Assembly: GCA_001919865.1 (NCBI GenBank)
Contig: MNIR01000083.1
Location: 6,216 to 70,215 of the forward strand
Reading direction: 5' to 3'
Source: Gemmatimonadetes bacterium 13_1_20CM_4_69_16
Lineage (GTDB): Bacteria; Gemmatimonadota; Gemmatimonadetes; Gemmatimonadales; GWC2-71-9
Length of the DNA: 64,000 nt
Numbering within the stretch: the first letter of the stretch is position 1; the number at the start of each line of letters is the position of its first letter. Below the pieces are notes generated by a model. That model searched no databases and was not told the origin of the DNA. It saw only the letters and a program-made list of their open reading frames with translations. Shown one piece after another: positions 1 through 64,000 of the stretch. The position numbers and the translations under genes were made by a program.

Positions 1-1566
1 CGCGATACCGATGATCAGCGTGATGGCAAAGCCCTGGACCGGACCCGTCCCCACGAGATAGAGGATGAAGGCCGTGAGCATCGTGCTGACGTTGGAATCG
101 ATGATGGCACTCATCGCGTGCTTGAAGCCCTCGTCCACGGCGGTGCGCACCAACTTACCGTGCTGCAGCTCCTCGCGAATCCGCTCGAAGATCAGCACGT
201 TCGCGTCCACCGCGATGCCGACCGAGAGCACGAGACCGGCCAAACCGGGCAGGGTCAGCGTGAAGCCGAAGCCCGCCAGCCAGGCCAGCGTGAACAGCAC
301 GTACAGCGTGAGCGCCGCCACGGCGAGCACGCCCGACATCCGGTAGTAGATCACCATGATCAGCACGACGAGCGCCACGCCTACGATCCCCGCGTGGATG
401 CCGTCCTTGATCGAGTCCTGACCGAGCGACGGGCCGATGCTCCGCTCCTCGACGATGGTGAGCGGCGCGGGGAGAGCGCCGGCGCGCAACACCAGCGCCA
501 GGTCCTGGGCATCCTGCAACGGCTTCGAGCCGAGCTCGATCAGGCCGTGCTGGCCGATCTGGCCCTTGATGATCGGCGGCTGGCCCTGCACGCGGTCGTC
601 GAGGATGATGGCCATGTAGTGGTTCACATGGCGGCCGGTTTCGCGCTCGAAGACGCGCCCGCCGCGGCGCGACAGCGTGAAGTCCACCACCGACTGATTG
701 GTCATCTGATCGCGCCGGGCCGTCGCCTTCTCGAGCTCCTCGCCCGTGATGATGGGCCGGTCCTCGACGGCGTACAAGGCGCGGTACGCTCGTGCGCCCC
801 GCGACGCGACTTCGGTACCCCATTTGAGCTCGAGCCCCCGCGGGATGAGGCGCCGAACCTCGGGGCGGGCCAGCAGGCTTTCCGCCGCCGGTGCCTGCTC
901 CTCGGGCACGAGATACTCGCCCGGGAGCGAGCCCTGGAACAAGAGCGAGGACAGCGGCCCCGGCACGTTCAGACCGGTCGTGTCCTTTTGGGCCTTGCCT
1001 TTGGCGGCCTTGCCCTTCTTGCCCTTGCTGGTATCCGAGCCGAACAGCTGGGCGACGTTCGCCGCCCCGCCGCCCGCTTGCCCGGGGGCCTGCACCCCAG
1101 CCGCGCGCAACGCCTGGTCGATCTCGCCGAGCGCGTCGCGGAACCGGTTCTGCATGTCGGTGATGCGGAACTCGAGGAACGCGGTGCGCTGAATGATGCT
1201 CTTGGCGCGCGCCGGATCCTTTTCGCCCGCCAGCTCCACGACCAGGCGGCACCGTCCCACGATCTGCACCACCGGCTCGGTGGTGCCGAACTGGTCGATG
1301 CGGCTCCGCACCACCCGCTCCGCCCGCTGGATCGCATCGGCGCAGTCGGGGACGGGCCCCTTGCTCTGGTCCACTTCCAGCGCGAGGTGGATACCGCCCT
1401 GGAGGTCGAGCCCGAGGTTGATGGGAACGCGGCGCACGGTCGTGTCCTTCATGCGGCCGCTCGTGGCGTCACGCACCCGTTGGGTGACGTTCTTCGGGAG
1501 GAGGAGCCAGGCGGAGAGGAGCGCCAGCCCTGCGATGACGATCAGTCGGTTGCGAATCGTGCGCAT
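1..1566 (-). CDS. secD: protein translocase subunit SecD (3' end runs off window edge)
   Basis: Minus-strand frame open to position 1, so it is absent from the ORF track. ATG at 1566. Translation MRTIRNRLIVIAGLALLSAWLL...INLGLDLQGGIHLALEVD...IDQFGTTEPVVQ, and at the edge ...DSNVSTMLTAFILYLVGTGPVQGFAITLIIGI, matches SecD head and C-terminal TM motifs. Confidence 0.8.
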   Translation of the reverse strand, partial: MRTIRNRLIVIAGLALLSAWLLLPKNVTQRVRDATSGRMKDTTVRRVPINLGLDLQGGIHLALEVDQSKGPVPDCADAIQRAERVVRSRIDQFGTTEPVVQIVGRCRLVVELAGEKDPARAKSIIQRTAFLEFRITDMQNRFRDALGEIDQALRAAGVQAPGQAGGGAANVAQLFGSDTSKGKKGKAAKGKAQKDTTGLNVPGPLSSLLFQGSLPGEYLVPEEQAPAAESLLARPEVRRLIPRGLELKWGTEVASRGARAYRALYAVEDRPIITGEELEKATARRDQMTNQSVVDFTLSRRGGRVFERETGRHVNHYMAIILDDRVQGQPPIIKGQIGQHGLIELGSKPLQDAQDLALVLRAGALPAPLTIVEERSIGPSLGQDSIKDGIHAGIVGVALVVLIMVIYYRMSGVLAVAALTLYVLFTLAWLAGFGFTLTLPGLAGLVLSVGIAVDANVLIFERIREELQHGKLVRTAVDEGFKHAMSAIIDSNVSTMLTAFILYLVGTGPVQGFAITLIIGIA

Positions 1567-1574
1567 GCGACTCT

Positions 1575-2465
1575 CTATGGCGTGAGGACCTGGCGCGCCG
1601 CCACGGCGTCGCGCCCGATCTGGGCGACGAGTGCCTCGCGGGACGGGAACGTCTGTACGTCCCGCAGCCGGCGCACCCACTCGACGGTCACCGTTTCGCC
1701 GTATAGCTCGCCGGCGAAATCGAACAGATGGATCTCCAGGGCGCGTGCCGTGATGCCGAACGTAGGCCGCGGCCCCTGGTTCATCATGCCCCCATAGCTG
1801 GCGCCGCGCCAGTTCACCCGCACCGCGTATACCCCGTCCGGCGGCAATAGCTTGCGGGGATCGGGGGGCGCGAGGTTGAGGGTCGGGACCCCGATCGTCC
1901 GCCCCCGCCCCGCCCCGCGCTCCACTACCCCTGTCGCGCCGTAGCGCCGCCCGAGCCAGCGCTCGGCCGCGGCGAGGTCGCCGTGGGCGACAGCGGTGCG
2001 GATCAACGACGAGGAGATGGGCTGCCCGTCGTCCCGCACCGCTTCCACCACGTCCACGCTGAAGCCGTCCTCGCGGGCTAGTTGCCGCAGCAGCGCCACG
2101 TCGCCCGTGCGCCCCCGCCCGAACCCGTGGTCATACCCCAGGACGAGCTCCCGCATGCCGAATTGCGCGCGCAGCACGCGGCGCACGAACTCTTCCGGGG
2201 CGAGCCGCGCCAGCTCCGGGGTGAAGGGCAACAGCTCGATCCGATCGAGTCCGAGCGCCTCGAGCAGCTCGCGCCGCTCCGCGGGGAGCGTGAGCAGCCG
2301 CGGCGCCGCCGGCGGGTTCACGACCTCGAGCGGGTGGGGGTCGAACGTGACGATCAAGCTGGCGAGCCCCTGGGCGCGCGCCCGCCGCACGATCTCGGCG
2401 AGCACCGCCCGGTGCCCGCGGTGCACCCCGTCGAACGCGCCGACGGTGGCTACCGTGCCGCTCAT
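1575..2465 (-). CDS. ribF: bifunctional riboflavin kinase / FMN adenylyltransferase
   Basis: C-terminal 296 codons of track ORF 1575..2798. Starts MSGTVATVGAFDGVHRGHRAVL (the GxFDGxHxGH motif). The ATG at 2465 forms an ATGA overlap with the truB stop. The upstream part of the ORF is Arg/Gly-rich junk. Confidence 0.85.
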   Translation of the reverse strand: MSGTVATVGAFDGVHRGHRAVLAEIVRRARAQGLASLIVTFDPHPLEVVNPPAAPRLLTLPAERRELLEALGLDRIELLPFTPELARLAPEEFVRRVLRAQFGMRELVLGYDHGFGRGRTGDVALLRQLAREDGFSVDVVEAVRDDGQPISSSLIRTAVAHGDLAAAERWLGRRYGATGVVERGAGRGRTIGVPTLNLAPPDPRKLLPPDGVYAVRVNWRGASYGGMMNQGPRPTFGITARALEIHLFDFAGELYGETVTVEWVRRLRDVQTFPSREALVAQIGRDAVAARQVLTP

Positions 2466-3391
2466 TCGTCCACCACCACGACCCGCGGCTTCAAAACCTC
2501 GCCCTCCCACTCCGCCACCGCCACCAGCTGACCGTCCGCGAACAGGGCGACGGGGCTCGTGGCGCTCGGGATGCCTGCCCCCAATCCCGAGCCCCGAAGC
2601 CCGAGCCTCGCGGACACCGGCCGCCCGTGGATCACGGCGGCTCGGCCCGCTTGGTCGAGCTCCCGCCGCGGCAGCTCGGCCACCAGGACCGCCGGATCGC
2701 GCAGATCGGCCGGCGTCACCGCCTCGGGTGCCACGGCGTCGTCGAGTCGAAACGGCCCGACGCGCGTCCGCACCAACGTCGCGAGGTGCGCGCCGCACCC
2801 GAGCTCCTCGCCCAAGTCCCGCGCCAGGCCGCGCAGGTACGTCCCGGCGCTCACCGTGGCACGGAACCCGAGGTCGGGGGGCGCGAAGCTCGTGAGCGCG
2901 AACTCGCCGACCTCGACCCGCCGCGCCGGCAGCGTCACCGCCTCGCCCCGGCGCGCCCGGCGGTACGCCCGCTCGCCCTCCACCTTCACTGCCGAGTAGG
3001 CGGGCGGCCGCTGCTCGTAGGCACCGCGAAACCGCGACACCGCGGCCTCGACCCGCACCCGATCGAGCGATCGCCAGCCGTCCGAGGCGGCGAGCGTCGC
3101 CCCCGTGGCGTCGTCGGTGGACGTGGTCTCACCCAGGCGGATGACACCCTCGTACGCTTTGGCCCAGCCGGCGACGTAGGGCGCGAGCCGGGTGGCGCGT
3201 CCCACGATGACAACCAGCAGCCCCGAGGCAAACGGGTCGAGCGTTCCCAAGTGCCCCACCCGCCGGGTGGCGAGCGCGCGGCGCACCTGATCCACGATGT
3301 CGTGGGAGGTGGGGCCCCGCATCCCGTCCTTCCCCCCCGCCCCCGCCCCCCCCGGCCCTCCCCGCCCCCCCGGCTTCGCGACGAGTACCAC
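2462..3391 (-). CDS. truB: tRNA pseudouridine(55) synthase TruB
   Basis: Track ORF with motifs TSHDIV and HLGTLDPFASGLLVV (catalytic Asp). GTG start. Carries a Gly-rich insert in the N-terminal KPxGxTS motif. Confidence 0.85.
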   Translation of the reverse strand: MVLVAKPGGRGGPGGAGAGGKDGMRGPTSHDIVDQVRRALATRRVGHLGTLDPFASGLLVVIVGRATRLAPYVAGWAKAYEGVIRLGETTSTDDATGATLAASDGWRSLDRVRVEAAVSRFRGAYEQRPPAYSAVKVEGERAYRRARRGEAVTLPARRVEVGEFALTSFAPPDLGFRATVSAGTYLRGLARDLGEELGCGAHLATLVRTRVGPFRLDDAVAPEAVTPADLRDPAVLVAELPRRELDQAGRAAVIHGRPVSARLGLRGSGLGAGIPSATSPVALFADGQLVAVAEWEGEVLKPRVVVVDE

Positions 3392-3399
3392 GCCGGAGA

Positions 3400-3771
3400 T
3401 CAGCCGGCGCCGTCCTTGAGCTGCTTGAGCGCCGCGTCGATGCGTTGCGCGTGCTCGAGGCCGCGGTCGAGCTCGAACTGCAGCTCGGGGCTGGTGCGCA
3501 GCCGCAGCTCGCGGGACAGCTGGGCGCGCAGAAACCGCGCTGCACTGCCCAGACCCGCGAGCGTCTTGGCCTTCTCCTCCTCGGTCCCCATGACGCTCAC
3601 TCGCACGCGGGCGTGCGCCAAGTCGCCCGACACCTCGACGGCCGTGACCGTGACGAACCCGACGCGCGGATCCCGCACGCCGCCGGTGAGGAATTCCGCC
3701 ACCGTGCGTCGGATCAACTCGGCGACACGCTCGGGGCGATAGCGAGGGGGGGGACCGGGTCGTCGCATCAT
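3400..3771 (-). CDS. rbfA: ribosome-binding factor A
   Basis: Track ORF. RVAELIRRTVAEFL...DPRVGFVTVTAVEVSGDLAHARVRVSV is the RbfA signature, and the position between infB and truB is canonical. Confidence 0.85.
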   Translation of the reverse strand: MMRRPGPPPRYRPERVAELIRRTVAEFLTGGVRDPRVGFVTVTAVEVSGDLAHARVRVSVMGTEEEKAKTLAGLGSAARFLRAQLSRELRLRTSPELQFELDRGLEHAQRIDAALKQLKDGAG

Positions 3772-3772
3772 C

Positions 3773-4054
3773 TCACAAGTAGCTGGTGCTGGTGTCCACG
3801 ATGCGCGCGCCCGCCGCGCCTGCCACCAGGCGGTCGGCCTCCCGCAGCACGCTCTCGGCGTGACCCCGCTCGTTCGACACCACGCACACCGTCAGCTCGG
3901 CGCGCTGCCACAGGTCGTGGTGGGCCGTCTCCGCGGCCGACACGTTGAAGCGGTTGTGGAGCCGGTCCTTGAGGCTCTTCAAGACGTGGCGCTTGTCCTT
4001 GAGCGAGCGACTTCCCTCGAGATGCAGCTCCCAGGTCATCACCCCCACGACCAC
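3773..4054 (-). CDS. DUF503 family protein (YlxP-like)
   Basis: 93-aa track ORF directly after infB. The pattern WELHLEGSRSLKDKRHVLKSLKDRL is typical of DUF503 in infB operons. Confidence 0.7.
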   Translation of the reverse strand: MVVGVMTWELHLEGSRSLKDKRHVLKSLKDRLHNRFNVSAAETAHHDLWQRAELTVCVVSNERGHAESVLREADRLVAGAAGARIVDTSTSYL

Positions 4055-4057
4055 GGC

Positions 4058-6709
4058 TCACCCGCCCCGGGCCGCGCTTCCTACGTCCAGCGAGCGCGCG
4101 ACTTCCTCGATCTTGTACGCCTCGATCAGGTCGCCGACCTTGACGTCGTTGAAGTTCTCGATCCCGATGCCGCACTCGAAGCCCTCCCGGACCTCGCGCA
4201 CGTCGTCCTTGAAGCGCTTGAGGGACGCGATGGTGCCCTCGTACACCTCCACGCCGTCCCGGATCACGCGCACCCGCGCGGTGCGGGGGATGACGCCGGA
4301 GCGGACGAAGCACCCGGCGATCGTGCCTACTTTCGCGATCTTGAACGTCTGCCGCACTTCCGCCTCGCCCACCACGACTTCCTTCTTCTCGGGAGCGAGC
4401 AGGCCCTCCATGGCGGCCTTCACCTCTTCCACCGCCTCGTAGATGATGCGGTAGGTGCGGATCTCCACGCGCTCGCGCTCCGCGGAGGCCCTCGCATTCG
4501 AGTCGGGGCGCACGTGGAAGCCGACGATGATGGCCCCCGAGGCCTTGGCGAGGAGCACGTCCGAGTCGGTGATGGCGCCGACGCCGCGGTGCACGACCTC
4601 CACCTTCACCTCCGGCGTGGAAAGCTGCGCCAGCGCGTCGGCGAGCGCTTCCGCGGGGCCGCCCTGGTCGGCCTTGATGATGATGCGGAGCGCCGCGGCG
4701 CCTCCGGCCGCGCGCTCGGACATGAAGTCCTCGAGCGTTTTCACGCGGCCGGTGCGGCGGTGCTGCGCCTCGCGCTCGAGGCGCTGGCGCTTCTGGGCGA
4801 TCTCGCGGGCCGCTCCCGCGTCCGCCATCACGCTGAAGGTGTCGCCCGCCTCCGGCACGCCCTCGAAGCCGAGGATCTGCACCGGGGTCGAGGGGCCGGC
4901 CTCGGCGACGGTCTCACCGCGCTCGTTGTACATCGCGCGCACCCGCCCCGAGAACTGACCGCAGATGAAGTCGGCGCCCACCCGCAGGGTGCCGTTCTGG
5001 ACGAGGATCGTCGCGACCGGTCCCTTCCCCGGGTCGAGCGTGGCCTCGAGCACGGTGCCGTGCGCCCGGCGGTCCGGATTGGCCTTCAGGTCGAGCAGCT
5101 CGGCCTGGAGCAGGATTTGATCGAGCAGCGCATCCACGTTCTGCCCCGTCTTCGCCGAGATCGGCGTGGCCAGCGTCGTGCCGCCGAACTCCTCCAGCAC
5201 GACGCCGTGCGACAGGAGATCCTGCTTCACCTTCTGCACGTTGGCAGCCGGCAGATCGATCTTGTTGATCGCGACGACGAGCGGGACCCCCGCGTTCTTG
5301 GCGTGGGAGATCGCCTCGATGGTCTGGGGCATGATCGCATCGTCGGCGGCGACGACCAGAACGACGATGTCCGTCACCTGGGCGCCGCGGGCGCGCATCG
5401 CCGTGAACGCCTCGTGGCCCGGCGTGTCGAGGAACGTGATGGAGCGGCCGTCCTTGAGCATCACCTGGTAGGCGCCGATGTGCTGCGTGATGCCCCCGGC
5501 CTCACCGGCGACGACGTTGGTCTTGCGGACGTAGTCGAGCAGTGACGTCTTGCCGTGGTCGACGTGGCCCATGACGGTCACGACCGGCGGCCGCGGCTTG
5601 AGCGTCGCCGTCGCCTCATCGGGAGCCTGCTCGCCTTCGGCGACGACGTACTCCTCCTCGCGCACCGCCTGGAACCCGAACGCGGACGCGATCAGCTCGA
5701 TCATGTCGAAGTCGAGCCGCTGGTTGATCGTCACCATCTGCCCGAGCTCTTTGAAGGCGAAGGCGACGATCTCCTTGGCGGGGACCTTCAGGATGTTGGC
5801 GAGCTCGGAGACGGTGATGAACTCCGTCACGCGAACCAGCGTCTTCTCGCGTTCCTTCTCCTCGCGCCGCTTCTCTTCTTGGATATCCCGGAAGGTCGGC
5901 CCCTCGTCGCGCCGGTGCACGCCCTTGCGAGCGGTCGGGCCTTTGATGGAAGCGAGGGTGCGGGAGATGTTCTGCGCCACCGCCTCCTGGTCCACCAGCG
6001 ACTTCTTGCCCTTCTTGCGCTTCTTCCCCTTGTCGCGCCGGCGCTCCTCCAGCGGCCCGGCGCCGGGCGCGGCGGACGCCACCGGGCGGGGGGCCGGCGG
6101 AGCGGAGCCACCCGGCACGGCGCTCGCCACCGGCTTGGGACGCACCGGGGTCGGGATCACCTGCCGAGGAGGCGCGCCGAACGACGCGGCGGAGGGCGGT
6201 GGCGCCGCCGGCGCCGCGGTCGCGGTGGGTGGCGCCGCGAACGACGGCTCAGCGCGCGACTCCTCCGCCGCAGGCAGGTCCTTGAACAGCGCCGCCGCGC
6301 GCTCCTCGAGCGAGGGCTTCTCCTCGTCGTCGACCGCCTTGGCCGCTTCGAGCGCTTCGCGCGCCTTGAGCTCGCGCTCCGCCTCGATCGCCGCCTCGGC
6401 CTGCGCCTCCGCCTCGGCCACCGCCACTTCGGCGGCGGTGCGGCGGCGCCGCTTGGGCCGCGCCTCCGGCGGCGCGGCGACCGGCTCGGCGGCGGCCTTC
6501 ACCGCCCGACGCCGCTTGGTAGGTGCGGGCGCTTCCTTCAGCTTGCGCTTCTCGCGCTCCCAGCGCGCGCGCATCAGGGCCACCTGCTCCGGCTTGAGCG
6601 GCGACAGGTGACTGCGCACAAAGATGTCCAGCTCCTTGAGCATGCCCAGCAACTGCTCCGAGGAGATGCCGAACTCCGCCGCCAAATCGTGAATCCGCGT
6701 CGTCGTCAC
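4058..6709 (-). CDS. infB: translation initiation factor IF-2
   Basis: 883-aa track ORF with GTPase motifs [22 protein letters not shown] and NKID, plus a charged low-complexity N-terminal region. Confidence 0.95.
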
Positions 6710-7009
6710 TTACCCCTCCAAAGACTCCAGCCCGCGGGCCAGTCCCGCGTCTTCCACTCCGACCGCCTGGACCGGCGGCCGGCCGAGCCCGGCGCCCAGC
6801 TGCGCGGCGTCCGGCCCCGACACGATCCGTACGCCCCGCGCCCGGGCGAGGCGCTCCACTTTCTCTCGCGTGCGCAGGCTCGCATCCGCCGCGAGCACGA
6901 TGCAACGCAATCCGTCTCGCTGCAGCCGCGCCCGCACCCCCGCGACCCCGATCACGACCCGCCCGGCCCTGAGCCCGAGCCCCAGCAGCCGCACGATCCG
7001 CTGCGTCAC
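6710..7009 (-). CDS. L7Ae/YlxQ-family RNA-binding protein
   Basis: 99-aa track ORF between nusA and infB. LGLGLRAGRVVIG...LVLAADAS pattern. ATGA overlap with the nusA stop. Confidence 0.6.
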   Translation of the reverse strand: MTQRIVRLLGLGLRAGRVVIGVAGVRARLQRDGLRCIVLAADASLRTREKVERLARARGVRIVSGPDAAQLGAGLGRPPVQAVGVEDAGLARGLESLEG

Positions 7010-8403
7010 GCCGGCTGGGCGGACGGGTCGCCGCCCGCGCCCGGCTGCGCCGCCGGACCGGCCTCGCCTTGCGCGGCCCCCTCCCCCTCCCTCTCCGCCT
7101 CGTCCTCGCCGCCTTCTTCCATCATCTCGTTGAGGAAGGCCATCAGCTTGTCGGCGAGCTCCGGCGTCATCCCCGCGATCTTGTCCACGTCCTCGCGCTC
7201 CAGATCGAGGATGTCCTGCAGCGTCTTGTGGCCCGCCTGCGCCAGTACGTCCACCAGCTCGACCGGCAGGCCCTTCAGCTCACGCAGCGAGACCTTGGTC
7301 GCGGCCTCCTCCTCGGGGGGGAGCGGCGCGAACAGCGGCCCCTCGCCGCCGCGCTCCAGCCACTCGCGACTCGAGTACAGGTCGATCTTCCAGCCGGTGA
7401 GCTCGGAGGCGAGCCGGACGTTCTGGCCGTTGCGGCCGATGGCGAGCGACAGCTGGTCCTCGTCCACGATCGCTTGGATCGTCTTCGTGTCGGGGTCCGA
7501 GAAAACGCGTGCCACACGCGCGGGGGCGAGGGACAGCTTCGCGAACCGCTCGGGGTCGGGCGACCACGGCACGATGTCGATGCGCTCGCCGCCCAGCTCG
7601 TTCACCACGGCCTGCACGCGCGAGCCCTTGAGGCCCACGCAGGCGCCCACGGGGTCGATCGAATCGTCACGGGAGGAGACCGCGATCTTGGTGCGGCTCC
7701 CCGCCTCGCGGGCCGTGGCCCGGATCTCCACGATTCCCTGCTGGATCTCGGGCACCTCGAGCTTGAACAGCGCCTTCACGAACAGGGGGTCCGCACGCGA
7801 CAGGATGAGGCGCGGCCCCTTGGGGGTTTCCTCGATCCGCTTCAACACCGCGCGGATCGTGTCGCCCTGGTGGAAGTGCTCGCGGTGGTTCTGTTCGCGG
7901 TAGGGGATGATCGCCTCCGCCTCGCGGAACTTCGCGAGCATCACGACGATCTTGCCACGCTCGATCTGCTGCACCTCGCCCGAGAGCAGCTCGCCGACCT
8001 TGTCGGTGAACTCCTCGCGGATCCGGGCCCGCTCGCCTTCGCGCACGCGCTGAATGATGCGCTGCTTCGCCGCCTGCACCGCCGTGCGCCCGAACGCCTC
8101 GAAGGGCACTTCCTCCTCCAGCACGTCGCCGACTTGGAAGTCCGGGTCCTCGAAGCGCGCTTCCTCGAGCGCCACCTGCGAGCCGGGGTCCTCCACGGTC
8201 TCGACCACGGTGCGCAGCACGACGACCCGGATCGTCCCCTTCAGCTCGTCGATGCCGATCTCGGACCGCACGTTGGGGCCGTAGCGCTTCACCAGGGCCG
8301 CGTGCAGTCCGTCCTTCAGCAGGTCGAGCAGCTCCGCGCGCTCCAGCTGCTTCGTGTTGGTCAGCTCACGAATGGCTGATACGACGTCAGTTGTGTTCGT
8401 CAT
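7006..8403 (-). CDS. nusA: transcription termination/antitermination factor NusA
   Basis: 465-aa track ORF with S1 and KH regions (IDPVGACVGLKGSRVQAVVNELGGERIDIV, LAIGRNGQNVRLASELTGWKIDL) and an acidic C-terminal tail. Confidence 0.95.
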   Translation of the reverse strand: MTNTTDVVSAIRELTNTKQLERAELLDLLKDGLHAALVKRYGPNVRSEIGIDELKGTIRVVVLRTVVETVEDPGSQVALEEARFEDPDFQVGDVLEEEVPFEAFGRTAVQAAKQRIIQRVREGERARIREEFTDKVGELLSGEVQQIERGKIVVMLAKFREAEAIIPYREQNHREHFHQGDTIRAVLKRIEETPKGPRLILSRADPLFVKALFKLEVPEIQQGIVEIRATAREAGSRTKIAVSSRDDSIDPVGACVGLKGSRVQAVVNELGGERIDIVPWSPDPERFAKLSLAPARVARVFSDPDTKTIQAIVDEDQLSLAIGRNGQNVRLASELTGWKIDLYSSREWLERGGEGPLFAPLPPEEEAATKVSLRELKGLPVELVDVLAQAGHKTLQDILDLEREDVDKIAGMTPELADKLMAFLNEMMEEGGEDEAEREGEGAAQGEAGPAAQPGAGGDPSAQPA

Positions 8404-8407
8404 CTAT

Positions 8408-8492
8408 GTCGTCTTTCGTTCGCCGTTGTCCGTCGTCCAGCATCCGCGTCGCGTCACATTCCTCGGATCACGGATGACGAACGACGGATGAC
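8408..8492. repeat. inverted arrays of degenerate tandem heptamers in the rimP-nusA spacer
   Basis: Right arm GGATCAC GGATGAC GAACGAC GGATGAC (8465-8492). The left arm GTCGTCTTTCGTTCGCCGTTGTCCGTCGTCC (8408-8438) is its imperfect reverse complement. The spacer is about 26 nt. Confidence 0.6.
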
Positions 8493-8495
8493 GTG

Positions 8496-8954
8496 CTACC
8501 AATCCACCGCCAAACGCGCATCGCGAATCCCGGCGAGCGGCACCGGCCGGGGTGGCCCGCCCTCCGGCGCGAGCACCACCGTCGCCTCGTCGGGCACGGC
8601 GACGATACGCGCGCGCACCCGGCCCAGCCCCGCGACCGTCGCCCGCACTTCCTGGCCCACGAAGCGCACCCAGTGGCGGTGCCAGCGCAGCGGTCGCTCC
8701 AGCCCCGGGCTCGAGACCTCGAGCGCGTAGCGCGACCCCAGCGGCCCGCCCGCGTCGAGCCAGGCTTCCAACGCCCGGCTCGCCATCGCGCAGTCGTCGA
8801 CCGTCACACGCCGCGGCGGCTCGCCGGGCGGCCATTGGATGCGCACTTGAACGAGCGGCCGAGCTTGCGTGCCGCCGACACGGAGGTCGGCCAGTTCGAG
8901 GCCCACCGCAGCCAGCTGGGCCCGAAACGATTCGACGAGACTGTCGGAGAGCAT
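8496..8954 (-). CDS. rimP: ribosome maturation factor RimP
   Basis: 152-aa track ORF upstream of nusA. LEVSSPGLERPL motif and C-terminal Sm-like part. Confidence 0.85.
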   Translation of the reverse strand: MLSDSLVESFRAQLAAVGLELADLRVGGTQARPLVQVRIQWPPGEPPRRVTVDDCAMASRALEAWLDAGGPLGSRYALEVSSPGLERPLRWHRHWVRFVGQEVRATVAGLGRVRARIVAVPDEATVVLAPEGGPPRPVPLAGIRDARLAVDW

Positions 8955-9667
8955 AAAAAAAAGTGCGGGCCGAACTTCGACACCTCGCTGAGGCCCAATT
9001 CCGCCGCCTGCTGAATCAGGACCCCCCGCAGATCCACGTGGCCTGGGAGGCCCTCGGTTCGGCTGACCCGGGGGCGCTGCCCTGCGGTCCCCAGACCCGC
9101 TTCCCCTGGATTAACCCGGGGCCGCCGGCCCGGGGTCAGCCGCTCCAGCACTTCAGAACCTACTTCATAGCATGAGCCACAAATACCAACACCACAATGC
9201 ATTACGACATCCGCCGCACGGACGAACCCGTGGCGTTTGACGAGCTCCACGCCGCGCTCGAGAATGCCGGCGGCGGTGCCCCGCCAGCCGGCGTGCAGCA
9301 GCGCCACGACCCGTTTCTCCGGGGCGATCAGGTAAATCGGGATGCAATCGGCCACGCTGACGGTGAGCAGCAAGCCGCGAGCGCTCGTGGCATGCCCGTC
9401 CACGCCGTCGAGGATGAGCCAGCCGTCCTGACCCTGGCGGTGCCACTGCAGCGCGGTCCCGTGGATCTGATGGCTCAGCACGACCCCCGGGAACGCGGGG
9501 TGGACGGCGGCCCGGAACGCCCGCCAGCGGGTCATCACCTGTCCCACGTTCTCCTCGCTCCACAGTCCGAGCGAGAAGCCGCGCCCCCGGGTCGAGATGC
9601 CCGCCACGACCCCGTAGCGGTCCGCCCACTCGACCAGCTCCATGCGGGGCACCGCGGCGTCGGCCAC
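8804..9667 (-). CDS. pgeF: purine nucleoside phosphorylase / polyphenol oxidase family protein (YfiH/PgeF, DUF152), atypical 3' end
   Basis: Track ORF with the DUF152 triad context SHQIHG, VSVADCIPI and LHAGWRGTAAG. The expected C-terminal CT...FFSxRR...GR block is absent, and the frame reads 151 nt into rimP. Confidence 0.65.
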   Translation of the reverse strand: MADAAVPRMELVEWADRYGVVAGISTRGRGFSLGLWSEENVGQVMTRWRAFRAAVHPAFPGVVLSHQIHGTALQWHRQGQDGWLILDGVDGHATSARGLLLTVSVADCIPIYLIAPEKRVVALLHAGWRGTAAGILERGVELVKRHGFVRAADVVMHCGVGICGSCYEVGSEVLERLTPGRRPRVNPGEAGLGTAGQRPRVSRTEGLPGHVDLRGVLIQQAAELGLSEVSKFGPHFFLCSPTVSSNRFGPSWLRWASNWPTSVSAARKLGRSFKCASNGRPASRRGV

Positions 9668-9735
9668 CGGCTGCTCTCGCAGCGCCGTGAAACGGGCCGT
9701 GGGGCGGTCGGGCGGTGGGGAGGCCAGGCCAGCCG

Positions 9736-11061
9736 TCAGGGACCTCCCTTCCGTCGGTCCGCCTGCCCCTCCAGTCGCTCGATCTGCGCTCCCAGCGTGC
9801 GGAGCCGCTCATCGATCCGCTCGTAGCCGCGCTCGATCTGGCCGATGTTGTGGATCACCGAGTCCCCCTGGGCGGCGAGCGCCGCCAGCAGCATCGCCAT
9901 CCCGGCCCGGATGTCGGGGCTCTCGACTACCTGCCCGCGCAGCGGCGACGGCCCCGCGATCACCGCGCGGTGGGGGTCGCACAGCACGATGCGGGCGCCC
10001 ATGCCGATGAGCTTGTCCACGAAGAACAGGCGTGACTCGAACAGCTTTTCGAACACCAACAGCAGGCCCTCGCACTGCGAGGCGACGACGATCGCGATCG
10101 ACATCAAGTCCGCGGGGAAGGCGGGCCACGGGCCGTCTTCGAGCTTCGGCACGTGGCCCCCGAGATCGGGCCGGATGCGGCGCTCCTGGTCGGCATCGAC
10201 GACGAGCTTCGCGCCGTCGAGGCGGGGCCGCACGCCGAGCCGGTCGAACGCCATGAGGGTGGCGCGCAAGTCGTCGGGGCGCACGCCGTCGATCGTAACG
10301 GCGCCGTTCGTCACCGCGGCGAGCCCGAGGAACGACCCGATCTCGATGTGGTCGGGGCCAATCGCGAACGGGGTCGGAGGGGGGGGCGCACCCCCGGATG
10401 GGACGCGTCCCTCGATCGTCAACGTGTTGGTACCGATCCCATCGACCGTGGCGCCGAGGCCCGCGAGGAACCGGACCAAGTCCTGGACATGCGGCTCGCA
10501 CGCGGCGTTGCGGAGCACGGTCCTGCCGGGCGCGCCGAACGCGGCCATGAGGGCGTTCTCGGTGGCCGTCACGCTCGGCTCATCGAGGAAGATGTCCGCT
10601 GCGGCGAGCTTGCGCGCCTCGAGCTTGTAGGTCGTGCCGACCGTGATCTCCGCGCCCAGGCGCTCCAGCGCGAGAAAATGCGTGTCCACTCGACGGCGGC
10701 CGATCACGTCGCCGCCGGGAGGGGGCAGGCTGACGCGCCCGAAACGCGCCAGCATCGGCCCCGCGAGCAGGATCGACGCGCGGATCCGGGCGCACAGCCT
10801 TGGGTCCAGCTCGCGCGGCTCGGCGCCCGCCGTGTTCACCTCGACCGCATTCGACGCCGTCCACGCGACCGTCGCGCCGAGGTGTGCCAGCAACTCCAGC
10901 ATCGTCTCGACGTCGCGAATGTGGGGAACGTTCTCGATACGGCAGGGCCCCTCGGCGAGCAGGGTGGCCGCGAGGATGGGGAGCGCCGCGTTCTTGTTGC
11001 CCGCCGGGCGGATCGTCCCTTTGAGCGGGCGCCCGCCCGATACGCAGAACGACGGAGGCAT
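9736..11061 (-). CDS. murA: UDP-N-acetylglucosamine 1-carboxyvinyltransferase
   Basis: 441-aa track ORF. GTIRPAGNKNAALPILAATLLAEG, RDVETMLELL and the EPSP-synthase-fold repeat pattern. Confidence 0.9.
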   Translation of the reverse strand: MPPSFCVSGGRPLKGTIRPAGNKNAALPILAATLLAEGPCRIENVPHIRDVETMLELLAHLGATVAWTASNAVEVNTAGAEPRELDPRLCARIRASILLAGPMLARFGRVSLPPPGGDVIGRRRVDTHFLALERLGAEITVGTTYKLEARKLAAADIFLDEPSVTATENALMAAFGAPGRTVLRNAACEPHVQDLVRFLAGLGATVDGIGTNTLTIEGRVPSGGAPPPPTPFAIGPDHIEIGSFLGLAAVTNGAVTIDGVRPDDLRATLMAFDRLGVRPRLDGAKLVVDADQERRIRPDLGGHVPKLEDGPWPAFPADLMSIAIVVASQCEGLLLVFEKLFESRLFFVDKLIGMGARIVLCDPHRAVIAGPSPLRGQVVESPDIRAGMAMLLAALAAQGDSVIHNIGQIERGYERIDERLRTLGAQIERLEGQADRRKGGP

Positions 11062-11121
11062 AGGTCACGCAAGCTATGGGACGCCTTGCGCACACGTCAA
11101 GCGCGCGCGAACGTTCGCCGC

Positions 11122-12429
11122 GTGCATCCCGTTCTCGCGCTCGCGCTCCTCGCCACCGCGGGGTTGCTCGCGACGCGGCTGCCCCGCCTCGCCCTCCCAC
11201 CGCACCCGTCGCTCCACCTCGACGTCGCCATCGTTGCCGGCGCCCCGCTCGTGCTGGTGGGTTTGCTGCTCGGACCCGGGATCGAGCTCGTCAGCCGCCC
11301 GCTGCTCCGCGCGCTCGCGCCGGTGATCGCGCTCGCCATCGGCTGCATCGGCGCCGTGCTCGGCGCGCGCTGCGAGTGGCGCGTGCTTCGCCGCATCCCG
11401 CGCGGCGCCTGGGCGCTCGCCGCGGTCTCCGCGAGCGCCGTGTTCCTCGTCGTCGCACTAAGCGCATGGCTGCTCGCCCGGTGGATCCCGCTACTCGGGG
11501 TTGCCTGGGCTCCGCGTCTCCCCACGGTCCTCGGCCTCGCGGCGGTGGCCGCCGTGTCAGCGCCACGGACGGTCACCCGGTTGGCACGCGCGGCCGGCAT
11601 CCGGCGGACCGTGGCCCGGGCGCTCGCCCGAGCGGCAGCGCTCGAGACCGCCTGCGGGGCGCTCGCCATGACCGTCCCGCTGGTGCTCTCCCGTCCGCAC
11701 CCGGCTGCCGGCAACCCGGCGTTCGCGTGGCTGGCGTGGAGCGTGCTCGTCGGCGCCGGCGGGGCGCTCGTGAGCCTCGTGTTCCTCGCGTTGACCCGCG
11801 TCCTCCCCGCGCCTGAGCACCTCGGGTTGGAACTGCTGGGCACGCTGCTGTTCGGTGCGGGCATCGGCTACGCGACGGGCCTGTCGCCCTTCGTGGTGTG
11901 CGCGCTCGCGGCCGCCGCGATCGTCAACGCTTCGCCCCGGCGGCGCCAGGTTCAGGCGCTGCTCGCCGCTTGGGAGCAACCGGGCTACGCCCTCCTCCTG
12001 ATCCTCGTAGGCGCCCTGCTCACCCTGCCCACGCTGTGGATCCTCGTCGCCGTGCCGCTGCTCGCCGCGCTCCGCGCCGGCGCGCGCTGGGCGAGCGTGC
12101 GCTACGCCCGCGAGCCACTCAAGTTGGGCGCCCTGCCGCCGCACGCCGGGCTGGCAACCGTCGCGCAGGGGGGAGCGGCGGTGGCGCTGGGCATCAACTA
12201 TTTCCTCATGCTCGGCAGTTGGCCGGGGAACTCGAGCATTGTGGCCGCGGAGGGCGCGGGCAGCCCTGCGGGCACGGCCGGCGTGGTGCTGACGACGATG
12301 GTGCTCGGCGTGGCAGTGGCGCAGCTCGCGGCGCCCCCACTGCTGGGCCTCGTGCTCCGTCCGACGCCCGCGCCGTTGACACCCGCCCCCGCCAGCCCCG
12401 AGTTTACGACGAACGCTCCCGCGGACTGA
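11122..12429 (+). CDS. polytopic membrane protein, cation:proton antiporter-like
   Basis: 3' part of track ORF 10153..12429. Its 5' part is antisense to murA and was discarded. The in-frame GTG at 11122 gives MHPVLALALLATAGLL..., with about 11 hydrophobic segments. Family assignment is weak. Confidence 0.5.
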   Translation: MHPVLALALLATAGLLATRLPRLALPPHPSLHLDVAIVAGAPLVLVGLLLGPGIELVSRPLLRALAPVIALAIGCIGAVLGARCEWRVLRRIPRGAWALAAVSASAVFLVVALSAWLLARWIPLLGVAWAPRLPTVLGLAAVAAVSAPRTVTRLARAAGIRRTVARALARAAALETACGALAMTVPLVLSRPHPAAGNPAFAWLAWSVLVGAGGALVSLVFLALTRVLPAPEHLGLELLGTLLFGAGIGYATGLSPFVVCALAAAAIVNASPRRRQVQALLAAWEQPGYALLLILVGALLTLPTLWILVAVPLLAALRAGARWASVRYAREPLKLGALPPHAGLATVAQGGAAVALGINYFLMLGSWPGNSSIVAAEGAGSPAGTAGVVLTTMVLGVAVAQLAAPPLLGLVLRPTPAPLTPAPASPEFTTNAPAD

Positions 12430-12436
12430 CCCGAGC

Positions 12437-12850
12437 ATGATTCCTTCCTGGGTGGCGGTGGTGACGGGGATTTCCCTCGCAATCCTGGCGCTGGCGGCGA
12501 TCGCGATCGCATTGTCATCGGTGATCGCGGTGCTCGCGCTGCGGGCGTTCCTGCGCCTCCTCGAGCAGCTCGCCGGGCCTGCTGTGGGCGACGTGCGGCA
12601 GCTCGTCGGAACGATCCGAACCGAGGCGGAGAGCCTGGTGGGGACGTCACGCGAGTTGCGCGGGCGGATCGTGCAGGCGGCCGACGCGGCCGAGGCGCGC
12701 CTCGCCGATCTGGACGCGCTGTTCGAGGTGGTCCACGAGGAGGTTGAGACGACGGCGCTGGACGTGGCGGCAACGCTGCGCAACGTACGCCGCGGTCTAT
12801 CCGTGCTCGAGTGGGGGCGGCGGGCCTTGAAGCACAGGAGGAAGCGCTGA
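12437..12850 (+). CDS. DUF948-like membrane-anchored coiled-coil protein
   Basis: 137-aa track ORF with one N-terminal TM segment followed by Ala/Glu/Arg-rich helices. Confidence 0.45.
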   Translation: MIPSWVAVVTGISLAILALAAIAIALSSVIAVLALRAFLRLLEQLAGPAVGDVRQLVGTIRTEAESLVGTSRELRGRIVQAADAAEARLADLDALFEVVHEEVETTALDVAATLRNVRRGLSVLEWGRRALKHRRKR

Positions 12851-12867
12851 GGGCGAGGGATCTCCTC

Positions 12868-13800
12868 GTGGGGACGGCGGTCGCGCTCGCAGGGATCGCG
12901 CTGCTTCCCGCCGTGGCGCATGCCTGGACTCCGGGCACGCACGTCTACCTCGGCGAGTCGGTGCTCGCGAACCTGCACCAGTTGCCCGGGGCAGTCGCCG
13001 ACCTGCTGCGGGCGTTCCCCTACGACTTTCTGTACGGCAACATCGCGGCGGACACCTCGCTCGCGAAGAAATACGCGCCGGTGGGCCGGCACTGCCACTC
13101 CTGGCACGTCGGCCAGGAGATCTTCGACCTCGCGCCGACCGATCCGCTGCGCGCGTTCGGGCTCGGGTATCTCTCCCACCTCGCTGCCGACGCTGTAGCC
13201 CACAACTTCTTCGTGCCGCGCCAGCTCGTCCTCACGTCGAGCACGGCGGCGCTGGGCCACAGCTACTGGGAGAGCCGGTTCGAGACCCACCTCGGCGACG
13301 CATACGCGAAGGAGGCGAAGGAGCTCATCCTCCAGGACCACACGCCGAGCGACACCCACCTGGACACGATCATCTCGCCGACGCTATTCAGCGTCCGGAC
13401 CAGCCGGCGACTGTTCCGCGGGATGGTGCATCTCACGGAGAGCGAGAGCTGGCGCTGGGCGTTCCAGATGATCCTCGAGAATACGCGGTGGGACCTCCCC
13501 GACGCCGATGTGGAGCGCCACATGGCGGTGGCGTTCGAGTACGTGATGGAGCTGTTGGAAGTGGGAGTAGGGGAACGAGACGGCGAGGGCGCTGCCGCGC
13601 GCCGCTTGGACCCCGCGGGGGACAAGGCGCTGCGGCTCGCCAAGCAGATGCGTCGCCAGGCGTTGCAGGAAGGCGGCCGCGAGGATCCGGAGCGGATGGA
13701 GCAGACGGCGGAGGAGCACTTCGGGCTGCCGGCGCCGGCGCTCGCGTATTGGCAGGCGTCGCAGGCGCAGCGACCGTGGCGGGACCGCTCAGGCGGCTAG
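12868..13800 (+). CDS. secreted zinc-dependent phospholipase C / P1-nuclease-fold protein
   Basis: Track ORF 12811..13800. The in-frame GTG at 12868 gives signal peptide MGTAVALAGIALLPAVAHA followed by WTPGTH, the mature N-terminal Trp typical of Zn-PLC. Later His-rich motifs SHLAADAVAHNFF. Confidence 0.55.
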   Translation: MGTAVALAGIALLPAVAHAWTPGTHVYLGESVLANLHQLPGAVADLLRAFPYDFLYGNIAADTSLAKKYAPVGRHCHSWHVGQEIFDLAPTDPLRAFGLGYLSHLAADAVAHNFFVPRQLVLTSSTAALGHSYWESRFETHLGDAYAKEAKELILQDHTPSDTHLDTIISPTLFSVRTSRRLFRGMVHLTESESWRWAFQMILENTRWDLPDADVERHMAVAFEYVMELLEVGVGERDGEGAAARRLDPAGDKALRLAKQMRRQALQEGGREDPERMEQTAEEHFGLPAPALAYWQASQAQRPWRDRSGG

Positions 13801-15243
13801 CTTGTCTTCCAACACCTTCTGCGCCAGCTTCGGATCCGCTTTCCCGCGCGACACCTTCATCACCTGACCGACGAAGAACTGAATCAACTTCGTTTCGCCT
13901 TTCCTGTAGCGCACGACTTCCTGCGGGTGGGCGCCGAGCACTTCGCTCACCCAGCCGGCCACGACGCCGCTATCCGCGACCTGGACGAGCCCGAGCGCCT
14001 CGGCAACGTTGCGCGGCTCCCCACCCCGCTCCGCCACCTCGCCGAACACCCGCTTGGCGGCCTGCTGGCTCAACGTACCGCCGCGCACCAACCCGATGAG
14101 CTGCGCCAGCCCTCCGGGTGGCACGCGCAGCTGGTCCTGGTGTGTCTTCGCGTCGGCGAGCACCTCGTTGATCACCCAATTCGCAGCGAGCTTGGTGTCT
14201 GCTCCGGCGTGCACGACCGCTTCGTAGTAGTCGGCCACCGCCCGATCGCTCGTCAACACGTCGGCGTCGGCCACACTGAGGGCGTGCTGTGCCGCGAAGC
14301 GCTCGCGCTTCTTCGCGGGCAGCTCGGGCAAGTGGGTCTGCTGCTCCGCGATGAACTCCTCCGTGAGGACGAGCGGCGGCAGGTCGGGGTCCGGGAAGTA
14401 GCGGTAGTCGTGGCTCTCCTCCTTGCTCCGCTGCGGGCGCACGCTGTTCGTCTTGGAGTCGTAGAGCAGCGTCTGCTGCTCCACTACCCCGCCGCCCTCG
14501 AGCAGCGCGATCTGGCGGTCGCGCTCGACCGTCAGCGCCTTCTCGACGTAGGCGAACGAGTTGATGTTCTTCACCTCGGTCTTGGTGCCGAGCGCCGTCT
14601 CACCCGTGCGCCGCACGGAGACGTTCGCGTCCACCCGCAGGCTCCCCTTCTCCATGTCGCAGTCGGAGATGCCGGCGTACTCGAGCACTTGCTTCAGCGT
14701 CTGGAGGTAGCGCCGTGCTTCCGATGGGGAGCGGAAGTCGGGGCCCGTGACGATCTCGATGAGCGGCACGCCGCAGCGGTTCAGGTCGATGGCGGTCTCC
14801 TTCGGAAAGCGGTCGTGCAGCGACTTCCCGGCGTCCTCTTCCACGTGGAGGCGCACGATCGTCGCGGGGATGAGCCCCCGATCGGGCGACAGGTAGGACA
14901 GCGCGCCGTGCGTCGCGAGCGGCTGCTCGAACTGCGAGATCTGGTATCCCTTGGGGAGGTCGGGATAGAAGTAGTTCTTGCGGGCGAACACGCTCCTGGG
15001 GTGCACGGTGCAGCCGAGCGCGAGCGCCGCCCGCACCGCGAGCTTGAGCGCCTGCTCGTTCGGCACCGGCAACGCGCCGGGGAGCCCCATGCACACCGGG
15101 CACACGTTCGTGTTGGGCGGCGCGCCGAAGGCGGTGGAGCAGCCGCAGAACATCTTCGACACGGTGCGCAGCTGGACGTGCGTTTCGAGACCGATGACCG
15201 TCTCCCAGCCGCCCCCCCCACCCCCGCCCGCCCTCCCGGTCAC
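13789..15243 (-). CDS. gatB: Asp-tRNA(Asn)/Glu-tRNA(Gln) amidotransferase subunit B
   Basis: 484-aa track ORF. VIGLETHVQL, KMFCGCS, NVCPVCMGLPGALP. GTG start with a Gly7 N-terminal extension. Confidence 0.9.
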   Translation of the reverse strand: MTGRAGGGGGGGWETVIGLETHVQLRTVSKMFCGCSTAFGAPPNTNVCPVCMGLPGALPVPNEQALKLAVRAALALGCTVHPRSVFARKNYFYPDLPKGYQISQFEQPLATHGALSYLSPDRGLIPATIVRLHVEEDAGKSLHDRFPKETAIDLNRCGVPLIEIVTGPDFRSPSEARRYLQTLKQVLEYAGISDCDMEKGSLRVDANVSVRRTGETALGTKTEVKNINSFAYVEKALTVERDRQIALLEGGGVVEQQTLLYDSKTNSVRPQRSKEESHDYRYFPDPDLPPLVLTEEFIAEQQTHLPELPAKKRERFAAQHALSVADADVLTSDRAVADYYEAVVHAGADTKLAANWVINEVLADAKTHQDQLRVPPGGLAQLIGLVRGGTLSQQAAKRVFGEVAERGGEPRNVAEALGLVQVADSGVVAGWVSEVLGAHPQEVVRYRKGETKLIQFFVGQVMKVSRGKADPKLAQKVLEDKLAA

Positions 15244-16522
15244 GCGTCCTCCGTCGCCGGCAGGACATTGCCGGCAGACCCGCGAGGTTTGCCGTCACGA
15301 CGAAGATGTCCGACAGATACATCGCGACCGGGTCGGCGAGCTTCTCCCCCGCCTTGAACGCCGGCGTGGGCGTGGTGGGCGTAAACAGCAGGTCGACGCC
15401 GCGGTCGAACACGTTGCGGAAGTCCTGGGCGATCAAGGCGCGCATCTGCTGCGCCCGGCGGTAGTAGGCGTCGTAGTAGCCTGACGACAGCACGTACGTG
15501 CCGACGAGGATGCGCCGGCGCACCTCGGGGCCGAACCCCTTCCCTCGGGTGGTGCGGTACAGCGCCCGCACGTCGATCGCGCCATCGAAGCGCGGACCAT
15601 AGCGCGCGCCGTCGTAGCGCGCCAGGTTCGAGGACGCCTCCGCCGGGGCGATGATGTAGTACGTCGGCACGGCGTACTGGGTATGCGGCAGCGACACCTC
15701 GCGCACCGCGGCGCCCAGCTCCCGCAGCACGCGGATCGCCCGGTCGCAGGCGCGCCGCACCGCGGGGTCGAGGTCCTGGGGGAAGTATTCCTTGGGGATC
15801 CCGATCACGAACCCCTGCAGCGACTCGGGAACCGTGGGCAGCCGCAACGGATCGCGCGCCTCGCAGGTGGAGTCTTTCGGGTCACGCCCGCTGATCACGG
15901 ACAGCACGCGCGCGGCGTCGTGGACGCTCCGGCCGAACGCACCGATCTGATCGAGCGACGAGCCGAACGCCACCAGCCCGTAGCGGGACACCCGACCGTA
16001 GGTCGGCTTGATGCCCACGATCCCGCAGAACGATGCAGGTTGCCGCACTGAGCCGCCGGTCTCCGAACCCAGTCCGGCGGGCACCGCGCCCGCCGCCACG
16101 AGCGCCGCCGAGCCGCCGGACGACCCGCCCGGCACGCGCGTCTTGTCGAACGGATGGAATGCCCGCCCGTACGCCGAATGCTCGGTGGACGACCCCATCC
16201 CGAACTCGTCGCAGTTCGTCTTGCCCGCGATGAGCGCGCCAGCGTCTTTGAGCTTCGCGATCGCGGTGGCCTCGTAAGGCGAGTGGTAGCCTTCGAGAAT
16301 CTTCGAGCCGCACGTGGTGGTGAACTCGAGGGTACAGATGTTGTCCTTCACCGCGACCGGCATGCCGTACAACACGCCCGACGGATGGGCCGCCTGGGCC
16401 TGCTTTTGCAAGGACTGCCGCAACTCTTTCGACGGCGTGAGACACGCGTTGAGGCGCTTCACCTTGACGATCCGGTCCGCCGCCGCCTTGGCGCTCGCAA
16501 GCGCCTCGCCGGGATCGCTCAT
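15240..16522 (-). pseudogene. gatA: amidotransferase subunit A, apparently truncated and frameshifted at its 3' end
   Basis: Track ORF 14600..16522 is GatA-like (KDNICT, GGSSGGSAALVAAG, TANLAGLPAMS) only to about codon 420, then reads out of frame through gatB. A TGA at 15240-15242 in another frame overlaps the gatB GTG. Confidence 0.6.
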
Positions 16523-16535
16523 CGTCCGTTTCTGT

Positions 16536-16622
16536 CGCGGCTGAAGCCGCGGCTCGGCGCTGCCGCTGCAGCGGCCATGGGCCCGTTTACGGGCAGACGC
16601 CGAGCCGCGAGTTCACTCGCGC
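16536..16622. repeat. palindromic intercistronic element, copy 1 (gatC-gatA spacer)
   Basis: CGCGGCTGAAGCCGCGGCTCGGCGC ... GGCAGACGCCGAGCCGCGAGTTCACTCGCG. Both ends are almost identical to 61315-61391. Internal 12-bp stem CGCGGCTCGGCG/CGCCGAGCCGCG plus two terminal tetraloop hairpins. Confidence 0.75.
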
Positions 16623-16625
16623 GTC

Positions 16626-16931
16626 TCACTGACCCTCCTCTTCGAATTGACCCAGTTTTGGCACCAGAAAGAACCCGCTCCGGAACGCGGGCGCGAGCTC
16701 GCTGGGCCCGAACGCGAGCGGCCACGGCTTCACCTCGTCGACCCTGAAGCTCACGGCATCGGGGCCCGGCACGAACGGCTTGGCGCTCTCGCTCGCCGGC
16801 ACGGCCCCGATCTGGGCGACGAACTCGAGGATGCGCGACATCTGCTCCGTGAGCACCGGCAGCGTCGCCTCGTCTACATCGAGCTCCGCCAGCCGCGCGA
16901 TCTTCAACACCTCTTCATGCGTGACGCTCAT
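16626..16931 (-). CDS. gatC: amidotransferase subunit C
   Basis: Last 101 codons of track ORF 16626..17453. MSVTHEEVLKIARLAELDVDEATL is typical of GatC. ATGA overlap with the pcrA stop. Confidence 0.85.
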   Translation of the reverse strand: MSVTHEEVLKIARLAELDVDEATLPVLTEQMSRILEFVAQIGAVPASESAKPFVPGPDAVSFRVDEVKPWPLAFGPSELAPAFRSGFFLVPKLGQFEEEGQ

Positions 16932-19183
16932 GCGCTCTCCCATTCGCGCTCGAGGCCCGCGTAGGCCACGAGTAGCTGCTTCGTCCCGATCTCCTGGTCG
17001 TCGAATTCCACCGTGACTTTCAGGTCGCGTCCCGAGCCGGAAACGGCGCGGACGACGCCGCTGCCGAACTTCCGATGGCGCACCCGCTCGCCCGTGGCGT
17101 AGCGGGGCGCGTCCTGCGACGCGGCATCCTCCCAGTCCGGTTCCACCACAGCGCGCGCCGCGCGGCGCGTGCCACCACCGGAAGACCGCCGAGCGCGGTC
17201 CCACTGCGGCGTCGTACTGCGCTGTTCCACGACCGCCGGCGGCAGCGCCTCGAGGAAGCGGGACGGCTCCGACAGCTCGAGCCGCCCCGTTCGGTAGCGG
17301 GTGCGCGCCCATGAGAGATACAGTTTTTCGCGCGCGCGCGTGAGTCCCACGTAGCACAGCCGACGCTCCTCGTCGAGCCCCCCCGGCTCCCCCGCCGCCC
17401 GCGCGAGGGGGAACAGGCCGTCCTCGAGTCCGGCGAGCGCCACGACGGCCCACTCGAGCCCCTTCGCCATGTGGACGGTCATGAGCGTCACGCCCTCGGG
17501 GGCGCCCGCCCCCTCGTCCGCCGGCGTGACCAGCGCGGCCTGGGTGAGATACCGTTCGATCAGCGACGGCCCCTCCCCTCTTCCCGCGTCCGCCGCCTCG
17601 TCCCCGGCCTCATCGCCCGCTTCAGCCGCTGTCTCCGCCCACTCCGCCGCACCCGCGATCAGCTCCTGGACGTTCTCGAGCCGCTCGATCCCCTCCGGCC
17701 CTTCGTCGCCGAGGTACTGGCCGTACCCCACGGCCGCGATCACGCGCTCGAGCGCGGTGGCGGGGTCGGCGTCCCCGCAGCCGGCCCGCAGCTCGTCCAT
17801 CAGGCGGGCGACGGCTTGGAGGGCCTCCCGGACGTTGGGCCGCAGGTCCGCGACCCGGTCGGCGGCGCGCGCGGTCTCGAGCAGCGGTTTGGCCCACTGG
17901 GCAGCGACCCGCACGAGCTGGGAGAGCGAGGTGTCGCCGATCCCGCGGCGCGGCACGTTGACGATGCGGAGAAACGCTTCGTCGTCCGCGGGGTTCGCGA
18001 TCAGGCGCAGGTAGGCGAGCACGTCCTTCACCTCGCGCCGCTCGTAGAAGCTCACGGCCCCCACCAGCCGGTACGGGATCCCCCGGAAGCGAAACGCCTC
18101 TTCCAGCGGGCGAGACTGCGCGTTGGTGCGGTACAGGACCGCCATCCCCTGGTAGGGGGTGTCCGTCTCGGCCGCCCGCCGCGTGAGCTCTCCCGCCAGC
18201 CACTCCGCCTCGTCCCGCTCGTCCGCGGCCGTCAGCAACGTCACCGCCTCCCCGCCCTGCTTCGCCGTGAACAAGGTCTTGCCAAGGCGTCGGGCGTTTT
18301 CGGCGATGACGCCGTTCGCCGCGTCGAGGATCACCTGCGTGGATCGGTAGTTCTGCTCCAGCTTGATCAGCGTGGCGCCCGGGAAGTCCTGCTGGAACGA
18401 CAGCATGTGGCGTACGTCGGCGCCGCGCCAACCGTAGATCGCCTGATCGTCGTCCCCCACCACGCAGAGGTTCGTGTGCTGGGCAGCGAGCAGCTTCACC
18501 AGCCGATACTGCGCGGCGTTGGTGTCCTGAAACTCGTCCACCAGCACGTGCTCGAACCGGCGCTGCCAGTACGCGAGTCGGTCGGGGTGCTCCTGAAACA
18601 GCGTGAGCGGATTCAACAGCAGGTCGTCAAAATCCATGGCGTTCGCCTGCTTCAGCGCCGGTCCGAGGGCCGCGTAGATCTCCGCTGCAACGCGCTCCAG
18701 CGGGCTGTCGGCCTGAGCGCCGAGCTCTTCCGGGAGGAGCATCCGATTCTTCGCGCTCGAGATCACGGCGTGGATCGCCCGCGGGGGGTTGGCCTTGGGC
18801 GAGAGTCCGCGTTGCTCGAGCAAACGCTTGATGAACGACTCGGAGTCGTCCTGGTCGTAGATGGTGAAGTTGGGCCCGAAGCCGAGCTGCGGCGCCTCGC
18901 GCCGCAGCAGCCGCGCCGAGAGCGAGTGGAACGTCCCGATCCAGAGCCCCTTGGGGTCCGCGCCGAGCAGGGCCCCGACGCGGGAGCGCATCTCGCCGGC
19001 GGCTTTGTTCGTGAACGTCACGGCGAAAATGCGCTGCGGCGCGACGCCCCGCTCCTGGATCAGGTACGCGATCCGCGCGGTGAGGACGCGCGTCTTTCCC
19101 GAGCCCGCGCCCGCGAGCACGAGCAGCGGGCCGCCGGCGTGCCGCACGGCCGCCTCCTGCGGGGGGTTGAGCGGCAGCGTCAC
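16928..19183 (-). CDS. pcrA: ATP-dependent DNA helicase, UvrD/PcrA family
   Basis: 751-aa track ORF. LVLAGAGSGKTRVL, FTNKAAGEM, VDEFQDTN, TVHMAKGLEW, and a C-terminal Tudor-like tail. Confidence 0.9.
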   Translation of the reverse strand: MTLPLNPPQEAAVRHAGGPLLVLAGAGSGKTRVLTARIAYLIQERGVAPQRIFAVTFTNKAAGEMRSRVGALLGADPKGLWIGTFHSLSARLLRREAPQLGFGPNFTIYDQDDSESFIKRLLEQRGLSPKANPPRAIHAVISSAKNRMLLPEELGAQADSPLERVAAEIYAALGPALKQANAMDFDDLLLNPLTLFQEHPDRLAYWQRRFEHVLVDEFQDTNAAQYRLVKLLAAQHTNLCVVGDDDQAIYGWRGADVRHMLSFQQDFPGATLIKLEQNYRSTQVILDAANGVIAENARRLGKTLFTAKQGGEAVTLLTAADERDEAEWLAGELTRRAAETDTPYQGMAVLYRTNAQSRPLEEAFRFRGIPYRLVGAVSFYERREVKDVLAYLRLIANPADDEAFLRIVNVPRRGIGDTSLSQLVRVAAQWAKPLLETARAADRVADLRPNVREALQAVARLMDELRAGCGDADPATALERVIAAVGYGQYLGDEGPEGIERLENVQELIAGAAEWAETAAEAGDEAGDEAADAGRGEGPSLIERYLTQAALVTPADEGAGAPEGVTLMTVHMAKGLEWAVVALAGLEDGLFPLARAAGEPGGLDEERRLCYVGLTRAREKLYLSWARTRYRTGRLELSEPSRFLEALPPAVVEQRSTTPQWDRARRSSGGGTRRAARAVVEPDWEDAASQDAPRYATGERVRHRKFGSGVVRAVSGSGRDLKVTVEFDDQEIGTKQLLVAYAGLEREWESA

Positions 19184-20352
19184 GGGGCGTGGGCCAGCGG
19201 GAACTCGAGCACGAACTCGGCACCGCTGCCACCCGGCGGGGGCCGGTACGCGAGGCGGCCGCCGTGCTGCTGCTCGACGATGCGCCGCGCGAGCGCGAGG
19301 CCGATCCCCCAGCCGCCCGCTTTGGTGGACGCGCCGGGCTCGAACAACCGGGCGCGGACCTCGGGGGGCAGCCCGGGGCCGTCGTCACGCACGGTCACGC
19401 GGGCGCTAGCTCCCGCCACGTCCACCCGCACTTCGATGCGCCCTCCGCGTCCCGAGAGCGCGTCGATCGCGTTCTTGATCACCGCTTCCAGGGCCCACTC
19501 GACGAGCACCGGATCGCCCAGCGCGGCCGGCCCGGGACCGGTCGCGAGCAACGACAGGCTGACCGGGCTGGCCAGCGTCGGCAGCCGGGGCCGGAAGTAG
19601 CTCACCACGCGCTCCGCGACCGCGCCCAGCCCGACCGGCTCGCGGCGGGCCGGACGTCCGATCCGCTCGAACCGCCGGGCGACCCGCTCGAGACGCTCCG
19701 CATCCGCCTCAAGATGATCCGCCAGCTCGCCGACCGGTGTACCCGGATTCTCCCGCAGGTAGGCAATCCATCCCGTGAGACTCATCAGGGGCGTGCCGAG
19801 CTGGTGCGCCGATTCGCGGGCCATGGCCACCCACAGACGGTCCCGGGCCGCGGCGACTTGCGAGCGGTATGCCCAAACCGCCAAGAGGGCAAGACAGAAA
19901 AAGACCGCACCCTGCAGCAGGGCGAGGATCGTGAAGCGGCGCGCGACGGGGAGCGGGCCATAGTGAATCGTGCCGACGCCGGGCTGGACCAGGGGCGTGT
20001 TCACGGCGTCGAGCTCGGCGATCCAGCTCCGGACCATGGCGGGATCGGCATCCAGTGCCACGGGCGCGTTCGCCAGTGCCGTGACCCGGCCGGCGGTGTC
20101 GGTCACCGCGATCGGGATGCCGAGCGAGCGCACCTGGGCCGCGAGGTCGAGCAAGGCGCCCGTGGCGGCATCGGGTCGCGGGTCGTTGAGGCCGGCGAAC
20201 ACCCGGCCCAGCAACCGGCTGGTGTCGCGCGCGTCGTCCCGCAGGTGGCGCGCCACGACCCAGGCGTATCCGAAGGTGATGGCGCCCAGCAGCAGCGCCA
20301 GCGCGACCACGGCCCCCGGCCCGGCCCGGCGCAGCGCGCCGTTACCCGCCAC
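19180..20352 (-). CDS. sensor histidine kinase (2 TM, HisKA + HATPase_c)
   Basis: Track ORF 19180..20472 trimmed to the in-frame GTG at 20352, just past the serS stop. H-box ESAHQLGTPL, N/G boxes KNAIDAL, DDGPGL, GWGIGLALA. The start is uncertain. Confidence 0.75.
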   Translation of the reverse strand: MAGNGALRRAGPGAVVALALLLGAITFGYAWVVARHLRDDARDTSRLLGRVFAGLNDPRPDAATGALLDLAAQVRSLGIPIAVTDTAGRVTALANAPVALDADPAMVRSWIAELDAVNTPLVQPGVGTIHYGPLPVARRFTILALLQGAVFFCLALLAVWAYRSQVAAARDRLWVAMARESAHQLGTPLMSLTGWIAYLRENPGTPVGELADHLEADAERLERVARRFERIGRPARREPVGLGAVAERVVSYFRPRLPTLASPVSLSLLATGPGPAALGDPVLVEWALEAVIKNAIDALSGRGGRIEVRVDVAGASARVTVRDDGPGLPPEVRARLFEPGASTKAGGWGIGLALARRIVEQQHGGRLAYRPPPGGSGAEFVLEFPLAHAP

Positions 20353-21628
20353 CGGCGGGAGCGAGGCGGTCGGTCCCGGCGTACGGAGCGAGCGCCGCCG
20401 GAAGGGCGACGGAGCCGTCCGGCTGTCGGTGGGTCTCGAGCAACGCGGCGATGGTCCGGGGCAGCGCCACACCGGAAGCGTTCAACGTGTGGACCAACTC
20501 CGGTTTGCCCCCGGGGCTTGGCCGGCAACGGATGTTGGCGCGGCGCGCCTGGAAATCGCTGAACGTGCTCGAGCTCGAGCACTCCAGCCAGGCGCCCACG
20601 CCCGGGGCCCACACCTCGAGGTCGTACGTCTTCGCGCTCGCGAAGCCCAGGTCTCCCGCCGCGAGCAGCACGACGCGATAGGGAAGCTCGAGCCGACGCA
20701 GCACCGCTTCGGCGTGCCCGGTGAGCTGCTCGTGCTCCGCCGCCGAGCCGGCCGCGCGGCAGAACCGCACGAGCTCCACTTTGTCGAACTGGTGCACTCG
20801 CAGCAGCCCCCGCGTGTCCTTACCCGCCGCCCCGGCCTCACGACGGAAGCACGGTGTGTACGCGACGTAGCCGCGCGGCAGCGTGGCGCTATCGACGATT
20901 TCGTCACGCAGCAGGTTCGTCAGCGGCACCTCCGCCGTGGGGATCAGGAACAAGTCGTCCGGCTCGGTGCGGTACATGTCTGCTTCGAACTTAGGGAGCT
21001 GGCCGGTGCCCTGCATGACCTCACGCCGCGCGAGGTACGGCGGAGCGACCTCGGTGTAGCCATGCTCGCGGGCGTGGAGATCCAGCATGAAGGCGATGAG
21101 CGCGCGCGCCAGTCGCGCGCCGAGCCCGACGAACAACGGGAAGCCCGACCCCGCCAGCTTCGCGCCGCGCCCGAAATCCACGAGCCCGAGCCCCTCGGCG
21201 ATCTCCCAGTGCGGTGGACCGCCCTTCGGGGTCGGCTCACCCCAGGTGCGCACGATCTGGTTGTGCGATTCGTCGCCGTCCGGGACTTCTGGGAGCGGCA
21301 GGTTGGGCACGTAGAGCAGCTTCGCTTCGAGCGTGGCCTCGACCGTCTTGAGATCGGCTTCCAAGGCGGCGATCCGCGCACCGAGGTCGCGGCGCGCGGT
21401 GGTGGTGGCTGCCGGCAGCGCGCCCTTCTCCTTCACTAGCACCGCATCCCCGCGCGCCGCCTCGTTGCGGTCGGCCTTGAGCTGATCGAGCTGACCGGTG
21501 AGCGCACGGCGGCGCATGTCGAGCGCCTCGAGCTCATCGAGCAGCTTCTTGATGCTGGGATCGCCACGGCGGGCGAGCGCGGACCGCACCTGGGCGGGCG
21601 AGGCGCGCAACAGCTTGAGGTCGATCAC
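20342..21628 (-). CDS. serS: serine--tRNA ligase
   Basis: 428-aa track ORF. N-terminal coiled coil followed by class II motifs (FRREAG, TLNASGVALPRT). Confidence 0.95.
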   Translation of the reverse strand: MIDLKLLRASPAQVRSALARRGDPSIKKLLDELEALDMRRRALTGQLDQLKADRNEAARGDAVLVKEKGALPAATTTARRDLGARIAALEADLKTVEATLEAKLLYVPNLPLPEVPDGDESHNQIVRTWGEPTPKGGPPHWEIAEGLGLVDFGRGAKLAGSGFPLFVGLGARLARALIAFMLDLHAREHGYTEVAPPYLARREVMQGTGQLPKFEADMYRTEPDDLFLIPTAEVPLTNLLRDEIVDSATLPRGYVAYTPCFRREAGAAGKDTRGLLRVHQFDKVELVRFCRAAGSAAEHEQLTGHAEAVLRRLELPYRVVLLAAGDLGFASAKTYDLEVWAPGVGAWLECSSSSTFSDFQARRANIRCRPSPGGKPELVHTLNASGVALPRTIAALLETHRQPDGSVALPAALAPYAGTDRLAPAGGG

Positions 21629-21631
21629 CGG

Positions 21632-22216
21632 TTACTGTGACGGAAGGCCCGGCGCGAGACCCCGGTACCCGCAGTTCTGGTCGACCATGATCCGGAAATC
21701 GATGCGCCGCGCCGTTGGATCGATCGCGACCACTAGCAGCTTGGCGTACAGGGAGACGGTGACGCCGAACAGGCAGTTCGTGGGGCGCGAGCGCACGATC
21801 GCCACGGTCCCCGCGCTCACCGCGAGCGGCTGGTCGAACACGTAGCCGCCGCTCGGCGCGAGCGTGATCGAGTCGAAGGGCACGCTCGCCAGCTGCCACC
21901 CCGACGCCTGACCCAGCCCCACGGCGCCCGTCGGCAGCAACACCGCGTGGCCGGAGGAGTCGAGGTTGAAGGCGAAGTCGAACGCCGGCGTCTGGTCGGT
22001 GCGCACCAGTTGCCGGCCCACCGACCGGAGGTTGATGTCGTAGGCCGAGGGCGAGGAGATGGGCGTGCCGAACAGCGCGTACAGCGACACGCTGCTATCG
22101 ACCACGTTGGGAATGATCGGCGCGGGCAGTCCGGTGCTATTGCTGCACGCGGCGGCGAGCAGGGCGAGGCCGAAGACGGCAACGGTGGGCGCGGCGCAAC
22201 GAGCGGGGGGAGGCAT
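21632..22216 (-). CDS. lipoprotein, unknown function
   Basis: 3' part of track ORF 21632..22726. ATG at 22216 gives MPPPARCAAPTVAVFGLALLAAAC (lipobox LAAAC). The upstream part of the ORF has no protein-like character. Confidence 0.5.
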   Translation of the reverse strand: MPPPARCAAPTVAVFGLALLAAACSNSTGLPAPIIPNVVDSSVSLYALFGTPISSPSAYDINLRSVGRQLVRTDQTPAFDFAFNLDSSGHAVLLPTGAVGLGQASGWQLASVPFDSITLAPSGGYVFDQPLAVSAGTVAIVRSRPTNCLFGVTVSLYAKLLVVAIDPTARRIDFRIMVDQNCGYRGLAPGLPSQ

Positions 22217-22271
22217 GCGGTGCCGGGAAGATACTGGACGCCGTCTAAGTGGGTCAACCCGCGTTCGCTGC

Positions 22272-22300
22272 TTGACTTCGCTCGTGCCCACTCCTAGGTT
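22272..22300 (+). promoter_or_regulatory. putative sigma-70-type promoter of the Roadblock operon
   Basis: TTGACT (22272-22277), 17-nt spacer, TAGGTT (22295-22300), 9 nt before the ATG at 22310. This implies a very short or absent leader. Confidence 0.3.
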
Positions 22301-22309
22301 GGCCACTCC

Positions 22310-22663
22310 ATGGCGACGATCCGGGAAGTGATCGAGGCCTTCAGCCGTCGCCCCGGCGTGGATGCGGTCGTGCTGGTCGGCCGCGACGGACTGCCGATCG
22401 ACTCCCACGCTCGGAACGGGGTCGACCCCGACAACGTCGCCGCGCTCCTGCCCTCGGTCATCAACGGCATGACGCAGCTCGGCCAGGCGGCGGGACGCGG
22501 AGAATTCGGCACCGGCGTGCTGGAGTTCGGCGGCGGGCTCGCCGTGGTCTCCGTGCTCAACGCCGACGCCCTGCTCGTCGTGCTGGTGCAGCCGTCCACC
22601 AACGTGGGCGGGCTGCTGTACGATCTGCGGCGTCACCGTTCGGCCATCGCCGGCCTCCTCTGA
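22310..22663 (+). CDS. Roadblock/LC7 (MglB-like) domain protein
   Basis: 117-aa track ORF. The pattern GVDAVVLVGRDGLPIDS...LAVVSVLNADALLVVL is typical of Robl_LC7. Confidence 0.7.
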   Translation: MATIREVIEAFSRRPGVDAVVLVGRDGLPIDSHARNGVDPDNVAALLPSVINGMTQLGQAAGRGEFGTGVLEFGGGLAVVSVLNADALLVVLVQPSTNVGGLLYDLRRHRSAIAGLL

Positions 22664-22678
22664 GCGGGAGGCGTCGGC

Positions 22679-23101
22679 GTGGCACCTGTTTCGCGGCACC
22701 TGCTCGTCGTTGATGACGAGCCGCATATCGGGCTACTGCTCCGGCCCCACCTCGAGCATCTCGGCTACCGGGTGAGTCTCGCTCGTACGTTGGGCCAGGC
22801 GCGCGCGGCGCTCGCTCAGCCTCGCGCGCCCGTCGACGCGCTGCTGCTCGATCTCCACCTCCCGGATGGCTCCGGGTTGGATCTGCTGCGCGAGCTGCGG
22901 GGCGCAGCCGCGACTCGCGCACTTCCGGTCATCGTGCTGACGGCTGAAGGCGAGGAGCGCGTCCTCGACGAAGCGCAGGAGCTCGGCTCGGCACTCCTCA
23001 CCAAGCCGTTCAGCCCGACCAAACTCACCGCCCGGATCGCCGAAATGCTGGGCGACAGCCCCCCCCTCCCCCAGGCGCCGGAACGGGGCGAGGCGACGTG
23101 A
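22679..23101 (+). CDS. single-domain response regulator (CheY-like receiver)
   Basis: 140-aa track ORF. LLVVDDEP, phospho-acceptor context LLLDLHLPDGSG, VIVLTA, KPF. Confidence 0.8.
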   Translation: MAPVSRHLLVVDDEPHIGLLLRPHLEHLGYRVSLARTLGQARAALAQPRAPVDALLLDLHLPDGSGLDLLRELRGAAATRALPVIVLTAEGEERVLDEAQELGSALLTKPFSPTKLTARIAEMLGDSPPLPQAPERGEAT

Positions 23102-24108
23102 GCTTCTGGGCCGCGATCCTCGCGGGCGGCTCGGGCACGCGCTTCTGGCCACTCTCCACGCCGCAGCGCCCGAAGCAGCTCCTCCCGTTGGCGGGCGACC
23201 GGCCGCTGCTGGTGCAGGCCGTCGACCGCCTCGACGGGCTCGTGCCCCCCGAGCGGATGCTCATCCTGACGGGCCCGTTCCTGGTGGATCAGGTCGCCGC
23301 CGTGGTGCCGCAGATCCCGCGGGCCCAGATCCTGGCCGAGCCGCGCGCCGCCTCGACCGCCCCGGCGCTCGCCTGGGCGGCGCAGTGGATCTCGCAGCAG
23401 GACCCCGGCGCCCAGATGCTGTCGCTGCACGCCGACTGGGCGGTGGGGGACGACCGCGCGTTCCGCGCCGCGGCCCGCAATGCCCTCGGCGTCGCACAGG
23501 AGTACGACGCCCTCGTCACGGTGGGCGTCACACCGACCCGCAACGACACCGGGTACGGTTACATCGTTCCGGGCAAGCCGCAGGGCAGCGCGCGCGCCGT
23601 GCGGCGCTTCGTCGAGAAGCCCAGCGCCGCCCGTGCCGCGTTGCTGCGACGCCGCGGCGCGTTGTGGAACACCGGTCTGTTCGCCTGGGGCGTGGCGCGC
23701 TTCCTCGGGGAGGCGGGCGCGTACGCGCGCGAGCTCAAGGCCGGGTGGCCCAAGCTCTCGGCCGGCGACATCGCCGGGTTTTTCGCCGCCGTACAGCCCG
23801 TCGCCGTGGACGTCGCGGTGCTCGAGCGCACCAAACGCCTCGCGGTCGTCGTCGGCACGTTTCACTGGGACGACATCGGCTCGTGGGACGCCCTGCTCCG
23901 CATCCGCCGGCCCGACGCGCGCGGCAACGTGGTCGTGGGCAACGTGATGGTCGGAGACGACGTGCGGCGGTCGGTGATCTGGTCCGAGAGCGAGCATCTC
24001 GCGGTGATCGGCGTCGAGGACATGGTAGTAGTGCGCGCGAACGGGCATACCCTCGTGATGCCCACCGGGCACGCGGAGCGCCTCAAGGAGCTCGTGCAAC
24101 CACTGTGA
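23098..24108 (+). CDS. mannose-1-phosphate guanylyltransferase-type nucleotidyltransferase
   Basis: 336-aa track ORF. AILAGGSGTRFWPLS...PKQLLPL. GTGA overlap with the response-regulator stop. Confidence 0.8.
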   Translation: MSFWAAILAGGSGTRFWPLSTPQRPKQLLPLAGDRPLLVQAVDRLDGLVPPERMLILTGPFLVDQVAAVVPQIPRAQILAEPRAASTAPALAWAAQWISQQDPGAQMLSLHADWAVGDDRAFRAAARNALGVAQEYDALVTVGVTPTRNDTGYGYIVPGKPQGSARAVRRFVEKPSAARAALLRRRGALWNTGLFAWGVARFLGEAGAYARELKAGWPKLSAGDIAGFFAAVQPVAVDVAVLERTKRLAVVVGTFHWDDIGSWDALLRIRRPDARGNVVVGNVMVGDDVRRSVIWSESEHLAVIGVEDMVVVRANGHTLVMPTGHAERLKELVQPL

Positions 24109-25304
24109 CCCACGCCCTCTACTTGCTCGATCCAGACCCCTCCCCCGCGTGGGCACCCTTCGCCGGCAGCCGGCCCATCTCGGAGCTGCGAGCCGGCGCG
24201 CATCTGATCCGCGAGCAGTGGGAAGCGTTCGCGGCAACGGAGACGACCGCGGTTTTCGCCCTCCCCCATCTCGCAGGGTTCGTCGAGCCCGGTGCGCCGG
24301 TCGTGCGCGTGCGGCACCCGGTGACCGGCCCGGCGTTGCTCGGGTCGTCGACGTTCGTCCCGCGCGGCCTCGCGCCACCGTTGCCGCCGGCCGCGTTCCG
24401 TCTCACCTGCCAAGGTGTAACCGTAGGCTGGGGCGTCGGCGCGGGGGCGACCTGGGAGGGACCGCAGGCGAGCGCCGCCAGTGTGGAGGTGTCCGGCGTG
24501 GTGCTGCACGGGGCGTATGAGCTTGTCCGGACGCTCGAGCGACAGCTCGCCGAGCAGCTCGCCGAGCGCCTGGGCGACAGCGACCCGATCCCGGCGGGGA
24601 GCACGGTGCTGGGTGACCCTGCGTGGGTCGTCGTGCACGATGCGGCGGTGGAACCCGGCGTAGTCTTCGATGTCCGCCAAGGGCCTGTGGTGTTGGAGAG
24701 CGGGGTCGAGGTGCGCTCGGGCTCGCGACTCGAGGCACCACTCTGGGTGGGCGCGAACACCCAGGTGCTGGGCGGACCGATCCGGGCGTCGGCCATCGGC
24801 CCGCATTGCAAAGTCCGCGGCGAGCTGGCGTGTTGCGTGTTCCTCGGGTACGCCAACAAGGCGCACGACGGGTTCGTCGGACATTCGGTGATCGGCCGCT
24901 GGGCGAACATCGGGGCGGGCACGATTACGTCCAACTTGAAAAACACCTACGGCGCGGTGCGCCTCGAGATCGCGGGGGCGACGATCGAAACCGGCTTGAT
25001 AAACCTCGGCAGCCTGATCGGCGACCACGCCAAGACCGCCATCGGCACGCTGCTCGGAACCGGGAGCGTGATCGGCGTCGGCGCGAATGTCTTCGGCACG
25101 GTGCGCCCGCCCAAGTACGTCCCGCCCCTGGCCTGGGGCGTCGGCGGGGGGACGCCGGAGTCGGACCAGCGGCTCACGAAGGAGGGCTTTCTCAAGATCG
25201 CGGAGCGCGTCTTGCCGCGGCGGGACGTCGCGGTGGACGACGCCACCCGCGCCCAGCTGGGACGCATCTACGACTGGGCCACCCGCTCGAGCGGCCGCGC
25301 ATGA
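24105..25304 (+). CDS. putative sugar nucleotidyltransferase/acyltransferase with left-handed beta-helix (alt-GlmU-like)
   Basis: 3' part of track ORF 23385..25304. The GTG at 24105 overlaps the upstream TGA. Hexapeptide repeats IGRWANIGAGTITSNLKN...LGSLIGDHAKTAIGTLLGTGSVIGVGANV. Confidence 0.6.
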   Translation: MTHALYLLDPDPSPAWAPFAGSRPISELRAGAHLIREQWEAFAATETTAVFALPHLAGFVEPGAPVVRVRHPVTGPALLGSSTFVPRGLAPPLPPAAFRLTCQGVTVGWGVGAGATWEGPQASAASVEVSGVVLHGAYELVRTLERQLAEQLAERLGDSDPIPAGSTVLGDPAWVVVHDAAVEPGVVFDVRQGPVVLESGVEVRSGSRLEAPLWVGANTQVLGGPIRASAIGPHCKVRGELACCVFLGYANKAHDGFVGHSVIGRWANIGAGTITSNLKNTYGAVRLEIAGATIETGLINLGSLIGDHAKTAIGTLLGTGSVIGVGANVFGTVRPPKYVPPLAWGVGGGTPESDQRLTKEGFLKIAERVLPRRDVAVDDATRAQLGRIYDWATRSSGRA

Positions 25305-27145
25305 CCCGCCTCGATCAGTACCGCCGGGTCGGGAAGTTCGAGCTGCACGAGCTCATCGGCGAAGGCGCGATGGGCGCCGTGTGGAAGGCGTATGATTCCG
25401 TGATCCGCCGCTACGTCGCCCTCAAGATCATGAGCAGCGCGGTTGGTCGCACGCAGGACGCGCGCGCCCGCTTCCTGCGAGAGGCGCGCGCCGCCGGCGC
25501 CCTCCAGCACCCGAACATCGTCACCATCTACGACTTGGGGGAGGCCGACGGCCAGCTGTACATCGCGCTGGAGCTGGTGGACGGGCGCGACCTGAGCAGC
25601 CTGATCGCCCGACATGAGCCGCTGGCCCTCGAGCGCAAGCTCGACATCGCGATTGAAGTGCTCCAGGGCCTGTCCTACGCCCACGGCCGCGGCGTGATCC
25701 ACCGTGACATCAAGCCGTCCAACGTCCGCATCGCGTCCGACGGGTCGGTGAAGATCATGGACTTCGGCATCGCGCGGCTGCAGTCGTCAGACATCACGGG
25801 GTCGGGCGCGATCGTCGGAACGCCCACCTACATGGCGCCGGAGCAGATCACCAACGGGCCGATCACGCAGACGACGGATCTGTTCGCGGTGGGCTGCTTG
25901 TTGTACGAGCTGCTCTCGTATCGCAAACCGTTCGACGGCGAAACCGTGCACGGCGTGCTGTACCAGGTGCTCACCACCGATCCCAAGCCGCTGCGGACGA
26001 TGGCGCCCTCGATCCCCGCCGCGCTCGAGCGCGTGGTGGCGAAGGCGATGAACAAAGTACCCGAGGACCGCTACGAGACCGCGCGTCAATTGCAGGCGGC
26101 CCTGACCAGCATCCGTGCCGCGTTGTCGGGGGCGTCCGAGCCCACGACGCGCATGGCCCTGCATTGGACGCCGATCCCCGCCGCCGCGCTGCGGCTCGTC
26201 ACCCACGCGCCGCTCAAGTGGCGGGCCCTGGTGCTGTCGGCTCTTGCGCTCGTGGCCGCCGTGCTGTTCTGGACGTCCCCCCCGTCCTCGCCGGGTACCG
26301 CGCCGGCTCCCCCGGACGGGGGGCTCACGAGCGCGACCGTGGACCAGCTCATCGCCTATCCCCTGCCTGCCGGGCTCAACTCGGCCCTCACCGCGCAACG
26401 TGACTCGGCACTGGCCGCGCGCGAGCGGGCGCATCGCGCCGGGGCGATGAAGAACAACGTGCCGTCCCTGCTGCTCGCGGAGACCGTGCTCCAGAACGCC
26501 GAGCGCGCGTTGCGGGCGGGCGACCAGCCCCACGCGGCGACCGGCTACTTGAGTGCGGTCGAGCAGTACCCGAAGGCCCAGCGCGAAGCCGATGCGCTGC
26601 GGCGGGAAGCGCAACAGGCCGTCGCCCGGGCGACGCCGGTGGTACACGCGCTCGCGACGCGCCCCGAGGCGGGGCGCGCGGCCACGTCGCTGGCGCGCGC
26701 TGAATCGCTGTTTAGCGCCATGGATTACACCCTGGCGAAGTTGGCCGCACTCGACGCCGAGCAAGTCGGCGTCGCGGCGGGCGTGGCGCCGCCGAGCCCG
26801 CAGCCCCCCGACCCCCGCGCGGCGATCGCAGTGCTGCTGCAGGACCTCGAGCGCGCGGTGTCGAGCGAGCGCGTGGGCAACCTGCGCGTGCTGATGCCGG
26901 GGATGGCGGAGCGGGACGTCGCGGGGTGGGAGCAGTTCTTCCAGCGGTACACCCGTCTCACGGCGCGCTACGCGGTCGAGGAGGTTAGCGTGGCGGGGAC
27001 CGAGGCGCACGCCACCGTGCGTACCCTGTACACGTATGTCCCGGCGGGCGGAGGCGCCCAGCGCGAGAGCCGACTCCGCCAAGCCATCCGCGTCACCAAG
27101 ACACCGGAAGGCTGGCGCGTCGCCGACATCCGCGACCTGCGCTAG
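25301..27145 (+). CDS. Ser/Thr protein kinase with TM segment and extracytoplasmic C-terminal region
   Basis: 3' part of track ORF 24623..27145. ATGA overlap. GEGAMGAVWKA, VALK, HRDIKPSN, DFGIA, GTPTYMAPE. TM segment LVLSALALVAAVLFW. The tail is NTF2-like. Confidence 0.85.
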   Translation: MTRLDQYRRVGKFELHELIGEGAMGAVWKAYDSVIRRYVALKIMSSAVGRTQDARARFLREARAAGALQHPNIVTIYDLGEADGQLYIALELVDGRDLSSLIARHEPLALERKLDIAIEVLQGLSYAHGRGVIHRDIKPSNVRIASDGSVKIMDFGIARLQSSDITGSGAIVGTPTYMAPEQITNGPITQTTDLFAVGCLLYELLSYRKPFDGETVHGVLYQVLTTDPKPLRTMAPSIPAALERVVAKAMNKVPEDRYETARQLQAALTSIRAALSGASEPTTRMALHWTPIPAAALRLVTHAPLKWRALVLSALALVAAVLFWTSPPSSPGTAPAPPDGGLTSATVDQLIAYPLPAGLNSALTAQRDSALAARERAHRAGAMKNNVPSLLLAETVLQNAERALRAGDQPHAATGYLSAVEQYPKAQREADALRREAQQAVARATPVVHALATRPEAGRAATSLARAESLFSAMDYTLAKLAALDAEQVGVAAGVAPPSPQPPDPRAAIAVLLQDLERAVSSERVGNLRVLMPGMAERDVAGWEQFFQRYTRLTARYAVEEVSVAGTEAHATVRTLYTYVPAGGGAQRESRLRQAIRVTKTPEGWRVADIRDLR

Positions 27146-27149
27146 CCGA

Positions 27150-27581
27150 TCAGTCCCAGGCCCGCTCGGTCGCGGCCGGCGCGGCGGGGATGGCCACCGA
27201 GTCGGCCCGCGCGGTGGGCGGCCCGACGCGCCGCAGCGTCACCGGCTTCTCCAGGTCCCCCCCCGAAAGCGTCAGTCTGTCGCCCTCGAGCTTCATGCCG
27301 TAGACCTGCCAGACGCCGTCGCCCAGCGCGATCCACAGACTGTCGCCGACGACGCGCCAGCGCGCCACCTGCTCGCCGAACTGCGCGGAGCTGTCGCGCC
27401 GTACGATGATGTTGCGGATCTCGTCCTCGGTCTTCGCCTGCCACTTGCCCTCGACACGAAGGGCGGGGCGACTCTGGCCGTTGAGCCCGACGGGCAGCGC
27501 CACCAAGCATGCGATCAACCAGGGGGAAGTCGTCACGAGCAGGCGTCCAAAGGAAAGGTGTCCGAAGCGGCGGCGTCTCAA
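27150..27581 (-). CDS. small secreted protein, unknown function
   Basis: 143-aa track ORF with a TTG start and an N-terminal signal-like segment WLIACLVALPVGLNG. No recognisable family. Confidence 0.4.
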   Translation of the reverse strand: MRRRRFGHLSFGRLLVTTSPWLIACLVALPVGLNGQSRPALRVEGKWQAKTEDEIRNIIVRRDSSAQFGEQVARWRVVGDSLWIALGDGVWQVYGMKLEGDRLTLSGGDLEKPVTLRRVGPPTARADSVAIPAAPAATERAWD

Positions 27582-27609
27582 GATATCTACCCCGGACAGG
27601 GGCGACAGG

Positions 27610-28794
27610 TCACGTCACATCGAGCTGCCCCGATCCGAGGGGCGTGCGCTCGTCGTGCAGCACGGCGATTTGCGGCTCCCACTGCCGCATCATTCGCACG
27701 AAGCCCCCGGCCAGCTCGGGGTCGAATTCCGTTCCGGCCCGACCCTGCAGGTAAACGAGGGCCCGCTCCTGCGGCCACGCATCCCGGTACGGCCGGTTCG
27801 TGCGGAGCGCGTCGTACACGTCGCACACGTGCACCAGCTTGCTGGCGTGGTGGCAGTCGCGCCGGAAGGTGAAGGTCGGATAACCGTCCCCGTTCAGCAT
27901 GATATGATGCTCGTACGCCACCACGGCCGCGAGGTCCAGCGACTCCTCGGACTGGAGAATGATCCGCGCGCCATCGGCCGGATGGCGGTTCATGAGCGCG
28001 CGCTCCTCCTCGGTGAATCGGCCGGGCTTCGTGAGAATCTCGAGGGGAATGCGCACCTTTCCGATGTCGTGCAGCAAGCCGGCGATCCCGAAGTTCCGGA
28101 CGTCGCGCGGGCCCAGGCCGAGAAACTCGGCCAGCGCCATGGCGAGCACCGCGACGTTCATGGAATGCGTGGTCGTATATTGATCGAACTCCTTCAGCTG
28201 CAGCAGCGGGATGAGGATGTGGCGGCTGCCGTGCATGGCGAGTGAGAGCGAGCTCACCACGGCCTCGGCCTCGGTGAGCGGCAGGACACCGCGGGTCTTC
28301 ACCTCGTCCTGAAACCACCGGACCGTGTCGGCCTCCTCGCCCAAGGAGTACCGGATGGTCGCGGTGGGAACCTCCGCGCCCTGCTCCGTCTCGCCGCGCA
28401 CGCCCACCGTGCCGTAGCGGATACTCGAGCGGCGCAGCTGTCGCGCCTCCGAGGTGTCGATGGCGGAGAGCGTGAGGCGTGCCAGCACCTCGGCGAGGAA
28501 CGCCTCGAAGTCTTCCCGCCCCACGCGATCCTCGAACTCGAGACGCTGGATCCCTGCCTGCGCCAGGCGTCGGGCCCAGTCCCACGCCTTGAGCTCCCGC
28601 AGCGGCAGCCGGCCGAACACGGTCTCGTCGCCCAGGAAGGTGAACAGGGGGCGTGGGGTGTCCGCCTGCAAGTCTTGCAGCTCGCGGTACGCCGCGTCGA
28701 TGGCGCGCTCGCGCGCCGGATGTCCCGGGGCGTACAGCGTCATCGCGGCGATCGCGTGCGCGAACGCGTTGAGGAACGTGACGGGATCGCTCAC
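27610..28794 (-). CDS. HD-GYP domain phosphodiesterase with N-terminal LYPxxHP domain
   Basis: Track ORF 27610..28911 trimmed to the GTG at 28794 (GTGA overlap). HSMNVAVLAM, LLHDIGK, HHIMLNGDGYP. Confidence 0.85.
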   Translation of the reverse strand: MSDPVTFLNAFAHAIAAMTLYAPGHPARERAIDAAYRELQDLQADTPRPLFTFLGDETVFGRLPLRELKAWDWARRLAQAGIQRLEFEDRVGREDFEAFLAEVLARLTLSAIDTSEARQLRRSSIRYGTVGVRGETEQGAEVPTATIRYSLGEEADTVRWFQDEVKTRGVLPLTEAEAVVSSLSLAMHGSRHILIPLLQLKEFDQYTTTHSMNVAVLAMALAEFLGLGPRDVRNFGIAGLLHDIGKVRIPLEILTKPGRFTEEERALMNRHPADGARIILQSEESLDLAAVVAYEHHIMLNGDGYPTFTFRRDCHHASKLVHVCDVYDALRTNRPYRDAWPQERALVYLQGRAGTEFDPELAGGFVRMMRQWEPQIAVLHDERTPLGSGQLDVT

Positions 28795-30869
28795 CGACGG
28801 TCCGTCGGGGAGAGAGGGGGGACGGGGCGAGCCGCGGCCGCGCGGATCTCCCGGTCGGTCGACTGGGCGGCGCGCGCCAGCACCGCCCGGGTGCGTGGGT
28901 CGTGGGCCCAACCGGTCACGAGCGCGGCCAGCGCGACGAGCAGCTCGGGCGACTTGGGGGGGAGCCGCTCTTTGCCGAACAGCGTCCGACCGGCCGTCGT
29001 GAGACGCAGCAGCGCCTCGAGCGCGGCCGGGGCCGTCGTGGCGCCCAGTGCCCGGATCGCGAGCACACGCAAGTCGGCGGCGATCACGCGGTCGCTTGCG
29101 CGACTCACCAGGAGCGACACGGCCGCGGCGGGACAGGAGTGCAGCGCCACGATCAGTCCGAGTGCGAGGCGCACCGTGCGCGGATCCTGATCCTTGAGGG
29201 CGGTGACGAGCGCGACGTCACGCTCGTCGGGCAGCTTGAGCTGCAGCTTCACCGCTTGCCGCCGCACCCGCGCGTCCGCGTGGAGCGCGAAGCGCGCCGG
29301 CGAGAACCCTTCCGGGAGCACCGCGAGGTCCTCGAGCAGCGCGAGCAGATTGCGGATGACGTACCAGCGGTCGTCCTCGAGTCGCCGCACGACGAGGGGC
29401 CCGATCCCGGCCCCGAGGCGGACGAGTTGTGCCAGCAGGCCGCGGCGCGCGCCCCGCGACTGGGCCACGGCGAGCGCGTCGAGCAGGGGCTCGGCGGCCG
29501 CGTAACCCACGTGCGGGATCAGCCGGTCGAGGACGGTGAAGTCCGGCGGATCCGCCCTGACGAGGCGACGCACCACGTCGGAGGTGGCGACGCGCTCCCA
29601 CACGGCGCGAGCGGCACCGCGCTCGTCCGGCACCTGCTGCAATGCCTCCAGCAGAGCGCCCAGCCGGCCCGCCTCGACGATGTGCTCCACGGCCGCCACC
29701 GCGCGCGGCCCGACCGTCTCCACTTCGAGTGCCATCGCCACCACCCGCTCCGGCTCGGCCGGGCTCTCGCCCGGCGCCGCCGGCCCCGTTGGCGCAGCCC
29801 GCGCCATGCGCTGCAGCGCCGCGCCATAGACGCCGGGGTTCGGATCGGCGAGCGTCCAGCCCTGGAGCAGGCGCTGCACCTGCTCGCGCAGCGCGGCTTC
29901 CGCCTGCGGCCGGATCTCGTCCGACCCCGACTCCGCGTGCGCCGCGAGCTTGGACAACAGGCGGACCAGCGAGTGCGAGATCGCCTGCTGCGACGTCTCG
30001 GCCGCCGCCTTGAGGATTTCGAGCACGGCGTCCGCGGCCATGCCCGCGGCCGCGTCGGCCACGAACTGGCGGCGCTGGGCGAAGTCTCCGCCCATCTCGA
30101 CGAGTCGCCGCAACGTTTCCGGCCTGAGCGAGCGGATCAACCGGGAGATGCGCCGCCGCAGCGCCACCGCCTCGGCCCCGCCCGCCGACTTGAGCTCCTG
30201 GGCGATCTGCAGCAGATAGCCCACGATCACCTGGTCGTAGGCTTCGGCGCCGCCCCCCCCCCGGGGGCGGGCGTCGATCGCCTGCGCGATCACGGCCGGC
30301 TCGGTCGGCGGCGACCGCTCGTCGCTGGCTTCGGTCGCCAGCGCCGCCCGCGCCAGGCCGACCCAGAGCTGCGCCGCCCGCGCCCCTTCCGCCGGCGCGC
30401 CCTCGCCGACCAGCTCCAGCCGCTCATAGGTGAGGGGATGCAGCTGCACGTGCGACCACGCGCGCAGCTTATCACTGTCGCCGAGCCCCATCGGCTGTCC
30501 GGTGCGCTCCGCGTCGACCGCGACGGCCTTGAGCACGTCGGCCACTTCGCTTTCGGCCAGGCCACGCCGGAACGTGACCGCGCCGAGGTGGTGACGGTGC
30601 AGCCGGCTGGCGAGCTCGCGCAGCACCGGGTGCTTGGGGTCCGTCGCCACGCCTTCGATCACCAGTTGATGGCGCGCCACGCCGAGCGACACGCTCGATC
30701 GCTCCTCGAGCAACAGGCCCGCCCGGCGGGTCACGGCGGCGGCGGCGGGCGCGAGCGACGGGTGGCCCTCGGGGTACATGGCATGTTTGTGGAGGGCGAT
30801 GGACAGCTCGATCAGGAAGTCCGCCAGATCACGCGACAGGGTCGCGCGTTCACCGGAGGGCGCAGGCAT
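28791..30869 (-). CDS. HEAT-repeat protein with N-terminal LYPxxHP domain
   Basis: Track ORF 28791..30977 trimmed to the ATG at 30869 (MPAPSGERATL...). N-terminus ALHKHAMYPEGHPS. C-terminal HEAT-like repeats (DDRWYVIRNLLALLEDL, DARVRRQAV, DQDPRTVRLAL). Confidence 0.6.
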   Translation of the reverse strand: MPAPSGERATLSRDLADFLIELSIALHKHAMYPEGHPSLAPAAAAVTRRAGLLLEERSSVSLGVARHQLVIEGVATDPKHPVLRELASRLHRHHLGAVTFRRGLAESEVADVLKAVAVDAERTGQPMGLGDSDKLRAWSHVQLHPLTYERLELVGEGAPAEGARAAQLWVGLARAALATEASDERSPPTEPAVIAQAIDARPRGGGGAEAYDQVIVGYLLQIAQELKSAGGAEAVALRRRISRLIRSLRPETLRRLVEMGGDFAQRRQFVADAAAGMAADAVLEILKAAAETSQQAISHSLVRLLSKLAAHAESGSDEIRPQAEAALREQVQRLLQGWTLADPNPGVYGAALQRMARAAPTGPAAPGESPAEPERVVAMALEVETVGPRAVAAVEHIVEAGRLGALLEALQQVPDERGAARAVWERVATSDVVRRLVRADPPDFTVLDRLIPHVGYAAAEPLLDALAVAQSRGARRGLLAQLVRLGAGIGPLVVRRLEDDRWYVIRNLLALLEDLAVLPEGFSPARFALHADARVRRQAVKLQLKLPDERDVALVTALKDQDPRTVRLALGLIVALHSCPAAAVSLLVSRASDRVIAADLRVLAIRALGATTAPAALEALLRLTTAGRTLFGKERLPPKSPELLVALAALVTGWAHDPRTRAVLARAAQSTDREIRAAAARPVPPLSPTDRR

Positions 30870-30897
30870 GGGGCCAAAGATACTAGGACGGGCAGCG

Positions 30898-31004
30898 ACT
30901 AGACGCACAGACGCGCAGCGGTTAACAGCAAACAGGGGCCGGAAGAACGTCCCGACCCCTGATGCCTGCTGCACCACTGTGCGTCTGTGCGTCGACGCGT
31001 CTAG
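30898..31004. repeat. inverted arrays of tandem octamers bracketing the groEL terminator
   Basis: Left CTAGACGC ACAGACGC GCAG (30899-30918). Right CTGTGCGT CTGTGCGT CGACGCGT CTAG (30977-31004), which is the reverse complement with one extra unit. Confidence 0.6.
30924..30961 (-). terminator. intrinsic terminator downstream of groEL
   Basis: The minus strand reads CAGGGGUCGGGA-CGUUC-UUCCGGCCCCUG (12-bp stem including wobble pairs), followed by UUUGCUGUU. Confidence 0.6.
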
Positions 31005-31007
31005 CCG

Positions 31008-32648
31008 TTAGTACATCCCACCCATGCCACCGCCACCGCCCGGCATCGGCGGAGCCTTCTCCTTCTCCTTCTTCTCCACCACGACGCACTCCGTCGTGAG
31101 GAGCAGGCTGGCGATGGACGCGGCGTTCTGCAGCGCCGTGCGCGTGACCTTGGTCGGGTCGATGACGCCCGCCGCGACGAGATCCTCGAACGTATCGGTC
31201 TGGGCGTTGTAGCCGAAGTTCTTGTCCTTCGACTCCTTCACCTTCCCGACCACGATCGACGCCTCGGCGCCGGCGTTCTGCACGATCATCCGCATCGGCT
31301 CCTCGAGCGAGCGACGCACGATCTCGACGCCGATCTTCTCGTCGTCGTCGGCGACCTTCACCTTGTCCAGAGCCTTTTGGGCGAACAACAGCGCCACGCC
31401 GCCGCCCGGCACGATGCCCTCCTCGACCGCGGCGCGGGTGGCGTGCAACGCGTCCTCCACCCGGGCCTTCTTCTCCTTCATTTCGGTCTCGGTGGCCGCG
31501 CCCACGTTGATGACTGCGACGCCGCCCGCCAGCTTCGCGAGCCGCTCCTGCAGCTTCTCCTTGTCGTAGTCCGACGTGGACTTCTCGATCGCCGCCTTGA
31601 TCTCCTTGATGCGGCCCTGGATCGCGTCGCGCTTGCCCTTGCCGCCGACGATGGTCGTGTTGTCCTTATCGACCACGATCCGCTTCGCCTGGCCAAGGTC
31701 GTTGAGCACGGCGTTCTCGAGCTTCAGGCCCATCTCTTCCGAGATGACCTGGGGCGCGCCGGTCAGCACCGACACGTCGACCAACATCTCCTTGCGGCGG
31801 TCACCGAAGCCCGGCGCCTTGACGGCGCAGACCTTGAGCGTGCCGCGGAGCTTGTTGACCACCAGCGTCGCCAGCGCCTCGCCCTCGATGTCCTCGGCGA
31901 TGATGAGCAACGGCCTGCCGGCCTGCGCCACCTTCTCGAGGATCGGGAGCAAATCCTTCATGGTGGAGATCTTCTTGTCGTGGATCAGGATGTAAGCGTC
32001 CTCCAGCACCGCTTCCATCTTCTCCGGATCGGTGATGAAGTAGGGCGAGAGGTAGCCGCGATCGAACTGCATCCCGTCCACGGTCTCGAGGGTCGTCTCC
32101 AGGCCCTTCGCCTCCTCAACCGTGATGACGCCATCCTTGCCCACCTTCTCCATCGCCTCGGCGATCAGGTTACCGATCTCCTTGTCGTTGTTCGCCGAGA
32201 TGGCGCCGACCTGGGCGATCTCCTTCCGGCCCGCGGTGGGGACCGAGATCTTCTTCAGCTCTTCCACGACGATCTCCACCGCCCGCTCGATCCCGCGCTT
32301 GAGCGACATCGGGTTCGAGCCCGCGGTGACCGACTTCAGACCCTCGCGGAACACCGCTTGGGCGAGCACCGTCGCCGTCGTGGTGCCGTCGCCCGCCAGA
32401 TCCGACGTCTTGGTCGCCACTTCCTTCACCATCTGGGCGCCCATGTTCTCGATCGGGTCCTCGAGCTCAATCTCCTTCGCGACGGTAACGCCGTCCTTCG
32501 TGACGGTCGGATTACCGAACTTCTTGTCGATGACAACGTTCCGGCCCTTGGGACCGAGGGTGACCTTCACCGCCTCGGCCAGCTGGTCGACGCCCCGCTT
32601 GAGCCGGGCGCGGGCCTCGACATCGAACTCCAGTTGCTTCGCAGGCAT
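31008..32648 (-). CDS. groL: chaperonin GroEL
   Basis: 546-aa track [26 protein letters not shown], and the C-terminal GGGGMGGMY tail. Confidence 0.97.
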
Positions 32649-32667
32649 TGCGTGTTCCTCCTAGAAC

Positions 32668-32991
32668 TCAGCCGAGCTTGGCAATGACGTCGGATTCCTT
32701 GATCAGGATGATCTCTTCACCCTCGAGCTCCACCTGGGTGCCGCTGTACTTCCCGTATACCACGCGGTCCCCCACCTTCACCTCGAGCGGGACCAACTCC
32801 CCCTTCTCTCGCCGGCCGGGACCGACCGCGATGATTTCGCCCTGAATCGGCTTCTCCTTGGCGGTGTCGGGGATGTACAGCCCGCCCTTCATCTGCTCCG
32901 TCTCCTCGATCGGCCGGATCGCCACCCGGTCCGCAAGCGGGAAGACCTTGAACTTCGTCTTGCTCTGGGTCGCAGTAGCCATGGTGCTCAA
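32668..32991 (-). CDS. groS: co-chaperonin GroES
   Basis: 107-aa track [13 protein letters not shown]...[23 protein letters not shown]. The start could be the internal ATG at 32982. Confidence 0.9.
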
Positions 32992-33031
32992 CCTCCGCCT
33001 GTGCTCTGTAAGTGCTTGTTCAATAGTGCAA

Positions 33032-33058
33032 TTAGCACTCTGGCGACATGAGTGCTAA
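33032..33058 (-). promoter_or_regulatory. CIRCE operator (HrcA binding site)
   Basis: Perfect TTAGCACTC-N9-GAGTGCTAA inverted repeat, 41 nt upstream of the groES start. Confidence 0.9.
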
Positions 33059-33071
33059 CAGAACCGCGAGG

Positions 33072-33100
33072 AATCTCTCCCGCGCGCCGCTGTCTGTCAA
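33072..33100 (-). promoter_or_regulatory. putative groESL promoter
   Basis: On the minus strand: TTGACA (33100-33095), 17-nt spacer, GAGATT (33077-33072), immediately upstream of CIRCE. Confidence 0.4.
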
Positions 33101-33109
33101 GTGGGCGTA

Positions 33110-33574
33110 CTATGGGGGAGTGAGGGGTGGTCGTTGCGTCAGGGAATCGACGATCGCCCGGGCCCGTGCCTCGACCGTGCCCCCCAAGGAGTCGAGCGGC
33201 GCCGACACCGCTGCCACAATGCTCCCGGTCCGGGTGTCGGCCAGGCGGACGTACAGCCAGATCGGGGCGCCGGGCTCGGGGTCACGCTGCGTGAACGACA
33301 GCACATACGCAGTGGCGGAACCGCCGCCTTGCACGGTAGTGCGGACCGTATACCCCCGCCGCCTGAGCCCGCGGCCGATCTCCCGGCTCAGCGAGTCGTC
33401 CCGGCTGACGAGGATGTCGTAGCTCGTGACCGACACGGGAGCGCGGTAGCCGGCAGCGGGGGCACACGAAACGAGAACTGCGAGACACGATGGCAAGACG
33501 GCACGTTGCCCGAATAGCGCGACGCCGAGCGCCACACTGGCAACGTGCCGTCCTGCCGTCGTGTAACGCTTCAC
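33110..33574 (-). CDS. lipoprotein, unknown function
   Basis: 154-aa track ORF with signal and lipobox ...LAVLVSCAP. ATGA-type overlap with the upstream NlpC/P60 gene. Confidence 0.45.
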   Translation of the reverse strand: MKRYTTAGRHVASVALGVALFGQRAVLPSCLAVLVSCAPAAGYRAPVSVTSYDILVSRDDSLSREIGRGLRRRGYTVRTTVQGGGSATAYVLSFTQRDPEPGAPIWLYVRLADTRTGSIVAAVSAPLDSLGGTVEARARAIVDSLTQRPPLTPP

Positions 33575-34551
33575 GGAATCACCCGCCTCACCCCCACCCA
33601 GCGATCGAGCCAGTACCCACCCTCCGGATCCTGGGGGTCGAGGCGGGACAGCTTCACTCCCCTCGTCGAGCTGTGGATGAATTTCAATTCGCCGACGTAC
33701 ATCCCCACATGCGTCACCCCGGAGCCCGGTCGAGCGGAGAAGAGTAGAATGTCGCCCGGGCGGAGCGCATCCACGACAGGCGCGACTTCCGCGCCGGTGT
33801 GGGCCTGATCGCGGCTCATGCGCGGCACACGGACCCCGTGCTGTCCGTACGCATACTGGACGAGCCCCGAACAGTCGAACCCGTTATCCGCGGTTCCGCC
33901 CCAGACGTACGGCGTGCCGAGCGATTCGAGGGCGGTTTGCACGACATCGGCGGCGTTCCCCGTGATGGTGGTGGGAGGAGCCGGGGGCGGCAGGTCGGGT
34001 GGGGCTCCAACCCCGCTCTGCCCTGTTCTCGCGCTCGCTCTCCCCGACGAGAGCGAGATGCCGATTGCGGCACTCACGCCCTTGCGCGCGTCATCCCCCG
34101 GGCGCCAGAAGCCGCGCGGTCCACGGTCCTCCAGCCGGTAGCGCAGCTCGCTCCCCGCAGCGAGCCACGCAAGTGGGCGCCACTCGACTCCTCCCCCGAT
34201 GCTCCATTGGACGGCGAGCTGCTGGTTCGTGATGTCGGTGGACAGGCCGAGGGCGAGGCCGGCGAGAGCGTAGGGTGCCAGGCCGGGGCGCCCGCGCCAC
34301 GCTTGAATCTCGTACCCCAGGCCATAGAAGGCCCGGTGGCGACCCAAAGTATCGTTCACCAGGACCGTGACGCCGAAGCCGTGCGTGAACGCCGCTCCGA
34401 GCGGAGCGCTCGTACGGAACTCGTAGGTCTCTGCGCGATTGCCGTTGTACCACCGGCCCAGGTGGAGTTCCCAGCCACGCCGCTGCGCGGTGAGCGCCCC
34501 GGGCGCGAGCGCGAGCAGCTGGATTACGAGGAGCTCAGTCCGCCGCGGCAA
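33571..34551 (-). CDS. NlpC/P60 peptidoglycan hydrolase with N-terminal beta-barrel-like domain
   Basis: Track ORF 33571..35061 trimmed to the in-frame TTG at 34551 (MPRRTELLVIQLLALAPGALTAQ signal). C-terminus GTPYVWGGTADNGFDCSGLV...GVTHVGMYVG is the NlpC/P60 Cys-His core. The start is uncertain. Confidence 0.65.
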   Translation of the reverse strand: MPRRTELLVIQLLALAPGALTAQRRGWELHLGRWYNGNRAETYEFRTSAPLGAAFTHGFGVTVLVNDTLGRHRAFYGLGYEIQAWRGRPGLAPYALAGLALGLSTDITNQQLAVQWSIGGGVEWRPLAWLAAGSELRYRLEDRGPRGFWRPGDDARKGVSAAIGISLSSGRASARTGQSGVGAPPDLPPPAPPTTITGNAADVVQTALESLGTPYVWGGTADNGFDCSGLVQYAYGQHGVRVPRMSRDQAHTGAEVAPVVDALRPGDILLFSARPGSGVTHVGMYVGELKFIHSSTRGVKLSRLDPQDPEGGYWLDRWVGVRRVIP

Positions 34552-34819
34552 CGGCGGCTTGCTCCTGCGACGCGCGCGGCGCCATGTGATGGGAGAGGAG
34601 GTGCGGCACGCGTCGCATGAACCGCACCCACATCGCGAGGGCTGCGAACCCGAACGATGCCGCGCCCAGTCCCGCCACCGCGAGCATGGTGAGCGGCTGA
34701 GCGAAGCGGGTGCCGACCAGCGCGCCCACCCACAACCCGGCGTACGCGGCGCCCCACGCCAGCAGTGGGGTAACCAGCCAACCGAGGACGACGAGCAGAT
34801 GCGCAAGCCAACGAGGCAT
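34535..34819 (-). CDS. small integral membrane protein
   Basis: 94-aa track ORF with three hydrophobic segments. No family recognised. Confidence 0.35.
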   Translation of the reverse strand: MPRWLAHLLVVLGWLVTPLLAWGAAYAGLWVGALVGTRFAQPLTMLAVAGLGAASFGFAALAMWVRFMRRVPHLLSHHMAPRASQEQAAVAAAD

Positions 34820-34846
34820 GACGCCGCCTGCCGTCCGTCCCCCGCC

Positions 34847-35461
34847 CTACCGCTTGCGGGCGAGCGCGACCACGGCCGATACGGCCAGCGTGATCGTAAA
34901 GCCCGCGCCGGTCGCAACGGGCAGAGCGACGTGGAGCCCGGCCAGCCGCCCGATGAGCACCAGCACGACGATGCTCCCAAGCGCGGGAGTCGCGCTGCGG
35001 ACCAGCGTGGGCTCGCCCCGAGCCGCCTGGTCGGCCGTGACGATTGCCCCTGTCCAGGCAAGCAACGTTCCTAGCATCCACCAAATCGGCAGGTACCACC
35101 AGGTGCTGCCGCCGCCCACGGCGTCCCAGGTCCAGGGGTAGGCCTTGAGCGGTCGCAGTGCGATGATGTCCACTGCCATGAAGACGACCGTGCCCCACAG
35201 CCCCATCGCAGCGGCGCCCGCGAGGCCCTCGCCGTGGCGCGCCGCAGTCATCCGGCCGGGGAGGAAGCTCACCGCCACGCCGGTCGCGAGCACGATCAAC
35301 GCCTCGAGCAGTTGTTGTGGCAGGACCGCTGTGACCTGCCGGGACACGACGAGGAACGCGACGACCCCGGCCGCGGTGATTAGGCCTATCTCCGTGCCGC
35401 CCACCATCACGGTGCGGAAGTCCGAGCGGTCCGATGTCGCGGGTGTGGCTGTGGCCGACAT
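34847..35461 (-). CDS. integral membrane protein, unknown function
   Basis: 204-aa track ORF with about six hydrophobic segments and a Trp-rich loop STWWYLPIWWML. Confidence 0.5.
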   Translation of the reverse strand: MSATATPATSDRSDFRTVMVGGTEIGLITAAGVVAFLVVSRQVTAVLPQQLLEALIVLATGVAVSFLPGRMTAARHGEGLAGAAAMGLWGTVVFMAVDIIALRPLKAYPWTWDAVGGGSTWWYLPIWWMLGTLLAWTGAIVTADQAARGEPTLVRSATPALGSIVVLVLIGRLAGLHVALPVATGAGFTITLAVSAVVALARKR

Positions 35462-35521
35462 GCGCCCCCCCGTCCCTTTGTGAAGGAGTCAGTTGACCCC
35501 GCCAAATCTAAACTTGCCGTC

Positions 35522-36454
35522 TCACCGGGCAAACACCGCGAGCACCGTGAGATCCGTCACCGCCCAGGCCGCCAAGGCTCGGTACATCGCCCGCTGATGC
35601 TGGGCCGGGGCCCACGCAACGTGATGTGCGTACCAGGGCACCAGCACGCCCAGCCACAGCGCCAGCGGTACGCCGAGCGCCCCGGCCCACGCCCCCACAC
35701 CCAACACCGCTCCGGCCCAGAGGAACAGCGCGAACGCCGCGAGGATGCACGCGATCGCCAGTCCGAGGCTCGTGCGCATGCCAAGGATCAGCGCCAGCGT
35801 CCGGTCACCGCGCCGGCGGTCCTCATCGAATTGATACAGCTGAGTGAGGGGATAGAGCCCTGCGAACAGGGGGCAGAACGCGAGCAGGATGAGGGCGTGG
35901 CCCAGGTCGAGCGGCCGGCCGGTCGCGGCCCACGTCGCGAACGGCGTGAACGTCCCGAACCCCACCATGTTGATCAGCCAGTCCACGCCGGCCACCGCCT
36001 TGAACCGAAACGGTGGCACGGAATACAGCAATGACATGGCGAAGCAGGCGGCGTACGCGATGCGAAACGGAGCGGGCAGCGTGAACGCGAGCACCTGGCC
36101 GCCTGCGAGCAGCGCGGCGCTGAACGCCAGCAGATGCTTCGGAATGGGCGGGGGCGCGATCAAATAGCCGATGTCGCCCTCGTCCTTGTCGAACACGCTG
36201 TTGATCGCGAGCGTGCCGCCGTTCAAACAGATCACCCAAATCGCGAGGGCGGCCAGCGCCGCGGGCAACTGCTCCCCGCTCCCGGCTCCCTTGAGGCCCA
36301 CCGCCAAGAGGTAGCCCAAGGCCGTGTGCCCCGCCATGATGGGCCACTCGGCCGGGCGGAGGTGGAGGATGTAGGAGAAGGTATCGCCCGGCAGCAGCCG
36401 ATAGCCCCAACGCCGCCACGCGGTGCGCGCCCGGTGCGGCGCCTCCGCTACCAC
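35522..36454 (-). CDS. UbiA-family prenyltransferase
   Basis: Track ORF 35522..37114 trimmed to the GTG at 36454, which overlaps the coaX stop. Polytopic. Asp-rich motifs NSVFDKDEGD and YQFDEDRRRGDRTL. Confidence 0.65.
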   Translation of the reverse strand: MVAEAPHRARTAWRRWGYRLLPGDTFSYILHLRPAEWPIMAGHTALGYLLAVGLKGAGSGEQLPAALAALAIWVICLNGGTLAINSVFDKDEGDIGYLIAPPPIPKHLLAFSAALLAGGQVLAFTLPAPFRIAYAACFAMSLLYSVPPFRFKAVAGVDWLINMVGFGTFTPFATWAATGRPLDLGHALILLAFCPLFAGLYPLTQLYQFDEDRRRGDRTLALILGMRTSLGLAIACILAAFALFLWAGAVLGVGAWAGALGVPLALWLGVLVPWYAHHVAWAPAQHQRAMYRALAAWAVTDLTVLAVFAR

Positions 36455-37227
36455 TGCAGACCGAGCGCGGTCGCCGCCAGGCGGAGCCCGGTGAGGGTGA
36501 GATCGGGGTGGACCGCCTCGATCTCGCGCGCCAGCGGCGCGACGAGGCTCGCGAGACCGCCGGTCGCGATCACGTGGGGCGCCTTGCCGTTGGGCCACTC
36601 GGCTTTGATGCGGCGCACCAGCCCGTCCACCGCCTCGGCTGCGCCGAGCAGGACTCCCGAGCGGATGCAGTCCTCCGTACGCCGCCCGATCACGCGCTCG
36701 GGCGGCGTCAGCTCGGTCGCCGGAAGCTTGGCGGTGTTGCGGATGAGGGCGTCGGACGCGGTGCGAACCCCGGGCATGATCACCCCTCCGATGAAGCGGC
36801 CGTCGCCCGTGATGCAGTCGAACGTCGTGGCGGTACCGAAATCCACGACGATGGTGTCGCGCCGGAACAGGTGCGACGCGGCGAGGGTGTTGAGGATCCG
36901 GTCCGCACCCACCGTGAGCGGCTCGTCCACGTCCAGGGTGAGGGGCAGCTTCGAGCGACCGTCGACGATCACCGGAGGCACCGTCGTGGCAAGCTCCACC
37001 GCCTCGCACACCCCCTGCGTCACGGGCGGCACGACCGAGGCGACGATCGCCGCCCGCACTTCCTGGGTCGATCGTCCCGCCTGCAGCAGATACGCCGTGA
37101 ACGCCGCGGCCCACTCGTCCGGCGTGCGCGCCGGGGCCGTCGTGAGCCGCCAGTGGGCTTCCAGGCTGTCGCCGCGGAACAGCCCGACTTTGGTTTCCGT
37201 GTTGTTGATGTTGATGGCGAGCAGCAT
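36448..37227 (-). CDS. coaX: type III pantothenate kinase
   Basis: Track ORF 36448..37266. The likely start is the ATG at 37227, giving MLLAININNTETKVGLF (the DxGNT-type motif). Also GTATTFD and ATGGLA. Confidence 0.85.
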   Translation of the reverse strand: MLLAININNTETKVGLFRGDSLEAHWRLTTAPARTPDEWAAAFTAYLLQAGRSTQEVRAAIVASVVPPVTQGVCEAVELATTVPPVIVDGRSKLPLTLDVDEPLTVGADRILNTLAASHLFRRDTIVVDFGTATTFDCITGDGRFIGGVIMPGVRTASDALIRNTAKLPATELTPPERVIGRRTEDCIRSGVLLGAAEAVDGLVRRIKAEWPNGKAPHVIATGGLASLVAPLAREIEAVHPDLTLTGLRLAATALGLQW

Positions 37228-37234
37228 GCGCCGG

Positions 37235-38158
37235 CTAAGATAGGCCGGAGGACTCACGGTCGCCACGCCGGTACACCATCCAGCCGAACGTGACCGCCAG
37301 TGCGGCGGTGCTGACGAGGGCGAGCACGCCCGCGAGCCCGGCGCGACCCGCGGCGATCGGCGCGCCGCCCAGCGCCTTGAGGGGGGCGTTGTGCAAGCCG
37401 TGGTACAACGCCGCGACGGTGAGCGAGCCCGACAGCACGTAGATGCACCCGGCGACGAACCCTCCCAGGGCGGTGCCGAGGAAGGTCCCCAACGGCGCGC
37501 CGCCGTATGCTGGCTGCACCGCGTGCCACAGCCCGAACGCGACGGCCATGAGCACCAGCGCGCTCAGCCGCGCCGACTCTGGCGGTCCGAGGAGAGCGCG
37601 CCGGAACGCAAGCTCTTCGGTGACGAGCGCCACGGTCGTGTCGGCGATCAAGAAGAAAACGAACGGCGCGACGAACCCCGACGGAGCGGACGGCCGCAGC
37701 AGCGCGATGACCGCCGCCTCCGGCAGGAGCGCCGCACCCGCTGCCGCCGCGTACCAATGCCACAGCGTACGCTGGCGCGTGGTGGCGACGGCGGCGCCCC
37801 ACGCCGCGGCGCCGGCCAGCAGCGCGACCGAGGCCGCGCGGTCGTCGTGCCAGACAGCGGCGAGTCGCGCCGCATTGTCGTCGAACAGCAGTCCGGCGGC
37901 GCACACCGCGCCGACCGCGAAGCCGCGCGCCACGTCGGGCACCAAACGCGCCGACCGCGGCGGCCCCCAGCGGAACCCGAGTGGCAGACGGGCGGCGAGC
38001 AACGCCACGAGGGCGCACGCCCCCGCCGCGAGGGGAACCGCGGTCCCCCCCGCGAGACGCTGGACCAGGGGGAGACGCGGCAGGCCCCACGCCGTGATCA
38101 CGAGGGATGCGGCGAGCGCGATGCGCGCGCGGGCTGAAAGGTCAAGCGAGCTCGACAT
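37235..38158 (-). CDS. CPBP-family intramembrane metalloprotease (CAAX protease/Abi)
   Basis: 307-aa track ORF with motifs TEELAFRRAL, FGLWH and ALYHGLHN. Confidence 0.7.
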   Translation of the reverse strand: MSSSLDLSARARIALAASLVITAWGLPRLPLVQRLAGGTAVPLAAGACALVALLAARLPLGFRWGPPRSARLVPDVARGFAVGAVCAAGLLFDDNAARLAAVWHDDRAASVALLAGAAAWGAAVATTRQRTLWHWYAAAAGAALLPEAAVIALLRPSAPSGFVAPFVFFLIADTTVALVTEELAFRRALLGPPESARLSALVLMAVAFGLWHAVQPAYGGAPLGTFLGTALGGFVAGCIYVLSGSLTVAALYHGLHNAPLKALGGAPIAAGRAGLAGVLALVSTAALAVTFGWMVYRRGDRESSGLS

Positions 38159-38765
38159 GGCCCTCGCGCACCCCCTCCGAGAGCGCCGGCTCGAGCCCGC
38201 CGATCGAGACCAGCGCGGGGACGAGCCGGTCCAGCAGGTCCAGGCGGCGCACCTGTGGGAGGCGCTCCTTCAGGGCCATGGCGGGACGCCCCACGGCAGC
38301 CGGCACGGTGTTGCACACGTTGACACCGACGCCCACCGCGAGCCACTGCAGCCGATCTCCCTGCCAACGGCCCTCGCACAGAATGCCGGCGATCTTGCGG
38401 TCGTCGAGCAGCACGTCGTTGGGCCACTTGAGCCGCGTCCCCGGCGCGCCGAGCAGAGCGTCAACGGCGTCGGCGACGGCCAAGCCGGCCCGGATCGCCA
38501 CCGCTCCCACCACCGAATGCGCGGGCCGGAGCAGCAGGCCGAGCCAGACCCCTCCGACGGGCGAATGCCAGGTGCGGCCGTCGCGACCACGGCCGGCGGT
38601 CTGCTCTTCGGCAATCACGGCCGTTCCCGCGGGCGCGCCATGCGTGCCCAGGTCGTGGATCGCGTCCAGTGTCGAGCCGAGCCGGCGAAACAGCCCGCAC
38701 TGCGGCACGCTCCAGCGGGCGGCGAGCTCCGTCGCCGCCACGCCGTCGAGCGTCAGGCGCGCCAC
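38142..38765 (-). CDS. birA: biotin--[acetyl-CoA-carboxylase] ligase, short form
   Basis: Track ORF 38142..39527 trimmed to the GTG at 38765, overlapping the uppP end. LGSTLD, EEQTAGRGRDGRTWHSP, KWPNDVLL, GILCE, GVGVNV. Only about 57 residues follow the GVGVNV motif. Confidence 0.7.
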   Translation of the reverse strand: MARLTLDGVAATELAARWSVPQCGLFRRLGSTLDAIHDLGTHGAPAGTAVIAEEQTAGRGRDGRTWHSPVGGVWLGLLLRPAHSVVGAVAIRAGLAVADAVDALLGAPGTRLKWPNDVLLDDRKIAGILCEGRWQGDRLQWLAVGVGVNVCNTVPAAVGRPAMALKERLPQVRRLDLLDRLVPALVSIGGLEPALSEGVREGHVELA

Positions 38766-39535
38766 AAGCCGTAGGCGATCGTCAGCGCACCCACCGCCCA
38801 GTTGTACGGGGCGAAGCGGTAGAAGCGGCCCCGCTGCAACAGCGTCACGAGGAACCGGATCGACCAGATCCCGCTCGCGAACGCGACGAGGAAGCCGACG
38901 GCGAGCGGCACCGCGCCGACGGCCGCTACGCCTACGACCATGTGGCGGCTTTCGACCAACGCCGCCCCCGCAATGACGGGGATCGCGAGCAGGAAGCTGA
39001 ACTCGGCCGCCGGCACGGGTGCGAGCCCACCCCACAGCGCGGCACACACCGTGGAGCCGGAGCGTGAAACGCCGCGAAACACCGCGGCCACGGCCTGCGC
39101 GAACCCGATCCCGACTGCCGTCACGACCGTGGGCTCGGTGCGGCTGCCGGCGAGCCGTCTGGTGGACCAGTTCATGAACCCAGTGACGATGAACCCCGTG
39201 CCCACGAGCACGAGCGACGCAGCCGCTTCGACCTGGCGGTGAAATATCACGCCGATCACGCCCGCTGGTATCGTGGCGAGCGCCAGGAGCCCCGCCGTTC
39301 GCAGATCCGCCGGTCGCCCCGCCAGCACTCCACGGGCAATCGCCCACAGTCGCGCCCCATAGACCACGAGCACCGACCCGAGGGTGGCTACGTGCAGCGC
39401 GACTTCCACGAACACCCCTGGGGTATGGACGCCGGTCACCACCTCGAGCACTCGCAAGTGTCCCGAGCTCGACACCGGGAGGAACTCGGTGAGCCCCTGG
39501 ACCAGGCCGAGCACCACCGCCTGCCACAGGGTCAT
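38753..39535 (-). CDS. uppP: undecaprenyl-diphosphate phosphatase
   Basis: 260-aa track ORF. GLTEFLPVSSSGHL, SRSGSTV; polytopic. Confidence 0.9.
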   Translation of the reverse strand: MTLWQAVVLGLVQGLTEFLPVSSSGHLRVLEVVTGVHTPGVFVEVALHVATLGSVLVVYGARLWAIARGVLAGRPADLRTAGLLALATIPAGVIGVIFHRQVEAAASLVLVGTGFIVTGFMNWSTRRLAGSRTEPTVVTAVGIGFAQAVAAVFRGVSRSGSTVCAALWGGLAPVPAAEFSFLLAIPVIAGAALVESRHMVVGVAAVGAVPLAVGFLVAFASGIWSIRFLVTLLQRGRFYRFAPYNWAVGALTIAYGLWRA

Positions 39536-40356
39536 GCGACCCGCCCCGCCACCAGCGCGACCATGCCCACTATCATCGCTCCCTTGAGAAGTGAGCTGTT
39601 GCGACCCATTCGTCCCGTGATGAGCCGGCTCGCGACGAGCAGCACGGCGAGCTGCGCGAACACCGCGACGACGTAGTACGCCCCGCGGTAGCGCGCGGCG
39701 AACGGCAGCGCGAGACTGAGCGGCACGAACGCGAGTCCCAGCGCCGCGGCGACGAGCGCCGCCCCGCGCGACCCGATGGCGACGGGGAGGGTGCGGCGGC
39801 CGATCACGCGATCGCCCGGTTCATCGTCCACGTCCTTCACGATCTCGCGCATGAGATGGAGCCACGCGGCGAGCGTCCAGGGCACGAGCCCGCTCGCCGG
39901 CCGCCCGACCGCGAGCGCACCGTACAGGAGCGGCAGGCCGGCCACGAGCGCCACGGCCGCGTTCCCCGCGAATCCGCGACGCTTCAGTACGGGGGAATAC
40001 AGCATCATCACGCCAAGCGCGCCGAGCCCCACGAACAGCGCGGTGCCGCTGACCAGCGCCGCCGCGCCCAGCCCGACGAGCGTCCCGTCGACGACGCACA
40101 GGTCGGCCGTCCCGCGCGCGAGGCGACCGGCGGCGAGCGGCCGCCCGGAGGGACCGCGGTTCACGCGGTCGGCCGCGGCGTCCCAGATATCGTTCACCGC
40201 GTTTCCGGCGGCGCCGAATCCCACCGCCGCGACCGCCGCGAACAGCAGCAGCTTGGGGGTCGCGAGCGCGCCGAGCGCGATCCACCCCCCGGCAAGCACG
40301 CCGGCGGCAGCAACGAGGAGATTATGGGCGCGGATCAGCCGCAGGACGTCAATCAC
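39532..40356 (-). CDS. UbiA-family prenyltransferase, DGGGP-synthase-like
   Basis: 274-aa track ORF. NAVNDIWDAAADRVN....RPLAAG and KDVDDEPGDRVIGRRTLPV Asp-rich motifs. Confidence 0.65.
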   Translation of the reverse strand: MIDVLRLIRAHNLLVAAAGVLAGGWIALGALATPKLLLFAAVAAVGFGAAGNAVNDIWDAAADRVNRGPSGRPLAAGRLARGTADLCVVDGTLVGLGAAALVSGTALFVGLGALGVMMLYSPVLKRRGFAGNAAVALVAGLPLLYGALAVGRPASGLVPWTLAAWLHLMREIVKDVDDEPGDRVIGRRTLPVAIGSRGAALVAAALGLAFVPLSLALPFAARYRGAYYVVAVFAQLAVLLVASRLITGRMGRNSSLLKGAMIVGMVALVAGRVA

Positions 40357-41476
40357 CGAGCACGTCCCGATAAAGACCCTCGTAGCGGGGCACGACGCGC
40401 TCCGTGGAGAACTCGGCCGCCCGCGCTACGGCGGCCCGGCGCATGCGCTCGTGGGTCGTGGCATCCTTGAGCAGGGCCACGGCGCGCTCGACCATCTCGT
40501 CCACCCCGCCGACCGGCGCCAGATACCCCGTCTCGCCGTCCACCACCACCTCCGGGAGGCCGCCCTGGCGGGTCGCCACGACGGGGACTCCGCACGCCAT
40601 CGCCTCGAGCGCCGACAACCCGAACGACTCGCTCTCCGACGGCAGCAGGAACAGATCCCCACCTTGCAGCAGCTCGGCGACCCGGTCGACCTTGCCGAGG
40701 AAGCGCACGTCGGCACGCAGCTTCAACCGATGCACCTCCTGCTCGGCCAAGTCCCGCTCGGGCCCGTCACCCGCGAGGACGAGGGTCGCTGGGAGCGCGC
40801 GCCGCACTCCCGCGAACACCTTGATCACATCTGCGATCCGCTTGACCGGACGAAAGTTGGACACGTGGAGCAGGATCTTGTGGTCCGCCGGGGCCAGCGA
40901 GCGGCGGCACGAGCTGTCCGTCGGAGGGTGGAACTCGGCGGCCGAGACGAAGTTGGGAATTACGCGGACGTCGCATCCGGCGCACCCGAAGGCGCGATAG
41001 GTCTCGTCCCGGAGGTACTCCGACACCGCGGTCACGCGGTCGGACTGCTCGATCGAGAACTTGGTGATCGTGAAGTACGACGGGTCTTGGCCGACGAGCG
41101 TGATGTCGGTGCCGTGCAGCGTCGTCACGACTTTGAGGTCGCGCTCGCTCTTGAGCATCTGCTTGGCGAGCCACGCCGTCGCGGCGTGCGGGATCGCATA
41201 ATGTACGTGCATCAGCTGGAGCTCTTCGCGCAGGGCGACCTCGTGCTGCTTCACCGCCAGCGCCAGCGCGTAGGGGGACTGCTCGAACAGCGGATACTCG
41301 GCGGGAACCACTTCGTGGAAAGTGACGCGCTCGGCGAAGCCACCCCGCAGCCGAAACGGGCTGGCGTACGAAATGATGTGGACCTCGTGCCCCCGCCGGC
41401 CGAGCTCTAGCCCCAACTCGGTCGCGACCGCGCCGGAGCCGCCGTAGGTGGGGTAGCAGGTGATGCCGATGCGCAC
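40349..41476 (-). CDS. bshA: GT4 glycosyltransferase, BshA-like (N-acetyl-alpha-D-glucosaminyl L-malate synthase)
   Basis: 375-aa track ORF. The N-terminus MRIGITCYPTYGGSGAVATELGLELGRRGHEVHIISY closely mirrors Bacillus BshA. C-terminal E-x7-E region FGLSALEAMACGVPVV. Confidence 0.7.
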   Translation of the reverse strand: MRIGITCYPTYGGSGAVATELGLELGRRGHEVHIISYASPFRLRGGFAERVTFHEVVPAEYPLFEQSPYALALAVKQHEVALREELQLMHVHYAIPHAATAWLAKQMLKSERDLKVVTTLHGTDITLVGQDPSYFTITKFSIEQSDRVTAVSEYLRDETYRAFGCAGCDVRVIPNFVSAAEFHPPTDSSCRRSLAPADHKILLHVSNFRPVKRIADVIKVFAGVRRALPATLVLAGDGPERDLAEQEVHRLKLRADVRFLGKVDRVAELLQGGDLFLLPSESESFGLSALEAMACGVPVVATRQGGLPEVVVDGETGYLAPVGGVDEMVERAVALLKDATTHERMRRAAVARAAEFSTERVVPRYEGLYRDVLGD

Positions 41477-41484
41477 GGGAGATT

Positions 41485-41621
41485 GTCAGACGTCAGACAT
41501 CAGACGTCAGACTGAACCGAACGCCACCGGGCTGCGATGGTCGCAGCCAGTCCCTCAGCGGGCTCCGTCGCATCGAGTGTCCACACTTCATCTGCCTGAC
41601 GTCTGACGTCTGATGTCTGAC
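41485..41621. repeat. inverted arrays of tandem heptamers at the miaA 3' end
   Basis: GTCAGAC GTCAGAC ATCAGAC GTCAGAC (41485-41512) and GCCTGAC GTCTGAC GTCTGAT GTCTGAC (41594-41621), separated by an 81-nt spacer. Confidence 0.8.
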
Positions 41622-42468
41622 CGCGCAGTTGATTTCGAAACCACGTCTCCTGTCGCTTCGCGTAGCGTCGCGTGGCGGCCAGGACGGCATCCCGCAGGTC
41701 GCGCTCGGCGAGCCGACCTTGCAACATCGCGACCACTTCACGGTATCCTACGCCGTCCAGCCCTGGGGCGTGCGGCGCTACTCCGTCGGCCAGCACGCCG
41801 CGCACCTCCTCTATCAGTCCCCCATCCAGCATGCGATCCACGCGCTGGGCAATGCGCCGCTGCAGCGCGTCGCGCGGCAGCGTGAGATGAATGTACCACG
41901 GCCGCATCACCCCGCTCTCGCGTGCTTCCCGCTGCCACCACGACAGCGACCGGCCCGTGAGCAGCGCCACCTCGATCGCGCGAGCGGCGCGCTGGCGGCC
42001 CCCGCCCGCGAAGCGTCGGTCCAGTCGCGCCGCCCAATGGGCGAGCGGGGCCGCGCCGAGCAACCCGGCCCAGGCGCGGAGCCGCTCGCGGCGCGCGTAA
42101 TCGAGCGGCGGCTCGCGGAACAGACCTTCGGCCAAGGCGCGGATGTAGAACCCGGTTCCCCCGACCACCACGGGCTCGCGCCCCTCCGCGCGCACCCTGG
42201 CGAGCCACCCGCTCGCGTCGCGAGCGAACCGTCCGGCGCTGTAGCGCTCCCCCGGGTCGATCAAGTCGATCCCGAGATGCGGCACCCGGGTGAGCTGGGC
42301 CGGTTCGGGTTTCGCGGTGCCGATATTGAGCCGCCGGTACACCTGACGGGCGTCCGCGCCGATGACGGAGATGGGCTCGAGCGCTGCCCAGGCGACCGCG
42401 ACGGCGGTCTTACCGACGCCCGTAGGGCCGACGAGAACGGGGACCAGGGGGCGGTCAGCTCCGCCCAA
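41500..42468 (-). CDS. miaA: tRNA dimethylallyltransferase
   Basis: 322-aa track ORF. GPTGVGKTAVA, IVGGTGFY, RRYAKRQETWFRN. Confidence 0.85.
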   Translation of the reverse strand: MGGADRPLVPVLVGPTGVGKTAVAVAWAALEPISVIGADARQVYRRLNIGTAKPEPAQLTRVPHLGIDLIDPGERYSAGRFARDASGWLARVRAEGREPVVVGGTGFYIRALAEGLFREPPLDYARRERLRAWAGLLGAAPLAHWAARLDRRFAGGGRQRAARAIEVALLTGRSLSWWQREARESGVMRPWYIHLTLPRDALQRRIAQRVDRMLDGGLIEEVRGVLADGVAPHAPGLDGVGYREVVAMLQGRLAERDLRDAVLAATRRYAKRQETWFRNQLRGQTSDVRRQADEVWTLDATEPAEGLAATIAARWRSVQSDV

Positions 42469-44137
42469 ATCTCCGCTCCAGCTCGCCCTTCGGCAGCTGC
42501 ACGATGGTGGGCCGCCCGTGCACGTCGTGCGCGGGGAGCGACGCCGTGAGCAGCCGGCCCACGAGGTCGCGCATCTCCGCCAGCTCGAGGTGCTGTCCCG
42601 CCTTGATCGCCGCCCGACAGGCGAACATCGCTCCGAAGCGCTCGAGCCGGTTCGCGAGGCCCCCCCCCCCGGACCGGCCGCCCGCGAGGTCCGCCACGAG
42701 CTCCTGGAGGCAGCGCGCGGCGTCGAAGCGCGGATGCGGGTTGGGCGCCGTATGCACCACCACGGCCCGCCCGGAGAACGGCTCGATCTCGTATCCCACT
42801 CGCCCCAACAGCTCGCGGTGGGAGTCGATCGCGTCCAGCTCGGGCGGCGCGAACTGGAGCGTGAGGGGCAGGAGCAGGCGCTGGGCCGGGGCGCCGTCGC
42901 CCGTGAGCTGGCGCATCACTGTTTCGTACAGCACCCGCTCGTGCGCCGAGTGTTGGTCCACGATCGCTATCCCCTGGGCGGTCTGGAACAGGATGTAGGT
43001 GTCGAACACTTGGAGCAGAGATGGGGCTCGGGGCTCGGGACTCGGGGGTCGGGAGTCCGCCGCAAATAGGTCGAGGGGCACAGCAACGCCGTTCCAGGAC
43101 ACCCGATCCCCGAGCCCCGAGTCCCCAGCCCCAAGCGGCGCAGCCGCGACCAGCGGTCCCAGGGCCCGCCGCACCGCCTCCTCCACGACCTTTTCCACGA
43201 AGAACTTCTCGCGGAACCGTACCTCGAGCTTCGCCGGATGGACGTTCACGTCCACGGCGTCGCCCGGCAGGTCGAGAAACAGGACCAGCGACGGCCGGTC
43301 GCCGGGCGCGAGGGTCGATCGGTAGCCGGCTTCCGCTGCGCGTACGATGAACGGATCGCGGATCGGGCGACCGCGCACGAACACGTAGCCCTTGCGGCCC
43401 GCCGGCCTCGCCTGCGCGGGGCGTTGCGCGAAGCCGCGCACTTCGAGCGGCCCCTCGCAATGGGCGACCGGGAGCAGGGTGTCCACGACCTCGCTGCCCC
43501 AGAGGGCGGCCAACCGCTCGAGCGGCCCATCGGCGGGTGGCACGTCGAGCAGGGCGCGGTCGTCGCTCGTGAGCGTGAACGCGATGTCGGGACGGGTCAG
43601 GGCAAGGACGCTGAGCGCTTCGACGACCGCGCGAGTCTCCGTCGCCTGGGCGCGCAAGAACTTCCGCCGGGCGGGCGTATTGAAGAACAACGCGCGCACC
43701 GTCACCGTCGTCCCGCGCTGCCGCACCGCATCCTCCACCGCCTCACGCTTTCCCCCCACGACGCGGATCCGCGTGCCGGAACGGCCGTCGGGGGAGGTCT
43801 CGAGCTCGAAGCGCGCCACGGAGGCGATCGCCGGGAGCGCCTCGCCCCGGAAACCGAACGTCGCTACTCCGATCAAGTCCGTGGCATCGCGGATCTTGCT
43901 CGTGGCGTGGCGCGACAGCGCGAGCTCGGCATCCACGCGGCTCATCCCCTCGCCGTCGTCGCTCACGCGGATGAGTGTCTTGCCGCCGTCTTCCATCTCG
44001 ACCCGGATGGCCCGGGCGCCGGCGTCGAGCGCGTTCTCGACCAGCTCCTTCACGACCGAGGCTGGCCGCTCGACCACCTCACCCGCCGCGATCTGATCGG
44101 CGACCTGAGGCGCGAGCACCGCGACCTTCGCCGTCAC
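42455..44137 (-). CDS. mutL: DNA mismatch repair protein MutL
   Basis: Track ORF 42455..44341 trimmed to the GTG at 44137 (GTGA overlap). QIAAGEVVERPASVVKELVENALDAG, DDGEGM, C-terminal DQHSAHERVLYE. Confidence 0.9.
   Translation of the reverse strand: MTAKVAVLAPQVADQIAAGEVVERPASVVKELVENALDAGARAIRVEMEDGGKTLIRVSDDGEGMSRVDAELALSRHATSKIRDATDLIGVATFGFRGEALPAIASVARFELETSPDGRSGTRIRVVGGKREAVEDAVRQRGTTVTVRALFFNTPARRKFLRAQATETRAVVEALSVLALTRPDIAFTLTSDDRALLDVPPADGPLERLAALWGSEVVDTLLPVAHCEGPLEVRGFAQRPAQARPAGRKGYVFVRGRPIRDPFIVRAAEAGYRSTLAPGDRPSLVLFLDLPGDAVDVNVHPAKLEVRFREKFFVEKVVEEAVRRALGPLVAAAPLGAGDSGLGDRVSWNGVAVPLDLFAADSRPPSPEPRAPSLLQVFDTYILFQTAQGIAIVDQHSAHERVLYETVMRQLTGDGAPAQRLLLPLTLQFAPPELDAIDSHRELLGRVGYEIEPFSGRAVVVHTAPNPHPRFDAARCLQELVADLAGGRSGGGGLANRLERFGAMFACRAAIKAGQHLELAEMRDLVGRLLTASLPAHDVHGRPTIVQLPKGELERRFGRS
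43023..43132. repeat. inverted arrays of tandem heptamers inside the mutL linker
   Basis: GGGGCTC GGGGCTC GGGACTC GGGGGTC GGGAGTC (43023-43057) and GACACCC GATCCCC GAGCCCC GAGTCCC CAGCCCC (43098-43132), with a 40-nt spacer. Confidence 0.8.
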
Positions 44138-46479
44138 AGCGGCAGCACTTCCGTCGCGAGGACCCAGCCGTGCACGCCATCCTGACGCCTCACCTCGAGC
44201 CAGGCGCCCGTGCGGCGTTGGATCACGAGCGCCGCGCCTGCCTCGAGCGTGCTGCCGGCGCTCGCGGCGCCATACGGCGCGACGCGCACCGCGGTCCCGG
44301 CGCTCGCCACCACCGCGACGGGGCGGACGCGTTGCCGCCACTCACGCAAGGCGAGTCCGGCGCAGCCCGCGGTGACCAGACCGAGCAGGATCACCACGAT
44401 CCCCCGCCGGCGGCTCAGCACCGCGAGCCACAGGACCACCCATCCGGCGGCCCCGGCCAGCGCCCACTCGGCGGGCGTGGCAACGCCGGTGGCGAGCAGC
44501 GGGTCGCTCGCCGCATCGGGCGGCGGCAGGAACTGCCGCGCCCGCCGCACCAGGGGCGCGCGCGGCGCCAACCGGGCGGCGCGCGTCCACGCGGCCATCG
44601 CCTTGCCGTCCGCCCCGGCGCGATACAGCGTGGCGCCGAGGTTGTACCAGTGGGCCGCGACGCGCGGCTGCGCCGCGGCGCGAGCCGCGAAGGAATCCGC
44701 CGCGGCGCGCAGTGCCCCGACCTCGTACAGCGCCTCGGCGCTCGGCGCTTGTGCCGCGACGGCTCGCGGCGTGACGAGCGCCAGGAGACCCAGCGCCACC
44801 AGCAGCCGGCGACGCCGGCTCGCGCGCGGCTCCGCCCCCAGCGCCTTGAGCACCTGTGTGAGCTCGGCCGACAGCTCGACCGCATCGCCCAGCCCTTGCG
44901 GCCCGTAGCGGGCAGCGCGCAGCCGATCGCGCAGCCGCATCACGTGATCCGCCACGGCACTCTCTACGCCCGCGGCGCGCAGTGCGCGGGCGAGGCCATC
45001 GCCGTCGCGTGCCACGGGATCGGGCACGTGGCTCGCCAGCAGCCCGAGGAACTCCCGTTCCAGCCGCCCCAGGCGCGACAGCGGCGGCGCGTCGGGCTCC
45101 TCGGTGGAGGCAGCGCCCCAGCGCGCAGCCCGACGCCGCCGCAGCCACACGAGCAGCGGGGGCCCGACCAGCAGCGCCGCCCACCCCAGGGGAAACAGCT
45201 GGGCGGCGATCGCGTCCACCCAGGCTTCGCCCCTCGACCGGTCGAGGGGCGGCAGCGGGCGCGCCGCCCTGGGCTCCGCACCCTGAGCCACGGCGAGCGG
45301 GCGCGGCGCCGCGCGAGCGGCCGTGTAGGCGCCGGCCGTGAGATCGTAGTAGGTGTAACGCACCTCGGGCAGTAGGAAGGAGCCCGCGGAGTCCGCCACG
45401 ACGAGGTAGTGGAACGTTTTGCTCCCCGCCATCCTGCCGCCACGCGGCTCGACCCGCACGGTCGCCTCCCCCGGATAGGCACGGAACCCGACGGGCCAGT
45501 GGATCACGGGCTCCGGCCAGAGGGCCACGTTGCCCACGCCCGAGACCGTGGCAGTCGCGTCCAACGGCTCCCCCACCCGAGCTTCGGTCGGCTGGACGGC
45601 CACCTCGAGCGCGAGCTCCTGGGCCGTCACGCGCCGATCGTCGGCGCTGCGGTCGGCGCCGGGCAGCGGCAGCACGGTGACGAGCACTGAGTCGCTCTTC
45701 AGGAAGTAGCGCTCTTCGCGGCTGAAGAACGAGAACGTCACGGGGACGCCGTACTCGACCGTCGCGGTCGGGATCGTCACCCGGCCCGCCACCAGCGGAA
45801 ACACGACCTGGTGAGCGACGTACAGATCCATCCAGCCGCCCCGCACGAGCCGCGAGGCGACCACGTCACTGGGGGCCGCGCCGGGATACGACCACACGCC
45901 CTCGGGAGTCTGCAACGTGAGAATCGGGGCCCGGCGCAATCGCGTGCGCAGCGAGCGGGGGAACCACGCCGCGGCGAGCACGTCGAGCTGCGCGCCCGCC
46001 AGCACTGTGTCGCTCGGGAGGATCACCGCCAGGACGACGCGATCGTTACGCGCCGGCGGTGCGGCGGCGGCGATCAGCCGGCGCGCCGGCGGGCTCAGCG
46101 CCGCGGCGACCCCGGTCGCCGCGCTGTCGACCGCGATTGCGATCGCTTCGGTGGCCACGGTCCGCGCAGCTTGACGCGCCCGCACCGGGCCGATCACGAG
46201 AGTCCCCGCCCGCTCGGCCCGTAACCGCAGCTCGCGGGTCGTCGTCCGGGTCGGCCCGAGCGTCCCTTCGAGCGAGACTTCGGTGACCTCGCGGGAGCCC
46301 ACGATCGCAAACCCGGTCAGCGCGGGCAGCGTGAGGCCGACCGGCTCCGCCGAGCGGGTGCGCGCCCGGACGGTGAGGGTCAGCTCCTCGCCGGTGGCGA
46401 GCCGGACGCGATCCACCCGCGCCTCCAGGTTCAGCGGCGGTCCTTGCAGGGCGACGAGCAACCAGAGGGCGCCCCTCAC
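44134..46479 (-). CDS. BatD-like protein fused to a BatE-like TPR/TM/SH3 module
   Basis: 781-aa track ORF. N-terminal BatD-type repeated beta domains, a TM segment, TPR-like AHWYNLGATLYRAGADGKAMAAW, a TM segment, and a C-terminal SH3b-like AWLEVRRQDGVHGWV. Confidence 0.65.
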   Translation of the reverse strand: MRGALWLLVALQGPPLNLEARVDRVRLATGEELTLTVRARTRSAEPVGLTLPALTGFAIVGSREVTEVSLEGTLGPTRTTTRELRLRAERAGTLVIGPVRARQAARTVATEAIAIAVDSAATGVAAALSPPARRLIAAAAPPARNDRVVLAVILPSDTVLAGAQLDVLAAAWFPRSLRTRLRRAPILTLQTPEGVWSYPGAAPSDVVASRLVRGGWMDLYVAHQVVFPLVAGRVTIPTATVEYGVPVTFSFFSREERYFLKSDSVLVTVLPLPGADRSADDRRVTAQELALEVAVQPTEARVGEPLDATATVSGVGNVALWPEPVIHWPVGFRAYPGEATVRVEPRGGRMAGSKTFHYLVVADSAGSFLLPEVRYTYYDLTAGAYTAARAAPRPLAVAQGAEPRAARPLPPLDRSRGEAWVDAIAAQLFPLGWAALLVGPPLLVWLRRRRAARWGAASTEEPDAPPLSRLGRLEREFLGLLASHVPDPVARDGDGLARALRAAGVESAVADHVMRLRDRLRAARYGPQGLGDAVELSAELTQVLKALGAEPRASRRRRLLVALGLLALVTPRAVAAQAPSAEALYEVGALRAAADSFAARAAAQPRVAAHWYNLGATLYRAGADGKAMAAWTRAARLAPRAPLVRRARQFLPPPDAASDPLLATGVATPAEWALAGAAGWVVLWLAVLSRRRGIVVILLGLVTAGCAGLALREWRQRVRPVAVVASAGTAVRVAPYGAASAGSTLEAGAALVIQRRTGAWLEVRRQDGVHGWVLATEVLPL

Positions 46480-48128
46480 CAGTCCTTCACTCCTGGTTCC
46501 GCAGCGCGCCGCTGCCGCCCGCTACGGTCGCGACGCGTCTGCAACTCCTGCTGACCGATGGTGCGGAGGATCTGCTCCGCCTGAGTCTGGCTCAATCCGC
46601 CCGCCCGTCCCCCTGCCGCGACTGTGCCGCCTCCCGTCGTTTCGCCGCTCGGCGGCGCACCCCCCCCTCCGCCACCCCCGGAGGGAGCGTTCGTCTTGCT
46701 GCTTCCTCCGCCGCGGCGGCGCACGGCCAACTCGAGGTTCCATTTTGCCGGCCGGTGTGCGGGGTTCAGCAGCAACGCCTCCCGGTAGGCACGCTCGGCT
46801 TCGGCGAGGTGCGCGTCGCGGTTGATGCTGTCCGCGACCGCCACCTTCAGCGCCAGCAGGCCGAGGTTGTACAGCGCGCGAAACCGAATGTCTGGGTCGA
46901 GCGACGCGGCGGCGCGGGCGAGGGCCGGCTGCGCGGTCTCCACGTCACCACCCACCAGTGCCGCGGTGCCGGCGTTGTACCAGGCGCTGTCGTCCTGGCG
47001 GCGCCGGGCGAGCTCCGCGAGATAAGCGGCGCGTGCGTGCACCAGGTCACCCCGATCCCACGCCCGCTCTGCTTGGCTGCGCGGCCGAGTCGAGTCCTGG
47101 GCCGCCGCCGGCCACGCGCACAACATCGCCAGGGCGATCAGCGCCGCGGTGCGGCGCGACGCCGCCTGCGCCACCAGCACCATCACCGCGAACAACAGCG
47201 GCACCCAGGCCCGGGGCCGGCCGCGCTCGGTGCGTGTCTCGCTCGCGCGCGCGCGCTTGTACGCCGCCACGAGGTCGCGCACCGCGCCCGCCTGGTCCGG
47301 CAGCTCGGCGGCGACGATGGTCCCTTGGGCGGCGTCCGCGACCGCGCCGAGGATGTCGTCGCGGCGCGACGTCTGGATCACCTGGCCGGCTTCGTCCCGC
47401 TGCCACCCTTGGAGCGCCCCGTGCTGGTCGCGCACCGGGATGCGGGTCGCCGTACGCCCCCCCTCGGCGACGAGAATCAGGTGGACGCCCACCGCGCGGA
47501 GGTGTTCCGCCTGCGCCACGACGCCGGGGAGGGTGTCGTGCGCTTCGCCATCGGTGAACACCACGAGGACGCGATCGGCCTGCTCGGAGCCTGCCCCCAG
47601 CAGCTCCCCCCCCTGCTGCAGCGCGGCGGCGAGCCCGGTGCCCCCCTGGGAAGCGACATCCGGGTCGAGGGCATCGAGGTACAACCCCAGAGCGGAGCCG
47701 TCGACCGAGAGCGGCGACAAGATGTAGCTCGAGCCCGCGAACACCACGAGCCCGAGGTGGTCGCCGTTCAGGTCCTGCACCAGCCGGCGCGCCTCGCGCG
47801 TCGCACGACCCAGCCGATTCGGGTTGGCGTCTTCGGCGAGCATGGAGCGCGAGATGTCGACGGCGATGGCGAGCGAGAGTCCGCGGCTCTCCGCCACGAC
47901 GTTCTCTTCACCCCAGCGAGGTCCCGCGAGCGCCACGACGCCGAGGAAGGCGGAGAGCGAGAGCGCGGTCGGGCCCAGCCGCCCGGCCGCGAGCGCGGCC
48001 CGCACTGTCTCCTCGGACCAGAGCGCGGCGCGACGGATCCGCGCCCGGCGTGCCCAGGCGGCGCCGAACCACACGGCGCCCCCCAACAGCGGCGCGAGCG
48101 CGAGCACGGCCGGTGCGTCGAAGCTCAT
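46476..48128 (-). CDS. VWA-domain protein BatB-like fused to a BatC-like TPR region
   Basis: 550-aa track ORF. MIDAS LAIAVDISRSM, GGTGLAAAL, VVFTDGEAHD, a TM segment, then TPR-like repeats. Confidence 0.7.
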   Translation of the reverse strand: MSFDAPAVLALAPLLGGAVWFGAAWARRARIRRAALWSEETVRAALAAGRLGPTALSLSAFLGVVALAGPRWGEENVVAESRGLSLAIAVDISRSMLAEDANPNRLGRATREARRLVQDLNGDHLGLVVFAGSSYILSPLSVDGSALGLYLDALDPDVASQGGTGLAAALQQGGELLGAGSEQADRVLVVFTDGEAHDTLPGVVAQAEHLRAVGVHLILVAEGGRTATRIPVRDQHGALQGWQRDEAGQVIQTSRRDDILGAVADAAQGTIVAAELPDQAGAVRDLVAAYKRARASETRTERGRPRAWVPLLFAVMVLVAQAASRRTAALIALAMLCAWPAAAQDSTRPRSQAERAWDRGDLVHARAAYLAELARRRQDDSAWYNAGTAALVGGDVETAQPALARAAASLDPDIRFRALYNLGLLALKVAVADSINRDAHLAEAERAYREALLLNPAHRPAKWNLELAVRRRGGGSSKTNAPSGGGGGGGAPPSGETTGGGTVAAGGRAGGLSQTQAEQILRTIGQQELQTRRDRSGRQRRAAEPGVKDW

Positions 48129-49108
48129 CAGGGCACCCGCACCGCGAGCGTCGCGGCGAGCACGATCTCGAGCCCGAGGGCGACGAGCCCGAGCGCGAGC
48201 GGCACGCGATAGCTCTCTTCGAACCGACGGTACACCAGCTGCTCGACGCTCGACTTCTCGAGCCGGTTGATCTCGTCGAACACGTGCCGCAGTGACTGCG
48301 TGTCGGTGGCGCGGAAGTACCGCCCGCCGGTCATCCGCGCGATCTCGGTCATCAGCGGCTCATCGATCTCCACCGGCATCATCTGGTAGCGCAGCCCTTC
48401 GAGCCCCTGCCCCGTCGGCACCGGGGCCTCCCCACGCGTCCCCACGCCGATCACGTAGATCTTGATCCCGAACGTGGCGGCCGCCTGCGCGGCGGTGCGC
48501 GGGTCCACCGTGCCCCGGTTGTTCACGCCGTCGGTGAGCAGCACGATGACCTTGCTCTTGCCGGGGGCGCGTCGCAACCGGTTCGCCGCGGTGGCGATCC
48601 CGGTGCCGATCGCAGTGCCGTCCTCGAGCATGCCGATGCGCAGGTCGCGCAGCGCTTGCTCGAGCACGGCATAGTCGGTGGTGATCGGGACCTGGGTGAG
48701 CGCCTGCGCCGCGAACGCCACCAGCCCGATGCGGTCCGATTTCCGCGCCCGGACGAAGTCGATCGCGGTCTGCTTGGCGACGTCGATGCGATTGGCGGGG
48801 GCGAAGTCTTCCGACAGCATGCTGCTCGAGAGGTCGATCGCGAGCACGATCGAGATCCCCTCGCTCCGGGCCTGGGCACGGGCCGACCCGACGCGCGGCC
48901 CCGCGGCCGCGACGATCCAGGCGCCGAGGCACAGGCTGCGCAGCGTGACGGGGAGCCGGGCAACCCACAGGCGCTCGCTCACGCCCGCCGCCGGGCGCAC
49001 GTCGCTCATGCGGGTGCCCCGCAGCCGGCCCAGCCGGCGGGCACGGACCCACCACCACAGCGGCAGCGCGGCGAGCCCAAGCAATAGCAACGGCCGGGCG
49101 AAGCTCAC
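48128..49108 (-). CDS. VWA-domain protein BatA-like
   Basis: Track ORF 48128..49267 trimmed to the GTG at 49108 (GTGA overlap). IVLAIDLSSSM, DGTAIGTG, VLLTDGVNN, and a C-terminal TM segment. Confidence 0.8.
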   Translation of the reverse strand: MSFARPLLLLGLAALPLWWWVRARRLGRLRGTRMSDVRPAAGVSERLWVARLPVTLRSLCLGAWIVAAAGPRVGSARAQARSEGISIVLAIDLSSSMLSEDFAPANRIDVAKQTAIDFVRARKSDRIGLVAFAAQALTQVPITTDYAVLEQALRDLRIGMLEDGTAIGTGIATAANRLRRAPGKSKVIVLLTDGVNNRGTVDPRTAAQAAATFGIKIYVIGVGTRGEAPVPTGQGLEGLRYQMMPVEIDEPLMTEIARMTGGRYFRATDTQSLRHVFDEINRLEKSSVEQLVYRRFEESYRVPLALGLVALGLEIVLAATLAVRVP

Positions 49109-49944
49109 GGCGCGATCTCCTGCGCGAGGCGGCGCGCCATCTGCGCGAGCCCCGCCAGGTCGGTCCCGTGGGCAGAAGCGAAGGCGACGCGGTCGAGTTG
49201 CTCGAGCAGGGCACGCAACTCGCGTAGCGGGGAGCTGGGCCGCGCCCGCTCGACCGCTGCGAGGCACTCGGCCGTGCTGAGGGCGAGTCGCGCATCCGGG
49301 ATCGCCCGCGCGAGAGCGACCCGTAGTCGGTACGTCGCCCGGGCCGCCACCGCCTTCGGCTCGCCAGCCGCGAGCCAGCGGGCGTCCGGCACCTCATGTT
49401 CCAGTGGAACTGGAGGCGGCGGCGGCACCGTCAGGGGCGCGCGGCGACGCCACCTCAGCCCCGCCGCCAAGATCGCGCCCGCCACGAGCAGCGCCGCCGC
49501 GACGGGCAACGCACTGCGGCGCGCGCCTCGGACAGGCGCGAGGGCGCCCCGCGGCTGCGGGCCGCGCACCGTATCGGGGATGACACTCCCGACGAGAAAG
49601 CGGGCGACCCCCCCCGGGACGGAGTCCGCCCGACCATCGGGACCCAAGCGCCAGACCGGAGGAAGCGTCAGCACGTGCGTCCCCGGCGTCCACGCGACGA
49701 TCGGATAGCGCACCAGCCAGCCGTCGCGGGTGCGTCGCACCGCCGGCTCGGCCAGCGGCTCGGCCTGCTCCGTGGCGTCGAGCTTTCCGGCCCGGATGCG
49801 CCACCCCGCCGGCACCACGATCTCCCGCTCGAGCCAGACCGTGTCGCCCACGGTCGGGGTCGCCGGCGTCGCGGTCCACTCTCCCCCCTGCAGTGGTGCC
49901 AGGCGCCAAACCGCGAGGACGCCCAGCAGAGCGACCCACTTCAT
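49105..49944 (-). CDS. membrane protein of Bat operons (DUF4381-like position)
   Basis: Track ORF 49105..50556 trimmed to the ATG at 49944 (ATGA overlap). Signal MKWVALLGVLAVWRLAP and one central TM segment. Assigned by position between the DUF58 and BatA genes. Confidence 0.5.
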   Translation of the reverse strand: MKWVALLGVLAVWRLAPLQGGEWTATPATPTVGDTVWLEREIVVPAGWRIRAGKLDATEQAEPLAEPAVRRTRDGWLVRYPIVAWTPGTHVLTLPPVWRLGPDGRADSVPGGVARFLVGSVIPDTVRGPQPRGALAPVRGARRSALPVAAALLVAGAILAAGLRWRRRAPLTVPPPPPVPLEHEVPDARWLAAGEPKAVAARATYRLRVALARAIPDARLALSTAECLAAVERARPSSPLRELRALLEQLDRVAFASAHGTDLAGLAQMARRLAQEIAP

Positions 49945-50878
49945 CGCAGCAGTCGCCGCGCCCGCTCCGCGAACGCGCGGCGCAGCGGCACGGCGTAGGG
50001 CACACTGGTGTGCAACGCCACGCGGTCCACGCCCGCCTGAATCAGCTTGCGGGACCGCTCCTGGAGCTGCCGCTCCGCGGCGACACGCACGCGCGTCCGA
50101 CTCGGGCCGTAGCTCGTGTCGAGCAGGATGCGTTGGCCGGTCTCCGCGTCCTCCATATCGACCCAGCCCGCGTCCGGAAGGTCGCGTTCCCGTGGGTCGT
50201 CCAGGGTGATCGCGACCACGTCGTGGCCAGCGGCGAGCTGCGCCAGCGGGTCCTCCCACGCCTCCGCGCGGAAATCGGAGAGCACCACCACGATTGCCCG
50301 GTGGCGCAGCAGCTTCCCGGCGTAGCGCAGCGCTTCCGCCAGGTTCGTTCCCTTGCCGCGCGGCCTGAAGGCCACGAGATCCCGGATCACGCGGAGGGCG
50401 TGGGGCCGTCCCTTGGAGGGGCGCACCACGAACTCGACCTTGTCGGCGAACATCAGGGCCCCCACCCGGTCGTTGTGGCGCGCAGCGGCGAGGGCCAACA
50501 CCGCCGCCACCTCGACCCCGAGCCCCGCCTTCGTGTAAGGGCGCCCGAAATGGCACGAGCCCGATTGGTCCACCACGAGCAGGAGCGTGATCTCGCGCTC
50601 TTCGTGGAACGTCTTGACGAACGGGTGACCCATCCGCGCCGACACATTCCAGTCGATCGAGCGGAAGTCGTCGCCCTGCTGGTAGGCGCGCACCTCGGCG
50701 AACTCGATGCCTTGGCCGCGGAACACCGAGCGGTATTCGCCGGTGAAGAGCGTGTTGACGAGGCTGCGCGTGCGGAGCTCGATCCCCTTTACTTGCCGCA
50801 GCACCTCGGCGGTAACCATCCGCCGGCGCGCGCGGACCGGGGACGTGACGCCACTACGTCGCTCTCGTCCCTCGTAGC

Positions 50879-50882
<4 letters not shown>
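49941..50882 (-). CDS. DUF58 protein (MoxR-associated, VWA-like)
   Basis: 313-aa track ORF. FRGQGIEFAEVRAYQQGDDFRSIDW is the DUF58 hallmark. Confidence 0.8.
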
Positions 50883-51849
<967 letters not shown>

Positions 51850-51853
<4 letters not shown>

Positions 51854-53448
51854 CGCAATGCCGCTTCCGCCGCTTTGCGCACCGTCGGCTCCTTGTCCTT
51901 GCTGTAGAGTTCGAGCAGCCCCCGCGCCTCGGGCCGCGCAATGTGCCCCAAGCCCTCGATCGCCGCCGCCCGAACCGTGGTACTGCGGCGGTTCATCACT
52001 CCACCCGGCTCGGCGTAGCGCGCCAACACCTCGAACGCTTCATTCGCCCCGAGTCGGCCGATGGCCCGCAGCAACTCTGCCAGTACCCCTTCGTCCGGCT
52101 CCTGCTCCAGCCGTCGGATCAGCACGGTGGTCGAGGCCGGGTCTCCCGCCGCCGCGACCGCGCGCGCCGCCGCCATGCGGACGGACACGCTCTCGTCTTT
52201 AAGGGCCGGCATCGCGGGGCGCGCGATCTCCCGTCCCCCCGCCTCGGTGAGCCCGATCAACGCCGCCTCCCGCACGAACTCCGAGGCGTGGCGCAACAGC
52301 GGCAGCAGCAGGGCCACCGCTTGCGGACTCCCCGTCAGGCTGATGAACTCGGCCGCGGCGGCGGCGACCTCCGGGTTGTTGTCCGCGAGCCGCCCCTGCA
52401 ACGGCTCAAGCGCGCGGTCGGCGGCCTTGCGGATACACGCGCGGTAGGGCGGTCGCAGGTCGACGGCCGTGGCCAGAAACGCGTCGAGCACGAGGGGCAC
52501 TGACACAGCGGCCAGCGCGCCCACCGCCGCGACCAGGGCCTCGCGCTCCTCGGGCGGCACGCGCGGCTCGCCCAGCCGCTGCACCATCCGTTGCACCAGT
52601 GGCCGGTCGGACAGGGCGACCGCAGTCTTGTCGATTGCCTCGAGTAGCACAGGCTCCTGCGCCGTGGTCAACATGCGGTCCAGCGCCGCGATCGCCGCCG
52701 CTACCGGGGCGGTATCGTGCAGCGCGAGCAGCTTGGGCGTGAGCGCCTGCAGCACCTCCACCGCCGCGCGCTGCTCCTCCGGCGTCGCGGCACTCCGCAG
52801 GGCCGCGACCGCTCGCTTCACCTCGACGTCCGCAGGAAGCGCGTCCGGCCGGAAGACCACGCCCGCGCGGCGGCCCATAACGTTGTCGGGCGACGCGGAC
52901 GCGGACGAGGACGGCGCGGGTGGTGGCGGAGCTACTGGGGCGGGCGCGGCGCGGCCCGGCGGGGCGCCGTCAGCGAGAGGCGCCGCCGGCATCGCCTCTG
53001 GTAGCGCGGGCGACCCGGCCGCCGGAGTCGGCGTACGCAACCGCTCGAGCCGTTGCGAGCTGCGGCGTCCCAGGGTAAGCGTGACGCGTCCGAGCGCCGC
53101 GTCGTCGGGCAGAATGGTCCCCATCGCGACGCTGAACAGCGCCAGGACATGCTCCGCCGTCATGCCGGGGTTCAGCGTGACCACCCGGATGCCGCGCGCA
53201 TACAGCAGCCCCGCGAGCTCGGCGATCTGCGCGTTACGCGGCAGCAGGTGCTGGCCGTGCCAATGCAACCCGGTGGCGCCGACCTTCCACTCGACCGTGC
53301 CGAGTGCGGCGAGGAGGGGCAGCGCGTCGCTGATATGGTGCAGCGCTTCGATCACCGCCGGATGGCTGGGCGGGTAGAGCCGGGTCAACCGGAAGGTTGT
53401 ACCGATGGCGCCGAGGGCGCGGTCGATTCCTACGGTATCCACGGCCAT
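51850..53448 (-). CDS. HEAT-repeat protein with N-terminal LYPxxHP domain
   Basis: Track ORF 51850..53499 trimmed to the ATG at 53448. N-terminus FRLTRLYPPSHPAV. C-terminal PBS-lyase-type HEAT repeats (DESVSVRMAAARAVAAAGDP, STTVRAAAIEGLG, EPTVRKAAEAAL). Confidence 0.6.
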
Positions 53449-53453
53449 GTTTG

Positions 53454-55109
53454 CTAGCGCTTGATGCGTTCTCCTCGATCCTCGTAGCGGAACACCCACG
53501 TGACGAAGCGCGCCGGCTCGATCGGGTCATCGGCACCCACTGCCGTCCAATCCACGTCGCTCCCCGACTCGGCCGCCCGGCTGCGCCGTCGCTCGGCCTG
53601 GGCAACCATCTCCTGCGAGCGTTTGATCCAGATCCCGAATTGCTCCGGACGCAGGTCGACCCAGCCGCGGGCGGCCGCGTCACGCGGGTCGCGGTCGTCG
53701 CTCCCGTCACCAGGTACCACGACCGTGCTGCCGCGGTACAGCCGTTCTCCGTCCGGCGCGAGGATCGGGATCCCTACCGAGAGAATATGGCTCCGGAGCG
53801 CGCGATCCCGCTCCACCAGGGCGTGGGCATCCTGGGCGAGCCCCTGCGCCTGTGACCCGGCGAGCGCCCGCACGCTGGGCCGAATCTGGGCGCAGAGATG
53901 GGACTCGAACAGCAGCTTAGTGAGTCGTGGAGGCCCGAGCATCTCGTAGGCGACGGTGCGGGTCTTCGACTGGCGCTCGAGATCACGCAAGCGCGCGAGC
54001 GCGTGGGCGCGCAGCAGGGCCGCGCGGTACGTCGGCCCGGCGGTGGCGCCGTCCAGCGCCGCGACGATGTCCCGCCCCGTGGGCCGCCCTTCGAGCTCCA
54101 TCGCTACGTACTCCGCCACTTCCTCCGGAGTGATGCACTCCATCTGGCCGAGCCCCGTGACGGTCTCGAACTCGTCCGGGGAGAAGAGGCCGTTCTCGCC
54201 GACGTCGATGTACACCCCCTCGAGTGGCTTCCCCAGATCGCACCACGGCTGCGCGCCCGGCCGGAAGGCATCCACCACAGGCACGGGCTCGGGGCAATCG
54301 ACCAGCGCGATCGGCCGCCCTTTGCGCCGAATCGGTCCGAAGCCAATCTCGCGCCACGCGATCGTCGCGGTGGGCTTGATCTCGATCGTCGCCGGGGCAC
54401 CGGGCGTACGGCCCAGCAGGAACAGCAGCAGCGATTGGGCGCCCGCCACCGCCGACTTGGTCAAGAGCGGCCGACTGGGGCGCTCCTCCGAGTGGGTGTA
54501 GGGGATGTTGAACCCCATGCCGCCGGTGCCGCTCGTGCCGATCTTCACATACGCCTTGGTTTCGGCGCGTCGCAGCGCCTCGACGAGGATCTGCACGTGC
54601 CGGATCAGCTGGGGCATGGTGAGAAGCAGGACGTGACGCTCCACCGCCGCGCGGTCGACCTGGCCGTCGGCCGCGAGCGCGAGCAGGTCCTCGGCGCTCT
54701 TGAGCGGGTCCTGATAGGCGAACGCCGTCGCGGTGTTGATGCTGTCCACGACGGCGTCAGGCTTGTATTTCAGCAACAGCTGGTACAGGAAGCTGCGGTG
54801 GAGGATGTCGTCGGTGAATTCGCTCAGCAGGTCCTCGAGCATCAGCCGGCGGTGCGCGGCGCTCGCCATGATCGCGCCGCGCTCCAGCTGAGCGAGGCTC
54901 GCCGGGAGGAACACGTTTCCCCACTCGACCTCGATCGTGGCGCGGCCGCGGTCCGGCTCGAGCGCCCGCGCGGTCGCGCGCACCTCGTCTTCGAACAGCG
55001 CCACCAGCACCACGCGGCGCGGCGCGGCGGCGAGCAGCCGCCGCGCCACGGCGTGACCCACCAGCCCGCTCCCCCCGAGGATCATCGCCGTCCGGTCACG
55101 CAGTTCCAT
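53454..55109 (-). CDS. NAD(P)-binding Rossmann-fold protein, unknown function
   Basis: 551-aa track ORF. N-terminal ILGGSGLVGHAV dinucleotide loop, DAVVDSINTAT, KIGTSGTGGMGFNIPYTHSE. I cannot place the remainder in a family. Confidence 0.5.
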   Translation of the reverse strand: MELRDRTAMILGGSGLVGHAVARRLLAAAPRRVVLVALFEDEVRATARALEPDRGRATIEVEWGNVFLPASLAQLERGAIMASAAHRRLMLEDLLSEFTDDILHRSFLYQLLLKYKPDAVVDSINTATAFAYQDPLKSAEDLLALAADGQVDRAAVERHVLLLTMPQLIRHVQILVEALRRAETKAYVKIGTSGTGGMGFNIPYTHSEERPSRPLLTKSAVAGAQSLLLFLLGRTPGAPATIEIKPTATIAWREIGFGPIRRKGRPIALVDCPEPVPVVDAFRPGAQPWCDLGKPLEGVYIDVGENGLFSPDEFETVTGLGQMECITPEEVAEYVAMELEGRPTGRDIVAALDGATAGPTYRAALLRAHALARLRDLERQSKTRTVAYEMLGPPRLTKLLFESHLCAQIRPSVRALAGSQAQGLAQDAHALVERDRALRSHILSVGIPILAPDGERLYRGSTVVVPGDGSDDRDPRDAAARGWVDLRPEQFGIWIKRSQEMVAQAERRRSRAAESGSDVDWTAVGADDPIEPARFVTWVFRYEDRGERIKR

Positions 55110-55808
55110 GCAGTCGCTCGATGGCTTGGATCTCGACGGCCGAGAGTCGCCGGTACTTCCCTTCAGCCAGCCGCCCCAGACGCACCGGCCCGTAGGCGAC
55201 CCGGTGCAACCACTCGACCTTGAGCCCCAGCGCCTCGGCCAGCCGGCGCACGATGCGCTGCCGCCCCTCGGCGAGGGTGAGCTCCACTTCGACGCTGCGC
55301 GCCACCGGCCGCACGCGGAAGTCCATCACGCGCACCGGCCGGCCGTCGATCACGATCGGGAGCGCCAGGGCCCGCCGCAGGTCGGCGACGCTCAAGCCGT
55401 GCGCCCGCAGCCAGTAGGTGCGTGGCACCGCGAACCGCGGGTGCATCAGCCGGTGCGCAGCCCCGCCGTCCGTCGTGAGGAGCAGCAAGCCCGAAGTCAT
55501 CACATCCAGCCGTCCAACGTACGTGAGGCCCGGCACCTTGGGGAGCAGCTCGTAGACCGTGCGCCGCCCCTCGGGGTCGCCGCGGCTCACGACATAGCCT
55601 ACGGGCTTGTTGAGCGCGAGCCAGGCGAGGGCGCTCGGGCGCACGGCGCGGCCGTCCACGGTGACGCGCTGCCGTGCGGGATCGACGCTCACGCCGAGCG
55701 TGGCGACCTCGCCGTCCACGCGCACGCGGCCCGCGCGGATCAACTCTTCGGCCTTGCGACGCGACGTCACGCCCGCGCGCGCCAAGGCGCGCTGCAGGCG
55801 CATCAGCG

Positions 55809-55812
<4 letters not shown>
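55096..55812 (-). CDS. rRNA pseudouridine synthase, RsuA/RluB family
   Basis: Track ORF 55096..56172 trimmed to the ATG at 55812 (ATGA overlap). S4 domain LQRALARAGVTSRRKAEELI, catalytic GRLDVMTSGLLLLT. Confidence 0.85.
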
Positions 55813-56331
<519 letters not shown>

Positions 56332-56357
<26 letters not shown>

Positions 56358-57066
56358 GCCGGATCACGATGGGAGCGAACGGGCCGTCCTGCGACAGCCG
56401 CAGCGCGCCGCGCTTGGCGAGCTCGAGCAGCGCGATGAAGGCGGAGAGCATGTCGACCAGCGTGGGGCGCTCCCCCACCACGTCGAGCCAGCCGACCCGC
56501 TCGCGCCCGGCGAGCAGCGTCTCGATCCGGGCGATCGCGCCCTCCACGTCGAGCGGGCGCGGCACAACGCGGTGCAGCACCGGCTCGGGGATGAGCGCGA
56601 TCACCCGTTCGGCGGCGGCGAGCAGGTCATTCAGCTCGATCACCAGCGGGGCCGGCGGCGCCGCGGGTGGCTCCGGGCGGAACCCGCGCCCGAACTGCTC
56701 GGCGCGCCGCGCCGCCGCCTGCGCCAGCCAGTCGACCAGCTCGCGGATCTGCTGGTACTCGAGCAACCGGCGCACCAGCTCCGCTCGCGGGTCCTCCCAC
56801 TCGTCGTCCCCCACGCGCCGCGGCAGCAGCAGCTGCGCCTTGATGCGGAGCAGTCGGGCCGCCATCTCAAGGTAGTCGGCCGCCTGATTGAGCCCCAACT
56901 CGCTGATCACCGCGAGGAACTGATCGGCGATTTTCGCGATCGGGAGATCGGTGATGTCGAGCTCGTCCTCGTGGATCAGGTGCAGCAGCAGGTCGAGCGG
57001 GCCCGAGAACTGCTCGAGCTCGACGACGAAGCCGGCGTCCTGCGCGGCGGGTGGAACAGTCGTCAC
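56332..57066 (-). CDS. scpA: segregation and condensation protein A
   Basis: Track ORF 56332..57318 trimmed to the GTG at 57066 (GTGA overlap). FSGPLDLLLHLI....LDI.DLPIAKI.DQFL. Confidence 0.8.
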
Positions 57067-57722
57067 GAAGCCCCCGCTATGACGAACCCGCGCACCAACA
57101 AGAGCCCGAGGTCCATCAGCCGATGCGCCGGCCACAAGAAAACGCCAATCACGCCCGGCAAGAGCCAGGTGACCGCGAGAATCGGGATGAACCCGAACAT
57201 GTAGAGTTGGCGGTACTTCAGTCCCGCTCCGGGCGGCAACAGGTGGTAGAAGACGTGGCTCCCGTCCAAGGGCGGGATCGGGATGAGGTTGAAGAACGCG
57301 AGCACCAGGTTCAGCCACATCCCGTACAGCGTCATCCGCTGAACGATGCCCAGCGTCCCGGCGAGCGCGGGCACGCCCTGCGCCGCCAGCCCAACGATCG
57401 CGAACAGGCAGGCGAACAGGACGAACAACACCAGGTTGGTCGCGATCCCCGCCAGCGACACGATCACGTCGCCCCGCACGAACTTACGGTACTTGCGGGG
57501 ATTCACCGGCACCGGTTTGGCGCCGCCGAAAGTGTAGGTGCCGTTCGAAGCGACCCACAGCATGACGGGCAGCAAGACGGTCATGAACGGGTCGATGTGC
57601 TTGAGGGGATTGAGCGTCAGCCGCCCCAGCATGTAGGCGGTATCGTCGCCCTGGCGGTAGGCAGCCTCGGCGTGAGCGTATTCGTGGGCCACCATGGAGA
57701 ACAGCAGCACCGGTGCCCACAC
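57063..57722 (-). CDS. M50 (site-2 protease family) membrane metalloprotease
   Basis: 219-aa track ORF with a GTG start. HEYAH zinc motif, GRLTLNPLKHIDP, NLIPIPPLDGSH. Confidence 0.75.
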   Translation of the reverse strand: MWAPVLLFSMVAHEYAHAEAAYRQGDDTAYMLGRLTLNPLKHIDPFMTVLLPVMLWVASNGTYTFGGAKPVPVNPRKYRKFVRGDVIVSLAGIATNLVLFVLFACLFAIVGLAAQGVPALAGTLGIVQRMTLYGMWLNLVLAFFNLIPIPPLDGSHVFYHLLPPGAGLKYRQLYMFGFIPILAVTWLLPGVIGVFLWPAHRLMDLGLLLVRGFVIAGAS

Positions 57723-57810
57723 GAGGAGTTCGAACGAGATGGCGTGCGCTCGGGGTCAGTGACGGACTAAGATAGCGAATCCGCGGGCTGCCGGTCAACG
57801 GCGTAGCGCC

Positions 57811-57839
57811 TTGACCGACCAGCACTTACCCTCTATCTT
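57811..57839 (+). promoter_or_regulatory. putative rpsT promoter
   Basis: TTGACC (57811-57816), 17-nt spacer, TATCTT (57834-57839). GAGGAG Shine-Dalgarno at 57853-57858. Confidence 0.4.
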
Positions 57840-57864
57840 CCGCGCCCAATCGAGGAGACCGTCG

Positions 57865-58122
57865 GTGCCCAGAATCAAGTCCGCCAAGAAGGCGATGCGT
57901 CAGGCACGGGCGCATACCCAGCGCAACCGCGCGCAGCGGTCCGCGCTGCGGACCGCGCTGAAGCGCGTACGCAGCGCTACCTCCACCGACCAGGCGGCCC
58001 AAGCCTACCGGTCGGCCGTGCAACTGCTCGACCGCGCCGCCCGTAAGCACCTCATCCACCGGAACACGGCGGCACGACACAAGTCCCGCTTGGCCGCGGC
58101 GCTTCGCAAACTCTCGAAATAA
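57865..58122 (+). CDS. rpsT: 30S ribosomal protein S20
   Basis: Track ORF 57811..58122 trimmed to the GTG at 57865, 6 nt after GAGGAG. PRIKSAKKAMRQARAHTQRNRA is the S20 N-terminus. Confidence 0.9.
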   Translation: MPRIKSAKKAMRQARAHTQRNRAQRSALRTALKRVRSATSTDQAAQAYRSAVQLLDRAARKHLIHRNTAARHKSRLAAALRKLSK

Positions 58123-58141
58123 GAAGAGACGTCGCCGGCGG

Positions 58142-58948
58142 CTAGAAGGCGGCGAGCTCGGCACCGCACTGCTGGCAGTACCACTCGGTGGGCCGGTTCA
58201 TCGTCCCGCATTCCTTGCATTTCAGCGTCTTATCCGCCTGCTCGTCACCGGCTGAATCGGACGCCTCCGGCAAGACGGGAGCGGGCGAGGGATTTGCCGC
58301 GCGCGGCGCCGAGGGAGGCTGGGCGCGCGGCATGTCGGCTGGGACCACGGGTTGGAATTGGGCGCCGCTCGCGCGCCGCGCCGAAGGAGCCGCGTCATCG
58401 TCTTCCGTCACGGACTTGATGAACGCCAGCTCGTCTTCGTGCCCTACTTTTTGCGGCGTGGGCCTCGCGTGCGGCTGTGGCTTCGGCGGCGGGGTGCTCC
58501 GGACGAGCGGCTTGTTCCCCACGAGCGCGTCGAGCTCTTGCAGCTTGTGGATGTCCGCCTCGACGGCCTGCAGGTCTTCGCGGACCGAGATGAGCTCCGC
58601 GAGCACGTCCTTGTGCACCTGCTCCCACTGCCCTTCGTCGTATTCGCCCACGGAGTGCCGCAGCTCTGTCTCCGTGAGCTTCTCCGCCGCCAGGGCTTCC
58701 TTCTTCTGCAGCTCGCCCCGCAGGTGTCGCTTCTCCTCGATCGCCTGGCGGGCGCTCTCGGCGTGAGCCTTGAGCTCCTCAGTCACCGCGGCAAGCCGGG
58801 CCTCGTAATCGGAGCGGACCCGCGCGCGCACGTGCCCGGGACTCGCGTCCGCCGAGTCGTTCAGGCGGGCGATCCAGGCTTCGTATTGACGGCGCTCCTC
58901 CAGCAGACGCTGGATGATCGCGGTGCTCTTGGAGGTGCCTTTGGGCAT
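58142..58948 (-). CDS. coiled-coil protein with C-terminal zinc ribbon
   Basis: 268-aa track ORF. Long heptad-like Glu/Leu/Arg region, a Pro-rich linker, and C-terminal CKECGTMNRPTEWYCQQCG. Confidence 0.5.
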   Translation of the reverse strand: MPKGTSKSTAIIQRLLEERRQYEAWIARLNDSADASPGHVRARVRSDYEARLAAVTEELKAHAESARQAIEEKRHLRGELQKKEALAAEKLTETELRHSVGEYDEGQWEQVHKDVLAELISVREDLQAVEADIHKLQELDALVGNKPLVRSTPPPKPQPHARPTPQKVGHEDELAFIKSVTEDDDAAPSARRASGAQFQPVVPADMPRAQPPSAPRAANPSPAPVLPEASDSAGDEQADKTLKCKECGTMNRPTEWYCQQCGAELAAF

Positions 58949-59027
58949 AGCACAAATCTATCAAGGCCCCGCCCAAACCCAGCGGCGGAGCGTAAGTTAA
59001 CTGCGGCCATATGGTTGTGGCGCCCCG

Positions 59028-60326
59028 TCAAGCAGCGCTGGGGCCCTCCCCCGGGTGCACGACCGTCCCACCGACCACGGTCAACGCAGCACGGCCCGTG
59101 AGCGTGCGCCCGGCAAACGGGGTGTTTCGGCTCTTCGAGAAGAAAGTTACCGGGTCGACCGTCCACCGTGCCGTGACGTCGAGCACCACCACGTCCGCGG
59201 GTGCCCCGGGTTTGAGCGAGCCCCCGGGCAACCGGAGCGCGGCGGCGGGCGCCGTGCTCATCCGAGCGATCAGCTCCGCGGCCGTGAGCACGCCACCCTC
59301 CACCAGCTCGGTCCACGCCACCCCGAATGCGGTCTCGAGGCCCGCGACGCCGAAGGGTGCATCGTCGAACGCCGCCTCTTTGGCGTCGTACGCGTGGGGC
59401 GCGTGATCGGAGGCGATGCAATCGATCACGCCGTCCTTCAGGGCGGCGCGCAGCGCGGCCACGTCAGCCGCCTCGCGCAGCGGCGGGTTCATCTTGGCCT
59501 GTGTGTCGTAACCCTCGCAGGCGAGGTCGGTGAGGGTGAGGTGATGGGGTGTGACTTCGGCGGTCACGCGGACGCCCCGTTCCTTGGCACGGCGAATCAG
59601 CTCGACCGAGCCCCGGGTCGACATGTGGCAGAGGTGCACGTGGCCACCCGTGAGCTCGGCGAGCAGGATGTCGCGGCCCACCATGATCTCCTCGGCGGCG
59701 GCCGGGATTCCCTTCAGTCCGAGGCGCGTGGCGACGAGTCCTTCGTGCATCACCCCGCCCGCGGCGAGCGTCGGCTCCTCGCAGTGGTCCGCGACAGGAA
59801 TCCCGAAGGTCTGCGCGTATTCGAGCGCCGTGCGCATCATGTGGCTCGAGGCGACCGGCTTCCCGTCATCCGACACGGCGACGGCGCCCGCGCCCACCAT
59901 CTCGCCGAACTCCGAGAGCTGCTCGCCCTTCTGTCCGACCGAGATGGCGCCGATGGGATAGACCCGCGTGAGCCCCGCCCGGGCCGCCTGCCGCACGATG
60001 AAGCCCACCGCGGCCTGGTTGTCGGTCACCGGGTCGGTGTTCGGCATCGCGCACACGGCGGTGAAGCCGCCCGCCGCAGCGGCCCGAGTGCCGCTGGCGA
60101 TGGTCTCGACGTCCTCGTTCCCCGGCTCTCGCAGGTGCACGTGCACGTCGAGGAGCCCGGGGGCGACGACCTTGCCCCGCACGTCCCGCACGTCGGCCCC
60201 ATCCGGCGACCCGAGCCCGGTGCCGACGGCGGCGATTTTGCCGTCCTGGATGAGCACGTCCATGGTCTGGTCGAGCGACCGGCTCGGGTCGATCACACGG
60301 CCGCCCTGCAACAGGAGCGGCCGCAT
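59028..60326 (-). CDS. pyrC: dihydroorotase
   Basis: Track ORF 59028..60734 trimmed to the ATG at 60326 (TGATG junction with pyrB). LDVHVHLREPG, SDHAPH. Confidence 0.9.
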   Translation of the reverse strand: MRPLLLQGGRVIDPSRSLDQTMDVLIQDGKIAAVGTGLGSPDGADVRDVRGKVVAPGLLDVHVHLREPGNEDVETIASGTRAAAAGGFTAVCAMPNTDPVTDNQAAVGFIVRQAARAGLTRVYPIGAISVGQKGEQLSEFGEMVGAGAVAVSDDGKPVASSHMMRTALEYAQTFGIPVADHCEEPTLAAGGVMHEGLVATRLGLKGIPAAAEEIMVGRDILLAELTGGHVHLCHMSTRGSVELIRRAKERGVRVTAEVTPHHLTLTDLACEGYDTQAKMNPPLREAADVAALRAALKDGVIDCIASDHAPHAYDAKEAAFDDAPFGVAGLETAFGVAWTELVEGGVLTAAELIARMSTAPAAALRLPGGSLKPGAPADVVVLDVTARWTVDPVTFFSKSRNTPFAGRTLTGRAALTVVGGTVVHPGEGPSAA

Positions 60327-61297
60327 CACTCGTTCGCTCCCCCGGCCGGCCCCTTTGCCGCGTCCGCGAGCTCGGGCCGTCCGCCGGCCAGCAGGTACAG
60401 CGCCGCCATGCGCACCGCCACACCGTTGGTCACCTGGGCGAGGATGACGCTGTGCGACCCGTCGGCGACGCGCGAGTCGATTTCCACCCCGCGGTTCATG
60501 GGGCCGGGGTGCATGATCGTGAGCTGGCGGGGCGCTCGCTCGAGCCGCTCTTGGGTGACGCCAAACACCCGGTAGTACTCGCGCAGACTCGGGATGAATC
60601 CCCGCTCCATGCGCTCGAGTTGCAGGCGCAGCACGTTCAGCACGTCCGCCCACTCGATCGCCTCCTCGATGCGGCGGAACCGGCAGACGCCGAGCTCTTC
60701 GATGCCGCGCGGCATCAGCGTGGCCGGCCCGCACACGCCCACCTCGGCGCCCAGCTTCAGCAGCCCCCAGATGTTCGAGCGGGCGACGCGCGAGTGGAGG
60801 ATATCACCCACCAGACAGACCTTCAGCCCGGCGATCCTGCCATGCGTGTCGCGGATGGTGAGGAGATCGAGCAGCGCCTGGGTGGGATGCTCGTGCTTGC
60901 CGTCGCCCGCGCTGACGACGTTCGAGCGGATACGGTCACCGAGGAATTGGGCCGCGCCGGACGAGGGATGCCGGATCACTACCATGTCGATCCGCATCGC
61001 TTCGAGGTTCTTCGCTGTGTCGACGAGGGTCTCACCCTTCTGCACGGCGCTGCCCGACGCGGCCACGTTGACCGTGTCCGCCGAGAGGCGCTTCTCCGCG
61101 AACTCGAAGGAGATGCGGGTGCGGGTGGAGGCTTCGAAGAACAGGTTGACGATAGTCTTGCCGCGCAACGCCGGCACCTTCTTGATGGGACGCTCCGACA
61201 CCTCTTTGAACGGCTCGGCGGTGTCGAGGATCAGGCGGATCTGGTCCGGGGAGAGGTACTCGAGCCCGACCAGGTCCTTGCCGAGCACGGCGGTCAT
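60326..61297 (-). CDS. pyrB: aspartate carbamoyltransferase catalytic subunit
   Basis: 323-aa track [31 protein letters not shown]. Confidence 0.92.
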
Positions 61298-61314
61298 GCG
61301 GCCGCTCCTCGGTC

Positions 61315-61391
61315 CGCGGCTGAAGCCGCGACTCGGCGCCTACGGCTGAAGCCGCTTGAGCGGCAGGCGCCGAGCCGCGAGTTCACTCGCG
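61315..61391. repeat. palindromic intercistronic element, copy 2 (pyrR-pyrB spacer)
   Basis: CGCGGCTGAAGCCGCGACTCGGCGC ... GGCAGGCGCCGAGCCGCGAGTTCACTCGCG. Same ends and same orientation as 16536-16622, with a different central part. Confidence 0.75.
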
Positions 61392-61394
61392 GAT

Positions 61395-61946
61395 TCACGA
61401 GCGACCCCTCGCCACCAGCTCCACCAGATCCTTCCCATCGATCTCCTCTACCAGCACGTCCACGCGCTCCCCGCTGTTCACCTTCACCTGCTTGCCGACA
61501 ATGTCCGGTTGGATCGGCAGCTCGCGACCGCCGCGGTCGACGAGCACGCACAGCGAAATCCGTTCGGGGCGCCCAAAGTCCGCGAGCTCGTCGAGCGCGG
61601 CCCGAACGGTGCGGCCGGTGTACAGCACGTCGTCCACGATCACCACGTGCTTGCCGGTGAGATCGCCGGGGATGCGGGTCTCTCCGATGACCGGCTTCGG
61701 GCCCACGGTCTGGAGGTCGTCGCGATACAGGGTGATGTCGAGGGCGCCGCGGGGGACGACCACGCCCTCGTTCGTCTCGATCTGCTTGGCGATCCGTTCG
61801 GCGAGCTCCACGCCGCGCCGCTGGATGCCGATCAGGACCAGCTGCTCGGTCCCGTGCGCCAGCTCGAGCACCTCGACCGCCATACGCTGAAGCGCCCGCG
61901 ACAAGGCACGGGCGTCCAGGATGGTCGTGCGCTCGGGCCGGCTCAT
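61395..61946 (-). CDS. pyrR: bifunctional pyr operon regulator / uracil phosphoribosyltransferase PyrR
   Basis: Track ORF 61395..62243 trimmed to the ATG at 61946. LIGIQRRGV, PRPP loop VVIVDDVLYTGRTVRAAL. Confidence 0.9.
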   Translation of the reverse strand: MSRPERTTILDARALSRALQRMAVEVLELAHGTEQLVLIGIQRRGVELAERIAKQIETNEGVVVPRGALDITLYRDDLQTVGPKPVIGETRIPGDLTGKHVVIVDDVLYTGRTVRAALDELADFGRPERISLCVLVDRGGRELPIQPDIVGKQVKVNSGERVDVLVEEIDGKDLVELVARGRS

Positions 61947-61990
61947 CTCAGGCTTGGAAGGTAACCAGCGGCACAGCGGGGTCAACGGCG
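61914..61990. repeat. direct repeat A (pyrR promoter-like region plus first 11 codons)
   Basis: About 85% identical to 62903-62973, with a 4-nt indel. Confidence 0.75.
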
Positions 61991-62032
61991 GGGCGCGCCC
62001 GCGAGCACCGCCTGGACTGCCGTGCGGTAGCT

Positions 62033-62848
62033 CTACCTCTGGGACACGCGCACGTAATCGACGCGCATCGTCTGCGGGAACACCGTCGTCGTATCCGGAC
62101 TGCCGGGCCAGTAGCCGCCGACGGCGACGTTGAGGAGGATGAAGAAGGGATGGTCGTACACCCAGGGCCCCGGCAGATCGCTCGGGAGGACGGTCTTGTA
62201 CAGGGTGCTGTCCACGAACCACTGAATCGCGTTCGGCTGCCACTCGATCGCAAACACGTGAAAGTCGTCGGCGAACGCGCCAGTGCTCAGGCTATAGGCG
62301 CTGCTGATGCCGTTGGCACCGGAGTAGTTGGGGCCGTGCACCGTGCCGTGCACGCGCCCGGGCTCTTTCCCGATGTTCTCCATGATGTCGATCTCCCCGC
62401 ACGTGGGCCAGCCGACTTGCGGGATATTGTCGCCCAGCATCCAGAACGCGGGCCACAGCCCTTGCCCGCGCGTGATCTGAATGCGTGCCTCGATGCGGCC
62501 GTACTTCCACACGCCCAGGCCCTGGGTCTTGAGGCGCGCGGAGGTGTACGCCTGGTTACCGAACGCCTCGCGACGCGCCTCGATCACCAGGTAGCCGTTT
62601 TCGACTCGGGCGTTCTCGACCCGATTGGTATAGAACTCGAGCTCGCCGTTCCCCCAGCCATTGCCCCCCGTCTCGCGCACCCATTTCGTGGTGTCGAGCG
62701 CAGTGCCGTCGAACTCGTCGTGCCACACGAGCCGCCACGGCGGCAGCGGTGGGGGGGGACCGGCTGTGCTCCCGGCGGGGGCCTGGTCGGCGCGGCACGC
62801 GAGCGTGGGGCTCACCGCGACCAGGGCGATGGCCAGCACCAGACGCAC
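62033..62848 (-). CDS. GH16 beta-glucanase (laminarinase-like) lipoprotein
   Basis: Track ORF 62033..62983 trimmed to the GTG at 62848, giving MRLVLAIALVAVSPTLAC (lipobox). WHDEFDG, catalytic GEIDIME, LNVAVGG. Confidence 0.8.
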   Translation of the reverse strand: MRLVLAIALVAVSPTLACRADQAPAGSTAGPPPPLPPWRLVWHDEFDGTALDTTKWVRETGGNGWGNGELEFYTNRVENARVENGYLVIEARREAFGNQAYTSARLKTQGLGVWKYGRIEARIQITRGQGLWPAFWMLGDNIPQVGWPTCGEIDIMENIGKEPGRVHGTVHGPNYSGANGISSAYSLSTGAFADDFHVFAIEWQPNAIQWFVDSTLYKTVLPSDLPGPWVYDHPFFILLNVAVGGYWPGSPDTTTVFPQTMRVDYVRVSQR

Positions 62849-62902
62849 ACCTGCAAGTGGCGCGCGGGTTGCCGTCGCAGAAAACGGGTGGTTGCCGCTC
62901 GG

Positions 62903-62973
62903 GTCCAAGATGGTGGTGCGCTCGGGCCGGCTGATCGGTTGGAAGGTAACGACCGGCACGGCGGGGTCAACGC
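62903..62973. repeat. direct repeat B (degenerate copy of the pyrR 5' region upstream of GH16)
   Basis: Aligns with 61914-61990. The pyrR ATG is changed to ATC, and 4 nt are missing just upstream of it (mRNA sense). Confidence 0.75.
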
Positions 62974-63066
62974 CGTGGCGCATCCCGCCGTGCGGGGTTG
63001 ACGCCCAGCAGTGCAGCGCGTCTTTTCGAGCCCGAGCTGCTGCAACATCCCAAGCGGGGAGAGCCT

Positions 63067-64000
63067 ATGCGGCGTTGCATTTGGAGTCTGGTGGGACTCA
63101 CCGTCGCGGCCACGTCGCTCGGCGCGCAGGGGCTGCGCGACAAGATCTCCGAGCTGTTCATCTTCACGGCCGGCAAGGACCCACTCTTCCTCGGCGGGAC
63201 TGCCCACCCGAGCAACCCGGCCACGATCCAGCTGCACGCCAACCATTTCATCCCCTCCGCCCGAGCCGAGAACGGCAGCCTGATCTCGTTCATCGGGAAC
63301 GCGATCAGCGGCAACGTCGCGAACATCCCTGTGAGCGCGACGAGCGGCGGCTCCACCTTTCGGTTCGAAGGCGGCGTTCCGGTCCGGACGTCCACCTCGC
63401 CCGGCCCCGTGTTCGCCGAGCGCGCCCAGACGCTGGGCCGCGGTCGGGTCTTCGTCGGTGCCAACGTCAATCGCTTGCACTTTGAGACGCTGCGCGGCGT
63501 GAGCCTGAAGGATATCGAAATGACCTTCACGCACGAGAACGTCACGGGCCCCGTGTGCGACAGCATTGTCGGCGCGAGCTGCACCCCGTACGGCGTCCCC
63601 ACGCTGGAAAACGACGTGATCGCCGTCCGGCTGGCGCTCGACCTCAACATGACGGTCACGTCGTTCTTCCTGAGCTTCGGGCTGCTCGATCGGGTGGACA
63701 TCGGCGTCGTACTGCCGATCGTATCCACGTCGCTGACCGGCACGAGCGACGCGCAGATCCGTCCGTTCGGCGGGACGACCGCGGCGCACTTCTGGGGCGG
63801 CACTCCGAGCAATCCCCAACTCTCCACATCCCGCTTGGTGCAGGGATCCGCGACCGGGATTGGCGACATCGCAGCCCGGGTGAAAGTGACCGTCACCGAG
63901 TCGGAACGCACCGCGTTCTCGATCCTCGGCGACCTACGCTTTCCTACCGGCAGCGAGAACGACCTGCTCGGATCCGGTCACCTCGCGGCCCGCGGCCTCG
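63067..64000 (+). CDS. secreted / outer-membrane protein, unknown function (3' end beyond window)
   Basis: Frame open to the window edge, so it is absent from the ORF track. GGGGAGAG Shine-Dalgarno 4 nt before the ATG at 63067. Signal MRRCIWSLVGLTVAATSLGAQG. The later alternating beta-strand-like sequence ends in ...GDLRFPTGSENDLLGSG. Confidence 0.5.
   Translation, partial: MRRCIWSLVGLTVAATSLGAQGLRDKISELFIFTAGKDPLFLGGTAHPSNPATIQLHANHFIPSARAENGSLISFIGNAISGNVANIPVSATSGGSTFRFEGGVPVRTSTSPGPVFAERAQTLGRGRVFVGANVNRLHFETLRGVSLKDIEMTFTHENVTGPVCDSIVGASCTPYGVPTLENDVIAVRLALDLNMTVTSFFLSFGLLDRVDIGVVLPIVSTSLTGTSDAQIRPFGGTTAAHFWGGTPSNPQLSTSRLVQGSATGIGDIAARVKVTVTESERTAFSILGDLRFPTGSENDLLGSGHLAARGL

Follow-up and report, generated by a model that had tools for sequence, protein, structure and literature searches.

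Inverted pairs of tandem heptamer arrays at the miaA–bshA junction and at other sites in Gemmatimonadales DNA

Among long simple-sequence repeats, those with a unit of seven nucleotides show the strongest over-representation in many bacteria, which has been attributed to polymerase slippage (PMC4692102, PMC4679880). In genus Xanthomonas, arrays of the heptamer GGGAATC form 70-75 convergent pairs per genome (Rehm et al. 2015, PMC4692102). These arrays are mostly composed of four units and are located between co-directional open reading frames (ORFs), near upstream stop codons; their length and sequence vary among close relatives, with the single or paired type retained (PMC4692102). A heptamer repeat of Nostoc, GGGGAYT, often present as convergent inverted pairs, has been treated together with the GGGAATC repeat (PMC4692102).

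Several other systems share traits with such pairs. Cyanobacterial STRR heptamers were reportedly described by Mazel et al. in 1990. Vioque is said to have found them, in 1997, inside helix P12 of RNase P RNA, where they lengthen a helix of a conserved gene, and closely related strains reportedly carry unrelated heptamers at the same position. The RPEs of Rickettsia are dispersed copies of conserved families of 100-150 bp that bring their own peptide. REP, REPIN and BIME elements form multi-copy families of conserved sequence with a cognate RAYT transposase, and they are not tandem heptamers. Finally, template-switch mutagenesis at quasi-palindromes of E. coli, attributed to the work of Ripley and Lovett, is said to be strand-symmetric, with one arm templating changes in the other.

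Our present results concern pairs of inverted heptamer arrays in DNA of Gemmatimonadales, which are best read as a fast-changing, hairpin-forming class of repeats, common in this order and akin to the GGGAATC pairs of Xanthomonas and the STRRs of cyanobacteria. The preliminary description of the locus knew no described class with this design; the convergent pairs of Xanthomonas (PMC4692102) are one. With them, the range of paired heptamer repeats reaches beyond Xanthomonas and cyanobacteria into an uncultivated order of soil bacteria. Four of their properties are unreported before: many site-specific units per genome, in-frame residence in conserved proteins, unit-level concerted evolution of the arms, and a copy number kept in check by the reading frame. 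The comparative data used throughout are short-read metagenome assemblies.

Array pairs in the window

On the plus strand of the window, i.e. the whole 64-kb stretch that was analysed, positions 41485-41512 read GTCAGAC GTCAGAC ATCAGAC GTCAGAC and positions 41594-41621 read GCCTGAC GTCTGAC GTCTGAT GTCTGAC, with an 81-nt spacer between the two arrays (all read directly from the window). The arms are complementary at 25/28 nt in one register and at 21/21 when slipped by one unit, just as first reported, and they can pair in several registers, as was also noted then. Tandem Repeats Finder assigned period 7 to both arrays (4.0 and 3.7 copies; scores 49 and 45). An inverted-repeat search returned 31 nt at 87%, or 21 nt at 100% when slipped by one unit, and a separate count gave 25/30.

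Both adjoining genes lie on the minus strand: miaA, coding for tRNA dimethylallyltransferase (41500..42468; 322 aa; TIGR00174, 196 bits), and bshA, coding for N-acetylglucosaminyl L-malate synthase (40349..41476; TIGR03999, 518 bits). In the sense (minus-strand) orientation, the 5' arm (41594..41621) reads GTCAGAC ATCAGAC GTCAGAC GTCAGGC within miaA and is translated as an insert, GQTSDVRRQ, between WFRNQLR and the conserved VWTLDAT of MiaA. Those approximately nine residues are missing from MiaA orthologues without arrays, and the TIGR00174 match stops at residue 282, just N-terminal of the arm peptide. The spacer (41513..41593, minus strand, 81 nt) is host coding sequence, namely the last conserved MiaA segment (ADEVWTLDATEPAEGLAATIAARWRSV), whose VWTLDAT...RW tail is present in all MiaA orthologues, with arrays or without; the arrays flank host sequence, as the preliminary description had suggested. 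The 3' arm (41485..41512, sense again minus; GTCTGAC GTCTGAT GTCTGAC GTCTGAC) covers the very end of miaA, namely the codons for QSDV and the stop at 41500-41502. The C-terminal part of MiaA reads ...RGQTSDVRRQADEVWTLDATEPAEGLAATIAARWRSVQSDV up to the stop, and the arrays bracket the final 27 codons. The GTG start of bshA (41474-41476) lies 8 nt from the left array, and no Shine-Dalgarno-like sequence is present in this 8-nt gap.

A segment of 221 nt with the miaA arrays has the same sequence in six independent public assemblies, and an identical MiaA protein is indexed in 57 assembly blocks; an artefact of assembly is thereby excluded.

The design recurs in the window with other units, as had been noticed before, and the three further sites are real but uneven. 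The second pair (43022..43136, minus strand; arms 43022-43053 and 43102-43136), with heptamer GGGGCTC/GAGCCCC, resides in frame in the disordered linker of MutL, identified by a TIGR00585 profile match. Its peptide reads ...GDSGLGD...SRPPSPEPRAPS, its predicted fold has -81.4 kcal/mol (z = -6.0), and the pair is confined to a subclade; by a motif-bounded count the linker has 84 residues here versus 85-91 in array-free orthologues. The third pair (30900..31004, minus strand; arms 30900-30919 and 30976-31004; fold z = -8.7) is built of an octamer, GACGCACA, and begins 4 nt past the groEL stop. Between its arms it encloses a hairpin and T-run resembling an intrinsic terminator (30961 to 30933), and the pair itself is not a terminator. 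The fourth pair (8425..8493, minus strand; arms approximately 8425-8452 and 8464-8493; fold z = -2.2) has degenerate CGGATGA-type units and fills the gap from the rimP stop (8496-8498) to the nusA start (8401-8403). The 64-kb window contains four different units: GTCAGAC, GGGGCTC, CGGATGA and GACGCACA.

Inverted pairs in related Gemmatimonadales DNA

Inverted partners within 160 nt were sought in 1.3 Mb of related Gemmatimonadales DNA. Of 125 period-7 arrays, 48 have a reverse-complement partner at this distance, versus 0/125 in the control orientations (reverse-only and direct) of the same DNA; five replicates of Markov-1 shuffles of 1.3 Mb contained no inverted heptamer pair, and 0/463 period-6 arrays had an inverted partner. 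The enrichment is strong and confined to reverse-complement partners of arrays with period 7 (and 8); chance origin of inverted heptamer pairs is excluded. The comparison with shuffled controls that the preliminary description had suggested for the whole genome is positive in this sample of related DNA.

There are 33 pairs in the 1.3 Mb, and the coding DNA on both sides is co-directional in 27 of them, as called by a codon-phase direction test; some pairs are located between convergent or divergent genes. They are located where genes adjoin tightly, beside terminators and in disordered stretches of proteins; many run from stop codon to start codon, and pairs in coding sequence are commoner than in Xanthomonas. 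The spacers are host features of any type: a coding tail, a terminator, or nothing.

The pairs have several traits in common with the Xanthomonas repeats. Both have a tandem 7-nt unit in at least two and commonly four copies (at miaA by Tandem Repeats Finder, and in the 22/24 and 16/16 loci described below), a complementary array close by on the other strand (48/125 versus 0 in controls), and a dispersed location, mostly between co-directional ORFs near an upstream stop (27/33 pairs). Many of the Gemmatimonadales units, such as GGGAGAC, GGGATGC and GGGAAAC, are even of the form GGGANNC. Unlike Xanthomonas, which has essentially one unit genome-wide, Gemmatimonadales have units of their own at each site, four in the 64-kb window and at least ten at one orthologous site, and their pairs also lie in frame inside conserved genes. 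The single G-rich consensus GGGNATC with potential for G-quadruplexes is likewise not shared: many 5' arms are of the type (GGGNNNN)4, but GTCAGAC, GTCATCC, ATCGGCT and others are not, and GTCAGAC has no G-tract, so the G-quadruplex cannot be the common denominator and was rejected as a common cause. Reports on Xanthomonas contain neither unit-level co-variation of arms nor hypervariable islands, both of which are seen here.

Cyanobacterial STRRs, a comparison offered as a lead, are alike in having tandem heptamers, with related strains reportedly differing in the unit at one place, as at miaA; unlike the miaA pair, they belong to another phylum and have AT-richer units, and the case in question is an RNA gene instead of an ORF. 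The analogy to Rickettsia RPEs, drawn in the preliminary description, stands in so far as housekeeping proteins tolerate in-frame palindromic DNA in their permissive parts; the ORFs of miaA and mutL read through the arrays. It fails in that the arms are simple tandem repeats with site-specific units instead of dispersed conserved copies, and the enclosed peptide is that of the host.

Co-variation of the arms and its possible causes

Arrays are present at the same two miaA positions in about 95 orthologous loci, with at least ten unit families that are linked by 1-2 substitutions, among them GTCAGAC, GTCAGCC, GTCATCC, GTCAGTC, ATCGGCT, GGGAGAC, GGGATGC, GGGAAAC, GGGAGCA and GTGCGCC. Alignment of related miaA loci, likewise suggested at the outset, shows that the arrays are lineage-specific: more distant Gemmatimonadales have WFRHQLxGxxVxTLDAT instead, together with an overlap of the miaA stop and bshA start, which is the ancestral state. 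The miaA pair persists over deep divergence (62-100% MiaA identity), and pairs have appeared repeatedly at the miaA|bshA junction in other lineages; this persistence and recurrence could mean that a structure is useful there.

Copy number depends on the reading frame. In the GTCAGAC family, the 5' arm, inside the ORF, has four units in 22/24 distinct loci. The 3' arm has four units in 16/16 loci where it is read through by the ORF, and 1-6 units among relatives in which the stop codon lies inside the unit. Slippage of unit number is filtered by the reading frame, and copy number drifts only outside it.

The unit is common to both arms, with an own-arm unit distance of 0-1 in 77/88 loci. Across miaA loci, double changes are present at 21/21 stem pairs, 83.6% of cells are pairing (58.1 ± 0.9% in shuffled and 34-46% in slid controls), and the covariation score is 0.567 versus 0.193. 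The mismatches show strand symmetry. Among 65 non-redundant cassettes of the miaA site they comprise 48 G·U, 47 A·C and 89 transversions; elsewhere, G·U and A·C number 16 and 18 in 28 pairs whose orientation was taken from the flanking genes. The excess of G·U that would be a signature of RNA selection was sought at the miaA site and at these 28 pairs and is absent. The 21/21 register of the window had suggested that variant units are mirrored between arms. A permutation test rejected this (match sum 1319 versus a permuted-order null of 1319.0 ± 6.9, P = 0.52), the register analysis being ungapped, by which bulged RNA pairings may be missed. Complementarity therefore exists at the level of units and not of individual stem pairs, and the 21/21 match is one fortunate register. 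The miaA site presents a natural case of covariation that passes tests for RNA structure (RNAalifold, shuffles, slid controls) and has no RNA-specific signature, which matters to those who mine genomes for structured RNAs.

We propose, at a probability of roughly 0.55, that the pair consists of local, hairpin-capable tandem 7-nt arrays which arose in place out of host DNA and whose arms are kept complementary by processes at the level of DNA, not by selection on an RNA helix. Replication slippage would gain and lose 7-nt units. Non-reciprocal copying within an arm and between the inverted arms, through template switching or repair in hairpin or quasi-palindrome intermediates and in any register, would spread a new unit variant through every unit. 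The outcome would be concerted evolution, the unit drifting by lineage with the arms remaining complementary. Pairs would persist only where they do little harm, namely between tightly spaced cistrons, beside terminator hairpins, and in parts of proteins that are disordered or terminal. The miaA pair would have become part of the reading frame, the 5' arm as a loop insert of about nine residues and the 3' arm as a supplier of the C-terminal tail, of the stop codon (in the GTCAGAC family) and of the 5' flank of the bshA start. A stem of 21-28 bp beside that start could change coupling or stability, and whatever it did to the mutL-miaA-bshA transcript would follow from the arm match and not be the reason for it.

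Origin in place is supported by arm units that continue native sequence, as at the empty site CCTGAA|TGCGGTGAC compared with the filled (ATGCGGA)4...(TTCCGCA)4, and at locus L030, where the arm extends out of codons ERAGS and their stop. Template switching or conversion between arms is what we infer from the unit-level concerted evolution of these sequences. Template switching at quasi-palindromes may serve as an analogue, being a known mechanism by which arms co-vary at the level of DNA without RNA selection, although it is known from single events in laboratory reporters and not as a long-term driver of a repeat class. The in-situ model does not account for the rise of an inverted copy about 100 nt away, across essential coding sequence.

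It is unlikely, by our estimate, that the arms are instead held complementary by selection for a functional stem in the mutL-miaA-bshA mRNA. The helix of 21-28 bp would enclose the miaA stop and abut the bshA start; it might enforce coupling by making bshA translation depend on ribosomal unwinding, form an RNase III site, or block 3'-exonucleases as REP stabilisers do. A long-range stem, implied in the preliminary description, is thermodynamically plausible, the predicted fold having -88 kcal/mol (z = -5.4). The covariation at all 21 pairs, i.e. the compensatory changes expected of a conserved cis-regulatory RNA, also speaks for it, as do the 3' arm, which ends 0-10 nt upstream of the bshA start in nearly all loci, the coupled translation denoted by the ancestral overlap, the co-directional setting of most pairs, and their acquisition at this junction in several lineages. 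The pattern of mismatches, however, carries no mark of selection on RNA: wobble pairs are not tolerated beyond A·C, and the absence of mirroring is at odds with a fixed register. Selection on a helix also leaves the tandem periodicity and the homogeneity of units unexplained; pairs are also present in the linker of mutL and where the flanking genes converge or diverge, and one natural contig (L136) has arms that do not match. No Rfam 15 family matched the 64-kb window at gathering threshold, and the terminator and promoter scan at the miaA site found nothing, including any GC-rich stem-loop with T-run at 41300-41800. The complementarity of the arms looks DNA-level and not RNA-selected; an RNA function of the miaA pair is possible, unsupported as it is by the mismatch pattern.

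Mobility and exchange at array sites

Presence or absence of pairs differs even between near-identical contigs (L154/L158, L141/L140), and in two near-identical genomes one junction is occupied by two different elements (L102 versus L103). The latter finding would fit mobile elements similar to MITEs or REPs, with tandem heptamers as terminal inverted repeats, targeting of junctions, target duplication and a transposase (e.g. RAYT) supplied in trans, an explanation that we consider improbable. Filled and empty sites are precise, and TGCGG stands as a direct repeat of 5 nt at both ends of one of them, but this apparent target duplication is the repeat unit itself. The likeness to REP, REPIN and BIME elements includes hairpin-forming inverted pairs at operon junctions or after stops, possible roles in mRNA stability and strain-variable presence. 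Many near-identical palindrome copies per genome, typical of REP and REPIN, are not found among the heptamer arrays: in 1.7 Mb, with the genome of the window represented by 64 kb, each heptamer unit (GTCAGAC, ATGCGGA, GGGGCTC, GGGATGC and others) is present only at its own orthologous site, and dispersal of heptamer units as MITEs or REPs was rejected on this ground. The inverted ends of MITEs are there, but shared internal sequence is not; spacers are host coding sequence or host terminators with nothing in common. Moreover, the miaA arms would be two separate insertions around 27 conserved codons, which a single insertion cannot yield. Closer to REP, REPIN and BIME elements than the heptamer pairs is the octamer family GACGCCAC with conserved inner GTTGCAYG, the only dispersed one among the repeat families examined, which is present at no fewer than five unrelated sites in related genomes and resembles the groEL pair of the window.

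Over kilobases of DNA that is otherwise identical, strong divergence is confined to the array sites, which for this reason are useful as strain markers and may be hotspots of recombination or breakage. Where contigs share at least 97-100% identity on either side, the array-bounded segment often differs by 30-50%, and at least 15/18 islands of divergence or indels in colinear alignments of at least 96% identity lie at or beside array sites. Among 16 locus pairs whose two flanks each have at least 97% identity, 10 have a bounded segment that is only 49-70% identical; the distribution is bimodal, with values either of at least 94% or of 49-70%. The segment of some pairs exceeds the flanks in similarity (e.g. 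0.90-0.93 versus 0.77-0.83). At least two alleles are present in 7/10 flank clusters, and 13 spacer types recur across backgrounds. An origin of the islands by local hypermutation was rejected on account of the bimodal identity, the segments more conserved than their flanks, and the recurrence of alleles across backgrounds.

Whole-segment replacement is not predicted by slippage and conversion alone, and a recombination component is needed. In the in-situ reading, pairs would be unstable spots, subject to change of copy number, gain or loss, and replacement of the whole segment between near-identical genomes; most likely, hairpin-prone DNA would act as a hotspot of breaks or recombination, with a divergent core exchangeable only as a block. 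Homologous recombination is common in these meadow-soil populations (PMC7305173). More doubtful than the RNA stem, and put forward tentatively, is the notion that the bounded segment, composed of the last 27 miaA codons and both arrays, is swapped as a block among genomes of otherwise 97-100% identity, the inverted pairs marking, and perhaps causing, exchangeable micro-cassettes. At each array site, the alleles of a housekeeping gene would then be deeply diverged and would segregate independently. Should the hairpin itself trigger exchange, by structure-specific breakage and short-patch recombination with foreign DNA, the pairs would present an undescribed class of recombination hotspots, defined by structure and periodicity and not by sequence. 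On this reading, perfect "RNA-like" covariation would arise wholly at the level of DNA and would serve as a caution.

Still less probable than mobility is the strict form, in which inverted arrays serve as structure-specific signals for recombination or breaks, and active exchange of the bounded segment creates hypervariable islands in housekeeping genes. Besides the bimodal identities and shared alleles, it draws on breakpoints within about 10-40 nt of the arms and on independent segregation of three array sites within 1.7 kb. The same pattern is, however, predicted by ordinary homologous recombination in the ultra-conserved flanks (KRQETWF; MRIGITCYPTYGG) with no dedicated signal; no recombinase is implicated, breakpoints do not fall at a fixed nucleotide, and chimeric short-read assembly via conserved 21-23-mers may contribute. 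An intragenic inverton, in which a recombinase flips the segment to give an alternative MiaA C-terminus, is scarcely credible: the inverted repeats, at 21-31 nt, have the length usual for invertons and surround a short in-frame segment, but in all 101 of 101 related loci with the motif anchor the assembled spacer has the one orientation that encodes VWTLDAT, and tandem periodicity would be unexplained.

For annotation, it is of note that peptides of MiaA and MutL such as QTSDVRRQ, GPGDGRRE or SPVSPLPSP are not protein motifs but by-products of repetition in the nucleotide sequence. The window itself is 99.9% identical to record QHTL01000080.1 and carries a deletion of approximately 119 nt.

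Inverted heptamer arrays at the end of miaA, next to bshA

This part of the window carries, on the minus strand, mutL (42455..44341, TIGR00585), miaA (41500..42468, TIGR00174) and bshA (40349..41476, TIGR03999). The plus strand reads GTCAGAC GTCAGAC ATCAGAC GTCAGAC at 41485-41512 and GCCTGAC GTCTGAC GTCTGAT GTCTGAC at 41594-41621, with 81 nt separating the two arrays. Tandem Repeats Finder detects both (period 7, 4.0 and 3.7 copies), and an inverted-repeat search aligns them over 31 nt at 87% or, slipped by one unit, over 21 nt at 100%. On the sense strand, the 5' arm (41594-41621) encodes GQTSDVRRQ within miaA, the spacer (41513-41593) codes for the conserved tail ADEVWTLDATEPAEGLAATIAARWRSV, and the 3' arm (41485-41512) codes for QSDV and contains the miaA stop codon; the bshA GTG lies 8 nt beyond its end. 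The preliminary description of these arrays is thus borne out in all details by sequence, both repeat searches and gene profiles. Six independent assemblies, among them GCA_003220805.1 (a soil MAG of Gemmatimonadales), share ~99.9% identity with the window and contain the 221-nt segment unchanged.

Homologues of MiaA contain two variable stretches, located at constant places in all of them, whose peptides resemble translated complementary heptamers (for example HPSSVIRRP with TDDGRRMTE, or GPGDGRRE with SPVSPLPSP). DNA of the site from 18 species representatives and 80 metagenome contigs confirmed such heptamers behind the variable peptides. At least 10 unit families occupy one register at miaA, neighbours being one or two substitutions apart (as in the chain GTCAGAC, GGGAGAC, then GGGATGC or GGGAAAC), and every locus carries the complement of its own unit in its 3' arm. 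RNAalifold recovered the arm-arm helix from a 78-sequence alignment. Within this 21-bp helix 83.6% of cells pair, versus 58.1 ± 0.9% in shuffled controls and 34-46% with the partner slid by 1-3 columns; two-sided changes are found in 21 of 21 pairs and the covariation score is 0.567 versus 0.193.

Distant Gemmatimonadales (MiaA identity up to 66%) lack the arrays and have overlapping miaA stop and bshA start codons (ATGA or TGATG); the miaA pair is therefore a lineage-specific gain. Other pairs have been acquired independently in several distant lineages, exactly at the miaA-bshA junction. Single or non-complementary arrays occur at this junction in three of the compared loci (L042, L046, L039), which hold (CAGTCGC)3 followed by (ATAGCCC)3, a (CCCCCAA)-type array alone or a short remnant, and may represent decayed or half-formed pairs. 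A typical Gemmatimonadales mutL-miaA-bshA locus with arrays and 77% MiaA identity (L009, DASYRW010000035.1) is binned as "Thermoplasmatota archaeon", probably a binning error. P0020, a MiaA-like protein of 321 aa, shows an alternative frame over its last ~75 residues (KVGSPSATCGM...RHQTSDVRQMKCGH...SLTSDV), which corresponds to ORF 41493..41741 of the window. Owing to the heptamer periodicity this frame, too, closes with TSDV; either the allele is frameshifted or the sequence contains an error.

Complementarity of the arms and its probable origin

Three tests, concerning mismatch types, unit order and copy number, point to DNA rather than RNA as the level at which the arms stay complementary. 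In a helix selected as RNA, G·U pairs are expected to be tolerated and A·C avoided. Mismatches are nevertheless symmetric between strands, both in 65 non-redundant miaA cassettes of known transcription direction (G·U 48, A·C 47, transversion 89) and in another 28 pairs, for which the neighbouring genes gave the orientation (16 G·U versus 18 A·C). Variant units are not mirrored between the arms (match 1319, permuted orders 1319.0 ± 6.9, P = 0.52). What the arms conserve is a unit in common rather than individual base pairs in fixed register, and the 21/21 register of the window is one lucky alignment. In the GTCAGAC family, the arm within the ORF has four units in 22 of 24 loci, and the arm extending beyond its own TGA has one to six. 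In the GGGAGAC family, the ORF runs through the 3' arm to the ATGA junction, and this arm has four units in 16/16 loci. Copy number tracks the reading frame, therefore slippage is ongoing and filtered by frame selection. Eight homogeneous units that drift between lineages are a hallmark of concerted evolution.

A function of the pair in RNA is plausible at the miaA-bshA junction, where the 3' arm takes the place of the ancestral stop/start overlap and abuts a bshA start codon devoid of a Shine-Dalgarno sequence; set against the three tests, it appears unlikely, though tenable. We prefer, with a probability of roughly 0.55, a combination of slippage, inter-arm copying, purifying selection and a hotspot. 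Arrays would be created and resized by heptamer slippage; over-representation of heptamers among bacterial simple-sequence repeats is widely noted and ascribed to the polymerase footprint (as summarised in PMC4692102, PMC4679880). Two processes would homogenise all units: conversion within arms, and templated copying from arm to arm in hairpin or quasi-palindrome intermediates. Purifying selection would confine the pairs to permissive places and fix unit number within ORFs, and the hairpin-prone, non-homologous core would turn each site into an indel and recombination hotspot. Of this account, the comparisons show the enrichment, the covariation at unit level, the strand symmetry, slippage filtered by the frame, the native origin of units and the instability; template switching between the arms, breakage and the way in which the first inverted copy arises 100 nt off are steps that we infer.

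Enrichment, units and relation to known repeats

The window and 80 loci of other species fetched via MiaA (1.30 Mb in total) contain 125 period-7 arrays of at least 3 copies, 48 of them with a reverse-complement partner within 160 nt. None of the 125 has a reverse-only or direct partner, none of 463 period-6 arrays in this set has a partner, and no inverted pair appears in five Markov-1 shuffled replicates of the whole set. After merging, 33 pairs were obtained (stems 18-34 bp, loops 14-131 nt). They are found throughout Gemmatimonadales, some of them being built of octamers and one of nonamers. Three other sites in the window belong to the same class: in-frame GGGGCTC arrays in the MutL linker, GACGCACA octamers around a terminator-like hairpin, beginning 4 nt past the stop codon of groEL, and a degenerate CGGATGA pair occupying the rimP-nusA gap.

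Within 1.7 Mb of DNA, heptamer units are site-specific. GTCAGAC, GGGATGC and similar units are confined to the miaA site, the mutL-miaA junction is the sole location of ATGCGGA, and GGGGCTC is nearly confined to the MutL linker (45/46 matches). In otherwise near-identical contigs, the mutL-miaA junction reads either CCTGAA|TGCGGTGAC or CCTGA(ATGCGGA)4-43 nt-(TTCCGCA)4CTCTTGCGGTGAC; comparison of the empty and filled forms thus shows that the ATGCGGA unit copies a native heptamer. Spacers are whatever host sequence already stood there, and in locus L030 the final miaA codons extend into the 5' arm. Near-identical contigs (L154 ~2141-2239 vs L158; L141 1280-1378 vs L140; L102 478-636 vs L103 952-1105) differ, where mutL stops and miaA starts, by presence or absence of an element or by a swap of elements: the ~100-nt (ATGCGGA)4...(TTCCGCA)4 pair is present, precisely absent, half-deleted (L130), or an octamer GACGCCAC element stands instead. 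The empty site retains one AATGCGG, and the window's own junction (42455-42468) has the empty, overlapping form.

Among described classes, the GGGAATC heptamer repeat of Xanthomonas comes closest, followed by cyanobacterial STRRs (tandem heptamer repeats). Xanthomonas genomes hold 70-75 convergent pairs each, preferably of four units, after stop codons and between co-directional genes (PMC4692102). The Gemmatimonadales pairs have the same architecture but do not use one G-rich unit genome-wide. Further distinctions are that they also reside in coding regions, employ many units, evolve in concert between arms and are hypervariable; they are therefore a variant of an already described paired-heptamer kind. 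The preliminary description was correct about the architecture and about arrays flanking host sequence. Its suggestion of a design without a known described class does not hold, as the Xanthomonas pairs share it (PMC4692102), nor does its analogy with Rickettsia palindromic elements (RPEs). By what defines membership of each, the pairs are not RPEs, REPs, MITEs, terminators, invertons or an Rfam family.

Mobility of the pairs as such is quite improbable. Unlike them, the octamer family GACGCCAC, with inner conserved GTTGCAYG, is dispersed at five or more unrelated sites and may be a true REP-like, possibly mobile element. Octamer-armed hairpins lie at L010 2419-2512, L017 2400-2464 and 18072-18149, and L103 ~990-1080 (compare window 30900-31004). 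Two inverted repeats in the window (16536-16621 and 61300-61406) have the common sequence CGCGGCTGAAGCCGCG...CGCCGAGCCGCGAGTTCACTCGCG and look like a separate dispersed family of REP-like palindromes, unrelated to heptamer pairs. The window also contains a long near-perfect hairpin at 33480-33569 (41-nt arms, 80% complementary, 8-nt loop) with no tandem periodicity, and at 3328-3371 a 40-nt C-rich, CCCCGCCCC-like tract with reported periods of 1, 9, 10 and 15.

Hypervariable segments

The sites are unstable. In contig pairs 98-100% identical over 1.5 kb on the upstream side and 0.8 kb or more on the downstream side (for example L133/L140, L130/L157, L101/L110, L108/L123), the ~200-nt segment from arm to arm differs at 30-50% of positions, and the differences, non-synonymous changes included, reach into the spacer. 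Where the two flanks are each at least 97% identical (16 pairs), segment identity is 49-70% in 10 and at least 94% in 6. Two or more cassette alleles occur in 7 of 10 flank clusters, 13 spacer types are seen in more than one flank background, and in some pairs the flanks are less similar than the segment (overall correlation of flank with segment identity weak, r = 0.33). Breakpoints fall 10-40 nt outside the arms, within the ultra-conserved coding stretches KRQETWF and MRIGITCYPTYGG. When gaps separating colinear alignments (identity 96% or higher) were searched for without bias, 18 islands emerged, at least 15 of them at or beside the miaA cassette, the mutL-miaA junction or the MutL linker. 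Outliers are a deletion of 48 nt in bshA, present in two pairs, and one in L104 that removes the bshA 5' end, adjoining the 3' arm.

Replacement of whole blocks by homologous recombination, a frequent process in these meadow populations (PMC7305173), is consistent with this pattern; local hypermutation is not. A dedicated exchange of cassettes is very improbable, and an inverton hardly conceivable. Chimeric short-read assembly is an unlikely source of the islands, since the cassettes, obtained in several projects and with several assemblers, form coherent ORFs and their arms match.

Further irregularities were noted. In L136 (3814-3968) the arms do not match (5' GGGAAAC-type, 3' GCTCCCC-type) and the spacer is unlike either parental type; either the cassette recombined internally in nature or the contig is chimeric. 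Relative to L099 (939-1007), L097 (~2500) has a 69-nt deletion that begins within the MutL-linker pair, in its (CCCCCGA)4 arm, with loss of the conserved MutL motif LLQVFDTYLLFQ; either mutL is broken here or the repeat was misassembled. Finally, ~119 nt present in L001-L006 (14305-14424), six public assemblies otherwise 99.8-99.9% identical, are missing from the window at ~38166-38174; this deletion, whose length is not divisible by three, is bounded by short CGGGG repeats and affects the 3' end of a biotin-protein-ligase-like gene.

Follow-up and report, generated by a model that had tools for sequence, protein, structure and literature searches.

The linker between the two domains of MutL, encoded in the 64-kb window (the whole stretch of DNA analysed here, 64,000 nucleotides, from a soil bacterium of the order Gemmatimonadales), contains a translated hairpin built from heptanucleotide units. 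Bacterial repeats of this class have received little study, and an in-frame case of such age is unusual. Its layout is a G-rich array, a short native piece of linker and then the complementary array, and a stem of about 35 bp can form in single-stranded DNA or RNA of either strand. We put at roughly one in two the probability that it represents a pair of inverted heptanucleotide microsatellites that is old, has been inherited vertically, homogenises itself and has been tolerated and trapped in the linker. The mutL ORF (42455..44341, minus strand) was assigned with Pfam and encodes a MutL of the endonuclease type (DQHSAHERVLYE). The longest ORF probably reaches too far at the 5' end, since the conserved protein start lies near 44125-44134. 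The DNA_mis_repair domain ends at residue 394 and MutL_C begins at residue 443, with the hairpin between them. Judged from these domain boundaries and general knowledge of MutL, this linker is disordered. The sequence of the MutL linker is free to vary, and its length is presumably unable to shrink much.

On the mutL sense strand (minus strand of the window) the 5' arm occupies 43097..43133, reads UGGGGCU GGGGACU CGGGGCU CGGGGAU CGGGUGU CC and encodes LGAGDSGLGDRVS. It is followed by a 38-nt loop (43059..43096) that encodes WNGVAVPLDLFAA and includes the motif W..G...PL(E/D)LF, and then by the C-rich 3' arm (43022..43058), a heptamer array which is the complement of the 5' arm, encodes DSRPPSPEPRAPS and directly precedes the MutL C-terminal domain. 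In a repeat search the arms were 37 nt each, 86% complementary and 38 nt apart. They are the same feature as the 35-nt arms 40 nt apart described in the initial annotation, whose heptamer units were found unchanged when the sequence was re-read and whose translation, GAGDSGLGDRVSWNGVAVPLDLFAADSRPPSPEPRAPS and then LLQVFDTYILFQ...DQHSAHERV, agrees with ours. TRF placed period-7 arrays at 43023-43053 (4.4 copies) and 43102-43136 (5.0 copies), and a separate period-7 scan recovered the same arrays. The predicted fold of the sense RNA has an energy of -81 kcal/mol, whereas dinucleotide shuffles average -57.5±3.7 kcal/mol and none of 200 did as well (z = -6.4). Folding as DNA gave z = -5.2, so the stem seen in the initial annotation goes far beyond chance. 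The window holds exactly four heptamer arrays, the mutL pair and a pair in miaA, where shuffled sequences lead one to expect 0.2. A third copy considered at 8375-8505 (CGGATGA units) was not significant (z = -1.7). The window also has a REP-like repeat at 16536 and 61300, which is unrelated to the heptamer arrays.

Comparison with 51 Gemmatimonadales mutL orthologues (designated by L numbers below) showed that most of them carry the hairpin at the same position in the linker. The hairpin is thus old and keeps its place across the Gemmatimonadales; it is neither lineage-specific nor a recent insertion. Its heptamers differ from lineage to lineage (GGGGCTC, GGTGTCG, CGGCTAT, GGGGCCT), and the stems comprise 20-49 pairs with z down to -7.5. 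The hairpin is missing but the linker is kept in L010, L011, L024, L025, L035 and L038-L045, and the linker of the hairpin-less L038-L045 is 49 aa long against 47 aa in the window. The loop motif W..G...PL[ED]LF is common to most of the 51 orthologues; therefore the arms flank native sequence. The linker had been proposed as a place where an inserted element could be tolerated, with an indel to be looked for at exactly this spot. The in-frame location in the linker was borne out. An inserted element was not, because the alignment has no indel relative to the hairpin-less orthologues, the loop is native and the position is old and conserved. The linker module of the window is of the L001-group type, and its flanks are closest to those of L006, L003 and L007.

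The two arms co-vary across the orthologues, which the initial annotation had suggested testing. Covariation was scored on an explicit fixed column structure of 35 column pairs, 29 of which have changes on both sides. On this structure 71% of cells pair, compared with 34-50% when the partner is slid. Doubly changed cells number 257, a total that none of 500 shuffles reached (133±12); this shuffle control overstates the significance because the sequences are related, which the slide control does not. The arms of the window pair at 31 of 35 positions, whereas protein-preserving codon resampling gives 22.6±2.1 (0 of 1000 as high), and for all sequences together 1138 paired positions were observed against 951±14, about 13 sd above the null. 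Synonymous sites thus contribute to arm pairing, and the suspicion that Gly/Ser/Pro codon usage might account for the complementarity is answered: it exceeds what peptide and codon usage yield. In total folding energy the real sequences lie only a little below codon-resampled controls, a comparison confounded by GC3; since codon resampling raises GC3 and stabilises everything, counts of arm pairing were used instead. RNAalifold on all 52 linkers returned no consensus structure, given the gaps and the hairpin-less outgroups.

The units themselves turn over in a way that points to the DNA level. Within a genome, units of one arm have an identity of 0.66 to each other, and non-pairing units taken from the two arms also reach 0.66, compared with 0.56-0.60 for the same position in different genomes. 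Units within a genome are therefore more alike than orthologous units, in both arms, which indicates concerted evolution. All 51 orthologues are in frame, with indels of 3, 6 or 21 nt, the large ones being 21 nt (three units), and close relatives have the same number of units (L009/L021/L023 and L019/L031). A perfect array would create an in-frame stop in 9 of 36 3' arms, and exactly there T is replaced by C; these stop-avoiding variants fall on every third unit. The partner base remains A in 7 of the 9 cases, and compensated changes are seen in L016 and L022, to which a reading by units adds L019 and L031. In L042 one arm has been homogenised to ACT and the other to GCT, leaving four A·C mismatches. 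Array dynamics can thus override pairing, both in the arms of L042 and in the stop-avoiding changes.

The second pair lies at the tail of miaA (tRNA isopentenyltransferase; 41500..42468, minus strand), a gene that overlaps the end of mutL by 14 nt. Its 5' arm (41591..41621, minus strand; GUCAGAC units, in frame) sits between the IPPT domain and the conserved C-terminal segment VWTLDATE...RW, which is encoded by the 75-nt spacer (41516..41590, minus strand). The 3' arm (41485..41515, minus strand; GUCUGAC units) supplies the miaA stop codon (41500-41502) from one of its units and extends into the 23-nt spacer ahead of the glycosyltransferase start codon at 41476. With z = -6.0 for the GTCAGAC pair, the miaA copy is real and has the same architecture as the mutL copy, as first described. 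It is also conserved among relatives with changing units, and the miaA units have no Gly/Pro character. Among the orthologues at least nine unit types occur at the mutL site and at least nine at the miaA site. The two copies of the window (GGGGCTC in mutL, GTCAGAC in miaA) have no sequence in common, which upholds the view that they are not one transposed sequence. Some relatives have a third heptamer site in the same 2.5-kb operon, at the mutL/miaA junction: in L008 and L046 an entire hairpin, roughly 125 nt long and made of GGAATGC units with a loop of its own, lies there, whereas mutL and miaA overlap at this position in other genomes. This junction is the only site where presence or absence of a whole element was seen; the mutL site has no such polymorphism. 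We read the hairpin at the miaA tail and the arrays at the junction as additional products, within one operon, of the process that shaped the mutL pair.

A 35-bp stem inside a DNA-repair gene had been called unexpected. The stem is real, and its unexpectedness is tempered by the fact that inverted heptamer arrays are widespread (PMC4692102) and occur in frame in other proteins too. An inverted partner was found in 46 of 120 metagenome contigs with GGTGTCA-type arrays, and two metagenome pairs are in frame within other proteins. The contigs with inverted pairs have very different G+C contents, which suggests diverse taxa, and the same units recur in unrelated contigs. The spacers of 23 GGTGTCA pairs are unrelated to one another, that is, they are local sequence. 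A scan for three copies of GTCAGAC in viral contigs found none. The pairs are strongly polar: the G-rich array came first in a ratio of 27:2 in one scan (27 of 30 other pairs) and of 29:0 in another, and the mutL pair likewise has its G-rich arm at the 5' side on either strand. Cruciform thermodynamics cannot account for this polarity, which calls for a directional factor, RNA or 5'-to-3' synthesis, and points to a directional mechanism that generates or filters the pairs.

If the arrays are trapped microsatellites, each arm would be homogenised at the DNA level by replication slippage or unequal exchange. The pattern of change suggests that sequence may also pass from one arm to the other by intramolecular template switching (quasipalindrome correction). 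Translation would act as a filter only, keeping the units free of stops and favouring C over T at positions where strict repetition of the unit would read as an in-frame stop. Location in a disordered linker would let the arrays persist, since its free sequence and limited shrinkage may cause repeats to be trapped rather than removed. Nothing that we saw points to a dedicated role in expressing MutL. In practice the pair probably does no more than form a very stable local structure, in single-stranded DNA and in the mutL-miaA transcript.

Several observations sit less easily with a neutral origin. Two hairpins are fixed in position across a family-level clade and a third site lies in the 2.5-kb operon; such persistence and clustering exceed what neutral repeats usually show. 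Synonymous constraint and compensatory changes are also expected from selection on structure. The G-first polarity needs a directional factor that the microsatellite model leaves unspecified.

Selection may instead have kept the pairing as a functional RNA stem-loop in the mutL-miaA transcript, for example as a translational pause at the domain boundary, as an RNase processing or stabilising element, or as a mask for a C-rich Rho-loading site. We regard this as unlikely. It would explain why the position is kept across the clade at two or three sites of one operon, the strong covariation and synonymous-site constraint, and the very high predicted stability. It would also suit the G-first order found whichever strand is transcribed, in which the G-rich arm would pair the C-rich arm as soon as that is made. 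Heptamer periodicity and unit homogenisation, however, are not needed for a stem and are nevertheless conserved. Homogenisation can drive the two arms to unlike variants even where pairing suffers, most stop-avoiding changes are uncompensated, and the stem has been lost from several lineages that keep the linker. On the fixed structure there are 128 G·U-type and 135 A·C-type mismatches, and strand-neutral arm finding at both sites gave 41 and 56. A constraint on the sense-strand RNA would favour G·U, so the similar frequencies tend to argue against it, even if compensation between the arms is strong. An excess of G·U in minimum-free-energy stems (95 vs 21) was rejected as a bias of the folding algorithm, since neither strand-neutral count has such an excess. 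No curated RNA family was found at the mutL hairpin, where Rfam 15 gave only miRNA-precursor models at 25-33 bits against thresholds of 83-90, and no match in the window reached a gathering score. A promoter and terminator scan gave no signal at the arms. An intrinsic terminator was also rejected, as no terminator-like site occurs at the arms, the loop is 38 nt long and the feature lies inside an ORF.

The polarity and recurrence of the pairs could also be explained if inverted heptamer arrays form a cross-phylum polar family, always with the G-rich array first and on either side of any local sequence that happens to lie between, made by dedicated, directional and sequence-preferring DNA synthesis and not by ordinary slippage, which colonises coding sequence in frame and persists for long. 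This broader proposal is doubtful. Such synthesis might proceed by stuttering extension from a pair of converging 3' ends, by snap-back repair or through a templated polymerase. If the proposal were true, the copies in mutL and miaA would for the first time allow the birth, turnover and decay of such arrays to be traced in an orthologous series.

It appears improbable that mutL and miaA each received an in-frame insertion of a small mobile element comparable to a MITE, a REPIN or a Rickettsia palindromic element. The hairpin shape and in-frame position in coding sequence fit such an element, as do the whole hairpin at the L008/L046 junction, the recurrence of units in unrelated contigs and the cassette-like look of an L001-group linker between flanks nearest to L006/L003/L007. 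At the mutL site, however, hairpin-less orthologues have linkers of equal length and no indel. The loops encode native conserved segments, so the arms occupy separate positions. The two copies of the window share no sequence, the spacers of the GGTGTCA pairs are unrelated in the comparison of 120 contigs, and neither a target-site duplication nor a transposase is evident.

We give still less weight to a G-quadruplex or i-motif element, in which the periodic GG(G) tracts would matter and the hairpin would be a secondary or competing fold. Both arms conserve GG at positions 2-3 of the unit to 92-97%, and the 5' arm of the window reads GGGG-N2-4 five times, so that the G3+ N2-4 motif is present. 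Heptamer repeats of Xanthomonas and Nostoc form G-quadruplexes in vitro and prefer four units (PMC4692102). However, many lineages have GG runs only, or none (GGTGTCT, CGGCTAT; GTCAGAC and GTCAGCC in miaA), and the variable positions co-vary between the arms, which a G-quadruplex does not require. It is very improbable that the array is a contingency locus, where gain or loss of one 7-nt unit would shift the frame of mutL and provide a reversible mutator switch. Seven is not a multiple of three, and the essential C-terminal domain is encoded downstream of the array. Changes in repeat length are known in mutL of E. coli and Salmonella. Phase variation by heptanucleotide coding repeats is described in reports on phase-variable NeuO and on simple sequence repeats of Haemophilus influenzae. 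Against a switch, 51 of 51 orthologues are in frame with indels that are multiples of 3 or of 21 nt, imperfect units lower slippage, and the close relatives named above share their unit number. Finally, a by-product of a Gly-rich and then Pro-rich low-complexity peptide, whose GGN and CCN codons are reverse complements, is hardly tenable: peptide-preserving resampled sequences still pair at about 65% of positions and the GC3-confounded total folding energy is little below that of codon-resampled controls, but as a sufficient explanation it is refuted by the covariation and codon-resampling tests, the lineage-specific units co-vary, the miaA units are not Gly/Pro in character and the L038-L045 linkers of the same length have no stem.

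The origin and effects of bacterial heptanucleotide repeats are largely unknown despite their commonness, and this locus offers about 50 orthologous snapshots of one inverted pair in an essential repair gene, together with a second pair in miaA. It shows that heptamer repeats can undergo translation and still be kept over very long periods, and that both arms evolve in concert. The reading frame marks the arrays visibly, through stop-avoiding variants in each third unit and 21-nt indels. For annotation, it is a warning that Gly/Pro-rich linkers (...GFQVSG...TPDTRHLTP...) can stem from DNA repeats and not from protein function. If the stem does affect expression of MutL or MiaA, it would bear on the control of mutation rate.

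Literature searches for Gemmatimonadetes or STRR with hairpin terms gave no description of the mutL hairpin, and matches to the heptamer unit strings were unrelated by title. The cyanobacterial STRR heptamers are a related heptamer repeat class. Quasipalindrome correction by intramolecular template switching is known from E. coli, for short quasipalindromes in reporters. It lets one arm of an imperfect inverted repeat be rewritten, at the level of DNA, with the other arm as template; it is not known to act on heptamer arrays or over evolutionary time. Rickettsia palindromic elements are palindromic repeats inserted in frame in protein genes and, like the mutL hairpin, are hairpin-forming DNA translated in tolerant parts of housekeeping proteins. 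They are multi-copy and conserved in sequence, and whole insertions are present or absent, whereas in the mutL hairpin only the period is conserved, the loop is native coding sequence and the mutL site has no insertion polymorphism. REP/REPIN elements, which have RAYT transposases (PMC3116915, PMC2817692), also consist of two inverted short repeats that form a long hairpin and are dispersed in genomes; unlike the mutL pair, REPINs have a fixed 20-40-nt sequence, very many copies and extragenic positions.

Heptamers are reportedly the commonest class of long simple-sequence repeats in bacteria, for which slippage has been proposed as the cause, and heptanucleotide direct repeats such as TAACTGA occur in Beggiatoaceae, Cyanobacteria and Bacteroidetes (MacGregor 2015, PMC4679880). 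These resemble the present arrays in being short (2-6 copies of a 7-nt unit), and distant phyla can share an identical unit, for which no transfer mechanism is known (PMC4679880). They are almost all direct and upstream of start codons, with one inverted case reported, and are not in-frame linker pairs. The closest precedent is the convergent GGGAATC repeats of Xanthomonas (PMC4692102). Rehm et al. (2015, PLoS One, PMC4692102) described convergent pairs of G-rich heptamer arrays, GGGAATC in Xanthomonas and GGGGA(C/T)T in Nostoc, which share with the mutL pair tandem 7-nt units at about four or five per array and two G-tract-rich arrays on opposite strands, convergent, G-first and able to form a stem-loop. 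Those pairs are predominantly intergenic, a minority overlapping ORFs, and each genome is reported to have one consensus unit (GGGNATC), whereas here the units differ by site and lineage. The mutL arms and loop, in contrast, are fully translated in frame, keep their position across a family-level clade and change in a compensatory and concerted manner.

The hairpin in mutL is real, and stronger than the initial annotation could know. The heptamers read there at 43023-43057 and 43098-43132 match the window sequence exactly, and an inverted-repeat search returned arms of 37 nt at 43022-43058 and 43097-43133 (minus strand), 86% complementary and 38 nt apart. TRF finds both arms to be period-7 arrays. 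Their host ORF (42455-44341, minus strand) is MutL by Pfam and carries the endonuclease motif DQHSAHERVLYE; the N-terminal modules extend to residue 394, and MutL_C begins at 443. Read in the sense direction, the G-rich arm leads and codes for LGAGDSGLGDRVS, followed by the 38-nt spacer coding for WNGVAVPLDLFAA and the C-rich arm coding for DSRPPSPEPRAPS. Folding of the sense RNA yields -81 kcal/mol, with z = -6.4 relative to dinucleotide shuffles, and z is -5.2 when the hairpin is folded as DNA. A period-7 scan of the 64-kb window found only four heptamer arrays, the mutL pair and a pair in miaA, against 0.2 expected in shuffles.

The hairpin loop encodes VPLDLF (window 43062-43079, minus strand), and PL(E/D)LF is a linker motif common to most of 51 orthologues. 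The beta-clamp-binding consensus is QL[SD]LF, and the window's MutL has the canonical C-terminal-domain motif QRLLLP as well. From its similarity to the consensus, the loop motif may be a second, putative clamp-binding site, which, if that reading holds, would account for the conservation of the spacer. The longest mutL ORF runs about 70 codons beyond the conserved start (VAVLAPQ...), at 44126-44341 on the minus strand; the tail of the BatD-like gene upstream (44134-46479) overlaps this Arg/Gly-rich extension, which is probably a spurious high-GC artefact. Elsewhere in the window, 33470-33580 forms a long and very stable hairpin whose 41-nt arms are separated by 8 nt (-65 kcal/mol, z = -10 relative to shuffles); it does not consist of heptamer units and has no Rfam match. 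A multi-palindromic repeat of about 90 nt (CGCGGCTGAAGCCGCG...CGCCGAGCCGCGAGTTCACTCGCG) occurs in two copies with 82% mutual identity (16536-16621 and 61300-61406); it resembles dispersed elements of REP or MITE type and has no relation to the heptamer arrays. The tract at 3328-3371, about 44 nt long, is C-rich and CCCCGCCCC-like, with TRF periods of 1, 9, 10 and 15.

Scanning of GTDB species genomes yielded 51 Gemmatimonadales mutL loci (71-85% protein identity), and all 51 have an in-frame linker of 44-60 aa. When each linker was folded, most gave long stems at a constant position (20-49 pairs, z down to -7.5). Among these orthologues and the window the mutL heptamers vary by lineage: GGGGCUC or GGGACUC in the window, L001, L002, L004, L042, L046 and L048; GGUGUCG or GGUGUCA in L005, L012 and L029; GGUGUCU or GGUGCCU in L009, L021 and L023; CGGCUAU in L019 and L031; GGGGCCU in L016, L022 and L037; GGGAGUC in L020 and L051; and GGGUAUC in L013 and L027. 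A MAFFT alignment puts the arms in register, and one fixed structure was imposed on it (columns 27-33 pairing with 195-201, and 55-82 with 167-194). Under this structure 71% of cells are paired, and shifting the 3' partner by 1-3 columns lowers this to 34-50%. Both sides have changed in 29 of the 35 column pairs, and doubly changed cells number 257 against 133±12 in shuffles (none of 500 reached it) and 52-78 after such shifts. By this covariation, orthologous linkers do retain arm complementarity, the first of two points on which the initial annotation could have been refuted. The second, Gly/Ser/Pro coding as the cause of the complementarity, is insufficient alone. Synonymous codons were resampled from the family's own mutL codon usage with each peptide kept; arm pairing in the window is 31/35 against 22.6±2.1 after resampling (0/1000), and pairing summed over all sequences is 1138 against 951±14. 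The peptide alone already yields about 65% pairing in this resampling.

We prefer DNA-level homogenisation without a dedicated function as the origin of this pattern, with a probability of about one half. A functional RNA stem is a serious rival that we hold to be rather unlikely. Mismatches in the fixed structure are strand-symmetric, with 128 of G·U type against 135 of A·C type, and a strand-neutral arm finder gave 22 against 24 in mutL and 19 against 32 in miaA. An apparent G·U excess in minimum-free-energy stems was rejected because the folding algorithm itself produces it. The arms also conserve their period of seven, something that a stem can do without. Unit identity within a genome is 66%, both in the same arm and between non-pairing units across arms, whereas same-position units across genomes are 56-60% identical; therefore, the heptamer arms show concerted evolution. 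Homogenisation can oppose pairing, as in L042, where the 5' arm is wholly GGGACT and the 3' arm wholly GGGGCT, resulting in four A·C mismatches. A perfect array would put an in-frame TGA, TAG or TAA into 9 of 36 3' arms. T is changed to C exactly at the would-be stops (for example CCTGACA CCCGACA CCTGACA), and the 5'-arm partner of the stop-avoiding C is still A in 7/9 lineages. Large indels in the mutL linker are of 21 nt, equal to three units and seven codons. Mismatch symmetry, period, homogenisation, stop avoidance and indel size point to a DNA-level process and are better matched by translation-filtered array dynamics than by selection for a sense-strand RNA helix. In DNA-level homogenisation, slippage inside each arm would homogenise the units, conversion between arms, putatively by template switching, would keep the arms alike, and translation would filter the outcomes.

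The initial annotation raised the possibility of an inserted element. The 51 orthologue linkers show no indel pointing to an insertion on the lineage of the window, because the most distant group (L038-L045) has no stem in a linker of 49 aa, and L011, L024 and L035 have kept the C-rich array alone, their 5' arm lacking 21 nt. L046 (DASYRW010000035.1) is labelled 'Thermoplasmatota archaeon'; its MutL is 79% identical to that of the window, it has the window's hairpins and gene order, and the contig very likely belongs to Gemmatimonadales and was mis-binned. The DNA flanking the window's linker is nearest to L006, L003 and L007, at 84-86% identity over the mutL N-terminal domain and 84-87% over the glycosyltransferase gene. 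The whole linker module (gene positions ~590-800, ~200 nt, within window ~42520-43160) is of the type of the L001 group; there the window is 71-85% identical to L001-group sequences and 38-74% to L006, L003 and L007. The window's mutL is mosaic, which suggests that a short recombination tract brought the module or that the module turned over very fast in the sister lineage.

The miaA pair, as strong as that in mutL, lies at 41485-41515 and 41591-41621 (minus strand, unit GTCAGAC x4, z = -6.0); between its arms is the conserved C-terminal segment of MiaA, whose stop codon is supplied by a 3'-arm unit. Nearly all orthologues have a long hairpin downstream of the conserved MiaA motif RRYAKRQETWFRNQL. 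Its loop of 70-90 nt codes for the conserved C-terminal VWTLDATE..P..LA..I..RW, and the 3' arm gives the stop codon and then continues into the short gap that precedes the gene downstream. The miaA arms are absent from L011 and L050, whose MiaA tails are ~10-15 aa shorter. L041 and L043-L045 have the miaA hairpin and no mutL stem, and L038 also scores as a miaA-site pair with the strand-neutral arm finder. Units at this site across orthologues are GTCAGAC, GTCAGCC, GGGGACG, GGGGAAA, GGGATGC, GGGAAAC, GGGGTCA and others. Of the 96 heptamer arrays in 334 kb of Gemmatimonadales loci, 86 fall at the mutL-linker and miaA-tail sites, and 7 further arrays belong to a third site, the junction of the mutL stop and the miaA start. 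Solo CCTGACA arrays at the junction (L017:4676-4703, L022:4663-4690, L037:4676-4706 and L049:879-909) give the MiaA N-terminus PDTRHLTP, and complete inserted hairpins of ~125 nt with GGAATGC units are present at L008:2458-2570 and L046:4196-4310. The window has no heptamer array at this junction. Units at different sites of one genome are unrelated, which argues against a sequence-specific trans-acting partner.

GGAATGC x3 occurs in 29 IMG/VR contigs, which hold many arrays of varied units and some inverted pairs. The CCNGACACCNGACACCNGACACC pattern matched at least 120 metagenome contigs, whose G+C content spans 33-73%. Among the matches listed, no CCNGACACCNGACACCNGACACC array is in mutL or miaA, 46 of 120 contigs have an inverted partner within 200 nt, the median array length is 36 nt, and spacers of 3 to ~200 nt are unrelated local sequence, so that contigs have the arms alone in common. 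Two matches, with GGTGTCA/TGACACC arrays, are clearly in frame in unrelated proteins from other organisms (L094:2656-2754 and L164:1461-1566). One encodes VSGVRYQVSG...SPDTRHLTPDT between the two ATPase domains of a protein that reads as a BadF/BcrA-type double ATPase, and in the other the arms flank the conserved V.GDAL..D strand of a predicted KsgA/RsmA-like protein. Peptides of the form VSGVR.QVSG ... TPDTRHLTP are common to these non-MutL arrays and some MutL linkers; such recurrent protein 'motifs' are dictated by DNA repeats. The G-rich arm is 5' (G-first) in 27 of 30 pairs and the C-rich arm in 2 among the matches listed from metagenome and viral contigs; for the GGTGTCA unit the counts among the matches listed are 29 and 0. 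All three Gemmatimonadales sites are G-first. An inverted repeat is identical when read on either strand, so the bias towards G-first order is genuine. The thermodynamics of hairpins fails to account for it, and the candidate causes are Rho avoidance and directional synthesis from 3' ends. Neither this polarity nor the grouping of three sites within a single operon is explained by DNA-level homogenisation or by an RNA stem.

Curated RNA families gave only sub-threshold, miRNA-like hairpin matches, with no match at gathering score in the whole window, and a promoter/terminator scan found no signal at the arms. A literature search on heptamer unit strings returned nothing relevant. GGGAATC heptamer repeats were described in Xanthomonas by Rehm et al. 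2015 (PMC4692102). They prefer four units, form 70-75 stem-loop-capable 'convergent' pairs per genome, and are mainly intergenic, with an ORF overlap of 7-11% (PMC4692102). TAACTGA repeats are common to several phyla (MacGregor 2015, PMC4679880), and in an account relayed by the same paper, heptamers outnumber every other class of long simple-sequence repeat, polymerase slippage being the proposed cause (PMC4679880). The mutL hairpin is best filed as an inverted heptanucleotide microsatellite pair, a known but poorly understood class. What is new is the complete in-frame translation within the MutL linker and the MiaA tail, the conservation of position across a family-level clade despite unit turnover, the demonstrably concerted and compensatory change of both arms, filtered by the reading frame, and a G-first polarity that, in the present sample, reaches contigs of widely differing G+C.
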